DNA of 44,882 bases from a phage. The notes below the pieces were generated by a model that saw nothing but the letters and a program-made list of their open reading frames with translations, did not search any database and had not been told where the DNA came from. The DNA is taken from sequence record PZ445419.1; one strand, 5' to 3'. The translations under genes and the position numbers were made by a program. Within the stretch, counting starts at the first letter, position 1. Each line of letters starts with the position of its first letter. Positions 1 through 44,882 of the stretch are shown piece by piece.

Positions 1-1386
1 ATGCGTAACTATGCGGCAGAACACCGCGCACTGGAACGCGCGATCGCAAAGCGCAACCGACCGCCGCGCCCGACACGCGTTGCGCAGGCCGTCCGCCTTT
101 ACCAGCCCGATTGCCTTCCCCACCAGGTGGAACTACTGCGCGACACAAAGACCAAAATACTCGGCCTGTGTTCCGGCTTCGGTGGCGGAAAGTCGTGGGT
201 TGCCGCGCGAAAGGTCATCCAGCTTTTAACACTGAACCCCGGTCATGATGGCATCGTGACAGAACCGACTATTCCACTTCTGGTCAAAATCATGTACCCG
301 GAATTGGAAAAGGCATTCGACGAGGCTGGATTTCGGTGGAAGTTCAATAAGCAGGACAAGATTTATAGCGTGCTGGTGAAAGGCAAATGGACGCGCGTAA
401 TCTGTGAGTCAATGGAGAACTACACCCGCCTAATCGGGGTCAACGCCGCATGGATTGTTGCCGACGAGTTTGACACCACGAAACAAGACGTCGCAATGGC
501 GGCATATCACAAATTGCTTGGCCGTCTGCGTGCTGGCTTGGTTCGCCAGTTCGTCATCGTATCCACGCCGGAAGGCTTCCGGGCGATGTACCAGATTTTC
601 GAAGTGGAGAAGGATAGCCAGAAGCGTTTGATCCGGGCGAAGACTACCGATAATCACCATTTACCGGCAGACTTTATCGACACGCTGCGCAGTCAGTACC
701 CGGCTAACCTGATTGATGCGTACCTGAACGGCCTGTTTGTTAACCTTACGTCGGGCGCGGTGTACAAGATGTTCAACCGCGAGGAGAACGCCAGCACCGA
801 AGAAGTGCAGCCGGACGACACGCTGATTATCGGTATGGACTTTAACGTCACGAAGATGGCGGCGGTTGTGTACGTCAGACGGCAGCGAGTCACCGAGAAC
901 AAGGAGTTCCGCGACGAGATTCACGCGGTGGATGAATTTGTGGACCTGTTTGACACCCCAGCTATGATTGAGGCGATCGAAGAGCGCTACCCGGAACATT
1001 GTGCCGCCGGTAGGGTCGTCGTTTACCCGGATAGCAGTGGCAAATCCCGCAAGACGGTCAACGCGTCGTCGTCCGATATCGCGCAACTGGAAGACGCGGG
1101 CTTCGATGTGGAATATGACAGCGTTAACCCGCCTGTGAAAGACAGACTTATCGCGATGAATACGATGATGTGCAACTCGAAGGGCGTGCGCCAGTATTTT
1201 GTCAACCTGGATAAATGCCCTACACTAGCGAAATGTCTGGAACAGCAGGTGTACGACCTGAAGAAAGGCGAACCGGATAAAACAGCCGGTGTGGACCACA
1301 TGAATGACGCGGCGGGCTACCCTATTGCGCACTTGTTCCCTGTGATTCGACCGATCGCCGTTGTTCCAACCGTAGACTTCTACTAA
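1..1386 (+). CDS. terL: terminase large subunit
   Basis: 461-aa ORF with Walker A-like GLCSGFGGGKSW near the N-terminus; first gene of the head block, portal follows; its ATG at base 1 overlaps the stop of the terS-like ORF running off the window end. Confidence 0.85.
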   Translation: MRNYAAEHRALERAIAKRNRPPRPTRVAQAVRLYQPDCLPHQVELLRDTKTKILGLCSGFGGGKSWVAARKVIQLLTLNPGHDGIVTEPTIPLLVKIMYPELEKAFDEAGFRWKFNKQDKIYSVLVKGKWTRVICESMENYTRLIGVNAAWIVADEFDTTKQDVAMAAYHKLLGRLRAGLVRQFVIVSTPEGFRAMYQIFEVEKDSQKRLIRAKTTDNHHLPADFIDTLRSQYPANLIDAYLNGLFVNLTSGAVYKMFNREENASTEEVQPDDTLIIGMDFNVTKMAAVVYVRRQRVTENKEFRDEIHAVDEFVDLFDTPAMIEAIEERYPEHCAAGRVVVYPDSSGKSRKTVNASSSDIAQLEDAGFDVEYDSVNPPVKDRLIAMNTMMCNSKGVRQYFVNLDKCPTLAKCLEQQVYDLKKGEPDKTAGVDHMNDAAGYPIAHLFPVIRPIAVVPTVDFY

Positions 1387-1396
1387 GGAAACGACC

Positions 1397-2917
1397 ATGA
1401 CCGTTAACGTTGACAACCAGCACCCGCTCTATGCGCGCATCGCGCCAGAGTGGAAAATGATCCGTGACTGCGTAGCAGGGGAGCGCGCCGTGAAGGCGTG
1501 CGGCCCCTTATACCTGCCACACCCAGCCAGTGGCGACAACACTGACCCGAAAGCACGGGCGCGGTATAAGGCGTACAAGCAACGCGCTGTATTCCTGAAC
1601 GCCACCGCCCGCACACTTAACGCGCTGTTAGGCGTTGCCTTTGCTAAACCGGTAAGTCTCGACCTTTCCGGGGCGATGGCGGACCTTATTGACGACGTAG
1701 ACGGCAGTGGTATGCCGCTGCCGCAACTCCTGCGCGGTGCTATGTCAGAAGTGCTGCAATCAGGTCGTGCGGGCTTTATGGTGGACTACGATCGCCAGGC
1801 GCATTTTGATGAACTGGGTAACGTAGTGCCGCAGACCGCCGCGGAGATGGCGTCACACCGCCCGCTTATCCGCCTGTACTCGGCAGAACAGATCATCAAC
1901 TGGCGGCAGACCCACGGCGTCGATACGCTAATTGTGCTGAAGGAAACGGACGAAATCAGCACCGAAGACCCGGACGACTTCGCAAACCACGAAGTAACAA
2001 TCTGGACCGAGCTTCGCATGATTAACGGCGCTGCACACGCCCGCCGCTGGTTCTACAACGCGGACACGTCCGAGGTGCAAATGGACTTGCCGCGTGGATT
2101 CACCCGCACCGACCTTGTACCGCTGGTGGATGCTGCCGGTAATGCGCTGACACAACTTCCGTTTTGCTGGTGTGGCGCGGTAGACAACAACGCGACGCCT
2201 GACGCCGCGCCGCTGGCGGATATTGCGTCCATCAACATTAAGCACTACAACGCCGAAGCGGACGTCGCCGAGATTGCGCACATCGTGGGCCAACCTACCC
2301 TGGTTGCGACAGGCTTGACTCAATCGTGGGCGGACAAAAACCTGAAAGGCGGCATCGCGCTCGGAGCTACTAAGGGCGTTATCCTGGGTCAGAACATGGA
2401 CGCTAAACTGATCCAGGCCGAGGAGCGCAACTTGTCTGTTGCACTGTGTGAGCGCCGCGAATTGCAAATGGCTAAACTGGGCGCAGCCCTGGTTGAGAAG
2501 GGGACCGCACCTAAGACGGCAACCGAGGCGGCCTATGATGCGCAGACTGATAACAGTATCCTGTCGCTTATTGCCGGTAACGTTGAGAAGGCTTTCAACC
2601 GTGCGCTGCAAATCGTGCAGCTATTCACGGGCGACACCGCTGATCAACGCGTAACGCTGAATAAGTTCTACACCGAGATCACGGTTGATGCGCAGCTTAT
2701 GACCGCGATGATGTCGGGTGTGCAGACTGGTACGGTCCGCCTGGCTGATTTCATCAAGTGGATGATGGCGCAGGGGGTCATCGACGACTCGCAAACCGTC
2801 GAGCAGGTGGAAGACGAATTGCGAAATCAGAATCCATTGCCTCAAATGTCCCCTGATGCGGTAGAATCTACCGAAGAAGACCCGGACAAGGTAGCGGACA
2901 ATGGCGAAGACAATTAA
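1397..2917 (+). CDS. portal protein
   Basis: 506-aa ORF directly after terL with AAGGA RBS; size, position and acidic C-terminal tail are typical of portal proteins. Confidence 0.75.
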   Translation: MTVNVDNQHPLYARIAPEWKMIRDCVAGERAVKACGPLYLPHPASGDNTDPKARARYKAYKQRAVFLNATARTLNALLGVAFAKPVSLDLSGAMADLIDDVDGSGMPLPQLLRGAMSEVLQSGRAGFMVDYDRQAHFDELGNVVPQTAAEMASHRPLIRLYSAEQIINWRQTHGVDTLIVLKETDEISTEDPDDFANHEVTIWTELRMINGAAHARRWFYNADTSEVQMDLPRGFTRTDLVPLVDAAGNALTQLPFCWCGAVDNNATPDAAPLADIASINIKHYNAEADVAEIAHIVGQPTLVATGLTQSWADKNLKGGIALGATKGVILGQNMDAKLIQAEERNLSVALCERRELQMAKLGAALVEKGTAPKTATEAAYDAQTDNSILSLIAGNVEKAFNRALQIVQLFTGDTADQRVTLNKFYTEITVDAQLMTAMMSGVQTGTVRLADFIKWMMAQGVIDDSQTVEQVEDELRNQNPLPQMSPDAVESTEEDPDKVADNGEDN

Positions 2918-4004
2918 TCAACATTTGGCGGATCGAATGATTCGCCGTCACATCTTCACCCAGCGCCTGAGCAATGAACAGGCGCGGAGGGTGCTGGCTA
3001 TGTGGGAGAAGTTCCGGCCCACTTTACTTGGTAAGCTGACCGAGTTACTTGATGGCAAAAAGTCCATGAGCAACAAGGCACTTACCACACTGTTAACCCA
3101 AATCGACAAGACCGTCAAAACGGAACTGCGCGCCGAGTTTAAAGTGCTGGCGGAGAGCCTTCAGGAGTTCGCCGACACCGAGGCTGATTATCTCGCGGAC
3201 ACACTAACGGCAGCGATCCAGCCCGCGGTCGCCGTACCAGCGGTTGAGGTGGTGGGTGTAGTGACTGGCGCGCAGATTGCAGCGACGGCAATGAAAAACC
3301 CGTTCCAGGGTAATACGATGATGCAATGGCCTGATTCACTTTCCGAGTGGACCAGGACGCAGATCGGCAATCAGGTGCGCGCTGGATTCATCCAGGGCAA
3401 GCCGACGATGGAAATTATTGCGGACGTGAGGCGCGCGCTAGGCGGTCGTAGTGCGCAAGCAATCTCAAGCGTTGTTAAGTCCGCGGTCAACCACTATGCG
3501 GCGACCGCCCGCGAATTAATGGTAAAAGCTAATGACGATATTCTCGAAGGTCGCCAATGGTTGGCTACATTGGACACGCATACTTCTCCCATGTGCCAGC
3601 TACGCGATCGCCTGTTTTATCCGGTTGATGTTACTCCCGACACCAAAGGAAAACGCGGCGGGAAAGTGGTGGCGGGATCACAATATGGCGCTGGTCCGGG
3701 CAAGCTGCATTATTGCTGCCGATCGACGGAGACGTGGAAAGTTAAGGGCATGGAAGATTGGCCCAGTGGTAAGCGTCCGGCACTGAAGGCTGACGCGGGC
3801 AGGTTGCTGAGTGAGCAGGTCGACGCGCAGACTGATTTCTTCTCGTGGGTGCAGCGCCAGCCGCGCCATATCCTGGAGGAGTTATATGGAGTGCAACGCG
3901 CCGACCAGATTATGCGCGGCGTGAAAGTGCCGAAGATGTTTACCGATACGGGCGAACTAATGACTATTGCGCAGCTTAAAAACCGGGGGCTATGGCGTGA
4001 TTAA
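2901..4004 (+). CDS. head morphogenesis protein (SPP1 gp7 / Mu F-like)
   Basis: 367-aa ORF overlapping the portal 3' end; position and sequence character match minor head/morphogenesis proteins. Confidence 0.6.
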   Translation: MAKTINQHLADRMIRRHIFTQRLSNEQARRVLAMWEKFRPTLLGKLTELLDGKKSMSNKALTTLLTQIDKTVKTELRAEFKVLAESLQEFADTEADYLADTLTAAIQPAVAVPAVEVVGVVTGAQIAATAMKNPFQGNTMMQWPDSLSEWTRTQIGNQVRAGFIQGKPTMEIIADVRRALGGRSAQAISSVVKSAVNHYAATARELMVKANDDILEGRQWLATLDTHTSPMCQLRDRLFYPVDVTPDTKGKRGGKVVAGSQYGAGPGKLHYCCRSTETWKVKGMEDWPSGKRPALKADAGRLLSEQVDAQTDFFSWVQRQPRHILEELYGVQRADQIMRGVKVPKMFTDTGELMTIAQLKNRGLWRD

Positions 4005-4305
4005 GTATGCAGCGATTGGGTTGGTAATAGGTCTGGCGGTTGGATTCTGGCAGGGTGACTCCTACCGCACTGGCGTTGAGGCGAGAGCGGCGCAAGAAGC
4101 GCAAGCGAAAGCCCAACGGCAGCAAACTAAGGTTGTCGAGGGGGCCGTGCAGGCAGAACAGGCCCGCGACGTGGAATACCGGACTATCACGAAAGAGGTT
4201 GTAAAATATGTTACGCGTCCTAACCGTCCTGATTGCCGTTTTGATGATGAGCGCGTGCGGATCAAGCAAAGCGCCATCGACGCCGCTAACCGAGTCGGTC
4301 TATAG
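3997..4305 (+). CDS. i-spanin (Rz-like), inner-membrane lysis protein
   Basis: N-terminal TM segment YAAIGLVIGLAVGFW followed by an A/Q/E/R-rich coiled-coil; GTG start at 3997 has a GGGGG RBS (ORF track opens at TTG 3967); contains an embedded +1-frame lipoprotein ORF. Confidence 0.5.
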   Translation: MIKYAAIGLVIGLAVGFWQGDSYRTGVEARAAQEAQAKAQRQQTKVVEGAVQAEQARDVEYRTITKEVVKYVTRPNRPDCRFDDERVRIKQSAIDAANRVGL

Positions 4306-4438
4306 ACCGCCTTGCACCTTTGAGAATGCCTCGGCAGATCCAGACGAAGACTTGCTGGTTGATGTTAAAAATATGGAATGCGGGGCTAAGCTAAGGGCGC
4401 AAGTGCTGGATTTGCAGAAAATAATTCGGGGGCCGTAA
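4208..4438 (+). CDS. o-spanin (Rz1-like), outer-membrane lipoprotein
   Basis: 76-aa ORF starting inside the Rz-like gene in the +1 frame and extending past it; signal peptide with lipobox-like LMMSAC; Pro-rich mature part with Cys residues. Confidence 0.5.
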   Translation: MLRVLTVLIAVLMMSACGSSKAPSTPLTESVYRPPCTFENASADPDEDLLVDVKNMECGAKLRAQVLDLQKIIRGP

Positions 4439-4451
4439 TGGCCCCCCTTTT
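4428..4451. terminator. intrinsic terminator hairpin between convergent genes
   Basis: Perfect 7-bp G/C stem GGGGGCC-gtaat-GGCCCCC followed by CTTTT on the plus strand; U-rich (GAAUUAUUUUC) after the stem on the minus strand; the Rz1-like stop codon lies in the loop. Confidence 0.6.
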
Positions 4452-4452
4452 G

Positions 4453-5217
4453 TTAGCGCGGAATACCGCAAATCTCGTTTAACGTCTTCACGTCCAGCGC
4501 CACCGCCGTGGACTTCGGCTTGTCCGGGTAAGGAATGAACTGTTCCACTTCAGGCCACGCCTTGATCAGCTTCTTATCGGTATTGTGCATATCCAGCACG
4601 CCAGTAACCGTTAGTTTGAACGCGTCATACTTCGCGCGCAATTCGCGGCGGGCCTTGTCGTTACGGTCCAGGCGCTTGCAGAAATCATGATCCGCCGGGT
4701 AGTCCGCGCGACCGCGAGGAAGATATATCGGCAACGCTTTCCCGTCCTCGTCCACTTCGCACACTGACGCGAGCATAACAGCCTCGAACCCCGGAACGAT
4801 ATCGCCGAGATCAGGCGCGAGCTTATTCATATATTTCTCTTCCCAGTATCCGCGATGTATGCGGTGTTGGCGACCGTCGCCGCTCAATGACAAGGTGCGA
4901 ACATTGCCGCCTGCGTTGATTTCAAAGGTGGCGTTGTAAACGCTGCCGATACCTTTCTGGCGGTCGGTGTTATAGCTATACGTCGCCTTGTTGGTGTATA
5001 CGCTGACGCCGTACATCTGCGACTGGTCGTCGAGGATTGCCTTGATATGCTCGCGGAGCGCTGCGAACGTGCGAATGCCTTCCGGCATACAGTCCAGCGT
5101 GATTGCGTACGCCAGATCGCGTGAGTCCATCATGATTTGTTTGGCTTCGGTTGCGATTTCGTGGTCGCGCAGGATGTTAGCCAGAATCTGGTTTTTAATG
5201 TCTTTTGTCAGTCTCAT
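4453..5217 (-). CDS. hypothetical protein; reverse-oriented moron in the head module
   Basis: 254-aa ORF on the opposite strand from all flanking structural genes; ATG at 5217 with GAGGA RBS (track ORF starts 15 codons upstream); own sigma70-like promoter and terminator; no recognisable domain. Confidence 0.6.
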   Translation of the reverse strand: MRLTKDIKNQILANILRDHEIATEAKQIMMDSRDLAYAITLDCMPEGIRTFAALREHIKAILDDQSQMYGVSVYTNKATYSYNTDRQKGIGSVYNATFEINAGGNVRTLSLSGDGRQHRIHRGYWEEKYMNKLAPDLGDIVPGFEAVMLASVCEVDEDGKALPIYLPRGRADYPADHDFCKRLDRNDKARRELRAKYDAFKLTVTGVLDMHNTDKKLIKAWPEVEQFIPYPDKPKSTAVALDVKTLNEICGIPR

Positions 5218-5246
5218 TTTTGTGTCCTCGTTGTTGGTGTGCAACC

Positions 5247-5276
5247 AATATAGCGCAACCAATTCCCGCAGTGCAA
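5247..5276 (-). promoter_or_regulatory. candidate sigma70-type promoter of the moron with two ATTGGTTGC motif copies
   Basis: Minus strand reads TTGCAC-18 nt-TATATT; ATTGGTTGC copies in the spacer and overlapping/just after the -10 (plus-strand GCAACCAAT at 5241-5249 and 5255-5263). Confidence 0.4.
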
Positions 5277-5365
5277 GCGAATTTTGCGATTATTTTTATC
5301 GCTGATAATATTAAGGCGTGAAGTCAAGCGGGTGGCCCGCTTTGCCACAATCCCAGGGGGATAGC

Positions 5366-6070
5366 ATGAAACTTACTAAAGCAGAATATGACGCGTTGCC
5401 GGAAGGCATGAAGGCGCTTTTTGTTGCCGATGGCGACGGGTATAAATCAACGTTCATGACCGCAGAAGAAGTACAGGCGGAAATCAAGGGTCTGAAAGAC
5501 AACAACGCGAAGCTGGTGAGCGAGAAGAAAGCAGAAGCTGAACGCCGCGCCGAAGCTGAGCGCCTTGCGAAAGAGAAAGAGGAAGCCGCCGCGCGCAAAA
5601 ATGGCGACCTCGAAGCGATCGACAAGTCCTGGAAAGATAAGTTTGCGAAACACGAAGCAGACACATCGGGAAAAATCGAAGCCTACCGCAAGCAGATCCA
5701 CGATCTAACCATCGGCAGCGCTGCCAAAGACCTGGCGTCGAAGCTGTTCGGTAAGAATGCGGGCATCATGCAACGCCACGTAATGGACCGCCTGACGCTG
5801 GAAGACGGCGAAGACGGCAGCTTGAAAGTGCGTGTCTTACAGGATGGCAAACCATCCGCGCTGACTATGGAAGAGCTTGAAAAAGAGTTCCGTAATAACG
5901 CCGATTTTGCATCCGTCCTGGCGGGCACGCCAGCAGGCGGCGCGCCTAGCAAACCGACGCAGGTTGTCGAAGATGTGAAGTCTAAAATTACGATGGGCCA
6001 TAGCTTCGGTATCACCGATCTCACCAAACAGGCGGGGGATATCATCGCGAAGATGGGCGACGACGAGTAA
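5366..6070 (+). CDS. scaffolding protein (putative)
   Basis: 234-aa charged, coiled-coil-rich ORF (KAEAERRAEAERLAKEKEEAA) immediately upstream of the major capsid gene; ATG 5366 with AGGGGGA RBS. Confidence 0.6.
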   Translation: MKLTKAEYDALPEGMKALFVADGDGYKSTFMTAEEVQAEIKGLKDNNAKLVSEKKAEAERRAEAERLAKEKEEAAARKNGDLEAIDKSWKDKFAKHEADTSGKIEAYRKQIHDLTIGSAAKDLASKLFGKNAGIMQRHVMDRLTLEDGEDGSLKVRVLQDGKPSALTMEELEKEFRNNADFASVLAGTPAGGAPSKPTQVVEDVKSKITMGHSFGITDLTKQAGDIIAKMGDDE

Positions 6071-6074
6071 GCAG

Positions 6075-6099
6075 ATCGCCCGCTTTCGCGGGCGATTTT
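6075..6099 (+). terminator. intrinsic terminator after scaffold gene
   Basis: ATCGCCCGC-tttc-GCGGGCGAT stem-loop followed by TTTT. Confidence 0.5.
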
Positions 6100-6167
6100 G
6101 CTAGCGCGGAAATCTAAGGTAACATTAACGTCACTGGGCGAATGCTCACAACTCAAAGGATTTCGAT

Positions 6168-7268
6168 ATGTCTTTAACAGTGTTCCAGCGTAAACTCGTT
6201 ACCGCGGTTACGCAAATGATCCCCGACAACCTGAACGTTTTCAACGCCGCCGCCAATGGCGCTGTTGTTCTCGGTACTGGTGAAGTGCTGAAGGATGTTA
6301 TTGAGAAAATGTCCGTAGGCTTGATCGCCAACCTCGTTACCGACCGTAACGCCTATGCCCCCGTCGGTACTCCGGCGACCGCAAAAGTGCTGGCGCGTAT
6401 GCTGACCAACTCGGTAAACCTTTCCGCGAAAGTGGGTCCGGTAGCAATCACTAAGGCTATGATGGCTAAGATCGAAACCAACGTTAACAGCGTTGCGGCG
6501 GAGATTGCGGCACAGGCTACTCAAGCGATTATGCTGCACTACCTGAAAGCTGGTATCGGCGCAAGTAAAGCGGCGATCGAAAGCAACGCAGCGGCAAAAT
6601 ACACCCAACCGGCGCGCGTTGACGGCGTTGGCGGTCGTACCTTCCCGACCCTGGCAGACTTCCCGCTGGCGGCTTCTAAGTTCGGCGATCAGGCGTCTTT
6701 GATTAAGTCCTGGTTTATGGACGGCGTTACCTGGGCAAACTTCATTGCGTACCAGGCACTCCCTTCCGCTGAACAGGTATTCGCAATTGGCGATCTCCAG
6801 GTAATGGGTGATGGCCTGGGTCGTCGCTTCATTATCTCCGATGCCGCTGCCGATGCTATGGGCGCTGGTAACATGCTGGGTCTGGTCCCTGGCGCGGTTG
6901 CAGTTACCACCAACGGCCTTGATATGCTGGCGCAGGAGAAAGGCGGTAACGAGAACATCGAACGCTGGTGGCAGGGCGAGTTCGACTTCAACGTGGCTGT
7001 TAAAGGCTATCGTCTGAAGGCGTCTGCTCGTACCCCGATCGAAGGCGTCCGCTCTTTCAAGCTGTCAGATATCACCACTAAGGATAACTGGGAGCTTGAC
7101 CAGGGCCAGGTAGACAACGCACCGGCAACCGTGCAGGACGTTGGCGCTGTGGGTGATGGCGATACTAAAGGTCGCCGTAAAACCCAGGCCGCACAGGAAG
7201 TGCCAACCCGTCACATCAAGGAAACCGCAGGCGTACTGGTTACGCTGACTGCGACCACAGCGTCCTAA
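6168..7268 (+). CDS. major capsid protein
   Basis: 366-aa ORF after the scaffold gene with AAGGA RBS, followed by a strong terminator; composition typical of HK97-fold capsid proteins. Confidence 0.8.
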   Translation: MSLTVFQRKLVTAVTQMIPDNLNVFNAAANGAVVLGTGEVLKDVIEKMSVGLIANLVTDRNAYAPVGTPATAKVLARMLTNSVNLSAKVGPVAITKAMMAKIETNVNSVAAEIAAQATQAIMLHYLKAGIGASKAAIESNAAAKYTQPARVDGVGGRTFPTLADFPLAASKFGDQASLIKSWFMDGVTWANFIAYQALPSAEQVFAIGDLQVMGDGLGRRFIISDAAADAMGAGNMLGLVPGAVAVTTNGLDMLAQEKGGNENIERWWQGEFDFNVAVKGYRLKASARTPIEGVRSFKLSDITTKDNWELDQGQVDNAPATVQDVGAVGDGDTKGRRKTQAAQEVPTRHIKETAGVLVTLTATTAS

Positions 7269-7285
7269 CAGGCGCACATCCCAAA

Positions 7286-7311
7286 GGGGCGGGCTTATGC
7301 CCGCCTTTTTT
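7286..7311 (+). terminator. intrinsic terminator after major capsid gene
   Basis: GGCGGGC-ttat-GCCCGCC stem followed by TTTTTT. Confidence 0.65.
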
Positions 7312-7326
7312 ATAGGAGTGAATACA

Positions 7327-7827
7327 ATGTATGGCGACCCGCAAACCTTTGTCGATTATGCCTCTGCGCGAGGCGTTGAAATTACGCTAGGCGACGCAAC
7401 GCGACACCTTACCATCGTTAATGACTTCCTTAACGGCATCAATTGGGTCGGCGAACAAGCGGACCCGACCGGAATCGACGCATGGCCCCGCATCAATTAC
7501 CAATCGGACGGGAAGCCGGTGCGCGACACGCTAACCGAAGTCGTGGCGGTAGTGCCTGTCGGGCAAATCGTAGACTTTGCATCAATCCCCGTTGCCGTTG
7601 AGCAAGCTGTTTACCGGCTGGCGCTGTTGGTGGCGGACGAGATCGATATTTCTCCTGTTGGCAGTGGTAAGGAGACTATCCGCGAAACTGTCGGCCCGAT
7701 CACGATGGAATATGACCCCGCGACGATTGGTAGCGGTGTCTCGTTCCCGTGGTGGGATGGCTTGCTGGGCCACTGGATTGACTCAGACGGCAACGCAGCG
7801 GGTAATTTTGATGTATTCCGGGGGTAA
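7327..7827 (+). CDS. head-tail connector / head completion protein (putative)
   Basis: 166-aa ORF with GGAG RBS, between capsid and tail genes; function inferred from position only. Confidence 0.45.
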   Translation: MYGDPQTFVDYASARGVEITLGDATRHLTIVNDFLNGINWVGEQADPTGIDAWPRINYQSDGKPVRDTLTEVVAVVPVGQIVDFASIPVAVEQAVYRLALLVADEIDISPVGSGKETIRETVGPITMEYDPATIGSGVSFPWWDGLLGHWIDSDGNAAGNFDVFRG

Positions 7828-7828
7828 T

Positions 7829-7945
7829 ATGAATCCTGCATTACTGGCGGCTATTATCGCCGCAAATACTAAACGCCAACCAGAACCGGAACCAGCGCCA
7901 GAACCGGAACCACCGGTACAGGAGGATGATAATGGCGGGCTTTAA
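7829..7945 (+). CDS. small Pro/Glu-repeat protein (hypothetical)
   Basis: 38-codon ORF MNPALLAAIIAANTKRQPEPEPAPEPEPPVQEDDNGGL, abuts the upstream gene and overlaps the next start. Confidence 0.3.
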   Translation: MNPALLAAIIAANTKRQPEPEPAPEPEPPVQEDDNGGL

Positions 7946-8285
7946 TTACGCGGGGTTAAAGCGGAAAGTCAATCCGTTGATTAAAAAGTTCGGCATGACG
8001 GCTACGGTGACGCGTCCGGGGTCGGTTGACCGCGTAGACGGCGACGAAGTGATAATCCCGCCAACGTCGTTCGACGTCATCGGTCTTCGAGAGGAGTACA
8101 ATCCGAGCGAGATCGACGGGACGCGTATCGTTGCCGGAGATGTGAAGTTTTTGTGTCAGGCCGTCAAGCAGGTAAAGGTCGGGGATTTGGTTAGCCTGAA
8201 CAATACAGACTACCGGGTTATCAATCCCAACCCCCTGCAACCGGCGGGCCAGACCATGCTGTTTCAACTACAGCTAAGGGGCTAA
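7932..8285 (+). CDS. head-tail joining protein (putative)
   Basis: 117-aa ORF with AGGAGG RBS in the connector region. Confidence 0.5.
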   Translation: MAGFNYAGLKRKVNPLIKKFGMTATVTRPGSVDRVDGDEVIIPPTSFDVIGLREEYNPSEIDGTRIVAGDVKFLCQAVKQVKVGDLVSLNNTDYRVINPNPLQPAGQTMLFQLQLRG

Positions 8286-8286
8286 C

Positions 8287-8880
8287 GTGGCTGAAGTCTA
8301 CTCGTTCGCCGCCACTATTGCTACGTGGGTGGATAAGACGAAGGAGAACAACGACAAGGCGGTGCGGGCGTACGGTATGCAAATACTCGGACGCCTGATC
8401 GAGATCTCCCCAGTGGGCGACCCGCGCCGATGGAAAATTAACAGGGCTTACGCGCTCGCCCGCCAGCACGCAAACAAGGTGAACGCCGCACAGCGTCGCA
8501 AGAATGGCGGCAAACTGAAGCGCGGTCAGAAGAAGCACGCCAGTGTGCTGGTATCATTCAAAACTAAAAACGGCAACGTCACGTTCCGCCAGCGCGGCTG
8601 GGCCGCGAAGAATTACACCGGGGGGCGCTTCCGGGGGAACTGGCAGGTGACGTTCGACCGCCCGGCTGTGGGCGCTATTGACCGCGTGGACAAGGCCGGA
8701 ACGGCAACATTAGCCGCTGGGCGTGAAGTGCTGGCACATTACGATTCGAGTGAATACGGGTCGATCTGGTTTACTAACAACGTGCCATACGCGCAGCGCC
8801 TAGAGTATGGCTGGAGTAAACAAGCGCCCGCGGGGATTGTTCGCGTAGTAGCGGCAGAAATTAATTCGAAGGTGAAATAA
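8287..8880 (+). CDS. HK97 gp10-like tail/neck component
   Basis: 197-aa ORF (GTG start) with C-terminal NNVPYAQRLEYGW motif resembling the HK97 gp10 family signature. Confidence 0.55.
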   Translation: MAEVYSFAATIATWVDKTKENNDKAVRAYGMQILGRLIEISPVGDPRRWKINRAYALARQHANKVNAAQRRKNGGKLKRGQKKHASVLVSFKTKNGNVTFRQRGWAAKNYTGGRFRGNWQVTFDRPAVGAIDRVDKAGTATLAAGREVLAHYDSSEYGSIWFTNNVPYAQRLEYGWSKQAPAGIVRVVAAEINSKVK

Positions 8881-9302
8881 TGAGCAATACTCTAATCCGC
8901 AAGGCGCTTAACCGCGTGGTAGAAGATTTATCGGTAAGCCTGAGCACCAGCCAGCGACCGATCCTTGTTAACTGGGAGAACGTGCAAGGGGACCACGCAA
9001 ACGGCAGCGGTGTCTACCTGGAACCATATCTGCTTCCGGCCCCTACCCAGTTTGTGGGCTTCCAGCAGAAGGGCCGGATCTATGCAGGCGTGTATCAGAT
9101 TGCCGTGGTATTTCCTGCGGGCACTGGCACACAGTATGCGAGCGAATTGGCGGACGCCATTGCGACGTCAGACAAGTGGCAGGCCGTAAGGCTTACCGGC
9201 GCTGCATTCCAGCTTCAGGACGCGCCATACACCAGTTCAGTGATTGAGGATGTTGACCGCGCCCGCATCGTGGTTACAGTGCCCTATTCCTGTTGTGCCT
9301 GA
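8880..9302 (+). CDS. tail terminator / tail completion protein (putative)
   Basis: 140-aa ORF with ATGA start/stop overlap to the upstream gene, immediately before the major tail protein. Confidence 0.45.
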   Translation: MSNTLIRKALNRVVEDLSVSLSTSQRPILVNWENVQGDHANGSGVYLEPYLLPAPTQFVGFQQKGRIYAGVYQIAVVFPAGTGTQYASELADAIATSDKWQAVRLTGAAFQLQDAPYTSSVIEDVDRARIVVTVPYSCCA

Positions 9303-9362
9303 TTTGGCGCAATTCTGCGCGTGCTGTATCATTAAACCGTATATCTAAACAGGAGCTTTATT

Positions 9363-10088
9363 ATGGGTTATCAACTTCCCAACGGGTCCAGCGTCCAGAT
9401 CGGGTCCGTATTAGGCAGCGGCATCGCGGTTACGGCAGCTACCAACGCCGCCGCGTCGATCTCCGACCTTACGCAAGGTTGCGTAATTACCTGCGCGGCT
9501 TCGCATGGTCTGGTTGTTGGCGACGTTGTTATGTTCACTAAAACCCCGTGGGTTCGAGCGCTTAACCGCGCGTTCATCGTGGGTAAAGTGGACACCAACG
9601 ACGTTACGCTGGCGCGCTTCGACACCGAAGACGTCACAAAATACCCGACCGGCGCTTTCAGCGTAGGCACTCCAGGCGAAGTGGTGAAGGTGTCGGGCTT
9701 TATCGACTTCCCTTTCATTACTAACGTTGCCGTGTCTGGTGGCGACCAGCAGACGACTACCTTCCAGCCGTTGCAGGTGAACACCGCAATCAGTCTGAAC
9801 ACCACGAAAAACCCGTTGGTACAGACTTACACTTTCACCCACGACGAAGAAGACCCGATCCGCCCAATCCTGGAAGACCTGGACGACACACAGAAAACCA
9901 CTGTGATCAAGTTCACGAACCCAGCGGCAGCAAGCGGCAAAGGTGAGATCCGTATTTACCCGGCAAAGGTATCTTTCCAGAAGATTCCTTCCGCTGAAGT
10001 AAACAACGTGGAAACGGTGCAGTCCACTCTGACCATGCAGTCTGATATGGTTATCTACCGTAAGGACCTGGTCGAGGCGTTGTCTTGA
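9363..10088 (+). CDS. major tail protein
   Basis: 241-aa ORF upstream of chaperone G/GT and tape measure; followed by a strong terminator. Confidence 0.7.
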   Translation: MGYQLPNGSSVQIGSVLGSGIAVTAATNAAASISDLTQGCVITCAASHGLVVGDVVMFTKTPWVRALNRAFIVGKVDTNDVTLARFDTEDVTKYPTGAFSVGTPGEVVKVSGFIDFPFITNVAVSGGDQQTTTFQPLQVNTAISLNTTKNPLVQTYTFTHDEEDPIRPILEDLDDTQKTTVIKFTNPAAASGKGEIRIYPAKVSFQKIPSAEVNNVETVQSTLTMQSDMVIYRKDLVEALS

Positions 10089-10118
10089 TTTGGTCGCTTA
10101 AATAGCGAGTGTTAATAT

Positions 10119-10142
10119 GGGGCCAGCAAGGCCCCTTTTTTT
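10119..10142 (+). terminator. intrinsic terminator after major tail gene
   Basis: GGGGCC-agcaa-GGCCCC followed by TTTTTTT. Confidence 0.65.
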
Positions 10143-10158
10143 ATTGGAGAATACTACA

Positions 10159-10521
10159 ATGGCTAAAGCACCACTCTTTACACTTGACCCTAAGCCGACC
10201 TTTAAGCTGCCGATTGAGATCCCGCGCCCTGGTGAGAACGAACCAGGCAAGATGACGTTTACCGTCCGCCACCGCCCTATCGACGAATTTTCGCAGACCA
10301 TGCAGGACACCGAACGCAAGTTGTCGGAGTATGACGACAATGACCCGGACGGCTTTAACGTTATGGTCGAGGCCATCATGCACGTCGCAGAAGGCTGGAA
10401 TCTGCCGGACGAATTTAACGCGGAGAACGTCCGCCGCCTGGTGGTCAACTATCCACGCGCGTTCGGTGTGTTCCACACTTCGTACTATCTCGAACTGATG
10501 GGATTGCGTGAAAAAAACTAA
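10159..10521 (+). CDS. tail assembly chaperone (G-like)
   Basis: 120-aa ORF between major tail and tape-measure genes; ATG 10159 with GGAG RBS preferred over the track start 10117, which lies inside the upstream terminator hairpin. Confidence 0.65.
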   Translation: MAKAPLFTLDPKPTFKLPIEIPRPGENEPGKMTFTVRHRPIDEFSQTMQDTERKLSEYDDNDPDGFNVMVEAIMHVAEGWNLPDEFNAENVRRLVVNYPRAFGVFHTSYYLELMGLREKN

Positions 10522-10835
10522 TTGAGGCGGCGCGACGCTTTTATGGTCCGCCGCCACCCTCCGAAGATTTAGCCGCAAGTTTATGGGGTGCGACCCCCGA
10601 AGATGTTTGTCCGCCTGTTGCGCTGTGGCCTGACAACGCGAAGATAGTCGCAGTCTTCACAGATTGCGCCACGCAATGGCGCACCGGATTTGGTGGCGCA
10701 TACGGCATCGACTACGGCGTGCTGGAGTGGTTATTTAAGATGCACGGTATCGAAAACGAGCAGCGCGCGTTTAAAGATATCAAGCTAATGGAACGAATCG
10801 CGCTTGATGAGATGGCGCAGCAGAACCCCGCATAA
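10159..10835 (+). CDS. tail assembly chaperone GT-like fusion made by -1 programmed ribosomal frameshift
   Basis: Slippery heptamer A_AAA_AAC at 10512-10518, two codons before the G stop; the -1 frame is open for 106 further codons to TAA 10833-10835 and has no ATG of its own. Confidence 0.55.
10512..10518 (+). other. -1 programmed frameshift slippery site (A AAA AAC)
   Basis: X_XXY_YYZ heptamer inside the run GAAAAAAAC at the 3' end of the G-like gene. Confidence 0.55.
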
Positions 10836-10839
10836 TGAA

Positions 10840-11156
10840 GCGGGACAGGCGGGACGTCCCGTTTTGTCCCACCCCTGTGAAACTGCATACCTACTCACTT
10901 CCATTGCATAATATAAAAGCGGGACAAGCGGGACGTCCCGTTTTGTCCCACCCCACAAAAGTGCATACGTATTCGGTTTTCGTGCATAAAACAAACGGGA
11001 CAAAAAGCGGGACAAACACTAGGCGGGACAAAGCGGGACAGCACCCCGTCCCAGCCAGTGCTGCCGCGGTTTTCAGCCGATCGGGACAGCGGGACAGCAC
11101 CCCAGTCTTTCAGACTAGACGGGGGTCAATGGCCCCCCTCGTCTGAGACTGAATAA
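10840..11156. repeat. iteron-like array of GCGGGACA repeats with GGGACGTCCC dyads, ending in a conserved 57-bp palindrome (module copy 1)
   Basis: About 13 GCGGGACA/GGGACG/TGTCCC copies at 9-12 bp spacing; an imperfect 80-bp tandem duplication (10846-10995); the last ~140 bp is homologous to 38930-39069. Confidence 0.8.
11100..11156. repeat. 57-bp palindromic element, copy 1 (identical to 39013-39069)
   Basis: CCCCAGTCTTTCAGACTAGACGGGGGTCAATGGCCCCCCTCGTCTGAGACTGAATAA; nested dyads CAGTCT/AGACTG, AGACG/CGTCT, GGGGG/CCCCC around a TCAATGG loop. Confidence 0.8.
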
Positions 11157-11219
11157 GGTTTGTTTTGAAATCGCTGATACAATATACATCGGCAACTGCA
11201 TAAAAAAGGGGACTGCATA

Positions 11220-13862
11220 ATGGCAGATCAGGCAGCAGGCATCACGCTAAAGGCTGATGTTGCACAAATCAGAACGGCAAATACTGTGCTGGACTCCTTC
11301 GCACAGAAATCCGAGAACACAGAAAACAAGGTTAAGAAATTAAACGACACCCTCGGCAAATCCAAAAAGGTGACGAGTGACGCCGCGGGCGGAATGGAAA
11401 AGCTGGCAAACGAATCGCAGCGCGCCGCCGATGGCATGACGAAACAGGAGCGACTCGCCAACAGGTTAGGGATGTCGACTAAAAACCTGGGCTTTGCCTC
11501 GCGTAACGCCGCATTCCAGCTACAGGATATTGCGGTAACGCTTGAGATGGGTATGCCGGTTCACCGCGTCATGCTTCAGCAGTTACCGCAGCTAACTGGG
11601 GCGTTCGGTGGACTGGGTAACACGCTGCGTTATGTTGCGGGCTTCCTCGGCCCAGTAGGGATCGGCCTCGCCGCCGTAACGGCAACGTTAGGCGTGGGCG
11701 TGGCAATTACGTCCCGCGCAGAGAACCAGGTCGCCGCGCTTAACAAGACGCTGGCGCTGTCAGGTAACATTTCCGGCCTGACGGCAAACCAGATCCTGGT
11801 GCTATCCGAGAACGCCGAGCGCATGGGCGGGTCGTTCCGCAAGACGCGTGACACAATCCAGGCGCTGGCGGCGGCGGGTGTGAAAGCGGGTGGTGACTTC
11901 GGCGCATTGGCTAAGGTAGTTAATGACTTTGCGAAGGTGTCCAGCCAGCCGATCGAGGATGTGGTAGCGGCGGTGGCGAAGCTGTCAACCGACCCCGTTG
12001 GCGGACTGCGTGCGCTGGCGGATAAGTATCACGTCGTAAACGAAGCGCAGATCCAGCAGGTACAGTCGCTCGTTGATGCGGGTCGTGAGACAGACGCAGT
12101 TGCGCTGGCTAACAAAACAGCCGCCGCGTCGTTTACCACTATGACCAATGAGATCAAGTCCAACATGGGTACGCTTGAGCGGTCGATGAACGTCGTTACA
12201 TCGGCAGCTAAATCTATGTGGGATGCCATCCTGGATGTCGGGCGCGCGCAGTCCTCGAATGAGTCAGAGATGAAAGCGCGTGAATCATTGCAGCGACTGA
12301 CCACGGCTTACTATGCCGAGATGAAAGCGGTAAACGCTGCCGGTGGGGTGATGACCGAAGCGCAGAAAGCGCGTATTAACATGCTTTACAGCGAACTGGT
12401 AGCCCAGGAAAAAGTAGTGGCGTCGCTCACCCTGCGCAACCGTGCCGAGCGGGACAACGCCAGCGCCGCGGACGCAGCAGCAAAGGCGAACGAAGAGGCA
12501 AACCGCACCGCCCGCGACCGCGCTGCGTTCGAGAAGGAGTACGCAACCAACGCGAAGAGGCGCGCCGACGAGATCGCCCGCCTAAATTTGCTTAATAAGC
12601 GCGGCGTGATTGACGAGAAAGAGCTTGCCGAGGCGGTGAAGCAGGTAAACGAGCGTTACAAAGACCCCGCCCCGAAGAAGGCCGCCGCTGTTCGAGTCGA
12701 TGCCGGGCTGAAAATGCTGGAAGTCGCGCGAAGCGAATTAGCCCAGCTTCGTGAGTCTGGAAAGCAGATCGAAGCCAACGCATCGACGCAGACCCGCACG
12801 CAACGCGCGCAGGCGGCCCTAAACAAGCTGATCGCGGATAATGAGCAGTTAATCGCAGCAAGCAAAGAAAGAGCACTAACGGCAGCAGAAAAGCAGCAGA
12901 TGGTCGAATTCGGACGCGTGAAGGAAGTACGCGAGCAGATCGTCGAAGAAGCCAAATTGCTGGACGCGAAAGAGAAGCAGGTCAAGGCGCACGCGCAGAT
13001 CGACGCCTTCGTTAAGAACCAGAACGCCGAGCTAAAAGCCACCGCGGCGGGATATGCGCTTTCCACTCGCGAAGCGGCTAACCTGCGCGAAGAATTGCAG
13101 CTGATTGACCGCCTTAAGCGGGTGGGTGCTAGCGATACCGATATTGATCTGGCGGTGTCTAAGCTGCGCGAAGTGCAGGAAGCACAGACCGGTGCTAACG
13201 CCTCGCTGTGGGATGGCTTCAGCCGCGGGCTTAAGGATAGCGTGGATGAAATGGGTAACGGTTACACGCAGATGACGTCACTCACAAAATTCACGTTCGG
13301 CGCTATGCAGGACACAATGAATGAGTTTTTCGAGACTGGCAAGCTGAACGCAAAAGATATGGTTAAGTCCATCCTGAGCGAATTAATCAAGCTGGCTACA
13401 TCGCAAGCATTCAAGTCCATCGTTAGCGCTTTCGGTGGCGACGGCGGCAAAAACGGATTGTTCGGCGCTATCTTCTCCGGCCTCACTAAGAATGCGGACG
13501 GCGGAGCGTACGCAGGGGGCAATCTCGCGGACTATTCGGGGCAGGTGGTAAGCCAGCCCACCTTTTTCAGTTATGGCGTACAGGCGTTCGCTAAGGGCGC
13601 AGGATTGATGGGGGAGGCCGGACCCGAGGCCATCATGCCGCTGAAGCGCGGGCCAGACGGGAAACTGGGCGTTGCCGCTGCCGGTGTAGGCGGGGGGATG
13701 ATTGTAACGACCAACGTTAACATGGGGACCGGTAAGACGGATACCAGTGTTAGCGGACCAGACCCGCGCACCGCGCAGGCGTTCGGGAAGCAAATCACCG
13801 AGTCGGTCAAGGCCGAGATCGTGAAGGCGACGAAACCGGGTGGTGTACTTTACAAACGGTGA
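11220..13862 (+). CDS. tail tape measure protein
   Basis: 880-aa ORF, Ala/Gln/Lys/Glu-rich helical composition, located after chaperone G/GT and before the distal tail genes. Confidence 0.85.
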   Translation: MADQAAGITLKADVAQIRTANTVLDSFAQKSENTENKVKKLNDTLGKSKKVTSDAAGGMEKLANESQRAADGMTKQERLANRLGMSTKNLGFASRNAAFQLQDIAVTLEMGMPVHRVMLQQLPQLTGAFGGLGNTLRYVAGFLGPVGIGLAAVTATLGVGVAITSRAENQVAALNKTLALSGNISGLTANQILVLSENAERMGGSFRKTRDTIQALAAAGVKAGGDFGALAKVVNDFAKVSSQPIEDVVAAVAKLSTDPVGGLRALADKYHVVNEAQIQQVQSLVDAGRETDAVALANKTAAASFTTMTNEIKSNMGTLERSMNVVTSAAKSMWDAILDVGRAQSSNESEMKARESLQRLTTAYYAEMKAVNAAGGVMTEAQKARINMLYSELVAQEKVVASLTLRNRAERDNASAADAAAKANEEANRTARDRAAFEKEYATNAKRRADEIARLNLLNKRGVIDEKELAEAVKQVNERYKDPAPKKAAAVRVDAGLKMLEVARSELAQLRESGKQIEANASTQTRTQRAQAALNKLIADNEQLIAASKERALTAAEKQQMVEFGRVKEVREQIVEEAKLLDAKEKQVKAHAQIDAFVKNQNAELKATAAGYALSTREAANLREELQLIDRLKRVGASDTDIDLAVSKLREVQEAQTGANASLWDGFSRGLKDSVDEMGNGYTQMTSLTKFTFGAMQDTMNEFFETGKLNAKDMVKSILSELIKLATSQAFKSIVSAFGGDGGKNGLFGAIFSGLTKNADGGAYAGGNLADYSGQVVSQPTFFSYGVQAFAKGAGLMGEAGPEAIMPLKRGPDGKLGVAAAGVGGGMIVTTNVNMGTGKTDTSVSGPDPRTAQAFGKQITESVKAEIVKATKPGGVLYKR

Positions 13863-13869
13863 TAAAATG

Positions 13870-13897
13870 GCCCTCACTACAACGTGGGGGCTTTTTT
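13870..13897 (+). terminator. terminator-like hairpin between tape measure and distal tail genes
   Basis: GCCCTCAC-tacaac-GTGGGGGC (one G-U pair) followed by TTTTTT, ending at the ATG of the next gene. Confidence 0.45.
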
Positions 13898-14497
13898 ATG
13901 TCACAAGGTACAATCACACTAACTAAGGGAAGTAAGACCATCACAGGCGTGGGAACCGCGTTCCTGAGCGAGATCGGGAAGGTCCGCGTATTTACCCACA
14001 TCGACGGCAACGACTACACCGGAAAAATTGCGGAATTCAACTCTAACACCGTCATCACCCTGGCGGATAACTGGGCCGGACCGACAAAAGCCGGTGCAGC
14101 TTATGAGCTAATCGAAGCGCACGACCCGCGATCAAACGAATGGCCCTATTACTGGCACATGCAATTGCAAGGCGGCGGGGACGTGCAGTTAGCTTTCCGG
14201 TCCGAGGAATTGCAATTTGGTAACGGTTACGGTCAGAACATCGCGGACGGCCCGAACGCCGAAACGAAACAGTTCCCCGTGCAATTCATCGGACTGACTA
14301 CTGACAAGTGGTGCAACCCTAAACTGGTTTACAACTTCCTTCGCGGGCACTTCGTCAAACCGTTTGTCGTCACCGCGCCGGATGGCGAAACAGGTTTATT
14401 CGTGGTCGAGCGTTCGAGCTTGTCGTACACTGACAACGGGCACTACACGGCAACGGTATCCGCCACCCTTAAGACTGCTATTGGATTCGTAAGATGA
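13898..14497 (+). CDS. minor tail protein (lambda gpM-like position)
   Basis: 199-aa ORF after the tape measure gene; ATG 13898 chosen over track start 13859; N-terminal 22 aa resemble the tail-fibre N-terminus. Confidence 0.55.
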   Translation: MSQGTITLTKGSKTITGVGTAFLSEIGKVRVFTHIDGNDYTGKIAEFNSNTVITLADNWAGPTKAGAAYELIEAHDPRSNEWPYYWHMQLQGGGDVQLAFRSEELQFGNGYGQNIADGPNAETKQFPVQFIGLTTDKWCNPKLVYNFLRGHFVKPFVVTAPDGETGLFVVERSSLSYTDNGHYTATVSATLKTAIGFVR

Positions 14498-15282
14498 ATA
14501 AACTATATCGCGAGGCGACGCGCTTTGACCCATCGGGACGCGTTCGCCTGATTCACATTGACGCGCAGGACGTGGAACCCGGCGACGGCGCGATCGGCGC
14601 GGGTCATCACTATTTTCACTATTGCTTTATCCCGCACACTGCCGAGGATATTGCCGCCGCAGGCGGTGACGAGGACAAGCTAAAACCTAAATCCATCTTC
14701 TTCGGAGGGCAGGAGTTCGAATTTTGGCCCTTCGATTTGTCTGGCCTCAACTTCTCCACATCAACGGCAGCAGAACCGCAGCTAACTATTGTCGATATTG
14801 GTGGCATAATCACCCGGCTATCACTGAATCACGACCAGCTACTTGGCGCGAAGGTTGAGATCATTGATACGTTCGCGAAGTTCCTGGATAACGGGACAGA
14901 TCCAGACCCGACGCAGAAACGAGTTCAGGAGTATTACATCGACTCCCAGGTGGGCCGAAATCCGGGCAAGCAAATTACCTTCGCACTATCCTCGCCTGCG
15001 GATATGGAAGGGCAGGTCGTTCCCCGTCGCCAAATCATGAATATGTGCGAGTGGGCGCTCAACGGGAAGTACGCCAGCGGGGACGGGTGCACCTGGAACC
15101 TTGCGAAGCCTGGTATAAAGTATTATGACGAGCGAGGTAATGAAGTCATCGCGATGAACATGGACCGATGCGGCGGCTGTTTGTCCGACTGTTATCTTAG
15201 ATTTGGGCAAGGGCTTGCGGACCCTAAAGCGGCGGTGCTGGACTTCGGCGGCTTTCCGGGGTCCAGATTAATTAAGGGGTAG
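14494..15282 (+). CDS. minor tail protein (lambda gpL-like)
   Basis: 262-aa ORF overlapping the previous stop, in conserved M-L-K-I-J order. Confidence 0.65.
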   Translation: MNKLYREATRFDPSGRVRLIHIDAQDVEPGDGAIGAGHHYFHYCFIPHTAEDIAAAGGDEDKLKPKSIFFGGQEFEFWPFDLSGLNFSTSTAAEPQLTIVDIGGIITRLSLNHDQLLGAKVEIIDTFAKFLDNGTDPDPTQKRVQEYYIDSQVGRNPGKQITFALSSPADMEGQVVPRRQIMNMCEWALNGKYASGDGCTWNLAKPGIKYYDERGNEVIAMNMDRCGGCLSDCYLRFGQGLADPKAAVLDFGGFPGSRLIKG

Positions 15283-15284
15283 TC

Positions 15285-16025
15285 ATGTTAACGAAGAAGG
15301 TTAAAAGCGATATCGCCGCACACGTCGCGGCATGTCTGCCGGAAGAAGCCTGCGGCCTGGTTGTCATGGTGGGCCGTAAGCAAGTATTCGTCCCGTGCCT
15401 TAACGTGTTTGAAGACCCCACCGGCGCGCGCTCGCGAAAGGACGCGTTTACAATTAGTGATATGGCCTGGATGGATGCCGAGGATATGGGCGACGTAGTG
15501 CGCGTAGTCCACTCGCACCCAGGTCAGCGCGAGTTAACCCCGTCGTTGGGCGACGTTAACGGATGCAACGGCAGCGGCGTCGTCTGGACCATCACTAACG
15601 AATATGGCGACTTTATCGAGATCGACCCGGAAGACCCGCCGCTGGTGGGTCGCCGATTTGTTCTCGGAATTACGGATTGTTATGGCCTCGTTATGGACTG
15701 GCACAAAAAGCAGGGAGTAAATTTGCCAGACTTCCGCGTGCCGTACAACTGGTGGGAGACCGGGGAGAACCTGTACATGGATAACTGGTACGGTGCAGGC
15801 TTCAGAGAATGCGAGGAGAATACGCCTGGGGCGATGGTCATCATGCAGATTAGCGCGCCAGTGCCTAACCATGCCGGAATCTACCTTCCGGGCAACCAAC
15901 TACTACACCATATCTACGGCAGCCTGTCGAGCGTGATACCCTTCCGGGCAGGATTTTTCCGCGACAATGTGGTTAAATGGGTACGTCATAAAGACCTACC
16001 GGGGAATATCACAGAATGGCAATGA
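15285..16025 (+). CDS. tail assembly protein (lambda gpK-like, JAB/MPN plus NlpC/P60-like)
   Basis: 246-aa ORF with JAMM-like metal motif HSHPGQRELTPSLGD and a downstream Cys/His-containing region. Confidence 0.7.
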   Translation: MLTKKVKSDIAAHVAACLPEEACGLVVMVGRKQVFVPCLNVFEDPTGARSRKDAFTISDMAWMDAEDMGDVVRVVHSHPGQRELTPSLGDVNGCNGSGVVWTITNEYGDFIEIDPEDPPLVGRRFVLGITDCYGLVMDWHKKQGVNLPDFRVPYNWWETGENLYMDNWYGAGFRECEENTPGAMVIMQISAPVPNHAGIYLPGNQLLHHIYGSLSSVIPFRAGFFRDNVVKWVRHKDLPGNITEWQ

Positions 16026-16633
16026 CCACATTTAAATTGTACGGCGTCTTAGGACGTCGTTTTGGTAAAGTGCATAAGCTGGACTGCTTCACTCCGGGCG
16101 AGGGTATCACCGGCCTGTGCGTGAAGTTACCCGGCTTACAGGACTTTCTAATGTCGGCCCACCTGGACAATATGATGTTCAAGGTGCGCAAAGGCGACCA
16201 CACGATGACCGGCTATGATGAGCTGGGCGAGTTCCACGGCAACCGCGTAGTGACCATCGCGCCGGTTATGACTGGTGCAAAAAGCGGACTGGGCCAATTG
16301 CTGGCGGGTGTAGCAATCGTGGTGGCGTCGTTCTATACCGGCGGGCTTGCGACTGCCGCTTTCGGAGCTTCAGCCGCAACCGCGGCCTCTATCGGCGCAG
16401 CGACGTTTTCGTTCGGGATGTCGATGGCGCTGGGGGGCGTTATGCAATTGTTATCACCGCAACCGAAAGGATTGCAGACACGGCAGGACGTGGATAACAA
16501 GGCGTCGTACGCGTTTGGCGGACCGGTGAACACAACCGCGCAAGGCACGGCACTTGGTGTATTATGGGGCGAGCGTGAGATCGGCGGCGCTATTATTTCA
16601 GCCGGAATCGTAACCGAGGACTTGAACGAATGA
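16016..16633 (+). CDS. tail assembly protein (lambda gpI-like)
   Basis: 205-aa ORF with Gly/Ala-rich hydrophobic C-terminal half, overlapping K-like and J-like genes. Confidence 0.6.
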   Translation: MAMTTFKLYGVLGRRFGKVHKLDCFTPGEGITGLCVKLPGLQDFLMSAHLDNMMFKVRKGDHTMTGYDELGEFHGNRVVTIAPVMTGAKSGLGQLLAGVAIVVASFYTGGLATAAFGASAATAASIGAATFSFGMSMALGGVMQLLSPQPKGLQTRQDVDNKASYAFGGPVNTTAQGTALGVLWGEREIGGAIISAGIVTEDLNE

Positions 16634-19600
16634 CGATTATCTACGACGTCACTGGGCATAAAGGCGGCGGCGGCAAACAGCACACCCCGCAGGAAACGCC
16701 GGATAGCCTGCATTCCCTGGCTAAAATCCGCATCTTGCTTGCGCTAGGGGAAGGGGAATTCGAAAGTATTACCAGCGCAAGCGAATTGCGGCAGCGTGTA
16801 TACCTGGACGGCACGCCGATCCAGAACGCCGACCTGTCGGAAAACTTCCCCGGCGCTCGTGTGGAGTTCCGCCCCGGCACACAGCACCAGGATGTGATCC
16901 ACGGATTTTCAGCGGTGGAAAGTGAGCAGTCAGTCGGAGTAAAACTGGAAAACGGCACGCCGTGGGTGCGCCAGATTAATGACACCAGTCTTGACGCCGT
17001 GCGCATTCGAATCGGCATTCCAGCTCTGTACACAAACGAAGATAATGGCGACCTGGTGGGCGGGCGCATCGACTATAAGATCGTTGTGTATACGGATAAC
17101 GCAGACCCGCGTGAGTTCAGATTCGCCGCCGTTGGTAAAACAATGTCGCTATATGAGCGCGACCACCGCATCGAATTACCGCCGAACGTGAATACCGGCT
17201 GGCGGGTGGAGGTGCACCGCATAACGGCAGATTCCACATCGGCGAAAGTGGTGAACGATATTCAGGTACAATCAATCACTGAGATTATCGACGCCCGCCT
17301 GCGATACCCGCTAACCGCGCTGTTGTTCGTGGAGTTCGACGCTAAAGCGTTCCAGAACATCCCGCGCGTATCCATTAAGTGTAAAGGCCGCAAAGTGCTG
17401 GTTCCGAACAACTACGACCCGATTAATCATACCTATTCGGGCGACTGGGACGGTACGTTTAAACGCGCATGGACGGATAACCCCGCGTGGCACTGGTACG
17501 ATATTTGTATTACTGAGCGCTTCGGCCTCGGTCGGCGTATCAAACCGCAAATGTTAAACCGCTACGCGCTTTACCAGATTGCGCAGCGCTGCGATCAGCT
17601 GGTCAGTGACGGCAACGGCGGACGGGAAATCAGATTTAAGAATGATATGTACATCCAGTCACAGACGGATGCCTGGACCGTGCTTAAGGATTTAGCCGCT
17701 ATCTTTGCCGGTATGACCTGGTGGGGAAATCAGATGTTGAATATCGTCAGTGACCAACCGGTCGCAGCGGTGTCGCACACTATCACCAACGCCTCTGTCA
17801 TTGATGGTCGATTCGACTACGCATCTGGCAGCCAGAAAACTCGCTATTCCACATTCGCGGTAGCATACGGCAATCCGAAAAACCACTACGAAGACGCCAT
17901 CGCAACGGGCCAACGTGTCGAACTGGTGCGCCGCCATAAGATTAACCGTCTTGATATCACGGCGATCGGCTGTACGCGTGAGTCAGAAGCGCAACGACGT
18001 GGGCACTGGGCGCTAATCTCCAACCAGCTTGACCAGCAAGTTAGCTTTAAGGTTGGCATGGAGGGACTTTTCTTTATTCCGGGTAGCGTAGTCGCGATCG
18101 CGGATACAAACATTTCTGGCGGCTTCGAGACACGCGGCGGTCGCCTGTTGTCAGATCCTGGCACGCGGACTGTGCTGAACACAGACAGCGAAATCACGTT
18201 CCGCCCTGGGGATAAATTCCTGGTACGCACCGATAGCGGTAATGTGGAGACTCGCGAGATTGCCAGCGTCAACGGCAACAAGGTTACGCTAAAAACCGCA
18301 CTGGACGCCGACCCGATTCCTGATCAGCCGTTTTGCGTCGATGGCAACGATATCCAGTTGCAGAAGTTCCGCATCACCGACCTGGAATATGACGACTCTA
18401 CCAGCACTTTTTCAGTGCGCGGGATCGAATACAACGATAGCAAATATGATGCCGTTGATAATGGCGCTCGCCTTGACCCAGGCATCTTTACGCAAGTTCC
18501 TGACGGCGTAATGAAGGGGCCGGAGTCCGTGACCATTACCCCGTCGCAGATTTCATCGCAAGGCCAGCTAATCACCAACGTGGATATTGTGTTCCCGCCG
18601 GTGAAGGATGCCGTTGTTTATGAGATCCAGTGGCGACGTACCAGCTTGCAGAATATGGCGGTACAGTGGGGAAACGACTGGGTAAACATCCCACGTACGG
18701 CATCGAACGGCGCGCACATCCCTAACGTGTTTTCAGGCAATTATCAGGCACGCGTCCGCGCGATCGGTATGGGCGAGATTTCATCCCCGTGGGTGTCTTC
18801 TGCCATCACGCCGGTGGAAGGTCGTCTCGGCGGTCTTAACGCGCCTATCATCACCAACGCGATTTCGGGCCTTCACCAGATTTTGTGGAAGTGGAACCAC
18901 AATAACGCCGCGACGGATATTTCGTATACCGAGCTTGAGGTCCGCAAGACGGGCGAAACGGAATGGAAGTTCTTAACCAACGTCCCATATCCAGGGGCGG
19001 AGTATGCACAAACGTCGCTGGAGTTCGGCATCTATCAGCAGTTGCGCGCCCGTGTAGCGGATAAAATCGGCAACCTGTCGGACTGGTCGGACCCGTTTGA
19101 AGGGCAGGTGAGTGACAATGTTGACGAGTATATGAAGGGGCTGGACGACGAGTTCTTGACTTCTGAGGACGGTAAACGCTTCCAGGAAGCGATCGACACC
19201 ATGCCGCAAGGCATTTATGAGGCTATGCTCACCGACGCACAGCAATTGTTTAACGCCCGCGCCGAGTACAAGGGGATTTATGCAGAAATCTCGGTCGCGT
19301 ATAACGTGGCGGCAGATGCCCACCAGGCGGTAGCGCAACTGGAAACGTTGATCGGTACTCGCCTTGACGATGCGGAAGCGGCAATCCACACGTTGCAGAC
19401 CGCGCAGAGTACGCAGGAACAAGCGTTCGCCCAGTACCAGCAAACGGTTGCCGCTAAGTTTTCGGAACAGGAAGCCGCCATCCAGTCAGTGCAAACGGCA
19501 ACGGCGGACGTAGCGGGCGCTCTGGCGGAGTATAAGACCCAGGTCGCGGCACAGTTCGGTCAGCAGTCCGCCGCGATCGAGCAGAAGATGACGTCTTCGT

Positions 19601-20076
19601 TTAACCACTCCGGTGGTAGCGCAACGTACAGCCTTAAGGCGGGCGTGACGTACAACGGGACTTACTACGATGCAGGTATGCAGCTTTCCGTTGTGACGTC
19701 GGGCAGCGCTGTTAAATCCCGCATCGCGTTCAAGGCGGACCAGTTCTACATCATGCACCCGTCTAACGGCACTCTGTCGTCTGCGTTCATTGTTGACGGT
19801 GGGACAGTGTATATTGACACGGCACGCATCAAGAACGCGTCCATAAACTTCGCGCAGATCACGGACACGCTGCAATCGAATAACTTCGCATCAGGGTCAC
19901 GCGGCTGGCGTATCTGGAAAGGCGGCGCTGCGGAGTTTAACGAAGTAACGGTCCGCGGCAACCTGTACGCCACATCGGGTAACTTCGGGTTTTCTGGTGG
20001 GACCGTGACGATCGATAAGACAGGCGTAAACGTTCCGTTACCCGGCGGGGGACGGGTGAAAGTGGGGACTTGGTAA
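16630..20076 (+). CDS. central tail fibre / host specificity protein (lambda gpJ-like)
   Basis: 1148-aa ORF at the end of the tail-tip block, followed by a terminator. Confidence 0.8.
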   Translation: MTIIYDVTGHKGGGGKQHTPQETPDSLHSLAKIRILLALGEGEFESITSASELRQRVYLDGTPIQNADLSENFPGARVEFRPGTQHQDVIHGFSAVESEQSVGVKLENGTPWVRQINDTSLDAVRIRIGIPALYTNEDNGDLVGGRIDYKIVVYTDNADPREFRFAAVGKTMSLYERDHRIELPPNVNTGWRVEVHRITADSTSAKVVNDIQVQSITEIIDARLRYPLTALLFVEFDAKAFQNIPRVSIKCKGRKVLVPNNYDPINHTYSGDWDGTFKRAWTDNPAWHWYDICITERFGLGRRIKPQMLNRYALYQIAQRCDQLVSDGNGGREIRFKNDMYIQSQTDAWTVLKDLAAIFAGMTWWGNQMLNIVSDQPVAAVSHTITNASVIDGRFDYASGSQKTRYSTFAVAYGNPKNHYEDAIATGQRVELVRRHKINRLDITAIGCTRESEAQRRGHWALISNQLDQQVSFKVGMEGLFFIPGSVVAIADTNISGGFETRGGRLLSDPGTRTVLNTDSEITFRPGDKFLVRTDSGNVETREIASVNGNKVTLKTALDADPIPDQPFCVDGNDIQLQKFRITDLEYDDSTSTFSVRGIEYNDSKYDAVDNGARLDPGIFTQVPDGVMKGPESVTITPSQISSQGQLITNVDIVFPPVKDAVVYEIQWRRTSLQNMAVQWGNDWVNIPRTASNGAHIPNVFSGNYQARVRAIGMGEISSPWVSSAITPVEGRLGGLNAPIITNAISGLHQILWKWNHNNAATDISYTELEVRKTGETEWKFLTNVPYPGAEYAQTSLEFGIYQQLRARVADKIGNLSDWSDPFEGQVSDNVDEYMKGLDDEFLTSEDGKRFQEAIDTMPQGIYEAMLTDAQQLFNARAEYKGIYAEISVAYNVAADAHQAVAQLETLIGTRLDDAEAAIHTLQTAQSTQEQAFAQYQQTVAAKFSEQEAAIQSVQTATADVAGALAEYKTQVAAQFGQQSAAIEQKMTSSFNHSGGSATYSLKAGVTYNGTYYDAGMQLSVVTSGSAVKSRIAFKADQFYIMHPSNGTLSSAFIVDGGTVYIDTARIKNASINFAQITDTLQSNNFASGSRGWRIWKGGAAEFNEVTVRGNLYATSGNFGFSGGTVTIDKTGVNVPLPGGGRVKVGTW

Positions 20077-20082
20077 ATGCGA

Positions 20083-20104
20083 AGGGGCCATCCGGCCCCT
20101 TTTT
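20083..20104. terminator. terminator hairpin between convergent genes (near-identical to 23198-23221)
   Basis: AGGGGCC-atcc-GGCCCCT followed by TTTT; 3 bp after the J-like stop and overlapping the stop of the minus-strand gene. Confidence 0.65.
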
Positions 20105-21068
20105 AATACATATTCGGGATGACGAGTAGCGGGGTAGGTACGGCAATATTTTTACCTGGCATCTGGAATTGCCGCCGTGAGTAGTTGCCGATGACGCGGT
20201 TTTTAGCGACGCGCACATTATTACCCGCCATGCGTATCCCGTTCATTCGAACGTGGTTATAGCCCCCGTTGTTCTGAATCAGCGCGCCGGTGTATGAAAG
20301 CTGGATCAGGCTGTTTCCAATATTCTGGTCGCTCGTTCCGATGTTAATAGTGCGGTCATATACGAACGGCTTGTTCACCGTCGAGAACGTGACCTGATTC
20401 TGGTTATTCGTCATGGTGATGCCAGTCCCCGGAGTGGGGGGTGTATTGTTGAATATTACAAGGTCCATGTCCACCGAAGCCGCCACATCGTCGATGCCAC
20501 CGTAGGACGCGTTGCGGACGATAATACTGCCGCCATCGAAGCCTACTGATACGTTGCCGTCATCCCAGCGGGCGAACGGAACACCACTAACAGGCAAGGC
20601 CATACTCCCGTTGACGCGCACGCGCTTTGCGTATCTGCAGGTCATCAGCTTCGCCACGTTGGATATTGCGGTGAAGTCCGTCGAGTTTGCCACCAGTAAA
20701 CCAGCGTTACGCGACCCAACCGGCAGCACTTCCATTATGACGCCCGCCCATTGTGGTAAACCAGAGTACGCGCCATACGCATCATCCCCGCGCAGGGTTA
20801 TTCCGCTATTACCGTTGCGCGTAACCGACGTAACGTAAAACGGATCGGGTATTACCAGGGTCTGGTCGAATACCTCAATCACTTCTACCGGGCGAGTGAG
20901 AGCGACGACGACCTGCGACCCCGCCGTAAGAGGGGTGTTAATGGTTAGCGTCTTGTTGGACTGTGCCCGCTGGTTAAAGCTGGTGCAGTATGACGGCGCG
21001 CGAAGTCCCGCGGTGATCTCCATGCGCGGTCTTCCGTCGTTATAGTCGATAAGTATTCCAGCGCCCAT
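20103..21068 (-). CDS. hypothetical Asn/Gly/Ser/Thr/Val-rich beta-type protein (possible receptor-binding or exclusion partner)
   Basis: 321-aa ORF from ATG 21068 with GGGAG RBS (track starts at GTG 21077); opposite strand to the tail genes, directly downstream of the lipoprotein gene; no catalytic motif recognised. Confidence 0.55.
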   Translation of the reverse strand: MGAGILIDYNDGRPRMEITAGLRAPSYCTSFNQRAQSNKTLTINTPLTAGSQVVVALTRPVEVIEVFDQTLVIPDPFYVTSVTRNGNSGITLRGDDAYGAYSGLPQWAGVIMEVLPVGSRNAGLLVANSTDFTAISNVAKLMTCRYAKRVRVNGSMALPVSGVPFARWDDGNVSVGFDGGSIIVRNASYGGIDDVAASVDMDLVIFNNTPPTPGTGITMTNNQNQVTFSTVNKPFVYDRTINIGTSDQNIGNSLIQLSYTGALIQNNGGYNHVRMNGIRMAGNNVRVAKNRVIGNYSRRQFQMPGKNIAVPTPLLVIPNMY

Positions 21069-21070
21069 TA

Positions 21071-21292
21071 TTACCACTCCCGTGATTTAACTGATACTGT
21101 GCCTGAGAAATTGCCGTCGCTATCTGAAGACAGCCCCGTGAATCGCATGTCCACATCTCCTGCCGGGACTTTTTGCCCATCAACGTAGCGCAACATGCAG
21201 CTACCGTACGCAACCGTAATGCAATCGCCGTTGTTGCGTTCTACGGCGCAACCGGATAAAAGAACCGCACAAATCATAATTAAAGTTTTCAT
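21071..21292 (-). CDS. small lipoprotein; candidate Cor/Llp-type superinfection-exclusion protein
   Basis: 73-aa ORF with signal peptide and lipobox MKTLIMICAVLLSGC, AGGGGA RBS; reverse-oriented next to receptor-recognition genes. Confidence 0.6.
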   Translation of the reverse strand: MKTLIMICAVLLSGCAVERNNGDCITVAYGSCMLRYVDGQKVPAGDVDMRFTGLSSDSDGNFSGTVSVKSREW

Positions 21293-21372
21293 GGTATCAT
21301 CCCCTATATTTGGTTGAGTTTTAGTATTACACCGCTCAACCAGGATTGCAACCAATTTAAGAGGATTCAGCT

Positions 21373-23193
21373 ATGGCAGCGGGTACGCTATCGGTAACGA
21401 ATAATAGCAAGGCGGTAGTAGGGGTCGGCACAACGTTTACCGCGTTTAAAGCGGGCGACTTCTTAACGCTGGTGGTAGGACAAGTCCCATACACCGTGGC
21501 AATCGCGTCCATTGAAAGCGCAACCGCGCTCACGCTGGTACTGCCGTTCGACGGCCCAACGGCAACCGGCCTTGCGTGGGATGGCGTTAAGCGCGATACC
21601 ATGTCGCTGGCAACGATGGGCGTTACCGTACAGGCCCAAAAAGCATTGCGCTTGATGATTGCAGATGAAAACAACTGGCGTGCAATCTTCGGCGATGCTG
21701 AAGAAATCACAGTCACGCTCCCGAACGGGCAAGTTATGCAGGGTATGTCGTGGGGCTACCTGTCGTCTTTGCTGAAGGAAGTAGACCCCGTTGAGATGCG
21801 CAACCTGCAACAACAAGCCGCCGCATCGGAAGCAGCCGCGCAAGGATTCCGTAACGAGGCGGAAGGCTTCAAGAACGACGCCAACACCATCAAGACGCAG
21901 ACCAGCCAACTTAAGGCAGATACGCAGGCGATCAAGGACCAGACCACTCAACTTAAGGCAGATACGCAGGCGATCAAGGACCAAACGAATCAGATCAAGA
22001 CTGACACTGGCGTTATTCGTGATGAAGCCAATACCGCGAAGGAGGACGCGCAAGCTGCCCGCACTGCCGCGCAAGGATTTCGCAATGAGGCCGAACAATT
22101 CGCTAATAGTGTTAACCCGGAAAACCTACTTGCGAAGGCCAACAACTTAAGTGATGTTGCGGATGTGGCTGTGGCGCGCGAAAACATTGGTGTAGACCGC
22201 CTAACGCAAAACATAACCAGCGGCGAAACACAAATCAGGACTGCGGCGAAGAATAAATGGATCTTCGTTAAGGAAAATGGCGACTGGGGCGGGTGGGATA
22301 ATGCCAACAATAAAGCCATGCCGCTGCCGATTGCATTCGGTGGTACGGGGCGCGGCGATAACGTCGCCGAGTTCCGCCAATTCAAATCAAACGGCGACAC
22401 CCAAGATGGGTTAATCATTACGCAGAACGGGTCTGGATTTGGTGGTGTATGCTGGGGGGATTCCGCCGATAAAGTACGCTGGCGCATGGGGATTAACGAC
22501 GCCGCGGGTAATTTTAAGTTGCACTCATATGACGCGTCGGGCGCGTACCGCGATACCTTTATGGAGATCTCTGGATCGGGGATAAGCGGCATGGTGTGTC
22601 ATCGAGATATCACGGTCCGCCCAACAGCGACAGCTCCAGTGTTGTCTTTCGTCCTAAACAACGGAAAAGCTACCGTCCCGGCTGGTAACGTCCGCACGAT
22701 GTGGGATACGGTTAGTATCAAGAGTAACCTGATCTATAAATATTTTGAGAAGGGAGACGGCACTGGCTTCACAGTCAACTGGCCCTCATCTGGTGGTGTT
22801 ATTGCCCTCCAGGGTACATCGGGGCGGGACTTTAAGAAAGATATTACCGACGCGGACGTTACAGAAGCGGTTGCACGCATTGAACAAATGCGCATGGTGC
22901 GCTACGTGTATAAGGACGATGTGCAGGAGCGCGTCCGCTTCGGCATCATTGCCGAGGAAGCAGAAGAGATTGCGCCTCAATACATCAAACACCGTGAGGA
23001 GACGTACGATGTGGAGGTGGACCCCGAGACTAACGCTATCATCGGCGGTAAAACCCGAGACAGGCCATCGGTGGACGTAAACCCGATCGTTATGGATTTA
23101 ATGGGGTGCGCACAATATGCGATCGCTGAGTGTAAACGCCTGGCGGCGGAAGTGGAGGATTTGAAAGCCGAGATCGCGGCGTTGAAGAAATAA
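21373..23193 (+). CDS. side tail fibre protein with possible C-terminal intramolecular chaperone domain
   Basis: 606-aa ORF with Q/T/K-rich tandem repeats (QLKADTQAIKDQT x2) and a C-terminal region resembling self-cleaving S74-type fibre chaperone domains; followed by a terminator. Confidence 0.7.
   Translation: MAAGTLSVTNNSKAVVGVGTTFTAFKAGDFLTLVVGQVPYTVAIASIESATALTLVLPFDGPTATGLAWDGVKRDTMSLATMGVTVQAQKALRLMIADENNWRAIFGDAEEITVTLPNGQVMQGMSWGYLSSLLKEVDPVEMRNLQQQAAASEAAAQGFRNEAEGFKNDANTIKTQTSQLKADTQAIKDQTTQLKADTQAIKDQTNQIKTDTGVIRDEANTAKEDAQAARTAAQGFRNEAEQFANSVNPENLLAKANNLSDVADVAVARENIGVDRLTQNITSGETQIRTAAKNKWIFVKENGDWGGWDNANNKAMPLPIAFGGTGRGDNVAEFRQFKSNGDTQDGLIITQNGSGFGGVCWGDSADKVRWRMGINDAAGNFKLHSYDASGAYRDTFMEISGSGISGMVCHRDITVRPTATAPVLSFVLNNGKATVPAGNVRTMWDTVSIKSNLIYKYFEKGDGTGFTVNWPSSGGVIALQGTSGRDFKKDITDADVTEAVARIEQMRMVRYVYKDDVQERVRFGIIAEEAEEIAPQYIKHREETYDVEVDPETNAIIGGKTRDRPSVDVNPIVMDLMGCAQYAIAECKRLAAEVEDLKAEIAALKK
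21906..21989 (+). repeat. 42-bp in-frame tandem duplication inside the tail-fibre gene
   Basis: CAACTTAAGGCAGATACGCAGGCGATCAAGGACCA present twice in tandem with minor changes. Confidence 0.6.
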
Positions 23194-23197
23194 TTAG

Positions 23198-23221
23198 AAG
23201 GGGCCATGCGGCCCCTTTTTT
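23198..23221. terminator. terminator hairpin between convergent genes (near-identical to 20083-20104)
   Basis: AAGGGGCC-atgc-GGCCCCTT followed by TTTTTT; lies between the fibre stop (23193) and the stop of the minus-strand early operon (23220). Confidence 0.7.
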
Positions 23222-23795
23222 AGTTTGAGTTTTCCCAATCCATTTTGCGCCGCACCAGGGGGCTTTCGTAGTATTCCTTTCCTTCCACTTCCAATAAAGG
23301 CCAGTCATTAACAATCACGTATGGCTCCGCAATATCCTCGATCACGCCATGCGCGCTTTGCGGCCCTAACGACACACCAACCAGGATAACACCGGCAACA
23401 CGACGGGCAAGATACTCGCGAGCGCAGCGTGCCTCTACCAGTCCGCGACGGATGCCGCTGGTGGCCTTAACTTCGTAGGTCCATACGGCATCGATCACAT
23501 GCTCGCGGAAGTCTGGACCGGTCTTAACCTTGCGTTTGCCAACCATGATGATATCGCCGCGGTCAATGGTATTGGCGCTAAACAAGCCGGTACGCATAAG
23601 CAAACCTTGCGGTATGCAACTACGCCCGCCCGCCTGCCCTTCAAGGTACATGCCTGCAAACATCTCGCCCAGCACACCGACAAGACGGCTTTGCTTGCAC
23701 GCGTCAGACTTGTATCTCCACTGGTCAAACTCGATGCTTGCTATCATTGCCGCCAGGTGGAATTGTTTACCAGATATTTCGTATTCGCCGTACAT
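23220..23795 (-). CDS. hypothetical protein (possible PD-(D/E)XK-like motif)
   Basis: 191-aa ORF, last gene of the minus-strand block; D...EVK spacing in IDAVWTYEVKAT is reminiscent of a nuclease motif, weak. Confidence 0.45.
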   Translation of the reverse strand: MYGEYEISGKQFHLAAMIASIEFDQWRYKSDACKQSRLVGVLGEMFAGMYLEGQAGGRSCIPQGLLMRTGLFSANTIDRGDIIMVGKRKVKTGPDFREHVIDAVWTYEVKATSGIRRGLVEARCAREYLARRVAGVILVGVSLGPQSAHGVIEDIAEPYVIVNDWPLLEVEGKEYYESPLVRRKMDWENSN

Positions 23796-23837
23796 TGTGG
23801 ATCCTTCATTGATGCGGGCCGAAGCCCGCTATTAGCA

Positions 23838-24359
23838 TTATTTAAGTGCGCCAGTCACCAGTGTTTTTTCCATGTTACGGAAATCTTCCTGCGTCATGCA
23901 GATTTTCGATCCGTCTTCGCCGGTGAGTACGACCATAGGCTGGACGTCCTGGGATACGACGCCGAAATCGGCGGCTTTGACAGTCTTGCCCGCAGATGCC
24001 GAAGGACGCCACGTTCCGCCGGTGGAGATGGGCCAGCCTTTGAGGCTGTCGAATTGTGCTGCCGTTGTATCGATCTGAATCTCGTCATGCACGGTCATGT
24101 AAGACTCACCCAGCAGTGCGGCATATGCTACCAGGTCAACGATGTTATCGTCCTGGTGCTTACGGTGCTGGCGTACCAGCTTCAGGCAGATCAGGAAGGT
24201 CCAGGCTTCTTGCTCGGTAAGGTCGCGACCGGTAAGCGCGTTAAACACGGCAGCGATCTGCTTAGCACTGCGTTCTTCTTTCGCGTTGTCATAGCCATTC
24301 TCTTTCCCGCGCTGTTCCATAGTGGTGGCGGCGTTTTTGCAGTATTCGTATGCTTTCAT
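23838..24359 (-). CDS. hypothetical protein
   Basis: 173-aa ORF with AAAGGAAA RBS directly downstream of a palindromic promoter/operator. Confidence 0.55.
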   Translation of the reverse strand: MKAYEYCKNAATTMEQRGKENGYDNAKEERSAKQIAAVFNALTGRDLTEQEAWTFLICLKLVRQHRKHQDDNIVDLVAYAALLGESYMTVHDEIQIDTTAAQFDSLKGWPISTGGTWRPSASAGKTVKAADFGVVSQDVQPMVVLTGEDGSKICMTQEDFRNMEKTLVTGALK

Positions 24360-24401
24360 GATGTTTTTCCTTTAGCGGGGCCGTATTGCCCCGACGAGTT
24401 A

Positions 24402-24431
24402 AATATAATGCAACCAACCTATTGGTTGCAA
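24402..24431 (-). promoter_or_regulatory. candidate sigma70-type promoter overlapping a palindromic ATTGGTTGC operator
   Basis: Minus strand TTGCAA-18 nt-TATATT; spacer is the perfect inverted repeat TGCAACCAA-tagg-TTGGTTGCA (24409-24430); GC hairpin in the leader at 24376-24395. Confidence 0.45.
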
Positions 24432-24889
24432 GTGAATTTTGCAACGTTAATTGCGTAAATTTTCGGGACCAGATCGCTGCACGCCCGACGAATTGCCGCG
24501 ATGTTCTTCGGGCAGTCCTCAATGATGACCAGTTCAGACACGTCCGCGTAGCAGACCATTTTGAACACGGCGCACGCCTTAAACTCAGGCGGTGGGGTGT
24601 CGTCCAACATGTGGCGCATAAACAACCGGCCTGTCGGGAATACTTCCAGTTGCTCGGCGGTAGTCTCCCAACATTCGCGCTGCCGGTTAGTCAGATACGC
24701 TATCTCGAAGCCTTGCTCTTTGTACATGCGCAGCAGCGGCAGCATATCCATGTTCAGGTCTTCGCGGACGTGCGCTTTGTGCCACTTTGCCCAAAAGGTT
24801 GATTTCGTTTTTATGCCCGGCACCAGGTCGGCGCGTGCATCACTCGAACCATTAATAACGCCATCCAAATCGCAAATCAGTAATTTCAT
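24419..24889 (-). CDS. HAD-superfamily phosphatase-like protein
   Basis: 156-aa ORF beginning MKLLICDLDGVING (HAD motif I DxDGx). Confidence 0.55.
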   Translation of the reverse strand: MKLLICDLDGVINGSSDARADLVPGIKTKSTFWAKWHKAHVREDLNMDMLPLLRMYKEQGFEIAYLTNRQRECWETTAEQLEVFPTGRLFMRHMLDDTPPPEFKACAVFKMVCYADVSELVIIEDCPKNIAAIRRACSDLVPKIYAINVAKFTCNQ

Positions 24890-25110
24890 TTTAAGCTCTC
24901 AATAAGGGTTTCTCGGGCGCTTCGCGCAGTAAAGGAGTTGCATACGAAATGGCAACGCTGGGTCATGACAAGCCAACCGGTGAGATCAAGGCCCATGATG
25001 CGTCCGGGGTGAGACGCGCGCACCACATGATTGCGTCGCGGGTCAATGCCGTAGTCTTTTTGCATTTGGTCTACGACCGCTGGGTCGCGGTCAACGATTA
25101 AGATATTCAA
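24886..25110 (-). CDS. hypothetical protein
   Basis: 74-aa ORF, translationally coupled to neighbours on the minus strand. Confidence 0.4.
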   Translation of the reverse strand: MNILIVDRDPAVVDQMQKDYGIDPRRNHVVRASHPGRIMGLDLTGWLVMTQRCHFVCNSFTARSARETLIESLK

Positions 25111-25576
25111 GGAGTTCTCCTTCGCTCATTATTTCAATTTGTGCGCTGCCGATTGGTGGCGCTTCGTCAAATATTATCAATTGCTGGCACTTGTTATTGC
25201 TTGGCCCGACTTCGCCGGTGACGGCGTGAATGAATCTAATCCGCCAGTCCAGAAGAATTATCAGGTTTGCAGTCTTCCTGGCCAGCTTCGCCCACTTCGT
25301 CGACGTATCCTGATTCAGTAGCATGACCGTCCGGCGTCCGTGCGCTGCGCACTCTACCCACGGCAGCGGATCGGAATACGGCGGATTGCACCACTTCCAC
25401 CCTTTCAACTCGGACCAGTCCACATCAAGCGCGCTGTGTTCCGCCGTGAAGTAACGCGGTAGCAGATGATTGGCGTCGCTTGCCGCCATATCGTAACGGA
25501 ATCGGTACTTCCGACGAAGCGGTTTAAATAAAGCTGGCGGCGTGCGCCAGCTATCTTTTTGCTCACTCTTCTGCAT
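25091..25576 (-). CDS. dam: DNA N6-adenine methyltransferase (phage Dam-like)
   Basis: 161-aa ORF with WRTPPALF, DMAASDANHLLPRYFT and the catalytic NPPY motif (WCNPPYSD). Confidence 0.75.
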   Translation of the reverse strand: MQKSEQKDSWRTPPALFKPLRRKYRFRYDMAASDANHLLPRYFTAEHSALDVDWSELKGWKWCNPPYSDPLPWVECAAHGRRTVMLLNQDTSTKWAKLARKTANLIILLDWRIRFIHAVTGEVGPSNNKCQQLIIFDEAPPIGSAQIEIMSEGELLEYLNR

Positions 25577-26021
25577 GATCTGGATCTATCGCGTACAGGG
25601 CAATTTTCTTGTCGCTGGACAGAACGCGCCGGACTCGGGCCATATCCGCCGGACCCAGCGGTCGGCTATCGGAATAGTAGCTGCCGTTAGCACGCCACGC
25701 TATCAGCACCAGATCTTTCCGGTCGATCTTAGACTGGCGGCCCTTCGGGCGCACGTATTCCTCGGCCCGTTTGCAATGCTCGCGCAGACCTTCGGCAGTG
25801 ATGCGGTTTAGTGCAACGCTGGTTGTGTATCCGGTGCGCTGCATAATCCCCATCAATTCGAAAAGCAGTTCGAAGCGCTCCTCTAGCTCCTGGCGCACTT
25901 TCTTCTCACCTTCATATAGCGCCTGTTTGGTGTCCGCCAGCGCGTTCGCACGTTCGGCCTGTTCGCGGGCTTCGAGGCATTGCGCGGCCCAGTAATTTTT
26001 CTCTTCTTGTAAAATTTTCAT
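25563..26021 (-). CDS. hypothetical protein
   Basis: 152-aa ORF with coiled-coil-like N-terminus. Confidence 0.5.
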   Translation of the reverse strand: MKILQEEKNYWAAQCLEAREQAERANALADTKQALYEGEKKVRQELEERFELLFELMGIMQRTGYTTSVALNRITAEGLREHCKRAEEYVRPKGRQSKIDRKDLVLIAWRANGSYYSDSRPLGPADMARVRRVLSSDKKIALYAIDPDHAEE

Positions 26022-26264
26022 TTATTTAATCTCCGTAGTGCGAATCTCTTTGCGTGGAATAAATTTGCCGTCCATCTCCACCCAGCAGACTCCGTATCGC
26101 CATTGGGTATTTCGTCCCGTTTGCTCGGGGTATACGGTCTTGCATTCGTAGCGTTCCGTGTAGTAAATAGCCGCGGTAGGTACGCAAATACAAACGGCAA
26201 ACATGAGGAGGAGTATCACCCAAAATCGAAGGTCGCCGTCGTAGTCGAAAAATAATGATTTCAT
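26022..26264 (-). CDS. small membrane protein (hypothetical)
   Basis: 80-aa ORF with one TM segment WVILLLMFAVCICVPTAAIYY and AGGAGA RBS. Confidence 0.5.
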   Translation of the reverse strand: MKSLFFDYDGDLRFWVILLLMFAVCICVPTAAIYYTERYECKTVYPEQTGRNTQWRYGVCWVEMDGKFIPRKEIRTTEIK

Positions 26265-26283
26265 CGCGTTGTCTCCTGGTATT

Positions 26284-26309
26284 AAAAAGGGCGTCCAAAC
26301 CGGACACCC
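26284..26309 (-). terminator. terminator-like hairpin in intergenic leader
   Basis: Minus strand GGGTGTCC-ggttt-GGACGCCC followed by TTTTT, between two tandem ATTGGTTGCAT motifs and the RBS of the downstream gene. Confidence 0.45.
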
Positions 26310-26345
26310 TCAATATAATGCAACCAATATGATTATGCAACCAAT

Positions 26346-26669
26346 TTACGCATAAAAGTTCGGGTCGCGTGCAACGTCTACCAGGTAAAGGTTGCTTATG
26401 CGGTTGCCGTAGTGCCCTGGAGTGCGCTGGCGGCACACAACGGCGAAGCCTGGAGGGATTGTATTGCCCGTCTCAATAATCCACGCCACGCGTGCGCCAG
26501 ACAGCGTCTTTCCGTTGCATTCGATACGTGTTCCGCCGTCGGCAGTATTGATGTTGCCAATCTTGCAGCCGGTGGACTTCAGACGGATGACTCCGGTTTT
26601 GCTGTCGTAGGTGAATAGCTGGTTAGTCATTGCGACCGAAAAATCAATGGTTTCGTATGTAGCGTTCAT
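26346..26669 (-). CDS. HNH-family endonuclease-like protein (putative homing endonuclease)
   Basis: 107-aa ORF; C-terminal PGHYGNRISNLYLVD resembles the HNH_3 signature and the N-terminal half resembles NUMOD4-type modules; His/Asp catalytic residues not cleanly identified. Confidence 0.45.
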   Translation of the reverse strand: MNATYETIDFSVAMTNQLFTYDSKTGVIRLKSTGCKIGNINTADGGTRIECNGKTLSGARVAWIIETGNTIPPGFAVVCRQRTPGHYGNRISNLYLVDVARDPNFYA

Positions 26670-27376
26670 TTTAAATTTTCCTCGTTAACCGCTATCGCGA
26701 AGCCGCGCGGAGTGAGCGACCGGATTAATTTTGTGCGGGCTGATTTACCACCGAGGCGACTATACTGTTTCGAGTACCCTTTTTCAACGAAAACAGGTCT
26801 CTTCTCTGGCATACGGAAGCCGTTGCCGGTCCATAAGCAGGTCAGCTTCGGATATGAATCGCGGGCGTTGATGTATTCCGGGAAGAGCGGGTGTACGTCA
26901 TCCTCCGGCAGATAGCCCCCATACTCCCACGGGTCGAACGAGTGATCCGGCTTGCGCCACTGGGTGGAAAGCACACTGCGCGGATTCTCAATCATATATG
27001 GCACTTCGAAGAAGTCACCCAGGTAAGCGGCGATCTTCGCGGTGCGCACCGCCTTAAGCTGAAAGGCTGGGTCTTTCGCACGCTTGCGCGGGAAAGCTGG
27101 CGCGCCGCTCACTGCCAGATCCGTACACGGAGGGAACGCGTAGATGATATCCGGCGTACCGAAATCGCCATTCATCGCGCGGTCCACGAAGTCCAGATCG
27201 ATAAACTCATTGCGATAGCGGATTCCGCGACCATAGATCCGGTAGTCAAGGTAAGACCCGTGGTCGGCTTCGGAGTAGTTGAAGCAATAACACTTATGCC
27301 CCATCTCGGCGGCACGCTCAATCATCAAGCCGCTGCCGTCAAACAGTGACCAGATTGTCATTTTAGCAATAGTCAT
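26666..27376 (-). CDS. SAM-dependent DNA methyltransferase-like protein (C5-cytosine-type motifs)
   Basis: 236-aa ORF with motif I-like SLFDGSG, a PC dipeptide in FPPCTDLAVSG and an ENV-like IENPRS; shorter than typical C5 methyltransferases. Confidence 0.45.
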   Translation of the reverse strand: MTIAKMTIWSLFDGSGLMIERAAEMGHKCYCFNYSEADHGSYLDYRIYGRGIRYRNEFIDLDFVDRAMNGDFGTPDIIYAFPPCTDLAVSGAPAFPRKRAKDPAFQLKAVRTAKIAAYLGDFFEVPYMIENPRSVLSTQWRKPDHSFDPWEYGGYLPEDDVHPLFPEYINARDSYPKLTCLWTGNGFRMPEKRPVFVEKGYSKQYSRLGGKSARTKLIRSLTPRGFAIAVNEENLK

Positions 27377-28797
27377 TTGCGCGCCTTTTTAGCTTTCATG
27401 TATTCCATCAAGTCGTCCTGGATATCTCGCTTACTGTCGCGGCGCTCGGCGACCAATTCGTCCAGTGTCCCGCGCGCCTGGATAATGTAGACGAATACCG
27501 GTCGAGGGTGTCCGGCCTGCATCTGGCGAACCGGCCCGATACGTTCAACGATCTGCGAAAAGTGCTCAAAGTTCCAGGTATCGGAGAAGATTGCCAGGTG
27601 ATGACCGCCGTCCTGCAAGTTAAGGCCGTGGCCCGCCGATGCCGGGTGCGCAAACATGATGGGGATCTCGCCCCTGTTCCACGCTTCCATATCCTTATTG
27701 CCCTGCTTACCCTTACCCAACGCAACGCCGTGCGGAAATTTCTTCTTAAGACGTGCCAGATCATGCTTATACTGATACGCAACGAGCAACGGGGCGCCGT
27801 TCAACTCCTCTACGATACTTTCCAGCGCGTCCAGCTTGGCGTCGTGGATCTTCACCCACTCGTCGGTCCGTTCGCCGTCTTCGTCCACCTTATATACAGC
27901 GCCGGAAGCAAGCTGAAGGCACTTGATGGTCTTCGACGCCGCGTTCGCCGCTTCCACTGTTCCGCTTTCCAGTTCTGCAAATAGCTCGCTTTCAAACTGG
28001 TCATAAATCTTGCGCGCTTTCTTCGGCAGGTCCACAACAACCGGCGTATAGATTGGCTTGTCGCACCCGAAGTATTCCGCCGCGTCAACGGTGAGGGATA
28101 CATCTGACAGACGTTGTTGTATCTCTTTCTCGGAGTTCTTTAGCGGGGCGTGCTGCATAGTGAAGCTGCCAGGCTTAACAGGCTTGCTAATGAACCAGCG
28201 GTCGGTAAATGCCTTATAACTACTGCCGAGTCGTTCGCCACCGTCGACAAACCACGTCTGACCCCATAAGTCTTTTAGCCCGTTTGGCGCTGGTGTGCCG
28301 GTAAGGTTAATCCAGCGCTTGACGTGTTTATGTGCAATCGCTGCCAGTGCGCGGGCGCGCTTGCTCCCCTGCTTGCTACGATAGCCTTTCAGCTTAGTCG
28401 ATTCATCGGCAACAACGACCGTAAAGGGCCACGCATCGCCGTAATAGTCGACCAGCCACTCGACCACATCGTAGTTAACACAAACCACGTTAGCGTCGCT
28501 CTCAAGCGCAGCGATGCGGTCCTTCTCTGACCCAGTGCCGTCTACTACCAGCAAGGCTGGGAAGCGCCATTTCTCCTGTTCCGGGGGCCATGTACCGGAC
28601 GCAACGCGCAGCGGGGCCAGCACCAGTACGCGGTCATCCTGGTTGGACAGGATGCCGGTCTGGAACATTTTATTCAGCGCCCACATGGTCGCGCCGGTTT
28701 TACCCGACCCCATTGTCGCCCAAATATTGCAGCGCTTATGCTTGAGGATGAACGCGGTTATCAACTTCTGATATTCGCGGCGTCGGAATCGTGCCAT
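27373..28797 (-). CDS. SNF2/DEAD-like superfamily 2 helicase
   Basis: Walker A MGSGKTGAT, DExx box VVADESTKLKG and LTGTP motif; ATG 28797 preferred over track start 28887 because it avoids overlapping the upstream gene. Confidence 0.75.
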   Translation of the reverse strand: MARFRRREYQKLITAFILKHKRCNIWATMGSGKTGATMWALNKMFQTGILSNQDDRVLVLAPLRVASGTWPPEQEKWRFPALLVVDGTGSEKDRIAALESDANVVCVNYDVVEWLVDYYGDAWPFTVVVADESTKLKGYRSKQGSKRARALAAIAHKHVKRWINLTGTPAPNGLKDLWGQTWFVDGGERLGSSYKAFTDRWFISKPVKPGSFTMQHAPLKNSEKEIQQRLSDVSLTVDAAEYFGCDKPIYTPVVVDLPKKARKIYDQFESELFAELESGTVEAANAASKTIKCLQLASGAVYKVDEDGERTDEWVKIHDAKLDALESIVEELNGAPLLVAYQYKHDLARLKKKFPHGVALGKGKQGNKDMEAWNRGEIPIMFAHPASAGHGLNLQDGGHHLAIFSDTWNFEHFSQIVERIGPVRQMQAGHPRPVFVYIIQARGTLDELVAERRDSKRDIQDDLMEYMKAKKARK

Positions 28798-28801
28798 TTC
28801 T

Positions 28802-29020
28802 TTATTCCGCCTTTTTCCAGACTTCGGTTTCACTGTTCCAGTTCCTTTTTGTAGCGTCGTAGTTGGTGGCGTGTCCGATGTGCACACCGGTAGCCCGGAA
28901 GCTCTTAAATTTTTGCCAGCACACCGTCAACGGCAGCGGATCATTCATACCAGCGATAAACCATACGCGATCACCCGGTTTACATTCGCCCAGCTTGGTG
29001 AGTCGGTAATGTTCTTTCAT
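28802..29020 (-). CDS. hypothetical protein
   Basis: 72-aa ORF from ATG 29020 with GGGAGA RBS. Confidence 0.45.
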   Translation of the reverse strand: MKEHYRLTKLGECKPGDRVWFIAGMNDPLPLTVCWQKFKSFRATGVHIGHATNYDATKRNWNSETEVWKKAE

Positions 29021-29063
29021 CGTCATGTCTCCCAAAAATGGCGGGACAAGCCCGCCGTATTAA

Positions 29064-29237
29064 TTATTTTTGTTCTGCACGGTAGCGGCGCTGCCGTTCG
29101 CGCTCTTTTTTATTGCGGCACGATTTGCACTCTGCCCGATACCCGTCTGGACTGCGCGCAGTCTTACCGGTGTATTTGTGGAACTGGGATAGCGGCTTTA
29201 CACAGCCGCAATTACTACAACGTTTTTCTTCAATCAT
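29064..29237 (-). CDS. small zinc-ribbon protein (hypothetical)
   Basis: 57-aa ORF with CSNC...CKSC pairs, ATG 29237 with GAGGA RBS; the track TTG start at 29297 is rejected. Confidence 0.5.
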   Translation of the reverse strand: MIEEKRCSNCGCVKPLSQFHKYTGKTARSPDGYRAECKSCRNKKERERQRRYRAEQK

Positions 29238-29277
29238 CTCTAAAATCCTCGATATGGCTAACCGGCACACTATACCG

Positions 29278-29556
29278 CTATGCGACCAATTCAGCAACCA
29301 ATAAATCGCAGTCGGCTATGTTGTCGATAACGCGAACGTCCGCACCGCGGCGGGCCATTCGATCATGTTCACGTACTTGGTGCGGCTTCGGTTTTCCTCC
29401 GGGGCGCTTCACTTCGACGAACACTATTTTGCCGTTGATGATAATAATCAGGTCGGGAGCACCTGCGCGCCCCTCCCATGCCAGTTTTCTGCAGAATCCG
29501 CCGACCTCTTTAACCCGTTTCATAAGGTGACGCTGCACCTTGCCTTCTGGTGTCAT
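29278..29556 (-). CDS. VRR-NUC domain nuclease
   Basis: 92-aa ORF with PD-(D/E)XK-type core APDLIIIINGKIVFVEVKRPGGKP. Confidence 0.65.
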   Translation of the reverse strand: MTPEGKVQRHLMKRVKEVGGFCRKLAWEGRAGAPDLIIIINGKIVFVEVKRPGGKPKPHQVREHDRMARRGADVRVIDNIADCDLLVAELVA

Positions 29557-29662
29557 TTAGTTTGCAATTCCACGTTACGCAGACGAAGGTCTACCGGTAT
29601 ATCCGATCGACCGGTTAGCGCCAGCGCCAGCGCGCATAATGCTCATTTCTGCTTTCATAATC

Positions 29663-31954
29663 TTACTTCCTGTACCTGTACATAATGTCGCCTTCGGCGG
29701 CAAGTGGGAAGCCTTTCGCCCAAATAGGCAGGTCGCACATCAGCGCGCAAAGCTCCTCTGTCGTGTAGTCGTCGGTGTCCGGCACTTCTGTGATCAATTC
29801 ATCATGCACCGATAGAACGATTTCATAGCCCGCAGCTTCAACGCCAGGCATTGACCAGGCGAGAATATCACGGCACAACGCCTGTACTATGTTCTCCGTC
29901 AGTTTGCCGCCGTAGGTATACTGGAAGCCCCACTGGCGCGTCGTCTGATTCTCGCCCTGATATTTAATGCGTGTGCTGGTGCGCTTCTTGCCGGTGTCTT
30001 CGTCAATCTCGGTAGTGACAGACAGCGCTATGCCGGGGTAGCTCATGATGCGCCCCGACGGCAACTCAATTTTCAACCACCACCCCGCGGCGTTCGGGTC
30101 GTCGCGCTCCTCGTCAAAGGTTGGGTCGTGCTTCGCCTTCGTACGGACAATCTTGAGCGCTTTTCTACCGTCCGGGCGAACGTTCGCACCAGCCCAGTAT
30201 GCTTTGCCCGGATTGCGGATTGCACACAACACCGCGTCCTCAAGCTCGGCCCAAAAGGCTACCGTCTTCGGGTGAGCCTCGCGCCACATACGTTTGATCG
30301 CGTCGCAGGTCAGCCAAACGTTTTTAGGCAGTATGTAAGTCGGGCGCTCGTCCTTCTTGCCCGGCTTCGGCGGTCGCTTCGCTTCGTTAATGCGGGCGTA
30401 CTCATAACCCCGTTTAGCCGCTGCCCAAATGTGATCGGGGAATGTGCCCTTCATGACGTCCGCCATCGCGTAAAGGTCGAGGCCCAGGTTTTTAGCGAAC
30501 TGCAAGAACGCAGCCACGCCGCCGCCATAGCCAAGTCCCAACTCACACGCCTTACCAATCTGGCGTAGGTCTTTGCGGTTGGCTTTAATGTATTCCGGGT
30601 CAAGGCCGAACATCTTACCGGCAGTTTCACAATAAATATCGCGACCGGCCCTAAACACCATTAGCGCGGTTTTCTCACCAGCGATCCAGGCGAGGCCACG
30701 CCCTTCCACGTTAGAGTAGTCCGCTACGACAAACTTCTTGCCCTTAGCCGGGATAATGCACCCGCGAACGGTCGAGGCTGTTAGCTTAGATATGTCATAC
30801 GCCCAGTGCGCGGTCCCGCGTAACAGGGAATTGATGCCGTTGGTGAGCATGTGCGACCGGACCCAAAAAGCAACGTCGCTCTCGCCTTCGCGGCGCTTAA
30901 TCTTCCCTTCGTGATCGTCGCTATACTCGCCGCGTGCCAGGTTTTGAGGCTGGAAGCCTTTACCAGCCCAGCGCAGCGTGCGCTTTGCGCCGCCATACTG
31001 AAGACACCCACGGCGGCGACCATCTGCTGATAAGCCGTTAACTAGCGGATTGTACTTAGTCGATGCCGTTGATGACGCACCGAGGCGCATTTCGATAAGC
31101 GCTTTGCCTTCGTCGGGGAAGTCCGGGTCTTCAAGCAGGTCGTTAAGTGTGGATTTCTGCGCGTTGTGGATCGTGAACGCCGGGGCGATATCACGCAGGA
31201 TTGGCAGGAAGTCATTGCCGGTCAGCTTACCGCCAAATCGCTCCCAGGCTTCCTCCTTCAATTCTTCCTTATGCGCCTGCACCGCTTTGATCGCGGCGTT
31301 CGCCAGGTCAACGTCCACATAGAAGCCGCGGTCGTTGATCAACTGGTCGATAAGCAGGATTTCATCTTCCTTCGGAGTATTACCCCAGTCCGGTATGCGC
31401 CAGTAGACCTCACGCATCGCGATAATATCCAGCGCGGCATATCGCAGAAATTTGGCCCATTCTTCAGGGTGAGTCTCGCGAGTGTAGCGGCGGATTTTGT
31501 AAGTCTTAGGGGTCGGCTTACAGAATCGTTTGATCAGCGCCTTGCCTGCCTTATCCTTCGCGTGATCTGCGTCAACGCCCAGCACCTGACACTGCATATC
31601 GAGGCTGCCCGGCAGCGCGTGCCGAAAGGCCATAATCATGGTATCTTCGATCTGGCTTACCGGCAGGTCGATTCCCCACTTCTCACGGATAACCAGGCGG
31701 TCAAACAGGAGGCCGTTAGCCATCACGATTTTTGCTTTCTTGCGGGATACCTGACGGAGCGCCTTGCGCAGTTCACGCGGCATTGTTGGGGATTCAGTGG
31801 CATCCCATGTCTGCACGCGGCCTTCGTCGATGGCGTAGGTGCAAATCATAATCTCGGTGGTTGGGTGCTCTGCGTAGGCGTACGCCCCTACTTTCTTCAG
31901 GTCCACCCCGCTAAATGTCTCGGTGTCGAGAAACAGACGTTCGAAGTCTTTCAT
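29663..31954 (-). CDS. DNA polymerase I-type (family A) with 3'-5' exonuclease domain
   Basis: 763-aa ORF; N-terminal exo motif FLDTETFSG, C-terminal polymerase region including VHDELITEV. Confidence 0.85.
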   Translation of the reverse strand: MKDFERLFLDTETFSGVDLKKVGAYAYAEHPTTEIMICTYAIDEGRVQTWDATESPTMPRELRKALRQVSRKKAKIVMANGLLFDRLVIREKWGIDLPVSQIEDTMIMAFRHALPGSLDMQCQVLGVDADHAKDKAGKALIKRFCKPTPKTYKIRRYTRETHPEEWAKFLRYAALDIIAMREVYWRIPDWGNTPKEDEILLIDQLINDRGFYVDVDLANAAIKAVQAHKEELKEEAWERFGGKLTGNDFLPILRDIAPAFTIHNAQKSTLNDLLEDPDFPDEGKALIEMRLGASSTASTKYNPLVNGLSADGRRRGCLQYGGAKRTLRWAGKGFQPQNLARGEYSDDHEGKIKRREGESDVAFWVRSHMLTNGINSLLRGTAHWAYDISKLTASTVRGCIIPAKGKKFVVADYSNVEGRGLAWIAGEKTALMVFRAGRDIYCETAGKMFGLDPEYIKANRKDLRQIGKACELGLGYGGGVAAFLQFAKNLGLDLYAMADVMKGTFPDHIWAAAKRGYEYARINEAKRPPKPGKKDERPTYILPKNVWLTCDAIKRMWREAHPKTVAFWAELEDAVLCAIRNPGKAYWAGANVRPDGRKALKIVRTKAKHDPTFDEERDDPNAAGWWLKIELPSGRIMSYPGIALSVTTEIDEDTGKKRTSTRIKYQGENQTTRQWGFQYTYGGKLTENIVQALCRDILAWSMPGVEAAGYEIVLSVHDELITEVPDTDDYTTEELCALMCDLPIWAKGFPLAAEGDIMYRYRK

Positions 31955-32121
31955 TGCTTTATCCTCACTACGGCGTCAGCGCTGCCGATCATGGAGAAGA
32001 TGCCGTCGGACAGGGCGATCTCTTCTCCATTGTTGCGAATCTCGGCAACTGTGAAATACTCGCCCAGCAATCTGGACCATACCTGCATTCCGACTTTTAC
32101 TTCGCTGGCTTTAATACGCAT
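31951..32121 (-). CDS. small protein translationally coupled to DNA polymerase (hypothetical)
   Basis: 56-aa ORF MRIKASEVKVGMQVWSRLLGEYFTVAEIRNNGEEIALSDGIFSMIGSADAVVRIKQ absent from the ORF track; its TGA overlaps the polymerase ATG (ATGA). Confidence 0.45.
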   Translation of the reverse strand: MRIKASEVKVGMQVWSRLLGEYFTVAEIRNNGEEIALSDGIFSMIGSADAVVRIKQ

Positions 32122-32136
32122 TTTTCATTGTCCTAT

Positions 32137-32160
32137 TAAAAAGCCCGCATTAAGCGGGCT
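32137..32160 (-). terminator. intrinsic terminator after the ssDNA-binding protein gene
   Basis: Minus strand AGCCCGC-ttaat-GCGGGCT followed by TTTTTAAT, 20 bp after the stop at 32180. Confidence 0.6.
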
Positions 32161-32179
32161 TGAATAGTGGGCTTTGCCC

Positions 32180-32962
32180 TTAACGGCGGCGACGTTTACG
32201 TGGCGCTTCGTCTTCGTCGTCGTCCTCATCTTCGTCATCGCGTGGCTTACGACGCTTGCGAGGTTTTTCATCTTCCTCATCGTCGTCGTCATCGCGGCGC
32301 TTGGATTTCTTGGACTTGCGCGGCTTGTCATCTTCATCATCGTCATCACGACGTTTTGACTTTTTGGACTTGCGCGGTGCTTCGTCTTCGTCGTCGTTGT
32401 CCAGGTCTTCATCGGAGCAAGAAGACCCGCCACCTCCGAAGGCTTCGCCGTCTTCACGGAATCGCAGACCCAGCAAGCCAGCCCCGAGACCCTTGCCGTT
32501 GGTATTGTTCCATGCCCAAATATCAAGGGACACGTTGCAATAACAACCGGAGTAGATCTCCTGGCCTTCAATCTCGTCGCCGTCGATGGTCAGACCTTGT
32601 TCAGTCTGCTTCTCGCCGAGTGACGTTTGAATGATTGGTTGTTTGAACGATTTGGCGTTGATATACAACATGCCTTCGAATTCTTCGGTTACTTCATCGC
32701 GCTCGTCACCGTCGCGAACTGCACATTCCTTAGAATCCTGGGCGTAGTGGCGGTCCATCCACTTATCGGCATTCTTCTCGGATTTCAGCTTGTCGGTGAG
32801 CACTGCGCGTGCTGCCGCTTCCACTTTGTCCACCTGCGGATCTTCTTTATCCAGAAGAATCACGGCACGGTATGCCGGTTTTTGTCCATCCTGTTTAGGG
32901 GTATCACGTTCCCAAATTTTCAGGAAACATACGCGCACATTTTTCAGGTTGACTTTAGCCAT
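32180..32962 (-). CDS. phage ssDNA-binding protein-like (DUF2815-like) with repetitive charged C-terminal tail
   Basis: 260-aa ORF from MAKVNLKNVRVCF (GAGGA RBS); N-terminal globular region resembles DUF2815 proteins; C-terminal ~70 aa alternate basic (RKSKKSKRR) and acidic (DDDDEDD) blocks. Confidence 0.55.
   Translation of the reverse strand: MAKVNLKNVRVCFLKIWERDTPKQDGQKPAYRAVILLDKEDPQVDKVEAAARAVLTDKLKSEKNADKWMDRHYAQDSKECAVRDGDERDEVTEEFEGMLYINAKSFKQPIIQTSLGEKQTEQGLTIDGDEIEGQEIYSGCYCNVSLDIWAWNNTNGKGLGAGLLGLRFREDGEAFGGGGSSCSDEDLDNDDEDEAPRKSKKSKRRDDDDEDDKPRKSKKSKRRDDDDDEEDEKPRKRRKPRDDEDEDDDEDEAPRKRRRR
32195..32400. repeat. imperfect ~57-60-bp tandem repeats encoding the charged C-terminal tail
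   Basis: Repeated GACTTGCGCGG...CTTCATCATCGTC units on the plus strand encode KPRKSKKSKRRDDDD(E)DD repeats on the minus strand. Confidence 0.6.
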
Positions 32963-33027
32963 TTTCCAATTCCTCATTTTCACATGCATCGGGGTTATTG
33001 GAAGCCACCCCGTTCGGCTTGGTTGCC

Positions 33028-33056
33028 AATTTACTTGGTTGCGCCTGAGCGGTCAA
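33028..33056 (-). promoter_or_regulatory. candidate sigma70-type promoter for the ssDNA-binding protein gene with ATTGGTTGC-family motifs
   Basis: Minus strand TTGACC-17 nt-TAAATT; motif copies at 33035-33043 (in spacer) and 33019-33027 (just after the -10). Confidence 0.45.
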
Positions 33057-33295
33057 GCATTTTCATTAAAAAGATTTCTGGTCACGTAGTTGGTAGCGTT
33101 CTCGATCCAGCTTAACGGCGGGCGGTTGATGTTCTTCTCCACCCAATCGACGGCAGCTTCGCTATAGCCGTCATCCAACCAGCGGGTCGGATGTCGAATC
33201 ATCCACGCCACCATTAATACGCCTTGTACGCAATGCAGGATAAAGCCCAGCGCGCCGATAACAAACATCAATAAGATTGCGAATACTTTATTCAT
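33053..33295 (-). CDS. small membrane protein (hypothetical)
   Basis: 80-aa ORF with N-terminal TM segment FAILLMFVIGALGFILHCV. Confidence 0.5.
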   Translation of the reverse strand: MNKVFAILLMFVIGALGFILHCVQGVLMVAWMIRHPTRWLDDGYSEAAVDWVEKNINRPPLSWIENATNYVTRNLFNENA

Positions 33296-34718
33296 TGCTT
33301 AAGTCCTCGTCAGTAGCTTCAGACCACGCAGGGCGCGGGTCGTCGATTGGTGCTAATACCGGTTTTGCCGGTGCGCGCGTGATTTTATCACACAGCTTCG
33401 CCCACACTTTCGGTTTTTCGTCCTTCAGTACCGTCTCGGCATCCGTAGGGCTGAGCAATGTTTCTTTGTACATCACATCGCGCTTGATCCGGGCCTTCGT
33501 GAAGATTTCAATCACTTCGCTTTCGTCTGCCCACTTGCGAATCCCTTCCTTACCGGCAACCATCTTGAGGCCCAGCGATTCGCCATCGCCCGCCATAACC
33601 GCTTTGAATACCGCTGACTCGATAGCCTTGATGTGCTGGCGCATTGCGTCAAGACCTTCATAAGCCTTGCGCAGTTCCGCGGCGGTCATAGCGCCGTGGG
33701 CCGCTTCTTTCTTGCCACGCTTCGCACGTCGTGCCGCTTTGCGAGCTTCGCGGGCCATATTGCGGTCGTGATTGGCGCATTCTTCCTCTGTCGCAATACT
33801 CACGTCGTCGCCCAGGTCTTCGTCTGTTGCCGTTGGTGGGGTCATCGTGTCGATTGCAGCCTTAGCGCGGGCGCTACACTGATCCGCAAATCTGCACCAC
33901 TGACACGCATCAACGCTCGGTCGGAAGTCGGCGCGGGTGAGTCCCTTTTTGCCTCGGGCGTACGCTTCCAGCGCGGCGATAGCGCGCTTGGATGCAAACT
34001 TCGCGAATATCTCCAGGGCTTCTACCGAAATATCCCACTCCGACGCCCCGCCGCAATACGGCTGGAAGATAACCAGGCGCACGGTCGTGATGTCGTACAT
34101 GGATTGCAGCTTGCGCAGCAGGCCGAGCGCGTACAACATAAGCTGTTTGTTTTCTTTCGCCTCGACCTTATGCCGCCCAGTCTTAAGGTCGCCAACAATC
34201 AGCATGTACGTGCCGTCGGTCTTCTTCATGACCATGACCATATCGGCAGTACCGAACGTTTTAATCCTGTTGCCGTCGATCTCGAAGCCAGAGTGAAGGA
34301 CGCGGGTCAGGTCGGCGCGCATCTCAAGCTGAACAAACTCCGCCACTTCGAGGAGCGGTCGCCAGTGGTCGATGTATGCATCGCACTGTTTCACCATATC
34401 GTCGTTGACCAGTACGCCGCCTTTCGGTGCTTTCGGGTGTGCCTTTACTGGCCCCTTTCCTTCGTTCTCGACGTAACACCCTTTATACGTCTTTGCGGTT
34501 ATCAGCTTTTCACCGGCGATAATGCGGTTTAGCACGACTTCAGATACGGTGTGCATACTCGTACCGTTAATCGCGGCTTGCCCGGATTCGTTTGGGATAT
34601 CTTTTTCTACCACCAGAGCGGCAGGGCAACCCATCCATTTTTTAGCACCGGACGGCCCGAGTAATGAGTGTTCGGTATTGCTACCGGATTGCGTCTTACG
34701 TTTTGGTTTAATCGCCAT
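33288..34718 (-). CDS. PD-(D/E)XK nuclease (DUF2800 / Cas4-RecB-like) with Cys cluster
   Basis: 476-aa ORF with D...D-L-K/E-x-K-type core (GTADMVMV, GDLKTG, ENKQLMLYALG) and C-terminal CQWCRFADQC typical of Fe-S Cas4-like nucleases. Confidence 0.6.
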   Translation of the reverse strand: MAIKPKRKTQSGSNTEHSLLGPSGAKKWMGCPAALVVEKDIPNESGQAAINGTSMHTVSEVVLNRIIAGEKLITAKTYKGCYVENEGKGPVKAHPKAPKGGVLVNDDMVKQCDAYIDHWRPLLEVAEFVQLEMRADLTRVLHSGFEIDGNRIKTFGTADMVMVMKKTDGTYMLIVGDLKTGRHKVEAKENKQLMLYALGLLRKLQSMYDITTVRLVIFQPYCGGASEWDISVEALEIFAKFASKRAIAALEAYARGKKGLTRADFRPSVDACQWCRFADQCSARAKAAIDTMTPPTATDEDLGDDVSIATEEECANHDRNMAREARKAARRAKRGKKEAAHGAMTAAELRKAYEGLDAMRQHIKAIESAVFKAVMAGDGESLGLKMVAGKEGIRKWADESEVIEIFTKARIKRDVMYKETLLSPTDAETVLKDEKPKVWAKLCDKITRAPAKPVLAPIDDPRPAWSEATDEDLSNE

Positions 34719-34906
34719 TATTCCACCCTTGAAAATTGAGCAATGTAATAATCGTGTTCAACATTGGCCCGCTTCGCGGCTTCGTTCATGGTCGAGGCGA
34801 GTTCGCAGGCTTGCGTCCAGCAACGGATACAGTCCACATTCATAACAATTTCCGGTTGCTCGTCGCCGGTAATACGGCAACGAAATAAAACAAAGAATAT
34901 AGCCAT
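34718..34906 (-). CDS. hypothetical protein
   Basis: 62-aa ORF, tightly packed in the early operon. Confidence 0.4.
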   Translation of the reverse strand: MAIFFVLFRCRITGDEQPEIVMNVDCIRCWTQACELASTMNEAAKRANVEHDYYIAQFSRVE

Positions 34907-35158
34907 TTATTTTGTCTCCCAGCGGTCAATTGTTTTTGCTTCGGATGCAACTGCGAAGCGAACATATTCCAGATTGGAATCAGCCCAAATATAAAAGTCT
35001 GGATTAATAAAGGTGGTGCGCTTAATTTGCGCGGGGGTGTTGCGGCGTTTGTCTATTACGGCAACGCGTGACTGAAAATTGCCGATGCGTTCGAATAGCC
35101 AATAGTACGGGCGCTGGTCGCGGGAGTCCACCGCCTCGATTAGCGTGAAGCGCGCCAT
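34907..35158 (-). CDS. hypothetical protein
   Basis: 83-aa ORF in the early operon. Confidence 0.45.
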   Translation of the reverse strand: MARFTLIEAVDSRDQRPYYWLFERIGNFQSRVAVIDKRRNTPAQIKRTTFINPDFYIWADSNLEYVRFAVASEAKTIDRWETK

Positions 35159-35206
35159 TGTCTCGTCCTCTAAAAATAGGCCCGCAGATTAGCGGGCCGG
35201 AATATA

Positions 35207-35740
35207 TTAATCTTCCAGTTCGAAATAGGTTTCGACGATTTCTTTTAAATCTTTGTGGAAGTCTTCAACGTCGTCGTCTTCCAGCTTGGCGATGGATTTA
35301 ATTTCGAACGCGTCCAGCAGATCATCAAATTCGTCGTTCGCATCATCATCATCACCGCCTGCAATGATAGCGGCATACTGTTTGATTTCGTCGCGCATCT
35401 CTGCCAGCGGGTCGGCATCTTTCTTACCTTTGCCTTTCGCTTTTTTAGCCTTAGCCGGTTTTTCGTCTTCGGCGTCTTCGTCGTCGTCATCTTCTACGAC
35501 TTCTTTTTTGGCCTTACCTTTAGACTTGGTTTCTTTTGCAGCGCCTTTTTTCGCTTTAGGCGTATCTTCGACTTCGTCCTGATCATCGTCTTCGACTTCG
35601 GTCTCCGGCTTGGCCTTGCCTTTCTTAGCGGTGCCGTTTGCTTTCGGTTCTACGGCCGCGCCAGCAGTTTCATAATGCTTAGCGATGACTTCCAGTGCTA
35701 CTACGCCGCGAGTGATCAGGTTTACGATTTGCTCAAACAT
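35207..35740 (-). CDS. highly charged Lys/Glu/Asp-block protein (hypothetical; first gene of leftward operon)
   Basis: 177-aa ORF from ATG 35740 (GGAG RBS); alternating K-rich (KAKKAKGKGKK) and D/E-rich (VEDDDDEDAEDE) blocks; track ORF starts further upstream without RBS. Confidence 0.55.
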   Translation of the reverse strand: MFEQIVNLITRGVVALEVIAKHYETAGAAVEPKANGTAKKGKAKPETEVEDDDQDEVEDTPKAKKGAAKETKSKGKAKKEVVEDDDDEDAEDEKPAKAKKAKGKGKKDADPLAEMRDEIKQYAAIIAGGDDDDANDEFDDLLDAFEIKSIAKLEDDDVEDFHKDLKEIVETYFELED

Positions 35741-35936
35741 GGTATATCTCCGATTGGTTAAGTTTAGGTGTCGGCAGTTAACTTCGTCGGTGGCCTTAAC
35801 ATATTGCCAGGTTACGCGTTCTCCCGTTCGGGTAGTGGACCTGGTTATATAATCACGGTTGGGAATCCTGACACTTCGATCCGGCCCCTGCGTTGCCCCT
35901 CTCCAGTTTGCGTCCTGCATCCTGTCGACGGAGTGA

Positions 35937-35966
35937 ATGATAGATTGGTTGCAGGATGGGTGTCAA
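35937..35966 (-). promoter_or_regulatory. candidate leftward early promoter
   Basis: Minus strand TTGACA-18 nt-TATCAT with ATTGGTTGCA (35944-35953) in the spacer; about 190 nt upstream of the first leftward gene. Confidence 0.5.
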
Positions 35967-35977
35967 CAACTAATTTC

Positions 35978-36011
35978 AAAAAAAAAGCGCCGAGGCAAAA
36001 TGCGACGGCGC
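35978..36011 (-). terminator. orphan terminator-like hairpin in the divergent region
   Basis: Minus strand GCGCCG-13-nt loop-CGGCGC followed by nine T; lies upstream of the leftward -35 with no minus-strand gene to its right. Confidence 0.4.
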
Positions 36012-36082
36012 TAACCAATAAGAGACAATGAGACGGGAATTATTATTACACGCGTGCGCGCCCGTTTCAATATCCAAAGGAT

Positions 36083-36111
36083 TTGACACCATGCAGTTTT
36101 AGGTGTAGTTT
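36083..36111 (+). promoter_or_regulatory. candidate rightward early promoter
   Basis: TTGACA-17 nt-TAGTTT about 30 nt upstream of the HTH gene. Confidence 0.4.
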
Positions 36112-36142
36112 CGTTGGTCATTAACCAACAGGAGACTGAATT

Positions 36143-36472
36143 ATGAATATCAAAGAAGCAATTGAAGTGTTATCTAATGCAATCCGCGGCGAAGCGGGTA
36201 AATCCTGGTATTACACAAATGCGGTGGATACTCTGTTATTTGAAGTGTCCAGATTATCGCGTGCTGAGAAGGAGCTTACCGCGAAGCTGGAATTGCTCAA
36301 CGGCACGGCAGCAAGCAAGCTGCAAAAACACAATGAAGAAATGGAAGAATACAAAAAGCAGGTTATCCGTTTGCGCAATGAGGGAAAGTCATGGGCAATG
36401 ATCGCCGAGTTGACCGGAATTAATCAGAGCACAGTGCGCTCCTGGGTACGCAATAATAAAACTTCAAAGTAA
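36143..36472 (+). CDS. helix-turn-helix DNA-binding protein (putative transcriptional regulator)
   Basis: 109-aa ORF; C-terminal SWAMIAELTGINQSTVRSWVRNN resembles a sigma-70 region 4/LuxR-type HTH; RBS context GGAGACTGAATT. Confidence 0.55.
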   Translation: MNIKEAIEVLSNAIRGEAGKSWYYTNAVDTLLFEVSRLSRAEKELTAKLELLNGTAASKLQKHNEEMEEYKKQVIRLRNEGKSWAMIAELTGINQSTVRSWVRNNKTSK

Positions 36473-36482
36473 GGCCACGGCA

Positions 36483-38747
36483 ATGAGCTTAATTAAATTC
36501 GCTGTAACACGACCCGCTAAAAAAGGCGAAAAAGCCAGGGCGGAAAACTTCCAGATGACTACCGAAGAGTTTTTCGAATTTATCAATGATGCGAAAGAAA
36601 TCTCCTCGGTGCATATCAACAAGACGGAAGATAAAGCGGAGTATGCGCGCCGCAAGCGTAAGGCCGATGGCATCGTGGCATATACCAGTGACGGCTTACG
36701 CCGTAAGACCAGCGCGGTGGACCGCTCGATCCTGTTCTTTGATATTGACCGCACCGACACTCGCACCCTGCGCCGCTGCCGTAAGGCGTTCATCGACGCG
36801 GGTCTGGAACACGTATTTCACACCACAACCGGCGACCGCCACCCGCTGAAAGGGGGCACGCGTTGCGCCCGTTTCCTGGTGCTCACGGACAAGCCGGTAC
36901 CGGCTGAAGACCTGGGCCGCGTCCAGTATGCACTATTACACCAACTGGGTCTGTCAGATGTGGACTTCGACGACTGTACAAAAGACACTAACCGCCTTAT
37001 GTACCTGCCACATCAGCAGTCTGTCGTTAAGTGCCACTACGGCAAGCGCGCCCGCGTCCGTCGTCTGCTCCGCCTGGCTGATAAGCTGGGAGTGGAAAAA
37101 GAGGAAGTACGACGCGAACTGACCCAGGGCGATGACGGCGTGGCTGACGGTATTCTGGATTGGTGCTTCCAGGCGGGATTCGAACCGCTGTCGTCTGGTC
37201 GTGGTTATGAAGTACCGTGTCCGAACGAACATCTGCACTCTGGTGAAGGGTCCACCGCTATCATGGTTAAGGATGGCGAGATCCGTTTCAAGTGTATGCA
37301 CACCGGCAACGAGTGCTGTTCCGAACTGAACAGACACCAGCACCTGGCGCTACGTCTTATCGGGATCCCGGACCACCTTAACGTCGAACCGCACAACATG
37401 TCACGTAAGCAAATCGCCGCCATCCTTCCGGGACTGGACGATGAGGAAGTGGAATCGTGCTATGAACATATCGTTGATGCGGTCGGTGACGGCGACGAGT
37501 ACGGCGGATGTACGGACGCAGACCTGGACAACGAGCCGGTTGCGCTGTTCAGTAAGCACGACCCGATCATCGAGGGGCTGATTAACTTCAAATCGACCTG
37601 GTATCTCGCCGGTGAGTCGAACATTGGCAAGTCGTTCTACGTGCTGGGCCAGATGGCGTCAGTATCTGCCGGTATTCCGTTCGGCGGCGCGAAGGTCGTC
37701 CAGTGCCACAACTTCTATTTCGACGCGGAAGGTGGTGAAGCCTCCAACCAGCGTAAAGAAGCATTGCAGATCAAATATGAGCACGACCTGGACAAGCTGC
37801 ACATTATCGATCTGCAGTCACGCGGCTGGGATATCACCAGCAAGTCAGGATTGCGTGAAGTTATCAGCTTCATCAACCGCACCGCTAACGGCGAACCGGT
37901 TGGCCTGGTGGCGTTCGACTCTCTCAACCAGACTGTTGCGCTGCGGTCCGCCGATGCTAAACCGTTCGACGAGAACAACGCCAGCGATATGGGCGAAGTG
38001 GTAAAAGCGCTGAAAGCCATCGCGGAAAATACCGGCGGCAGTGCTGGCGTCATCCACCACCCGGCGAAGGGTGCAAACGGCAGCAGATCCCCCCGCGGGT
38101 CCGGCGCGCTGCATGGTGCTGTTGATTCTGCGTTCTTCCTGGAGCAACCGGACGACAACCAGCCAGGCCAATTGAACCTGTATCACGAAAAGGCACGTAA
38201 CGGCATCAAGCAAGCGCCGCGTGGCTTCGTCCTGCTCAAGTGCAAGGTGAAGGTAGATCTCCGCAAGTCAGAAGCGTTCGCGTCGCACCAGTCCACCAGC
38301 ACCGGTCCGGACTTCGGAGACGTAGTTGCCGGTTGGGACGTCAAACCAATTGCGTCCACCCCGCGCGACGAGACTTTATACCTCGTACCGGTCGCCCTGG
38401 CACCGTTCGCTATAGAACAGGCGAAGGCCGCAGGAAAAGCCGCAGTTAAGGAAGAGAACACCGCCGGACCGCGCACCGAAAAAGAAAAGGTACTTTACGC
38501 GGCCCTGGAAAAACTGATGGAAGATAACCCGGACCATACCGGATTCAGTAAATCGGCAATTGTCCGCCAGGCTGGGCTTGCGAAAGGTGGAACATCGACG
38601 AAGGCAATCGACGATATGATCGAGCGCGGAGTGTTAGGTTTTTATACCGATCCGCACACTGGGGCCATCTATGGGTCGTCGAATATCGTCATCAAAACAA
38701 ATATACCCATCACGCTTTCGGCGACCGATGACGACCTGAAAGATTAA
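36483..38747 (+). CDS. primase/replicative helicase-like protein (AAA_25/RepA-like ATPase with N-terminal primase-like region)
   Basis: 754-aa ORF; Walker A-like AGESNIGKSF followed by a RecA-fold-like region; N-terminal half contains FFDIDRTD. Confidence 0.55.
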   Translation: MSLIKFAVTRPAKKGEKARAENFQMTTEEFFEFINDAKEISSVHINKTEDKAEYARRKRKADGIVAYTSDGLRRKTSAVDRSILFFDIDRTDTRTLRRCRKAFIDAGLEHVFHTTTGDRHPLKGGTRCARFLVLTDKPVPAEDLGRVQYALLHQLGLSDVDFDDCTKDTNRLMYLPHQQSVVKCHYGKRARVRRLLRLADKLGVEKEEVRRELTQGDDGVADGILDWCFQAGFEPLSSGRGYEVPCPNEHLHSGEGSTAIMVKDGEIRFKCMHTGNECCSELNRHQHLALRLIGIPDHLNVEPHNMSRKQIAAILPGLDDEEVESCYEHIVDAVGDGDEYGGCTDADLDNEPVALFSKHDPIIEGLINFKSTWYLAGESNIGKSFYVLGQMASVSAGIPFGGAKVVQCHNFYFDAEGGEASNQRKEALQIKYEHDLDKLHIIDLQSRGWDITSKSGLREVISFINRTANGEPVGLVAFDSLNQTVALRSADAKPFDENNASDMGEVVKALKAIAENTGGSAGVIHHPAKGANGSRSPRGSGALHGAVDSAFFLEQPDDNQPGQLNLYHEKARNGIKQAPRGFVLLKCKVKVDLRKSEAFASHQSTSTGPDFGDVVAGWDVKPIASTPRDETLYLVPVALAPFAIEQAKAAGKAAVKEENTAGPRTEKEKVLYAALEKLMEDNPDHTGFSKSAIVRQAGLAKGGTSTKAIDDMIERGVLGFYTDPHTGAIYGSSNIVIKTNIPITLSATDDDLKD

Positions 38748-38758
38748 ATTTTGCGTGT

Positions 38759-38867
38759 ATTGGTTGCCTATATGGGAATCCCCATATCGCTAAACGATTA
38801 ATTTGTGCGCGAATTGGTTGCCATTTTGAGTGTTTTTATCTGGTCGCATTGGTTGCCGTGTAGCGTG
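38759..38867 (+). repeat. three direct ATTGGTTGCC motif copies in an AT-rich spacer
   Basis: Exact copies at 38759-38768, 38813-38822 and 38858-38867; the first is followed by the palindrome TATATGGG-aat-CCCCATAT. Confidence 0.7.
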
Positions 38868-38907
38868 ATTATTATGAATAGTTATGCAATAAAACTGCAT
38901 AAAGTAA

Positions 38908-39069
38908 GCGGGACAGAAAGCGGGACAGACATGGGGCGGGACAAAGCGGGACAGCACCCCCGTCCCGCCCCGGATGGCGCGGCCTGGCGTGGGGCGGGAC
39001 AAGCGGGACAAACCCCAGTCTTTCAGACTAGACGGGGGTCAATGGCCCCCCTCGTCTGAGACTGAATAA
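38908..39069. repeat. iteron-like GCGGGACA array ending in the conserved 57-bp palindrome (module copy 2)
   Basis: Six direct GCGGGACA/CGGGACA copies plus an inverted GTCCCG copy; 38930-39069 is homologous to the 3' part of 10840-11156. Confidence 0.8.
39013..39069. repeat. 57-bp palindromic element, copy 2 (identical to 11100-11156)
   Basis: Same 57-nt sequence as copy 1, base for base. Confidence 0.8.
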
Positions 39070-39224
39070 AATCCGGGGATTGCAAAATACACGGCAGCAT
39101 GAGGCGAAGTGCGGTCGCGGATGAACTTGGCAACCAATGCGGGTTGTATTATGCTGAGTGAAAAATGCGGTTTGCAGTCACAGCAGATAGCGATCAACTT
39201 TTTCATGCGCATGATTAATATTGG

Positions 39225-39253
39225 TTGCATTCGTTCCAGCACCCTGCTAGATT
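39225..39253 (+). promoter_or_regulatory. candidate promoter for the rightward small-gene operon with ATTGGTTGCA motifs
   Basis: TTGCAT-17 nt-TAGATT; motif copies at 39220-39229 and 39251-39260; leader ATTGGTTGCACACCAACAAGAGGAC closely matches the moron leader at 5217-5250. Confidence 0.45.
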
Positions 39254-39283
39254 GGTTGCACACCAACAAGAGGACTGCACAAA

Positions 39284-39763
39284 ATGAAATTTCCAGTAAT
39301 CATCAAAGACGGTAAATCAACTATCACCTTCACCGGCAACGACCACGGCACTTACGAGAGCGGCGCGGCTTGCATGTCCACCCTGGAAGATATGATGATT
39401 CGTGTTAATTCCGGTAAAGCCTCGATTGTTGACGACAACACTAAGAAGGACCGAACAATGAGAGCACTAATCTGGAATTACTCACTGGCCCTGGCAAAGC
39501 TGAACGAAGCGAAGGCGCTGAACGGCAACGTAGACCGTGCGCGCCAGTTTGCGACACTGGCACACCAGTCAATCATGTGTGCGCTAGACGATATGGACGC
39601 CAGCATGGATGGCCTGGGTCCGCTGCGTAAGGCAATCCATGAATACGCGCTGGCATTCTCCCGTGAGCGCCTGGCTTATCGCTTCGGTATTGGCGAGAAG
39701 GCAGTGACAAACGTCGCCAGGATTAAAGCCCAGCGTGAGCTATTCGCCCAGCTTGCGAAATAA
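39284..39763 (+). CDS. hypothetical protein
   Basis: 159-aa ORF, first gene after the long regulatory region. Confidence 0.55.
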   Translation: MKFPVIIKDGKSTITFTGNDHGTYESGAACMSTLEDMMIRVNSGKASIVDDNTKKDRTMRALIWNYSLALAKLNEAKALNGNVDRARQFATLAHQSIMCALDDMDASMDGLGPLRKAIHEYALAFSRERLAYRFGIGEKAVTNVARIKAQRELFAQLAK

Positions 39764-39772
39764 GGGGCCAAA

Positions 39773-40042
39773 ATGCGCCGGAGACGAGCAAAACAGCTTT
39801 CGTGGCATATTCCCCTGCATTGCATACGAATATGGGCTAAGAATGCGAATGCGGGGGATTCTGTGTACTGGTGCTATCGCGACGACGTAAAGCCACTGAC
39901 GCAGACTCGCTACTTACACCAGTTCGCAGCACAACACGATTTCAGGGTGCGGACTTCCTTGCAACCAATGGGAATACGTATTACATTACGCCAGAAGCCC
40001 GCCATTGAGCGGGTGGGCAAACACTGGAGACTGAGCAAATGA
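39773..40042 (+). CDS. hypothetical protein
   Basis: 89-aa ORF with AAGGGG RBS, ending in the conserved junction GGAGACTGAGCAAATGA. Confidence 0.45.
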   Translation: MRRRRAKQLSWHIPLHCIRIWAKNANAGDSVYWCYRDDVKPLTQTRYLHQFAAQHDFRVRTSLQPMGIRITLRQKPAIERVGKHWRLSK

Positions 40043-40191
40043 TCAAAGTTCAGAGCAAGGCAACCGGTCTGATTTATCTTGTGGTGTGGGAGGGGAACGG
40101 AAGCGTAACGCTCATGCACCCAAAAACCAAATCACGCCACACTATCAGCCAATTTACCCTGAACCAGAACTATCGGAGACTGAGCAAATGA
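40039..40191 (+). CDS. small hypothetical protein
   Basis: 50-aa ORF absent from the ORF track; start and stop both lie in copies of the conserved junction cassette. Confidence 0.45.
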   Translation: MIKVQSKATGLIYLVVWEGNGSVTLMHPKTKSRHTISQFTLNQNYRRLSK

Positions 40192-40340
40192 CACCAATGC
40201 AAAGAGCACTAATGGCGGGATTCTCGCAGAAGTTTATTTCGGTAGACGCCTGCATAGCTGATTATGAGATGGACGGCATCGCTACGGTATGCGATGGCGA
40301 CTATAAGACTGTTGACGAGATTGAGGAGACTGAGCAATGA
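40188..40340 (+). CDS. small acidic hypothetical protein
   Basis: 50-aa ORF, same length as the preceding gene, bounded by junction cassette copies. Confidence 0.45.
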   Translation: MTPMQRALMAGFSQKFISVDACIADYEMDGIATVCDGDYKTVDEIEETEQ

Positions 40341-40891
40341 GATTACTATTCCGCCGCAAATCAGACGGGCGCATACTGAAGCCGATCCAGACCCTGGATT
40401 CCTACGTCCGCTTGCACCACGCGGCAAGCGATCGGGTATTCCGCGCATCGAAGGGCACATTGCCGCAGTTCTTCGAAGTCCTCACACACGATATTGAGCG
40501 CGGCGATGTGTTGCGTGATATTCGCGACGGGCAATTGTGGGTCGTGGAGCACACCTCCCAGCACGGCTTGCGGTTGAAGTCCGGTATCTTGTTGAAGGGG
40601 ATGACGTACTTCGGCCTCGTAAATTACGAGCGAGTGGGTCGCAAATACAGCCTTCGGGACCGCCAGCCTCATGAGCGCGTGGAGTTCCGCAAGTCGCAGC
40701 CCGCGTATGCCACTTACGACGCGAGCAAAGTGATGGAGCCGATCCGCCAGGCCACGCGTGAGATAGTCAATCGCTTTGATGCCGTGACGAATGCACAGCG
40801 CCAGGCGCGGGAATACGGTGTGGGATTTATCCGTGTCGAACCAGACGGCAGCATGAAGGCCATCGACCCGCGCTCGGTGATTCTGAAATGA
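40337..40891 (+). CDS. hypothetical protein
   Basis: 184-aa ORF, translationally coupled at both ends. Confidence 0.5.
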   Translation: MRLLFRRKSDGRILKPIQTLDSYVRLHHAASDRVFRASKGTLPQFFEVLTHDIERGDVLRDIRDGQLWVVEHTSQHGLRLKSGILLKGMTYFGLVNYERVGRKYSLRDRQPHERVEFRKSQPAYATYDASKVMEPIRQATREIVNRFDAVTNAQRQAREYGVGFIRVEPDGSMKAIDPRSVILK

Positions 40892-41034
40892 GTGCGTCTA
40901 TCCGTGATATGCTCATGCACAACCGCTTTGAGATAGGCGGTCGGGTGTTTCGCAATTACTTCGTGGCGCGAGCATGGGCGCGCCATATTGGCAAACCGGA
41001 AGGGGCAATTCGATGCTATACGTCTTCGCGGTAG
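40888..41034 (+). CDS. small hypothetical protein
   Basis: 48-aa ORF starting at an ATGA overlap. Confidence 0.3.
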   Translation: MSASIRDMLMHNRFEIGGRVFRNYFVARAWARHIGKPEGAIRCYTSSR

Positions 41035-41110
41035 TATGTGGCGGTAGTCTGGCGGCCCTGGTGCTGTTGGCGTCGGTTATTAGTCTGGTTAAATACCTAT
41101 GGGGCAGATT

Positions 41111-41398
41111 ATGATTCATGATGTGATTTATTGGTTTGGTATGGCCAGCATGTTATTCCTGCTTACCGCGGTGCTGTTGGGCATCCTGATGTTCGTCGTA
41201 TGGCCTGCAGTGGAAGCCGCCAGTATTACCCGCATGACGTTCGAGGTATACAAGCGCCGCGGGATCACGGAGCACCCGACCAGGTTGCGCATGTGGTGGC
41301 TGTGGTATCGGGATATGATAGGCGGGCGAACATTCGAGGCCGTCCGGTCGAGTGGATGGGAGTGGAAAGGCGTCGGCAAGTGGTCCATTTTCGATTAA
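41111..41398 (+). CDS. small membrane protein (hypothetical)
   Basis: 95-aa ORF with TM segment WFGMASMLFLLTAVLLGILMFVVW; alternative start at 41099. Confidence 0.45.
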   Translation: MIHDVIYWFGMASMLFLLTAVLLGILMFVVWPAVEAASITRMTFEVYKRRGITEHPTRLRMWWLWYRDMIGGRTFEAVRSSGWEWKGVGKWSIFD

Positions 41399-41415
41399 TT
41401 ATGCAAGCGTGATAT

Positions 41416-41450
41416 AGTCCCAGTGAGCTAAAACTTACTGGGACTTTTTT
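41416..41450 (+). terminator. intrinsic terminator immediately upstream of the lysis cassette
   Basis: 9-bp stem AGTCCCAGT/ACTGGGACT with a 12-nt loop, then TTTTT abutting the holin-like ATG. Confidence 0.6.
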
Positions 41451-41741
41451 ATGGATAAGCTAAACGAGTGGTTATTTGCCCTCGCATGTCTGGCTGGCGG
41501 CTTCGTAGGCGCACGCATTCATGGCGAGGCTACGAAAGGGCCGCTAAACTTCGTTTTATATATCGTGGTCGGCTTCCTGTGTGCCATATTTGGCGCACCG
41601 GCTATTGCCGAGTGGGCTGGTTTGTCGGGGGAGCGCACTGTTGCCGGGTTGGGCTTCGTAACCGCAATCTTCTGGATGCCAATCGCCGACCGGATCAGGG
41701 AGACTATTGCGTCGTTCCGACTTCCGGGGGGTGCAAAATGA
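41451..41741 (+). CDS. holin (putative)
   Basis: 96-aa ORF with three hydrophobic segments and a charged C-terminus, directly upstream of the endolysin. Confidence 0.5.
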   Translation: MDKLNEWLFALACLAGGFVGARIHGEATKGPLNFVLYIVVGFLCAIFGAPAIAEWAGLSGERTVAGLGFVTAIFWMPIADRIRETIASFRLPGGAK

Positions 41742-41983
41742 TTATCTCCGTCCTGTTGTTTGTTATCATCGGGGCTTCGTCCCTGTTTAACGTGTATGCG
41801 CCGTCCGTCCAGGATGGCATTTTCGGTCGGGTGCTGTATCTTCTAACGGCAATGGTCTGTATTATCGGACTGTTGCAAACAGGAGACGTATCGGATACCA
41901 CCTGGACCGCGTTAATATGGCTGTTTGCGTTGCGCACGCTGCGTAATGCTGTTTTGAATGGGGTAAAACATGCGATTCAGTGA
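41738..41983 (+). CDS. small membrane protein (second holin/antiholin-like)
   Basis: 81-aa ORF with 2-3 TM segments, ATGA overlap with the holin-like gene, overlaps the endolysin start. Confidence 0.4.
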   Translation: MIISVLLFVIIGASSLFNVYAPSVQDGIFGRVLYLLTAMVCIIGLLQTGDVSDTTWTALIWLFALRTLRNAVLNGVKHAIQ

Positions 41984-42461
41984 CAACGGTCTAAGATTTA
42001 CGGCAGCATGGGAGCAATTCAGCCCAGTGCCGTATTTCGCGACTAAGAAAGAGCAGGCCCGCGGCCTGTACACCTGGGGCTATGGGCATACTGGCACTAA
42101 CCCGCCTCGAAGCATTACCCGTGCAGAAGCGCTGGAACTGCTCAAGCGAGATGTGGCGTATGCCGAGGACTGGGTGAACAAATACGCTCATAAGAGCATT
42201 AACCAGGCGCAATTCGACGCGCTGGTGGATCTGGTAATCAATGCCGGTCCGGGTCCGATCGTACCGGATGACGTCGCGAATGATTTCGATGATGCGGTGC
42301 GACTGGGAGACTGGGCGAAGGTACGAGCTACTCTGCCGCAGTTCCGCAAGCAAGGTGGCGAAGTGCTTAAGGGTCTGGTGCGCCGTGCAATCGGCAGGCA
42401 AGCGCTATTCGATGGTAAGCAGTGGGACGTTGCCGAGCGAATCGGGCGTAACGCAGCATAA
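41970..42461 (+). CDS. endolysin (phage lysozyme, GH24/T4-lysozyme-like)
   Basis: 163-aa ORF; WEQF...YTWGYGHTG matches the catalytic Glu and GYGH core region of T4-type lysozymes. Confidence 0.75.
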   Translation: MRFSDNGLRFTAAWEQFSPVPYFATKKEQARGLYTWGYGHTGTNPPRSITRAEALELLKRDVAYAEDWVNKYAHKSINQAQFDALVDLVINAGPGPIVPDDVANDFDDAVRLGDWAKVRATLPQFRKQGGEVLKGLVRRAIGRQALFDGKQWDVAERIGRNAA

Positions 42462-42477
42462 TACGAGGTAACACAGT

Positions 42478-42645
42478 ATGTTAAAAAGCATTCTTGATCA
42501 TAACGCTGACGCGCTCGCCGCGCTGGCTAAAACCGAAGACCCTGGCGCTCGCGCCATTATCGCGGACACAATCAGCCACGCTGGCATCTTCGACGCTAAG
42601 TTGCCGAGTCCGCCACCGCCGGAAGAACCAGGCCCAGCGGCCTAA
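42478..42645 (+). CDS. small hypothetical protein
   Basis: 55-aa ORF after the endolysin, followed by a terminator. Confidence 0.35.
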   Translation: MLKSILDHNADALAALAKTEDPGARAIIADTISHAGIFDAKLPSPPPPEEPGPAA

Positions 42646-42650
42646 ACACG

Positions 42651-42676
42651 AAGCCCGGTTAATTCCGGGCTTTTTA
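42651..42676 (+). terminator. intrinsic terminator after the lysis cassette
   Basis: AAGCCCGG-ttaatt-CCGGGCTT followed by TTTTT. Confidence 0.65.
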
Positions 42677-42680
42677 TTGC

Positions 42681-42710
42681 TTGACTTGCAACCAACATAG
42701 ACGCCATACT
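42681..42710 (+). promoter_or_regulatory. candidate sigma70-type promoter with ATTGGTTGC-family motifs
   Basis: TTGACT-18 nt-CATACT directly after the terminator; TGCAACCAA in the spacer (42687-42695) and GCGACCAAT just after the -10 (42711-42719). Confidence 0.45.
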
Positions 42711-42740
42711 GCGACCAATCAACAAGAGGAGTATTACACT

Positions 42741-42830
42741 ATGGCACGTAATGATATTTGGGTATTGGCAATCTGGTCCGCCGCGGCATTTATTGGAATG
42801 GTAATTTGTGAGGTGACTTATGGCATTTAA
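42741..42830 (+). CDS. small membrane peptide (hypothetical)
   Basis: 29-aa ORF MARNDIWVLAIWSAAAFIGMVICEVTYGI with AAGAGGAG RBS. Confidence 0.3.
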   Translation: MARNDIWVLAIWSAAAFIGMVICEVTYGI

Positions 42831-42993
42831 ACCGCAACGCGATTCCCGCCCTATGGCGGAACGACCGCGGGCCTCCCAAATGGAGGCGTCATTCTTCCGG
42901 GGTCTTTCGTTCCTGACAAAGAAAGAGCAGGGGAAAGTCATGGGTGAGTTCCGCCGCGTATTGGCGGAATTCAAGCAGCAAGACGCAGAATAG
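42820..42993 (+). CDS. small hypothetical protein
   Basis: 57-aa ORF overlapping the previous stop. Confidence 0.3.
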   Translation: MAFKPQRDSRPMAERPRASQMEASFFRGLSFLTKKEQGKVMGEFRRVLAEFKQQDAE

Positions 42994-43057
42994 TGCCTCG
43001 CCGCCATACTGACCGTGGTATATTGTCCACGGTCCACTAATCAGGAATTAATTAAAT

Positions 43058-44200
43058 ATGCACCCGCAAACTAAAATTACCGATGAGCAATTGATCGCAG
43101 AAATTCAGGCAGGGACTACGGTTAAAGAGATTGCGAAGAAATACGGGATTGCCCTGCGCAATGTCTATATGCGCAAAGCCCGCCTGTCGAAAAAGGGGAT
43201 TGGTCACGGCAATGATGCAGTGATCCGTAAGCGCGTTGCAGATGGGTTTGGGGTTAAGCGCGTGTCTGCCCTGGTGCGCGGCAATGGCGAGGAGGTCATG
43301 TCGTGGGTAATCACTGAGCAGGACAAAGAGCGCCAACTCGAAGCCATGCGCGCTGTTGTCGAGGGTATGAACAGCGAAATCACACCGGCAGCGCCAGTAA
43401 AAGCCCCGCCAGTACCGATCCAGGCGCTCGACTTGCTCAACCTGTACACCGTGTCAGACTTCCACCTGGGCATGTTGGCATGGGGCGAGGAGACTGGCGA
43501 AGACTGGGATATGGCGATCGCCGAAGACCTGTTCTACCGCTGGTTTGTCGAAGCCTTCGCACGCGCCCCGGACGCAGGCACTGCCGTAATTAATATCCTC
43601 GGTGATATGGCCCACTTTGATAGCCTCGATGCTGTCACTCCGGCAAGTGGTCACGTACTGGACGCGGATACCCGTTACCAGAAGCTGGTCCGCTACATGA
43701 TTCGCATGGTGCGCAACGTGGTAGACCTGGCGCTGCAAAAACACCACAAAGTCAAACTTCTAATCGTCCAGGGGAATCATGACGAGTCGGGTATGATTTG
43801 GCTTGCGGAGATGTTCAATACCCTGTATGAGAACGAGCCGCGCGTCGATGTGGACACGTCCCCGGACGTATACAAGATGGTGCAGCACGGCAAGACCACG
43901 CTGTTTTTCCACCACGGGCACAAAGCACGCTTTGACGCAATCGAGACGGTTATGATTGCTAAGTTCAGGAAAGCATTTGGCGAAAGCGAGTACAGCTACG
44001 CGCATGTCGGTCACTTGCACCACCAGAAGATTGTAGAATCCCGTAACATGATAGTTGAACAGCACCGGACACTCGCAGCGAAAGACGCATATGCAAGCCG
44101 CGGCGGTTGGATGTCCGGTCGCAGTGCCAACGTCATCACCTACAGCGCCAATTACGGCGAAGTGGCGCGCTTAACCATTAGCCCGGAGATGTTGAAGTAA
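43058..44200 (+). CDS. HTH domain fused to calcineurin-like metallophosphoesterase (putative nuclease/phosphatase)
   Basis: 380-aa ORF; N-terminal HTH-like TVKEIAKKYGIALRNVYMRKAR; metal-binding motifs SDFHLG, GDMAHFD, GNHDE, FHHGH, GHLHH. Confidence 0.6.
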   Translation: MHPQTKITDEQLIAEIQAGTTVKEIAKKYGIALRNVYMRKARLSKKGIGHGNDAVIRKRVADGFGVKRVSALVRGNGEEVMSWVITEQDKERQLEAMRAVVEGMNSEITPAAPVKAPPVPIQALDLLNLYTVSDFHLGMLAWGEETGEDWDMAIAEDLFYRWFVEAFARAPDAGTAVINILGDMAHFDSLDAVTPASGHVLDADTRYQKLVRYMIRMVRNVVDLALQKHHKVKLLIVQGNHDESGMIWLAEMFNTLYENEPRVDVDTSPDVYKMVQHGKTTLFFHHGHKARFDAIETVMIAKFRKAFGESEYSYAHVGHLHHQKIVESRNMIVEQHRTLAAKDAYASRGGWMSGRSANVITYSANYGEVARLTISPEMLK

Positions 44201-44210
44201 CGGCAACCCG

Positions 44211-44246
44211 TAAGCCTCCCAGCCTGCCGATTTGGTGGGCTTTTTT
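44211..44246 (+). terminator. terminator-like hairpin upstream of terS
   Basis: Imperfect stem AGCCTCCC...GGTGGGCT followed by TTTTTT. Confidence 0.35.
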
Positions 44247-44331
44247 GTGCCTGTTATAATCCCCCCTTAGATGGCTGGGCCGTCTCCTATGTTGCCGATG
44301 GTCGGCGCATATGAACAAAAGGGCATATATC

Positions 44332-44882
44332 ATGGCAGAAATCAAAGTTAAGGGTCGACGCGCCAAACTGGACGGACGAGTAGCAGTTACCCCGCGCCGT
44401 AAACCAGGAGAGCAAACCGAGCATACCAATCTCGGACCTGAAATCGAGTACGGTAAGCGCCGTAAAGGCGGCAAATGTGGACGCCCTACTGACTACAGAT
44501 CCGTTTACTGCGACCAGCTTCGCCGCTATTTTGCCGACGCAGTCGCATGGCAGGTCAACTACTCCGATAAAGGCGCTGCGCAAGTAATCCCCCGCAACAA
44601 AATGCCAACCTTCGGTCGATTTGCCGCTGAAATCGGCGTAGGCGTAGCTTGCCTGTACCGCTGGGCGCGAGCACATGAGGAGTTTGCCGAAGCGATGGCG
44701 GACGCAATGGAACTGCAGAAAACTTTCCTGATGGAAGCCGGTGGCGTGACCATCGCGGCAGGCTTCGCTACGTTCCTGCTTAAAGCAAACCACGGCGTCC
44801 GCGACGATGTGCCGCTGGATGACGACGAAGATGATAACGGCGACGTCGTAGTGGAACCTACCGGCAAAGGCCAGGGTGAATA
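44332..44882 (+). CDS. terS: terminase small subunit (3' end runs off the window; stop completed by base 1 if circular)
   Basis: At least 183 codons; HTH-like FGRFAAEIGVGVACLYRWARAHEEF typical of small terminase DNA-binding domains; acidic C-terminus; final TA plus base 1 gives TAA overlapping the terL ATG. Confidence 0.65.
   Translation, partial: MAEIKVKGRRAKLDGRVAVTPRRKPGEQTEHTNLGPEIEYGKRRKGGKCGRPTDYRSVYCDQLRRYFADAVAWQVNYSDKGAAQVIPRNKMPTFGRFAAEIGVGVACLYRWARAHEEFAEAMADAMELQKTFLMEAGGVTIAAGFATFLLKANHGVRDDVPLDDDEDDNGDVVVEPTGKGQGE

Follow-up and report, generated by a model that had tools for sequence, protein, structure and literature searches.

A strictly conserved nested palindrome ends a candidate replication-origin cassette carried twice by Dhillonviruses

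A 57-bp nested palindrome occurs twice in the genome of Escherichia phage Oekolampad, each time behind an array of short direct repeats (iterons). With moderate confidence, we read it as the terminal and most constrained part of a replication-origin cassette of ∼175 bp, which Dhillonviruses carry in two copies. One copy lies just behind the gene of a helicase-primase whose domain architecture would suit an initiator, and similar iteron arrays recur beside related helicase genes in unrelated viruses and plasmids. Dhillonviruses are common Escherichia coli phages that feature in the BASEL collection and are used for phage therapy work and for screens of defence systems, and no origin has been described for them; our search of the literature also found no description of these repeats, of the palindrome or of experiments on initiation at a Dhillonvirus origin.

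The window, that is, the whole stretch of DNA analyzed here, is the complete 44,882-bp Oekolampad genome (Bas18, MZ501095.1, Dhillonvirus), with its first position shifted by 551 bp from that of the GenBank record. The original prediction, made from the letters alone, was that an identical 57-mer is present at two distant loci. This was confirmed: the 57-mer CCCCAGTCTTTCAGACTAGACGGGGGTCAATGGCCCCCCTCGTCTGAGACTGAATAA had two exact occurrences in the window, both on the + strand and with 0 mismatches, and no match in shuffled sequence (0 of 100 shuffles). The two copies are as follows.

39013..39069, + strand: 57-bp nested palindrome, helicase-side copy (exact match, fold, conservation and pair counts), with paired arms at 39016-39064 and a variable apical loop at ∼39038-39046
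11100..11156, + strand: 57-bp nested palindrome, tape-measure (TMP)-side copy (exact match; arms invariant in 15 TMP-side copies)

The 57-mer folds as an irregular 20-bp hairpin, which bears out the predicted potential for a long hairpin or cruciform. As RNA, the + strand had a folding energy of -28.4 kcal/mol (z -5.0); as DNA, the values were -13.4 kcal/mol for the + strand and -14.1 kcal/mol for the - strand (z -3.8 on each strand). In fold strength, the palindrome ranked roughly among the top 14 of the 29,884 57-nt windows of the genome. The pairs of the arms are all Watson-Crick, and this, together with equal DNA folding energy on both strands, provides the symmetry that a cruciform requires. 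As in ssi-type hairpins, a stable hairpin can form in single-stranded DNA, and its arms, bulges and 3' ATA tail were invariant. The motif AGAC(T/G) occurs five times within the 57-mer, in both orientations. The element had also been described as something other than a standard terminator, and we came to the same view: its tail reads GAATAA, no T/U tract follows the 57-mer, the bulges and tail are invariant, and a scan of the + strand at both loci predicted no terminator-like site. A Rho-independent terminator was therefore rejected. It should be noted that the 'terminator' annotated in phage CS16 is a different hairpin, made of iterons and located upstream of the palindrome.

Each palindrome closes a longer unit. 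A 174-nt direct repeat (10983-11156 and 38896-39069) is 80% identical between the two loci and has the 57-mer at its 3' end. Thus, the flanks have indeed diverged around a perfect core, as had been noticed from the sequence; at 80% identity, the chance of 57 identical positions would be 0.8^57, or ∼3e-6. The order within the cassette is a TGCATAA motif, several direct GCGGGACA iterons, inverted iteron stems, two more iterons and the palindrome, and this layout was kept at both loci in every genome examined (19 genomes). The genome contains 18 CGGGACA sites, 14 of which are inside the two cassettes, all on the + strand. Tandem direct repeats of this kind are a feature of origins, and their core columns were largely invariant (28/36 and 31/36). 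The two cassettes are 27.9 kb apart, so that, as in phage P4, two distant loci carry the same iterons. The parts of the cassettes and the segments next to them are listed below.

38896..39069, + strand: helicase-side 174-bp cassette (repeat family, motif map, conserved across 19 genomes), with six direct GCGGGACA iterons starting at 38908, 38920, 38936, 38946, 38994 and 39003
38962-38971 and 38991-39000: helicase-side inverted-iteron stem, in which GTCCCGCCCC pairs with GGGGCGGGAC
10983..11156, + strand: TMP-side 174-bp cassette, with CGGGACA cores starting at 10996, 11008, 11024, 11034, 11082 and 11090, an inverted GTCCC at 11048 and the palindrome at its end
10838..10954, + strand: extra upstream units, present at the TMP-side locus only (repeat family)
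38860..38902, no strand: AT-rich segment (70-77% AT) directly left of the helicase-side iterons
11150..11190, + strand: AT-rich segment (70-73% AT) directly right of the TMP-side palindrome

The helicase-side inverted-iteron stem forms the strongest hairpin of the genome (38962-39018, -33.6 kcal/mol). The extra TMP-side units comprise a 38-nt iteron palindrome in two copies (10838-10875 and 10917-10954), composed of GCGGGACA(A/G)GCGGGAC and then GTCCCGTTTTGTCCC. AT-rich DNA, another common feature of origins, abuts each cassette in the form of 30-nt windows at or above the 99th percentile of the genome; relative to the iterons, these lie to the left on the helicase side and to the right on the TMP side. 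The helicase-side segment holds the inverted repeat TTATGCA-N7-TGCATAA (38882-38902), and an extended -10-like motif, TGATACAAT (11175-11183), lies upstream of the tape-measure gene at the other locus and was invariant in 15 genomes. The small ORFs annotated over the cassettes (for example, bas18_0052) are probably not genes. GC skew gave no origin marker, as it follows only transcription and gene orientation.

The palindrome was the most strictly conserved piece of the cassette. The element was found in 159 of 159 Dhillonvirus records of the phage collection, at about two places in each, and in none of 5,426 complete E. coli genomes. Its absence from host genomes and its exactly two fixed sites per phage genome led us to reject a host-type repetitive extragenic palindrome or MITE. 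We collected copies by using the left half as bait, by using the right half as bait, from whole genomes, from the BLAST hits of lowest identity and from a relative whose helicase-primase is 69% identical (L132/L007). This yielded 27 distinct variants, 21 of which were aligned. The arms CAGTCTTTCAGACTAGACGGGG...CCCCTCGTCTGAGACTG were constant, the exceptions being one copy with a changed outermost pair and a small number of changes in or next to the bulges; they were invariant in ∼40 copies and in the 69%-identity relative. The variable parts were mainly the apical loop (with TCAATGG, TCAGCGG, TCTGTCA and TATCGG among its sequences) and the lengths of the G/C runs. In the alignments for which the right arm had not been used for selection, 15/17 and 17/17 of its columns were invariant, compared with 31-68% in adjacent non-coding DNA, 38-50% at the non-iteron positions of the cassette and 20-30% in the apical region. 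The strong constraint that had been proposed is therefore real, and the element persists in relatives with its arms kept and its loop variable.

Further searches for stem variants gave the same picture. Among the GenBank hits of lowest identity only the loop and the run lengths differed, and scans of IMG/VR anchored on the right half and the flank returned no new palindrome variants; L126 and all of the 15-mer matches in IMG/VR were rejected as chance matches. A search with the tape-measure protein, aimed at the TMP-side locus of the divergent clade, returned close relatives only. Because the arms never vary, covariation analysis was uninformative: 14 of 20 pairs were constant throughout, and 60 of 500 shuffles reached the observed covariation score. 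The bulge bases were conserved alongside the arms, which suggests that the sequence itself is recognized and that the role is more than structural. A hairpin or cruciform recognized by a protein, one of the roles suggested at the outset, is a reasonable reading.

Perfect identity of the two copies had been ascribed to strong constraint or to ongoing gene conversion, and the second of these proved unnecessary. The full 57-mer was identical at both loci in just 2 of the 16 genomes in which both copies were sampled, so that purifying selection explains the identity better than gene conversion does; the two copies of one genome mostly have different loops. Apical identity within a genome was only marginally more frequent than under shuffling (5 of 16 cases, 2.4 expected, P ∼0.05), and position 53 was biased by locus (A in 14 of 16 TMP-side copies, C in 10 of 16 helicase-side copies), which argues against regular homogenization between the loci. 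With such weak evidence, gene conversion was rejected as the cause of the identity. Therefore, the two loci evolve largely independently under the same purifying selection. Oekolampad simply carries the commonest palindrome allele at both loci.

The genes next to the two cassettes are the following.

36483..38747, + strand: helicase-primase gene (754 aa), candidate initiator (Pfam, PHROG 3228, structure models)
36143..36472, + strand: gene of a small coiled-coil and HTH protein (109 aa; Sigma70_r4/HTH_23-like; Pfam), just upstream of the helicase-primase gene
11220..13862, + strand: tape-measure protein gene (Pfam TMP_2; Phage_TAC_4 for the chaperone), downstream of the TMP-side cassette

The helicase-side cassette starts ∼150 bp past the stop codon of the helicase-primase gene and so adjoins its candidate initiator gene, whereas the TMP-side cassette has no such neighbor. 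The latter occupies a non-coding gap of ∼385 bp (10836-11219) between the tail-chaperone genes and the tape-measure gene. In the one outgroup examined, Cornellvirus Shemara, the chaperone gene abuts the tape-measure gene and there is no gap. It is unusual to find a gap at this point of a phage genome.

The N-terminus of the helicase-primase was modeled as an AEP PrimPol fold with a Cys/His module (pLDDT 84), for which the best fold match was the PrimPol of cyanophage S-2L (6zp9, E 2.7e-5); the DxD motif and the Cys/His cluster were invariant. Residues 357-531 correspond to an AAA_25 RepA-type helicase (Pfam). At the C-terminus (aa ∼666-737), a winged helix was predicted (helix-helix-helix-beta-wing-beta, pLDDT ∼80-89), and the structural matches of this unit were all winged-helix DNA binders (MarR family, histone H1 and the ORC2 WH), with high probability and weak E-values (0.017 or higher). 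A profile of the C-terminal tails of distant homologs aligned to the right place in the Oekolampad protein, with a non-significant score of 2.5 bits. A protein search with the C-terminal 169 aa alone gave one fragment match only, and a search of the sequences of solved structures with the full protein gave no match. As modeled, the architecture is that of self-contained initiators such as P4 alpha and pRN1 ORF904.

The small coiled-coil HTH protein is an alternative candidate binder of the palindrome or of the other motifs. Among relatives, its family tracks the type of iteron (Sigma70_r4-like with CGGGACA, HTH_3 with other repeats). No homolog of it was found in the distant CGGGACA contigs described below, and it was accordingly rejected as the common partner of CGGGACA arrays. 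The tail of the palindrome, GAGACTGAAT, had been linked to the ribosome-binding site of the HTH gene. The match itself exists, at 36132, but it is not conserved: relatives read GAGACAGAAT or GAGACGGATT there, whereas GAGACTG in the palindrome never changes. The resemblance is thus coincidental.

We also scanned IMG/VR with the iteron pair GCGGGACARRRCGGGAC alone as query. This revealed 35 unrelated, non-Dhillonvirus viral loci with clusters of 5-10 CGGGAC cores. A homolog of the AAA_25 helicase core was present at 27 of these 35 loci, as against 4 of 56 loci with isolated chance matches, and the arrays usually start <300 nt after the AAA_25 gene, on the same strand. At their end there is typically a GC-core palindrome between inverted copies of TGTCCCG, for example ...GCGGGACAGGACGGGACACACCC-TATA-GGGTGTCCCATTGTCCCGC. 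The distant homologs share 24-31% identity with the Oekolampad protein (E down to 1e-15). Their N-terminal primase modules are of several kinds (Toprim; Prim-Pol with PriCT_2; Zn-ribbon with Toprim), and what they have in common is the helicase and a C-terminal ...(R/K)KAFxRxxxxLxxxGxI... tail, while the array persists. The same layout was found with plasmid-borne homologs, in Xanthobacter as GGACGGGACACGGGACACCCC-TTTA-GGGGGGTGTCCTGTCCTGTCCCGCC and, with a different iteron, on a Methylobacterium plasmid as GCGCAACAGGCGCAACACAACCC-TATA-GGGTTGTTGCGCTGTTGCGC; the iteron of the plasmid layouts reads GCGCAACA in L207 and GGGACA in L209. Closer relatives of the Oekolampad protein (44-49% identity) combine a homologous tail with different repeats, and phages at 46-49% protein identity also have different nested palindromes, located like the repeats in the gap behind the helicase gene. 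Thus, direct iterons followed by a terminal GC-core palindrome 3' of an AAA_25 primase-helicase gene are a recurrent, modular arrangement, and this wider iteron-palindrome-AAA_25 family appears to be previously undescribed. Unlike the palindromes of the distant iteron family, the 57-bp palindrome of Dhillonviruses is not built from iterons, and its role may therefore differ from theirs.

On the basis of these features, we propose the following course of initiation. The helicase-primase would bind the direct iterons via its predicted winged helix and oligomerize there. The nested palindrome with its GC core could then be extruded as a cruciform, or as hairpins on both strands once the flanking AT-rich DNA opens. 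Either structure would offer a defined junction between single strand and duplex, at which the hexameric helicase might be loaded, the first primer might be laid down by the PrimPol, or both, in the manner of an ssi-like signal. If the arms and bulges are read sequence-specifically, they would be frozen, and an apical loop that is not contacted would be free to drift. The helicase-side copy has the usual location for this family. The TMP-side copy looks like a lineage-specific duplicate, which could act as a second origin or, like crr in P4, as an enhancer in cis. It would be unusual for a tail operon to harbor a second origin in its middle.

[quoted passage not shown] The HK578 data fit the idea that origin hairpins of this kind matter in infection. 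A broader and more tentative proposal, which is possible but which we regard as rather doubtful, is that all of this belongs to an undescribed, widespread class of origins. Such origins would consist of 8-bp iterons of the CGGGACA type and a GC-core palindrome read by the tail of the AAA_25 fusion protein; each Dhillonvirus would have two, one of them in the tail operon, the palindrome would be a site for self-loading of the helicase or for PrimPol priming, and the hairpin could be the signal for OLD or Lamassu. This last point, if true, would explain why HK578 escape mutants arise in the helicase-primase.

Other readings of the palindrome should also be considered. It could be an operator in duplex DNA. 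A dimeric phage regulator, such as the small HTH protein, would occupy the inverted CAGTCT/AGACG half-sites and govern promoters downstream of each cassette, for the tape-measure and tail genes on the TMP side and for the small genes from 39284 on the helicase side; the iterons would then be an upstream regulatory array instead of an origin. Invariant arms and bulges around a free central spacer are what a dimeric DNA binder would leave behind; the invariant extended -10-like motif lies ∼20 bp after the TMP-side copy, the region is dense in other motifs that resemble protein sites (ATTGGTTGC and TTATGCA-N7-TGCATAA), and the co-variation of HTH family with iteron type among relatives points in the same direction. 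However, the helicase-side copy has no comparable promoter, as the lone sigma-70-like match is ∼60 nt off, with a -10 that differs from genome to genome. Half-site spacing is not constant (differences of 1-3 bp), which would be awkward for a rigid dimer, and the distant CGGGACA arrays lack an HTH homolog and yet track the helicase gene. We consider an operator to be unlikely. A role in RNA seems rather unlikely as well. Here the element would act in the long + strand transcripts, as a site of processing by RNase III or RNase E, as a stabilizing element or 3'-end protector, or as a put-like modifier of RNA polymerase; RNA processing and antitermination had been among the roles first suggested. 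The palindrome copies and the iterons all point the same way as the genes around them and the long + strand transcription unit, the + strand folds strongly as RNA, the hairpin of the commonest apical allele is extended by a U-G and a C-G pair that are stable only in the + strand sense, and the conserved bulges resemble those of protein-recognized RNA hairpins. The promoter-like extended -10 after the TMP-side copy would suit an RNA or other transcriptional role too. On the other hand, a scan of the whole window at the gathering threshold matched no Rfam family, there were zero compensatory changes in the arms and covariation did not rise above that of shuffles, which is absence of evidence for an RNA and not a refutation. 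In addition, the minus strand folds equally well with arm pairs that are all Watson-Crick, no U-tract or predicted terminator is present, and the element always accompanies DNA-type iterons linked to a replication protein.

Least probable of all, and very unlikely in our opinion, is that the cassette is a selfish or recombinogenic repeat, be it a small mobile cassette or a site for recombination or packaging, and that it copied itself into the tail operon, the identity of the copies being the trace of recent transfer or conversion. The duplicated unit has sharp limits, with TGCATAA at one end and the palindrome at the other; Cornellvirus Shemara has no TMP-side gap; and two apical alleles from one genome resemble each other slightly more than alleles from different genomes do (P ∼0.05). 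Yet the same two sites are occupied in all of the 159 records and the host genomes are devoid of the element; copies within a genome usually differ, with one position biased by locus; terminal inverted repeats or target duplications are not visible; and arms that are invariant beside flanks diverged to 80% identity call for purifying selection. The role as a recombination site that had been offered at the outset is unlikely in view of the fixed positions and the purifying selection. The reading of the palindrome as the end of a replication-origin cassette is the one that we favor.

With a 174-bp candidate origin and a precisely defined palindrome to mutate, initiation of replication in Dhillonviruses becomes directly testable. 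The blind recovery of the arrangement on dozens of unrelated viral contigs and on plasmids suggests a general, modular origin design in which primase modules and iterons have been swapped. The palindrome is also a concrete candidate for the hairpin DNA that origin-sensing defences might recognize.

Several known systems resemble parts of the cassette. Rho-independent terminators are likewise GC-rich hairpins between genes, but they have the T/U tract that is lacking after the palindrome. In site II of SV40, with its GAGGC pentamers, and in oriS and oriL of HSV, inverted initiator sites surround a central palindrome, and such origins can be present in more than one copy per genome. A palindrome with repeated short motifs is common to these origins and to Dhillonviruses, a likeness in architecture only, because SV40 and HSV are eukaryotic viruses whose initiators are unrelated to the Dhillonvirus helicase-primase. 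The crr of phage P4 is a second genomic locus with the same iterons as P4 ori, and in this respect the two cassettes of Dhillonviruses are alike to ori and crr. P4 is not known to have a conserved nested palindrome with a GC core, in contrast to Dhillonviruses, and P4 alpha combines a Toprim primase with an SF3 helicase, whereas the Dhillonvirus protein combines an AEP PrimPol with a RepA-type AAA_25 helicase. In both cases, a single multifunctional initiator (a candidate one in Dhillonviruses) has a primase, a helicase and a C-terminal winged helix (predicted here), together with short 8-bp iterons (PMC4234260).

The oriV of RSF1010 (IncQ) contains iterons bound by RepC and the hairpins ssiA and ssiB, which are primed by RepB', and it is unwound by RepA (PMC4234260). 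It shares with Dhillonviruses the AAA_25/RepA helicase family and the placement of iterons next to short conserved hairpins. The RSF1010 hairpins are single-strand initiation signals recognized by both sequence and structure, of which the Dhillonvirus palindrome would be a counterpart if it is primed as proposed. RSF1010 uses three separate proteins and two ssi hairpins on opposite strands of one origin, whereas Dhillonviruses have one fusion protein and one symmetric palindrome per cassette. In pRN1, replication was shown to need a stem-loop located just behind the replication gene, the integrity of which matters, and a similar stem-loop after the replication gene of the Bordetella phage BIP-1 was noted by the same authors (PMC4234260). 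Both share with Dhillonviruses a PrimPol-helicase-winged-helix protein (the winged helix being predicted here) and a large stem-loop directly 3' of its own gene. They differ in having an SF3 helicase, and pRN1 is without iterons according to the authors (PMC4234260), whereas Dhillonviruses have both iterons and stem-loop, and have them twice. Thus, the cassette is best filed among the iteron-plus-hairpin origins, within which it is distinguished by its two copies, one of them inside the tail operon, and by its membership of a wider family.

The tape-measure protein (TMP) gene is preceded by a 385-bp non-coding gap that separates it from the tail assembly chaperone genes and contains an invariant extended -10-like sequence, TGATACAAT. 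In the related Cornellvirus phage Shemara, this gap is absent between the corresponding genes. Taken together, these observations suggest that the distal tail genes have a predicted promoter of their own inside the operon, gained along with the TMP-side cassette, the iteron array that ends in the 57-bp palindrome. The (C)TGCATA(A) motif was found repeatedly around both this cassette and its helicase-side counterpart. Two copies lie upstream of the tape-measure start codon, and at the helicase-side locus the TGCATAA copies form an inverted repeat (TTATGCA-N7-TGCATAA) within an AT-rich segment. The motif may be either a site for some protein or a -10-like element. The features concerned are listed below.

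Features around the cassettes and elsewhere in the window
10836-11219: non-coding gap before the tape-measure gene
11175-11183: extended -10-like TGATACAAT
10883, 10905, 10983, 11197, 11214, 38882 (inverted), 38896: (C)TGCATA(A) motif
5241, 5255, 21348, 24421, 26320, 26337, 29294, 35944, 38759, 38813, 38848, 39130, 39220, 39251, 39961: 9-mer ATTGGTTGC
36143-36472: small HTH protein, upstream of the helicase-primase gene
38874-39059: bas18_0052, 'hypothetical protein' (GenBank), annotated across the helicase-side cassette

The 9-mer ATTGGTTGC is separate from the CGGGACA iterons. It occurs 15 times in the window, mostly in intergenic regions, compared with approximately 0.3 copies expected, and variants of it (TGTTGGCAGC and ATGTTGGCTGC) are present in the same regions of related phages. 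In relatives, the 9-mer falls between the two hexamers of a strong promoter of the TTGACA-N17-TAATAT type. Its probable role is that of a promoter element or of an operator bound by a phage regulator.

On the helicase side, bas18_0052 overlaps both the iterons and the palindrome, and is therefore probably not a gene. Other records likewise have small open reading frames (ORFs) annotated across the corresponding stretch, and Shemara has several tiny ones in the gap after its helicase gene. The palindrome at this locus is followed, after a few tens of bases, by the short motif ACGGCAGCA(T/A)G (39085-39096), which was found again in the equivalent gap of relatives with 46-49% protein identity (locus L133, 12590-12603; locus L134, 8256-8270), whose iterons and palindromes differ from those of Oekolampad, the phage studied here. 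The small HTH protein (109 aa) carries a 'transposase' label in PHROGs and some genome papers, but is in fact a DNA binder with a coiled coil and a Sigma70_r4/HTH_23-like domain. In relatives carrying other iterons, an HTH_3 protein stands in its place.

Among other repeats, two AAGGGGCCATCCGGCCCCTTTTT-type hairpins with T-tracts (20076-20104 and 23192-23220, 90% identical) are located where convergent gene blocks meet and look like ordinary terminators, possibly bidirectional. GTC/GTCATC-rich direct repeat runs (32196-32414 and 35313-35600) code on the minus strand for low-complexity segments, rich in Asp and Glu, of two proteins from the replication region.

Phage records usually have two matches to the 57-bp element. 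Three were observed in a few records and six in one 88.6-kb record (records with extra matches: MT446389.1, TH11; LR990702.1, Maverick; MZ234029.1, CHD5UKE2; and PQ843332.1), which could mean that a third copy really exists, or could stem from terminal redundancy or a concatemeric assembly.

No description of the candidate origin family, that is, CGGGACA-type iterons with a GC-core palindrome and an AAA_25 gene, was found in the literature searched. Dozens of unrelated viral contigs (loci L036-L124 from IMG/VR) have such an array immediately 3' of an AAA_25 primase-helicase gene, and the arrangement also occurs on plasmids (loci L207 and L209). These distant arrays end in a GC-core palindrome with TATA, TTAA or TTTA at its centre, and primase modules are interchangeable among the neighbouring primase-helicases. 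One array beside an AAA_25 primase-helicase gene has a different iteron, GCGCAACA.

Follow-up and report, generated by a model that had tools for sequence, protein, structure and literature searches.

In T4-type phages, ORFans are flanked by PeSLs, intergenic repeats of about 100 bp that combine a sigma-70 promoter and a terminator stem-loop (Arbiol et al., 2010, PMC2839356; Comeau et al., 2014, PMC4122927). Close T4-type relatives differ by one cassette plus one repeat (PMC2839356), and recombination between flanking copies has been proposed to result in excision and re-insertion of cassettes, each of which keeps its expression signal (PMC2839356; PMC4122927). For lambdoid phages, the linker idea of Susskind and Botstein and the boundary sequences at the module joints of HK620 have been summarised, and the linker idea has been contrasted with illegitimate recombination followed by selection (PMC3029335). 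In mycobacteriophages, a precise indel distinguishing Brujita from Island3 has been attributed to general recombination at short repeats (PMC3029335).

The window analysed here, 44,882 bp in length, covers the entire genome of Escherichia phage Oekolampad (Bas18, MZ501095), a member of the genus Dhillonvirus; compared with the database entry, the sequence has a circular shift of 551 bp. A gene slot in this genome is best read as a small-scale counterpart, embedded in coding sequence, of the T4 PeSLs and of the boundary sequences of lambdoid phages; PeSL-mediated shuffling is the closest analogue and the lambdoid boundary sequences are the second. In the Dhillonvirus literature searched, no description of this A–D slot was found. 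In Oekolampad, the cassettes B and C lie between genes A and D (Table 1). These four ORFs are the deposited CDSs bas18_0054 to bas18_0057, and each neighbouring pair (A/B, B/C and C/D) shares an ATGA stop/start overlap. The 3' codons of gene A, TGG AGA CTG AGC AAA TGA (WRLSK and stop), are part of the repeated boundary.

Table 1. Features of the A–D slot, the second slot and their genomic context in the Oekolampad window
Feature	Coordinates	Strand	Description
J1, boundary copy 1	40026..40042	+	17-mer GGAGACTGAGCAAATGA; stop of A, start of B
J2, boundary copy 2	40175..40191	+	identical 17-mer GGAGACTGAGCAAATGA; stop of B, start of C
J3, boundary copy 3	40325..40340	+	GGAGACTGAGCAATGA, one A shorter; stop of C, start of D
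Gene A / bas18_0054	39773..40042	+	89 aa, phrog_12533; conserved left anchor of the slot
Cassette B / bas18_0055	40039..40191	+	153 nt, 50 aa, no family; accessory; ends ...RRLSK and stop
Cassette C / bas18_0056	40188..40340	+	153 nt, 50 aa, phrog_15977; accessory; ends ...EETEQ and stop
Gene D / bas18_0057	40337..40891	+	184 aa, phrog_10243; conserved right anchor of the slot
Second-slot boundary copy a	39268..39287	+	AAGAGGACTGCACAAAATGA; start of Y1/gp50 ORF (39284-39763)
Second-slot boundary copy b	39443..39461	+	AAGAAGGACCGAACAATGA; annotated start of bas18_0053 (39458)
Promoter-like site	39127..39155	+	upstream of accessory operon; consensus match only
Terminator-like stem-loop and T run	41416..41445	+	closes accessory operon before holin gene
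Gp2.5-like ssDNA-binding/annealing protein	32180..32989	-	phrog_112, 3e-57; candidate short-homology annealing enzyme
Exonuclease	33288..34718	-	phrog_69; candidate partner of annealing protein

Exact copies of the 13-mer GGAGACTGAGCAA are confined to three plus-strand positions in the whole genome, 40026, 40175 and 40325, in agreement with the original prediction that a repeat marks three consecutive gene boundaries. When up to two mismatches are allowed, six matches are found against 0.79 expected, and none of 100 shuffled sequences reaches six. The copies are spaced by 149 nt (J1 to J2) and 150 nt (J2 to J3). At J1, the SD sequence GGAG is followed by a 9-nt spacer and ATGA; at all three copies GGAG lies 8–9 nt upstream of ATG, so that each boundary has the RBS and ATGA overlap ascribed to it, and the SD plus ATGA layout of overlapping genes, from which translational coupling is predicted, is present at each. 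J1 and J2 share one reading frame, AGA CTG AGC AAA TGA ((W/R)RLSK and stop), whereas J3 is read in another, GAG ACT GAG CAA TGA (ETEQ and stop); therefore the identity is at the nucleotide level, not at the protein level. A general RBS consensus is ruled out by the remaining ATGA junctions of the Oekolampad genome, where the upstream sequence is unrelated to the motif. The boundary feature is real, statistically secure and explained in outline.

About 158 Dhillonvirus records match this region, and the slot was read directly in about 70 loci from GenBank phages, IMG/VR, ENA, Logan and metagenome contigs. Each relative examined among these loci has both A and D. In EP23, IMG 645948515, rolling and SM_W22, the slot is empty and A is joined to D by the exact GGAGACTGAGCAAATGA; therefore, the repeat is the native A–D boundary. 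The slot is also empty in mckay and LM40P1, where close variants, GGAGACTGGCGAAATGA and GGAGACTGACAAAATGA, form the A–D joint. The boundary thus reads as the last codons of A plus the predicted translation-initiation region of D.

The slot states read directly are A–D, A–C–D, A–B–D, A–B–C–D, A–F–C–D, A–B–F–C–D, A–E–D and A–B'–D'. C alone is the majority state. B alone is found in YD-2008.s, 011D5, Kenya-K19, L-h 1M and HK1, and B with C in Oekolampad, LF50P3, SM_A2 and BF9 as well as in ten metagenomic contexts. F with C occurs in EK99P-1, and B, F and C together in two metagenomic genomes. E is carried by WFI, 101114B2, WF5505 and two contigs, and a divergent B' accompanies a divergent D' in Opt212, McMelon, the ZCEC phages and phiEco273. 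Among 60 records sampled at even spacing, 36 slots held C, 3 held B, 3 held B and C, and 7 were empty; the rest comprised 3 with E, 1 with F and C, 4 with B' and 3 others. The comparison of relatives thus revealed at least eight slot states, with indels that are nucleotide-exact at the repeat, and no relatives were found to carry the same genes without conserved junction sequence.

Every cassette carries its own boundary copy at its 3' end. The end of B (...RRLSK) has the 17-nt form and that of C (...EETEQ) the 16-nt form; E, ending in ...TWRLRK, has at least 19 nt of boundary identity, and F ends in a more diverged boundary, CTGGAGGCCGAGAAATG. In the B' lineages, the two boundary copies match at only 13 of 17 positions and the cassette is still present. 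The cassettes of this slot and of a second one nearby (see below) are ORFans of 135–345 bp. B is present in 25 and C in 107 of the ~158 Dhillonvirus records. Both are under purifying selection (dN/dS about 0.1–0.3, with about 0.13 for B) and therefore are real genes. No match indicating a function was obtained in Pfam or PHROGs for any of the genes A to F, nor in NCBIfam for A to D; slot proteins are absent among those detected by proteomics of phage EE09.

As originally described, B and C are both 153 nt long and have only the boundary in common. The regular 149/150-nt period and the equal gene lengths would be expected of an array of tandem duplications, in which B and C would have diverged from one ~150-bp unit whose conserved ends would be the repeats, and one cassette, E, is truly a partial duplicate of D (see below). 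Nevertheless, this explanation is very unlikely. B and C show no DNA or protein similarity beyond the boundary by blastp, hhalign or blastn, their boundary frames differ, each occurs alone, and allele lengths vary between 44 and 57 aa among relatives (50, 54 or 57 aa for B; 44, 47 or 50 aa for C). The equal length of 153 nt is a coincidence of the Oekolampad alleles. The present profile comparisons refute B and C as diverged duplicates and detect homology only for E versus D.

E is a paralog of D residues 46–110 (blastp, 3e-9; phrog_10243, 6e-11; hhalign probability, 97.7%), and tblastn of E against the Oekolampad window gives 7e-8. In E, the D-homologous part is followed by two codons and then by the tail of A with the boundary. 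At least one cassette, E, thus appears to be a partial copy of the 5' half of D joined to the boundary. This layout is as would be expected from partial tandem duplication of a segment consisting of the boundary and the 5' part of D; acquisition from a diverged D would give the same layout. B shows weak collinear similarity to D residues 2–46, with the ungapped profile best at offset +1 (p 0.004–0.01), and hhalign with a larger D alignment is not significant for B versus D, picking the C-terminus of D instead. An origin of B as a partial copy of the D N-terminus is only suggestive. For C and F, no relatives were detected outside the slot, and neither was found elsewhere in the genome or in other frames. 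A single paralog family comprising A, B and D, suggested by the shared ...RLSK tail, is unsupported: the A–B hit is due to the A–B' fusion of JLBYU60, and after removal of this fusion from the A set the E-values for A versus B are 0.05–0.3.

The cassettes follow a restricted order. In all loci, B precedes F and F precedes C, and the sole right-hand partner of C is D. The one-base difference between boundary forms would set the allowed neighbours: A, B and E are followed by the 17-nt form and C by the 16-nt form, and the copy that follows F is diverged. When a crossover in the 13-nt core is simulated between the 17-nt J2 and the 16-nt J3, B is extended by 52 residues, and a C–B order produced by the same core crossover fuses C in frame to B. 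In JLBYU60, a change in the length of the A run (GCAAAATGA) has fused A to B'. The restricted order and the confinement of C to the position before D would therefore be due to the frame difference between the 16-nt and 17-nt forms. The fixed B–F–C order also fits a loss-only history from one ancestral array.

Several comparisons of relatives differ by a single cassette, in backgrounds that are near-identical on at least one flank. Oekolampad and GeorgBuechner differ by B plus one boundary copy (149 bp; identity only 89.7% in gene A and about 98% in C and D), SM_A2 and YD-2008.s by C plus one copy (150 bp), and IMG_009799 and EK99P-1 by B plus one copy. A crossover simulated between J1 and J2 of Oekolampad reproduces the GeorgBuechner joint exactly. 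As with PeSLs, ORFan cassettes of a plastic region lie between copies of an expression signal, and these copies delimit the indels that distinguish close relatives. Unlike PeSLs, the Dhillonvirus boundary is not an intergenic element of ~100 bp; it comprises 13–19 nt inside overlapping coding sequence and is a translational signal (SD plus ATGA) that encodes the last 4–5 residues of each cassette in two frames. Furthermore, the junctions have no sigma-70-like promoter and no stable stem-loop or terminator: a promoter scan of positions 38700–41500 gave the single site at 39127–39155 and none at 40026, 40175 or 40325, and no terminator-like site was found at the junctions. Although it lacks these PeSL features (promoter, stem-loop and intergenic position), the slot boundary appears to work in the same manner.

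Segments of the slot region have different degrees of identity in different relatives. Compared with Oekolampad, KarlBarth shows 97.7% identity in C and 79% in D; SM_A2 shows 81% in A, 90% in B, 97.7% in C and 82% in D; bob shows 95% in A, 70% in C and 94.5% in D; and BF9 shows 97.7% in B with a very different C. Alleles of the segments reassort among these relatives. In mismatch maps, near-identity changes to divergence at J2 or J3 within about 20 nt: the transition is at J2 for Oekolampad versus BF9 and for IMG_009799 versus 011D5, and at J3 for Oekolampad versus KarlBarth and SM_A2. Breakpoints are also found inside genes, namely in the C alleles of Haito and bob and as peaks within A. A histogram of breakpoints from a pairwise HMM, in which the pairs are non-independent, peaks immediately 3' of J1, less strongly behind J3, and also inside A, and would support joints at the repeat only weakly.

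The strongest argument for joints at the repeat comes from the combinatorics of adjacent genes. Eleven adjacency types are found: A–B, A–C, A–D, A–E, A–F, B–C, B–D, B–F, F–C, C–D and E–D. The right-hand partners of A (B, C, D, E and F) have no homology beyond the boundary, those of B (C, D and F) have only the boundary sequence in common, and the same holds for the left-hand partners of D (A, B, C and E). A boundary of 13–17 nt is thus flanked by non-homologous sequences in different genomes, as expected of a linker. As the partners of B share only the boundary, at least two joints must, irrespective of the history, have formed at exactly these nucleotides without scars, and these joints would not be explicable by crossover in flanking homologous genes. 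We infer that crossover took place within the 13–17-nt repeat. In these respects the slot resembles lambdoid boundary sequences, which are likewise short, conserved, flanked by non-homologous DNA and proposed to be sites of homologous exchange creating mosaic joints. Lambdoid phages, however, are temperate, have Red/Erf-type recombinases and exchange larger functional modules, whereas Oekolampad is a virulent siphovirus and the Dhillonvirus repeat is duplicated in tandem within one genome around small ORFan cassettes.

In the main alternative explanation, the repeat would be an ordinary RBS only, and its copies would not be recombination substrates: selection would have kept the initiation region of D after a few ancient illegitimate insertions, which would then have spread by homologous recombination in flanking genes. 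Consistent with this, the start of D is always preceded by a GGAGAC(T/A)GAnnA(A)ATGA region, irrespective of the upstream gene, and the GGAG SD of B and C marks the left edge of the repeat. J3 tolerates synonymous changes among relatives (ACT/ACA/ACC and GAG/GAA), and variants of J1 are found in KarlBarth, B2, 011D5 and Opt212; conservation of the boundary does not exceed what coding and RBS/SD constraints explain. The breakpoints within genes and the fixed cassette order are likewise consistent with an ordinary RBS. However, the three right-hand neighbours of B and the five of A, non-homologous beyond the boundary, argue that several joints formed without scars at the same nucleotides, the cassette differences are exact in near-identical backgrounds, and a second slot repeats the pattern. 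An ordinary RBS alone is thus considered an unlikely explanation.

The preferred explanation, to which a probability of about 65% is assigned, is that insertion of an ORF is accompanied each time by duplication of a translational-coupling signal, the copies of which then allow, as short direct repeats, precise loss and unequal exchange. Each accessory ORF between A and D would carry its own 3' copy of the boundary, so that the insert and D both keep SD and stop/start overlap; Oekolampad has three copies because it holds two inserts, B and C. The boundary would be retained because each downstream gene needs it for translation, and recombination would be a by-product. The direct repeats of 13–19 bp, about 150 bp apart, would be substrates for short-homology recombination. 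Against this explanation, a repeat of 13–17 bp is short for RecA-type recombination, and B' is retained between poorly matching boundary copies; the variants of the boundary, the breakpoints within genes and the fixed cassette order also count against it. Oekolampad has genes for a Gp2.5-like annealing protein and for exonucleases (Table 1), functions of a kind linked in T7 to recombination between short homologous stretches. The route might be annealing by the Gp2.5-like protein with an exonuclease, or replication slippage. Within one genome, this would result in the precise loss of one cassette and one copy; between co-infecting phages, unequal exchange of A–B–D with A–C–D, through the B–D boundary of one phage and the A–C boundary of the other, which are the same 17-mer, would yield A–B–C–D and A–D, both of which exist.

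Pierce, Kong and Masker reportedly found in about 1991 that deletion frequency in phage T7 rises steeply with the length of direct repeats. As in that system, nearby repeats of 10–20 bp are associated with precise loss of the intervening DNA and one repeat, and Gp2.5/exonuclease functions are present. The T7 repeats, however, were engineered and only loss was measured, whereas the Dhillonvirus repeats are natural, functional and maintained, and their pattern also requires gains or stacking. The Brujita/Island3 case likewise is a precise indel between close relatives at short repeated sequences, but it is a single event with no reusable slot, and the repeat there is not a translational-coupling signal.

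Mobility driven by an enzyme, in which a site-specific recombinase or homing endonuclease would recognise the 17-mer, is very improbable. Record PQ658967 labels a D homolog 'HNH endonuclease', and a 109-aa HTH protein whose RBS is GGAGACTGA belongs to a PHROG named 'transposase'. However, D has no match in Pfam, NCBIfam or PDB, the best 120 of 429 D homologs contain no Pfam domain and no named one is called an endonuclease; D as an HNH nuclease is thus without support from domains, structures or homolog names. No integrase is annotated in a well-annotated relative, no inverted repeat or attC-like structure was found at the junctions, and the match at the HTH gene spans only 9 nt. Searches for an adjacent homing endonuclease (HNH, GIY-YIG or LAGLIDADG) gave no Pfam/NCBIfam match for A, B, C or D. 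As for the 17-mer as a mobile element across phage groups, this candidate was rejected: unrelated IMG/VR contigs contain few exact matches, which could arise by chance among SD–ATGA junctions. Like integron cassettes, the slot cassettes are small promoterless ORFs stacked in one orientation at one site with a repeat at each 3' end. The slot, however, has no integrase, attI or attC hairpin, and its repeat is 17 nt of coding/RBS sequence, so that the resemblance is one of layout only; the slot is not integron-like or nuclease-driven.

The original prediction had also linked the boundary to the RBS of the HTH gene and to palindromes elsewhere in the genome. GGAGACTGA is indeed the RBS of the 109-aa HTH gene at 36143, but the similarity stops after 9 nt (GGAGACTGAattATG) and is a coincidence. 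Similarly, GAGACTGAAT lies in the 3' arm of a hairpin within a 58-nt perfect repeat at 11099–11156 and 39012–39069, a coincidence of 8–10 nt. The core GAGACTGA occurs seven times against 0.64 expected, but three of these are contributed by the slot boundary and two by the duplicated 58-nt hairpin, by which a genome-wide motif is ruled out. It could be supposed that one regulator or sRNA binds the GGAGACUGA-containing initiation regions of the HTH gene, B, C and D as a shared translational operator, given this excess and the four copies in initiation regions. This is extremely improbable, as three of the four are slot copies and only two would remain in phages with an empty slot, the HTH-gene similarity is limited to the 9 nt mentioned above, and no other gene start has the motif. 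The further proposal that the junctions are linkers for shuffling of accessory genes is borne out in that the slot content varies, but the shuffling is restricted and the repeat is primarily the native A–D boundary, duplicated with each insert, rather than a free-standing linker.

A second slot with the same architecture, between X and gp50, is located two genes upstream and holds the unrelated cassettes Y1, Y2 and Y3. In most phages, X is joined to gp50 by GAGGACTGAAC(A/G)ATGA. In Oekolampad this slot holds Y1 (Table 1); in mckay the unrelated Y3 lies between two copies of GAGGAC(C/T)GAACAATG, and its end, ...TKRTEQ and stop, is a second copy of the X tail, ...NMRTEQ and stop, together with the boundary. 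Both slots belong to an accessory operon from about 39151 to 41412, in which small genes, predicted to be coupled, lie between the promoter-like site and the terminator-like stem-loop. In BF9, Opt212 and JLBYU60, a 56-aa ORF after D lacks a duplicated boundary, and thus not every insertion in the operon follows the rule.

A more far-reaching explanation is that the 17-nt boundary is an att-like docking site that works without a recombinase, with a built-in frame grammar, at least two plug-in slots and births of cassettes by partial duplication. This explanation is possible, at somewhat less than even odds. If it is true, any ORF ending in the 17-nt form would be stackable upstream of any other cassette when co-infecting phages exchange unequally, whereas the 16-nt form would lock C beside D. 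Partial duplications of the downstream gene would then give rise to new cassettes, as in the case of E, and a virulent siphovirus would possess a small plug-in cassette system in its accessory operon.

A long-running debate concerns whether the mosaic joints of phages arise at short linkers that are conserved or at random positions, with subsequent selection. The A–D slot combines five unrelated cassettes with eleven adjacency types, its 17-nt repeat is at the same time the ribosome-binding and stop/start signal, and it offers a compact natural case for testing this. Dhillonvirus is tractable: about 150 of its phages have been sequenced, they grow readily on E. coli, and the BASEL collection includes several. 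The slot could show how much a functional repeat of 13–17 bp raises precise gene gain and loss, and it bears on how expression signals may double as recombination sites for accessory, possibly anti-defence, genes.

In the JLBYU60 locus (L017, ~842-1041), the A-run of the cassette boundary carries one additional A (GCAAAATGA), by which the stop codon of anchor gene A is lost and A is fused with B', the divergent form of cassette B; the fusion is annotated in the record as one 432-nt gene. Gene structure in this locus is altered by A-run slippage in the boundary. In L070, a contig from a human gut metagenome (506-1314), one rare variant (GGAGACTGCGCAAATGA) is present at both the A-E and the E-D boundary; in WFI and IMG_011231, other loci with cassette E in the slot, the A-E copy and the E-D copy are unlike each other. 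The two copies in L070 may have undergone exchange or conversion with each other. The exact 17-mer is also found as an ATGA gene junction (...RLSK* then M...) in unrelated viral contigs of IMG/VR (L020, L022, L031, L035; L024, L037; L027). These few matches look compatible with chance, given the huge number of SD-ATGA junctions.

Another cassette slot, with the architecture of the A-D slot, lies between X and gp50, upstream of A, and is seen in Oekolampad, mckay (L051), SM_S22 (L010) and L044. Its cassettes Y1, Y2 and Y3 are unrelated, and each ends with a copy of the X-gp50 boundary, GAGGACTGAACAATGA. In Oekolampad, X is 10 codons longer by readthrough, and Y1 and gp50 form an in-frame fusion of 159 aa, of which just a 306-nt portion is annotated in the deposited record.

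Coordinates of features in the window
Feature	Coordinates	Family
58-nt perfect direct repeat, first copy	11099-11156	
109-aa protein gene, HTH at C-terminus	36143-36472	phrog_9366
58-nt perfect direct repeat, second copy	39012-39069	
X-gp50 slot	39151-39763	
X-gp50 boundary copy	39268-39287	
Y1-gp50 fusion ORF	39284-39763	
X-gp50 boundary copy	39443-39461	

The HTH gene, whose family is labelled 'transposase', has GGAGACTGAATTATG as its RBS and is directly followed by the helicase-primase gene. One copy of the 58-nt repeat is located after this helicase-primase gene and the other after the major tail gene region, both preceded by GGGACA(G/A) repeats. Folding of the repeat gives a long hairpin (-32 kcal/mol, z = -3.4) that possibly serves as a terminator or as some other signal in regulation or replication.

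In PQ658967 (L057, 832-1404), the homolog of anchor gene D is labelled 'HNH endonuclease' on the basis of similarity to a KarlBarth protein. Pfam, NCBIfam and PDB gave no support for this function, and none of the best 120 D homologs listed has a Pfam domain or is named HNH endonuclease; the label is probably a mis-annotation that has been passed on.

Some indels are not bounded by the repeat. In BF9 (L012), Opt212 (L016) and JLBYU60, a 56-aa ORF (MNKFDLVRDK...) has been inserted immediately behind the ATGA of D with no duplication of the boundary, and the downstream gene (46/48 aa), shortened by 7 codons at its 5' end, begins at an internal Met. In several genomes (BF9, 1050-1358; slur05, L049; L069; L075), deletions have left C and D truncated or have produced a fusion of C with the C-terminal portion of D, showing that the slot also undergoes non-repeat deletions.

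Follow-up and report, generated by a model that had tools for sequence, protein, structure and literature searches.

In mycobacteriophages, the metallophosphoesterase (MPE) proteins Bxb1 gp47, L5 gp54 and A10ZJ24 gp48 act as DNases or weak 3' exonucleases and are required for phage DNA replication (PMC12287305, PMC11795197). For A10ZJ24 gp48, DNase activity is lost when its motifs are mutated (PMC12287305). The pre-early protein A1 of phage T5, which serves in host DNA degradation and host shut-off, belongs to a family that also has a complete MPE motif set (GDIH, HD, SNHD, HGH and GHTH in our alignment); no Pfam domain was found in A1 itself. Phage lambda encodes the metallophosphoesterase NinI (PP-lambda), a Ser/Thr phosphatase, as well as NinH, a small HTH protein. 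The Mre11/SbcD nucleases, including T4 gp47, owe their DNA specificity to a capping domain C-terminal to the catalytic core and to a cognate Rad50/SbcC partner.

The window analysed here, 44,882 nucleotides long, begins at terL after rotation and is the whole genome of the Dhillonvirus Oekolampad (Bas18), an Escherichia phage. An ATG-started ORF of 380 codons for amino acids occupies exactly 43058-44200 and is 100% identical to bas18_0065 of the Oekolampad record MZ501095.1, in which it is annotated as "hypothetical protein". Its features are as follows.

43058-44200, plus strand: bas18_0065, HTH-metallophosphoesterase (PHROG 704), from the ORF, profile match and identity to MZ501095.1
43058-43207, plus strand: HTH domain, residues 1-50, LuxR/GerE/sigma-70 region 4 type, from profile matches and AlphaFold (AF2) helices
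43247-43375, plus strand: beta-hairpin (residues 64-73 and 79-88) and helix (90-106) with the family-invariant W83 (43304-43306), from the alignment and AF2
43433-44197, plus strand: MPE catalytic domain, residues 126-380, from Pfam, the 34-sequence alignment, the AF2 model and structure search
43457-43465, plus strand: motif I, D134-F-H136, from sequence and alignment
43601-43621, plus strand: motif II, G182-D183-M-A-H186-F-D188, from sequence and alignment
43772-43783, plus strand: motif III, G239-N240-H241-D242, from sequence and alignment
43910-43921, plus strand: motif IV, H285-H286-G287-H288, from sequence and alignment
44009-44023, plus strand: motif V, G318-H319-L-H321-H322, from sequence and alignment

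The protein is a member of PHROG 704, whose family name, "DNA repair exonuclease", is a computational annotation. It matches this profile with E=7.8e-162 and 539.8 bits, residues 5-380 aligning to positions 2-390 of 390, and a match of this strength over the full length places the metallophosphoesterase assignment far beyond chance. The same architecture of HTH, linker and MPE is seen in 34 sampled members, which we aligned (32-49% identity) to obtain conservation figures. D134, H136, G182, D183, D188, N240, H241, H286, G287, G318 and H321 are invariant in this alignment, and H186, H285, H288, H319 and D242 are at least 90% conserved. The five-motif calcineurin-like signature (D-x-H / G-D / G-N-H-[DE] / H / G-H-x-H) is therefore complete in bas18_0065, which also shows the alpha/beta sandwich fold of this superfamily. 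Pfam scores stayed below the gathering cut-offs, both for Metallophos_2 (PF12850; E=6e-5, 23.5 bits, cut-off 27) and for Metallophos (PF00149; E=1e-3, 20.0 bits, cut-off 21.5), the latter matching nine of the 34 family members at E<0.01. Despite these sub-threshold scores, bas18_0065 is a divergent member of the calcineurin-like superfamily. Searches of NCBIfam and PADLOC gave no significant match, and a PDB sequence search with the single protein returned only spurious matches to designed repeat proteins.

The N-terminal HTH comprises helices 9-17, 22-29 and 33-45 in the AF2 model. In a PDB search, the family profile hit GerE (1FSE, E=0.0047) as well as several HTH domains from NarL/VraR/DesR/FixJ/ComA. 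In Pfam, some members match Sigma70_r4_2 (1.5e-9) and GerE (2.4e-8), whereas bas18_0065 alone reaches only E=0.017 against GerE. An HTH of this LuxR/GerE/sigma-r4 type is present in all 34 sampled members. The hairpin/helix module that follows is modelled with a pLDDT of about 70-75, and the linkers on either side are of low confidence. Among close relatives, the MPE domain is 90-94% identical and the N-terminal 125 residues are 57-69% identical. Such strict conservation of the catalytic residues speaks for constraint on the enzyme and not on the HTH.

Taken together, bas18_0065 is a real gene in which a DNA-binding domain is fused to an intact metal-dependent phosphoesterase. The sequence-only reading had proposed such a fusion of an HTH to a calcineurin-like metallophosphoesterase with all metal-binding motifs intact, and both points agree with the five conserved motifs, the full-length PHROG 704 match and the N-terminal HTH. 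Its further suggestion, that the HTH resembles a small-terminase DNA-binding domain, did not hold: BLASTP against the TerS of the same phage gave nothing (E=2.4 over nine residues), and the PDB matches of the family profile include no terminase, the HTH matches all being GerE/LuxR/NarL-type HTHs, HTHs of other transcription regulators or designed HTH repeats.

The family is large and already annotated, though biochemically uncharacterised. A PHROG 704 homologue is found in 2047 of 50,697 phage records, and clustering at 50% leaves 4679 representatives. Genomes of Dhillonvirus, Drexlerviridae (T1-like), Guernseyvirinae, Webervirus and Jedunavirus carry it as 'putative calcineurin-like phosphoesterase'. 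The literature searched, on T1 host DNA degradation, the nin region, Dhillonvirus, Drexlerviridae, SECphi4 and Bas18 among others, yielded no biochemical or genetic work on any member. Most of the query is covered by homologues in some 100 Dhillonvirus-like records and in very many records of T1-like, Klebsiella and Salmonella phages, a pattern that suggests core status and not scattered occurrence. A selfish element akin to a homing endonuclease, with its HTH and nuclease, variable location and variable DNA-binding part, was judged unlikely because near-full homologues are so widespread.

To place the catalytic domain, we compared the AlphaFold model (pLDDT 87) with known structures. Its closest matches are the proofreading exonuclease DP1 of PolD and Mre11/SbcD. 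At the level of sequence profiles, T. maritima SbcD/Mre11 is matched at E=1.7 over motifs I-II only, and the Mre11/SbcD-DP1 matches are insignificant (E about 2). Several differences from these nucleases are evident. Since bas18_0065 ends 58 residues past motif V, it has no Mre11-type capping domain. A Rad50/SbcC partner likewise appears to be missing from the 44.9-kb genome: none is found among its 65 annotated genes, and no ORF is of suitable size besides the tape measure and tail-tip proteins. No DP2-interacting or OB domain was recognised in bas18_0065, and neither the Mre11/SbcD nor the DP1 family has an HTH fusion.

The best functional analogue is the mycobacteriophage protein Bxb1 gp47 / A10ZJ24 gp48. 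Like bas18_0065, this family has all five MPE motifs, resides in a replication module and has Mre11, DP1 (5IHE) and LpxH as its top structural neighbours (PMC11795197), identical to those of bas18_0065. The Bxb1 neighbourhood holds DUF6378 and EndoVII genes, as do the surroundings of bas18_0065 homologues, and in Streptomyces phage Success a Pfam sigma-70 region 4 HTH protein is encoded directly downstream of the homologue. In contrast to bas18_0065, the gp47 proteins have about 255 amino acids and no fused HTH or beta-hairpin module, and the moonlighting RDF role is specific to the Bxb1 serine integrase. An hhalign comparison of the bas18_0065 family with gp47/gp54 put motifs II-V correctly in register across 154 columns (30% probability, E=5.6e-4), which is kinship at superfamily level, and reciprocal tblastn between the two families gave no matches either way. 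T5 offers a conceptual parallel in which the MPE A1, the DNA-binding protein A2 and the nearby dmp nucleotidase combine phosphoesterase, DNA binding and nucleotide salvage. However, A1 has 556 amino acids, a different N-terminal region and a separate DNA-binding partner, and the two-step DNA transfer of T5 does not apply to Oekolampad. Specific kinship with A1 was rejected, as hhalign (61% probability) aligned only 40 columns around motif III (NHD..S.WL).

We then compared the gene neighbourhoods of 140 loci, which represent 40 lineages. The homologue has no terminase gene next to it in Drexlerviridae, Guernseyvirinae, Jedunavirus and many metagenomic lineages, where it lies among genes of replication, recombination and nucleotide metabolism. 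It stands downstream of helicase/VRR-NUC/Dam in Drexlerviridae and of the primase in Jedunavirus; in one metagenomic phage it comes right after DnaB, and UvsX and PolB are encoded still further upstream. At some loci it adjoins EndoVII and a FEN-like exonuclease. Other-lineage neighbours include helicases and primases, Holliday-junction resolvases, NinB, DUF6378, a Pnkp-type HAD phosphatase and a T4-like dNMP kinase. Judging from neighbour annotations, none of the 140 loci has Rad50/SbcC beside the homologue. In at least seven of the 40 lineages, the HAD phosphatase and a homologue of the T4 dNMP kinase (gp1; 1DEK, E=2e-18) follow directly downstream; the bacterial-assembly loci with this cassette are probably prophages. 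Two of these recurrent neighbours are also encoded by Oekolampad.

23838-24359, minus strand: bas18_0029, DUF6378 protein, from a family that recurs beside phage metallophosphoesterases elsewhere (lambdoid-like contigs, Bxb1 gp49)
24419-24889, minus strand: bas18_0030, Pnkp-type HAD phosphatase, unlinked here, directly downstream of the phosphoesterase in other lineages

The protein bas18_0028 was considered as a hidden dNMP kinase partner and rejected.

We therefore favour, with a probability of about 0.55, the reading that bas18_0065 encodes an HTH-tethered, Mre11/DP1-like DNA exo/endonuclease of the replication/recombination module, and not a packaging enzyme. The product would be a stand-alone, Mn2+/Mg2+-dependent nuclease, whose MPE domain is held at DNA by the LuxR/sigma-r4-type HTH through a flexible linker and the beta-hairpin/helix module. 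Its most likely targets would be DNA ends or branched intermediates that arise as the phage replicates and recombines its DNA; host DNA may be a further target, feeding nucleotide salvage. Whereas the ORF, its motifs, fold, family, HTH type, transcription-unit boundary and gene neighbourhoods were observed here, its substrate on DNA, its activity as a nuclease and its role in the phage are inferred. Points against this reading include the lack of the capping domain and of Rad50/SbcC, which confer DNA specificity on Mre11/SbcD, and a likeness to characterised phage MPEs that is at superfamily level only.

The nearest rival is an enzyme for small molecules, a phosphodiesterase or phosphatase whose substrates would be nucleotides, whether cyclic-nucleotide immune signals, 2',3'-cyclic phosphates, dinucleoside polyphosphates or the dNTP/dNMP pools, with the HTH serving localisation or autoregulation only. 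The fold similarity of the model to MJ0936, YfcE, Rv0805, GpdQ and Ap4A hydrolase nearly equals that to the nucleases, Rv0805 being near the best Foldseek matches (E=9e-8). A nucleotide substrate also fits the gene neighbourhoods equally well, because the recurrent neighbours include the dNMP kinase, the HAD phosphatase and a dGTP-diphosphohydrolase-like protein (dGTP_diPhyd_N/DUF6378), all of nucleotide metabolism. However, the HTH is fused in every one of the 34 sampled members, nucleases are the best structural and sequence-profile matches, and no CpdA/Icc-type model (class III cyclic-nucleotide phosphodiesterase) in Pfam or NCBIfam matched bas18_0065, nor did any PADLOC model. In addition, the closest characterised phage analogues are DNases or exonucleases (PMC12287305, PMC11795197). 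We thus regard a small-molecule enzyme as unlikely.

A second rival is end-healing of RNA or DNA: the protein, as a 2',3'-cyclic phosphodiesterase or a nuclease that trims 3' ends, would join the adjacent Pnkp-type HAD 3'-phosphatase in repairing damage by host-defence nucleases. The healing domain of Clostridium thermocellum Pnkp is likewise a calcineurin-type phosphoesterase, and the HAD phosphatase (PF25109, E=7e-20; PDB matches Pnkp1 and T4 Pnk) is the next gene downstream in five lineages, Kagunavirus and Webervirus among them. Yet the accompanying P-loop protein is the dNMP kinase homologue and not a polynucleotide kinase, no ligase is linked to the gene, and the HAD gene lies elsewhere in the Oekolampad genome and is not found beside the phosphoesterase gene in most lineages. 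Such a role appears distinctly improbable.

Lambdoid-like relatives raise the possibility of a protein phosphatase or a mainly transcriptional regulator, that is, a NinI equivalent fused to a NinH-like HTH, which modifies host or phage proteins or controls the early-to-late switch. Here the homologue follows NinB and NinG/Rap with DUF6378 and comes just before a Q-like antiterminator, thereby occupying the place that NinI has in lambda (NinB ... NinG ... X ... Q). The family N-terminus matches NinH weakly (hhalign 52%, 26 columns), the LuxR/sigma-r4 HTH type is typical of transcription factors, and the Oekolampad gene stands just before the late promoter. On the other side, the catalytic domain has no detectable sequence relationship to PP-lambda (0.7% probability against the family profile), the PPP signature (GDxHG, GDxVDRG, GNHE) is absent, and PPP phosphatases rank far below nucleases in the structural comparison. 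The relatives also encode their Q-like regulator separately, and the conservation of the catalytic residues points to the enzyme and not the HTH. The idea of a NinH-NinI fusion fails for the catalytic domain and has only a generic HTH match behind it. We consider this reading very doubtful. The sequence-only reading had offered a nuclease acting at packaging or a phosphatase; a nuclease is the most plausible activity.

With respect to packaging, the boundary with terS is informative. The relevant features are listed here.

42681-42710, plus strand: promoter-like site TTGACT-18-CATACT, from a consensus scan, just after a terminator at 42650-42673
44212-44248, plus strand: intrinsic terminator, G+C hairpin and T-run, ending the phosphoesterase transcription unit, kept in seven Dhillonviruses
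44252-44260, plus strand: extended -10 promoter element TGTTATAAT (TGnTATAAT) of the terS/late operon, read directly from the sequence
44332-44882, plus strand: terS, ATG at 44332, 131 nt downstream of bas18_0065, stop codon completed by window position 1

The gene does lie immediately upstream of terS, as had been stated. Among the seven aligned Dhillonviruses, the TATAAT hexamer of TGTTATAAT is invariant; one of them, L021, has a compensatory change in the terminator stem and a 12-nt insertion just upstream of the hexamer. The consensus promoter scan did not list TGTTATAAT because it lacks a -35 element. The site at 42681-42710 is a candidate start of a unit with two small ORFs and the phosphoesterase. 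A 10-mer, CGCCATACTG, is repeated upstream of bas18_0065. Judged from these signals, terS is a neighbour outside the phosphoesterase transcription unit. We propose that bas18_0065 closes an early/middle operon that runs rightward through primase-helicase, small ORFs and lysis genes, and that it borders terS merely as a result of the late module starting at the point where the early/middle one stops.

Large terminases carry their own nuclease. A packaging-associated nuclease, whose HTH binds a pac-proximal site and whose phosphoesterase cuts or processes concatemers with TerS/TerL, has in its favour the position before terS in Dhillonvirus, a same-strand terL 2-5 kb further downstream in four or more of the 40 lineages and one metagenomic contig with the gene between terL and portal, the last two of which also count against our non-packaging reading, but it is the least probable of the alternatives given the conserved terminator and separate promoter before terS, the absence of terminase adjacency in Drexlerviridae, Guernseyvirinae, Jedunavirus and loci where the homologue follows a replicative or DEAD-box helicase, the Q antiterminator and other ORFs that precede terL in lambdoid-like relatives, an HTH unrelated to the phage's TerS and the nuclease of TerL itself. 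The view that this is not a standard packaging component stands; the link to packaging is weak, and since the family sits with DNA replication and recombination genes, the position beside the packaging genes is most likely incidental.

A bolder extension of the nuclease reading is that bas18_0065 is the long-missing nuclease with which T1-like phages, Dhillonvirus and Guernseyvirinae degrade host DNA and counter defences, and would in a single chain correspond to T5 A1+A2 and to mycobacteriophage Gp48. Its fast-evolving HTH/hairpin would be aimed at host DNA or mark an arms race with host sensors, and its products would be recycled by the often-adjacent HAD phosphatase and dNMP kinase. We hold this to be improbable as well; if true, about 4% of sequenced phages would carry a widespread, stand-alone cassette that couples a nuclease to salvage.

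As it stands, bas18_0065 is an expected kind of phage enzyme, holds no surprise and is of modest interest only. Our analysis corrects the impression of a packaging factor, which is relevant to the annotation of thousands of phage genomes, for a family that is apparently a core gene in T1-like phages, BASEL Dhillonviruses and Jersey-like Salmonella phages. Reading it as a nuclease of the replication/recombination module, with dNMP kinase, HAD phosphatase and DUF6378 as recurrent partners and by analogy to Bxb1 gp47, gives the family a testable function. If true, a nuclease role could bear on phage-host conflict, through host DNA degradation or as triggers or inhibitors of defence systems.

The window is the entire genome (44,882 bp) of the Dhillonvirus Oekolampad, an Escherichia phage (Bas18, MZ501095.1), rotated by 551 nt, with the terL ATG at its start and terS (ATG at 44332) crossing its end. 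The gene under study is:

43058-44200, + strand: phosphoesterase ORF, 380 aa, ATG start (ORF listing)

This ORF is 100% identical to bas18_0065, labeled "hypothetical protein" in MZ501095.1, while close relatives carry the labels "putative (calcineurin-like) phosphoesterase" or "DNA repair exonuclease". The protein matches PHROG 704 ("DNA repair exonuclease") over its full length (E=7.8e-162) and scores just under the Pfam gathering thresholds of Metallophos_2 (23.5 vs 27 bits) and Metallophos (20.0 vs 21.5 bits). The family is large, with 3738 matches in 90%-identity clusters and 4679 representatives at 50% clustering (E<=1e-3; 1140 of them at E<=1e-30), and its members, among the matches listed at 50% clustering, are mostly 370-420 aa long. 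Homologues occur in 2047 of 50,697 phage records, mainly from Escherichia, Klebsiella, Salmonella, Vibrio and Campylobacter phages. PHROGs 20703 and 20762, as well as separate BFVD entries, comprise N-terminal or C-terminal halves of the protein (phiJLA23, Salmonella phage 36, Jk06, KpV79), and the gene thus appears to be split or truncated in some phages. A literature search returned no experimental data on the family; the phosphoesterase typifies a family that is very common and annotated computationally but biochemically uncharacterised.

The sequence-only reading had claimed five intact metallophosphoesterase motifs. All five were found in the protein:

Motif I: D134-x-H136
Motif II: G182-D183-x-x-H186-x-D188
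Motif III: G239-N240-H241-D242
Motif IV: H285-H286-G287-H288
Motif V: G318-H319-x-H321-H322

They are conserved over 34 family representatives, aligned with the window protein as query (32-49% identity). D134, H136, G182, D183, D188, T194, N240, H241, H286, G287, G318, H321 and W83 are invariant in this alignment, and H186, H285, H288, H319, D242, D202 and R206, among others, are conserved to >=90%.

An AF2 model computed from the same alignment (mean pLDDT 87.4, pTM 0.76) predicts the catalytic domain (residues 126-380) well. A Foldseek search against the PDB ranked DP1 and Mre11 first (3e-8), with the phosphodiesterases Rv0805, GpdQ and YfcE shortly after; in BFVD, the matches below the family members were viral proteins labeled "DNA polymerase II small subunit" or "metallophosphatase". 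Judging from this ranking, the modeled fold is nearest to the nuclease branch of the superfamily, by a small margin over small-molecule phosphodiesterases. An Mre11-type capping domain is absent, since only 58 residues remain after motif V, and no Rad50/SbcC-like ATPase is annotated in the Oekolampad genome. We predict that the phosphoesterase is an HTH-tethered, stand-alone Mre11/DP1-like DNA exo- or endonuclease serving phage replication and recombination, with a probability of roughly 0.55. A nucleotide or small-molecule phosphodiesterase, to which the close Foldseek ranks of Rv0805, GpdQ and YfcE would correspond, is unlikely.

The N-terminal region was modeled as follows:

Residues 9-17, 22-29 and 33-45: N-terminal helices
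Following these helices: low-confidence linker
Residues 64-88 and 90-106: β-hairpin and helix, including the invariant W83
Between the hairpin/helix module and the catalytic domain: Pro/Ala-rich linker

The arrangement of HTH, hairpin/helix and catalytic domain is common to the 34 members sampled and not peculiar to Oekolampad. The window protein alone gave only sub-threshold HTH matches in Pfam (GerE, E=0.017; HTH_28; HTH_7), whereas single family members matched Sigma70_r4_2 (1.5e-9), GerE (2.4e-8), HTH_28, HTH_23 and HTH_8, and the family profile matched GerE (1FSE, E=0.0047) and a series of LuxR/NarL-type HTH domains in the PDB. The HTH domain proposed earlier is therefore real. Its supposed likeness to a small-terminase DNA-binding domain is unsupported, as no small-terminase structure was among the PDB matches of the profile and BLASTP of residues 1-80 against the Oekolampad TerS detected no similarity (E=2.4). 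Close relatives share 57-69% identity in the N-terminal 125 residues (43058-43432) and 90-94% in the catalytic domain (43433-44197), i.e., they differ by about 31-43% in the HTH/hairpin region versus 6-10% in the catalytic domain. Two mosaic alleles of residues ~52-100 are common to Escherichia and Salmonella phage lineages.

The genomic setting of the gene varies among phages. In Drexlerviridae (damhaus, GH-K3), helicase, VRR-NUC and Dam genes lie upstream and lysis genes downstream; in Jedunavirus, a primase gene precedes it and an annotated terminator stands at its end. Kagunavirus and Jerseyvirus carry it, preceded by a superinfection-immunity gene, in a small cassette set among the tail genes on the opposite strand. 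One metagenomic contig has DnaB helicase directly upstream and UvsX and PolB farther upstream, and in another a DEAD/ResIII helicase precedes it. On a Logan contig from a distant phage (SRR35795014, region 1452-6756), the gene for a 398-aa HTH-phosphoesterase has the large-terminase gene (Terminase_6N) on one side and the P22-type portal gene on the other; this location is unusual and would be more typical of a mobile nuclease gene.

Furthermore, we retrieved 80 viral loci and 51 from bacterial genomes, called ORFs and clustered the neighbors over 140 loci, which were grouped into 40 lineages at 65% identity; lineage counts are lower bounds because clustering relied on BLAST only. A recurrent neighbor directly downstream is a Pnkp-type HAD phosphatase (PF25109, E=7e-20; PDB Pnkp1, T4 Pnk), with a P-loop homologue of T4 dNMP kinase beside it (1DEK, E=2.1e-18). 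The HAD phosphatase or dNMP kinase is adjacent in at least 7 of the 40 lineages, an endolysin lies within 8 ORFs in at least 9, and terL is downstream in at least 4. One locus group has EndoVII and a FEN-like exonuclease upstream. A dNMP kinase homologue is absent from Oekolampad itself, and two of the genes concerned lie away from the phosphoesterase:

24419-24889, - strand: HAD phosphatase
23838-24359, - strand: DUF6378 gene, adjoining the HAD phosphatase gene

An end-healing enzyme partnered with the HAD phosphatase, for which the recurrent adjacency speaks and against which the separation in Oekolampad does, is improbable. DUF6378 proteins, often mis-annotated as 'phosphofructokinase', recur beside metallophosphoesterases in phages of Proteobacteria and Actinobacteria (e.g., the loci of neighbor cluster c51), which suggests a functional link.

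In a large group of lambdoid-like contigs (about 52% identity), NinB/Orf is followed in order by NinG/Rap, DUF6378, the phosphoesterase and a Q-like antiterminator (PF06530); further ORFs come next, and terL lies 2-5 kb downstream. Here the phosphoesterase occupies the position of lambda NinI, the PP-lambda phosphatase. It is nevertheless quite improbable that the phosphoesterase acts in this slot as a protein phosphatase or as a regulator of transcription; NinI has no detectable similarity to the family. What the loci have in common is a position at the end of the early/middle region for DNA metabolism and not in the packaging module.

The boundary to terS was resolved into the following elements:

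42650-42673: upstream terminator
42681-42710: promoter-like TTGACT-18-CATACT
42741-42830: small hydrophobic ORF, 29 aa, between upstream terminator and phosphoesterase
42820-42993: small ORF, 57 aa, in the same interval
44212-44248: G+C hairpin with T-run 3' of the phosphoesterase (RNAfold -20.9 kcal/mol, z = -2.1)
44252-44260: perfect extended -10 element TGTTATAAT, directly after the terminator and 72 nt ahead of the terS ATG

Across seven aligned Dhillonviruses, the TATAAT hexamer is invariant, the leader to terS almost invariant and the terminator kept, with a different yet still self-complementary stem in the relative L021. From these sequence elements on either side, the phosphoesterase appears to be last in its own transcription unit, with terS beginning a separate one. 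Its adjacency to terS most likely results from module order, and a packaging nuclease is highly improbable.

Between the phosphoesterase and the conserved terminator, three of the seven Dhillonviruses (L001, 8198-8400; L020; L021) have an additional ORF of ~195 nt whose ATG overlaps the phosphoesterase stop (ATGA); Oekolampad lacks it. The leader (44252-44331) contains an inverted repeat, GCCGA-TGG-TCGGC, shortly upstream of the terS start, which could be a regulatory hairpin or protein-binding site for late/packaging gene expression. The exact 10-mer CGCCATACTG has three genome copies (42702-42711, 43002-43011 and 30991-31000; ~0.09 expected by our own estimate). Two lie upstream of the phosphoesterase, spaced by exactly 300 nt, the first overlapping the -10 of the promoter-like site; the repeat is possibly a promoter or operator motif of the phage. 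Neither small ORF is annotated in MZ501095.1, but Shigella phage 1b has annotated equivalents; no PHROG or Pfam family matched the 57-aa product.

Among characterised phage metallophosphoesterases, T5 A1 contributes to the degradation of host DNA and to host shut-off. A Pfam search reported no domain in T5 A1 (1709-3376 of T5), but an alignment of five homologues revealed a complete motif set. GDxH, HD, SNHD, HGH and GHxH are invariant between T5 A1 and homologues from Agrobacterium, Caulobacter, Flavobacterium and Vibrio phages, and the genes from non-T5 phages sit in replication modules. Similarity of T5 A1 to the phosphoesterase family is confined to 40 columns around motif III. Mycobacteriophage A10ZJ24 encodes gp48, an early protein that combines phosphodiesterase with DNase activity and breaks down host DNA; replication of the phage DNA in M. 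tuberculosis depends on it, and mutating its motifs abolishes activity (PMC12287305). Bxb1 gp47, a homologue of gp48, serves as the integrase directionality factor. In Bxb1, the DUF6378 protein gp49 (7964-8515, E=1.7e-29) is encoded two genes from gp47, with EndoVII and primase near, and the gene directly after the gp47 homologue in Streptomyces phage Success encodes a Pfam sigma-70 region 4 HTH. An hhalign comparison of our family with a five-sequence gp47 alignment placed motifs II-V in register over 154 columns, at only 30% probability (E=5.6e-4). Given the limited similarity to gp47 and T5 A1 and the lack of any detected to NinI, the family is a distinct branch, with the gp47 group as its nearest characterised functional analogue and not a demonstrated close relative.

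As the predicted replication and recombination nuclease, the phosphoesterase may additionally degrade host DNA, and dNMP salvage would be joined to this degradation where kinase and phosphatase are linked. That the family represents a widespread single-chain nuclease for host-DNA degradation and anti-defence, with a linked salvage cassette, is unlikely.
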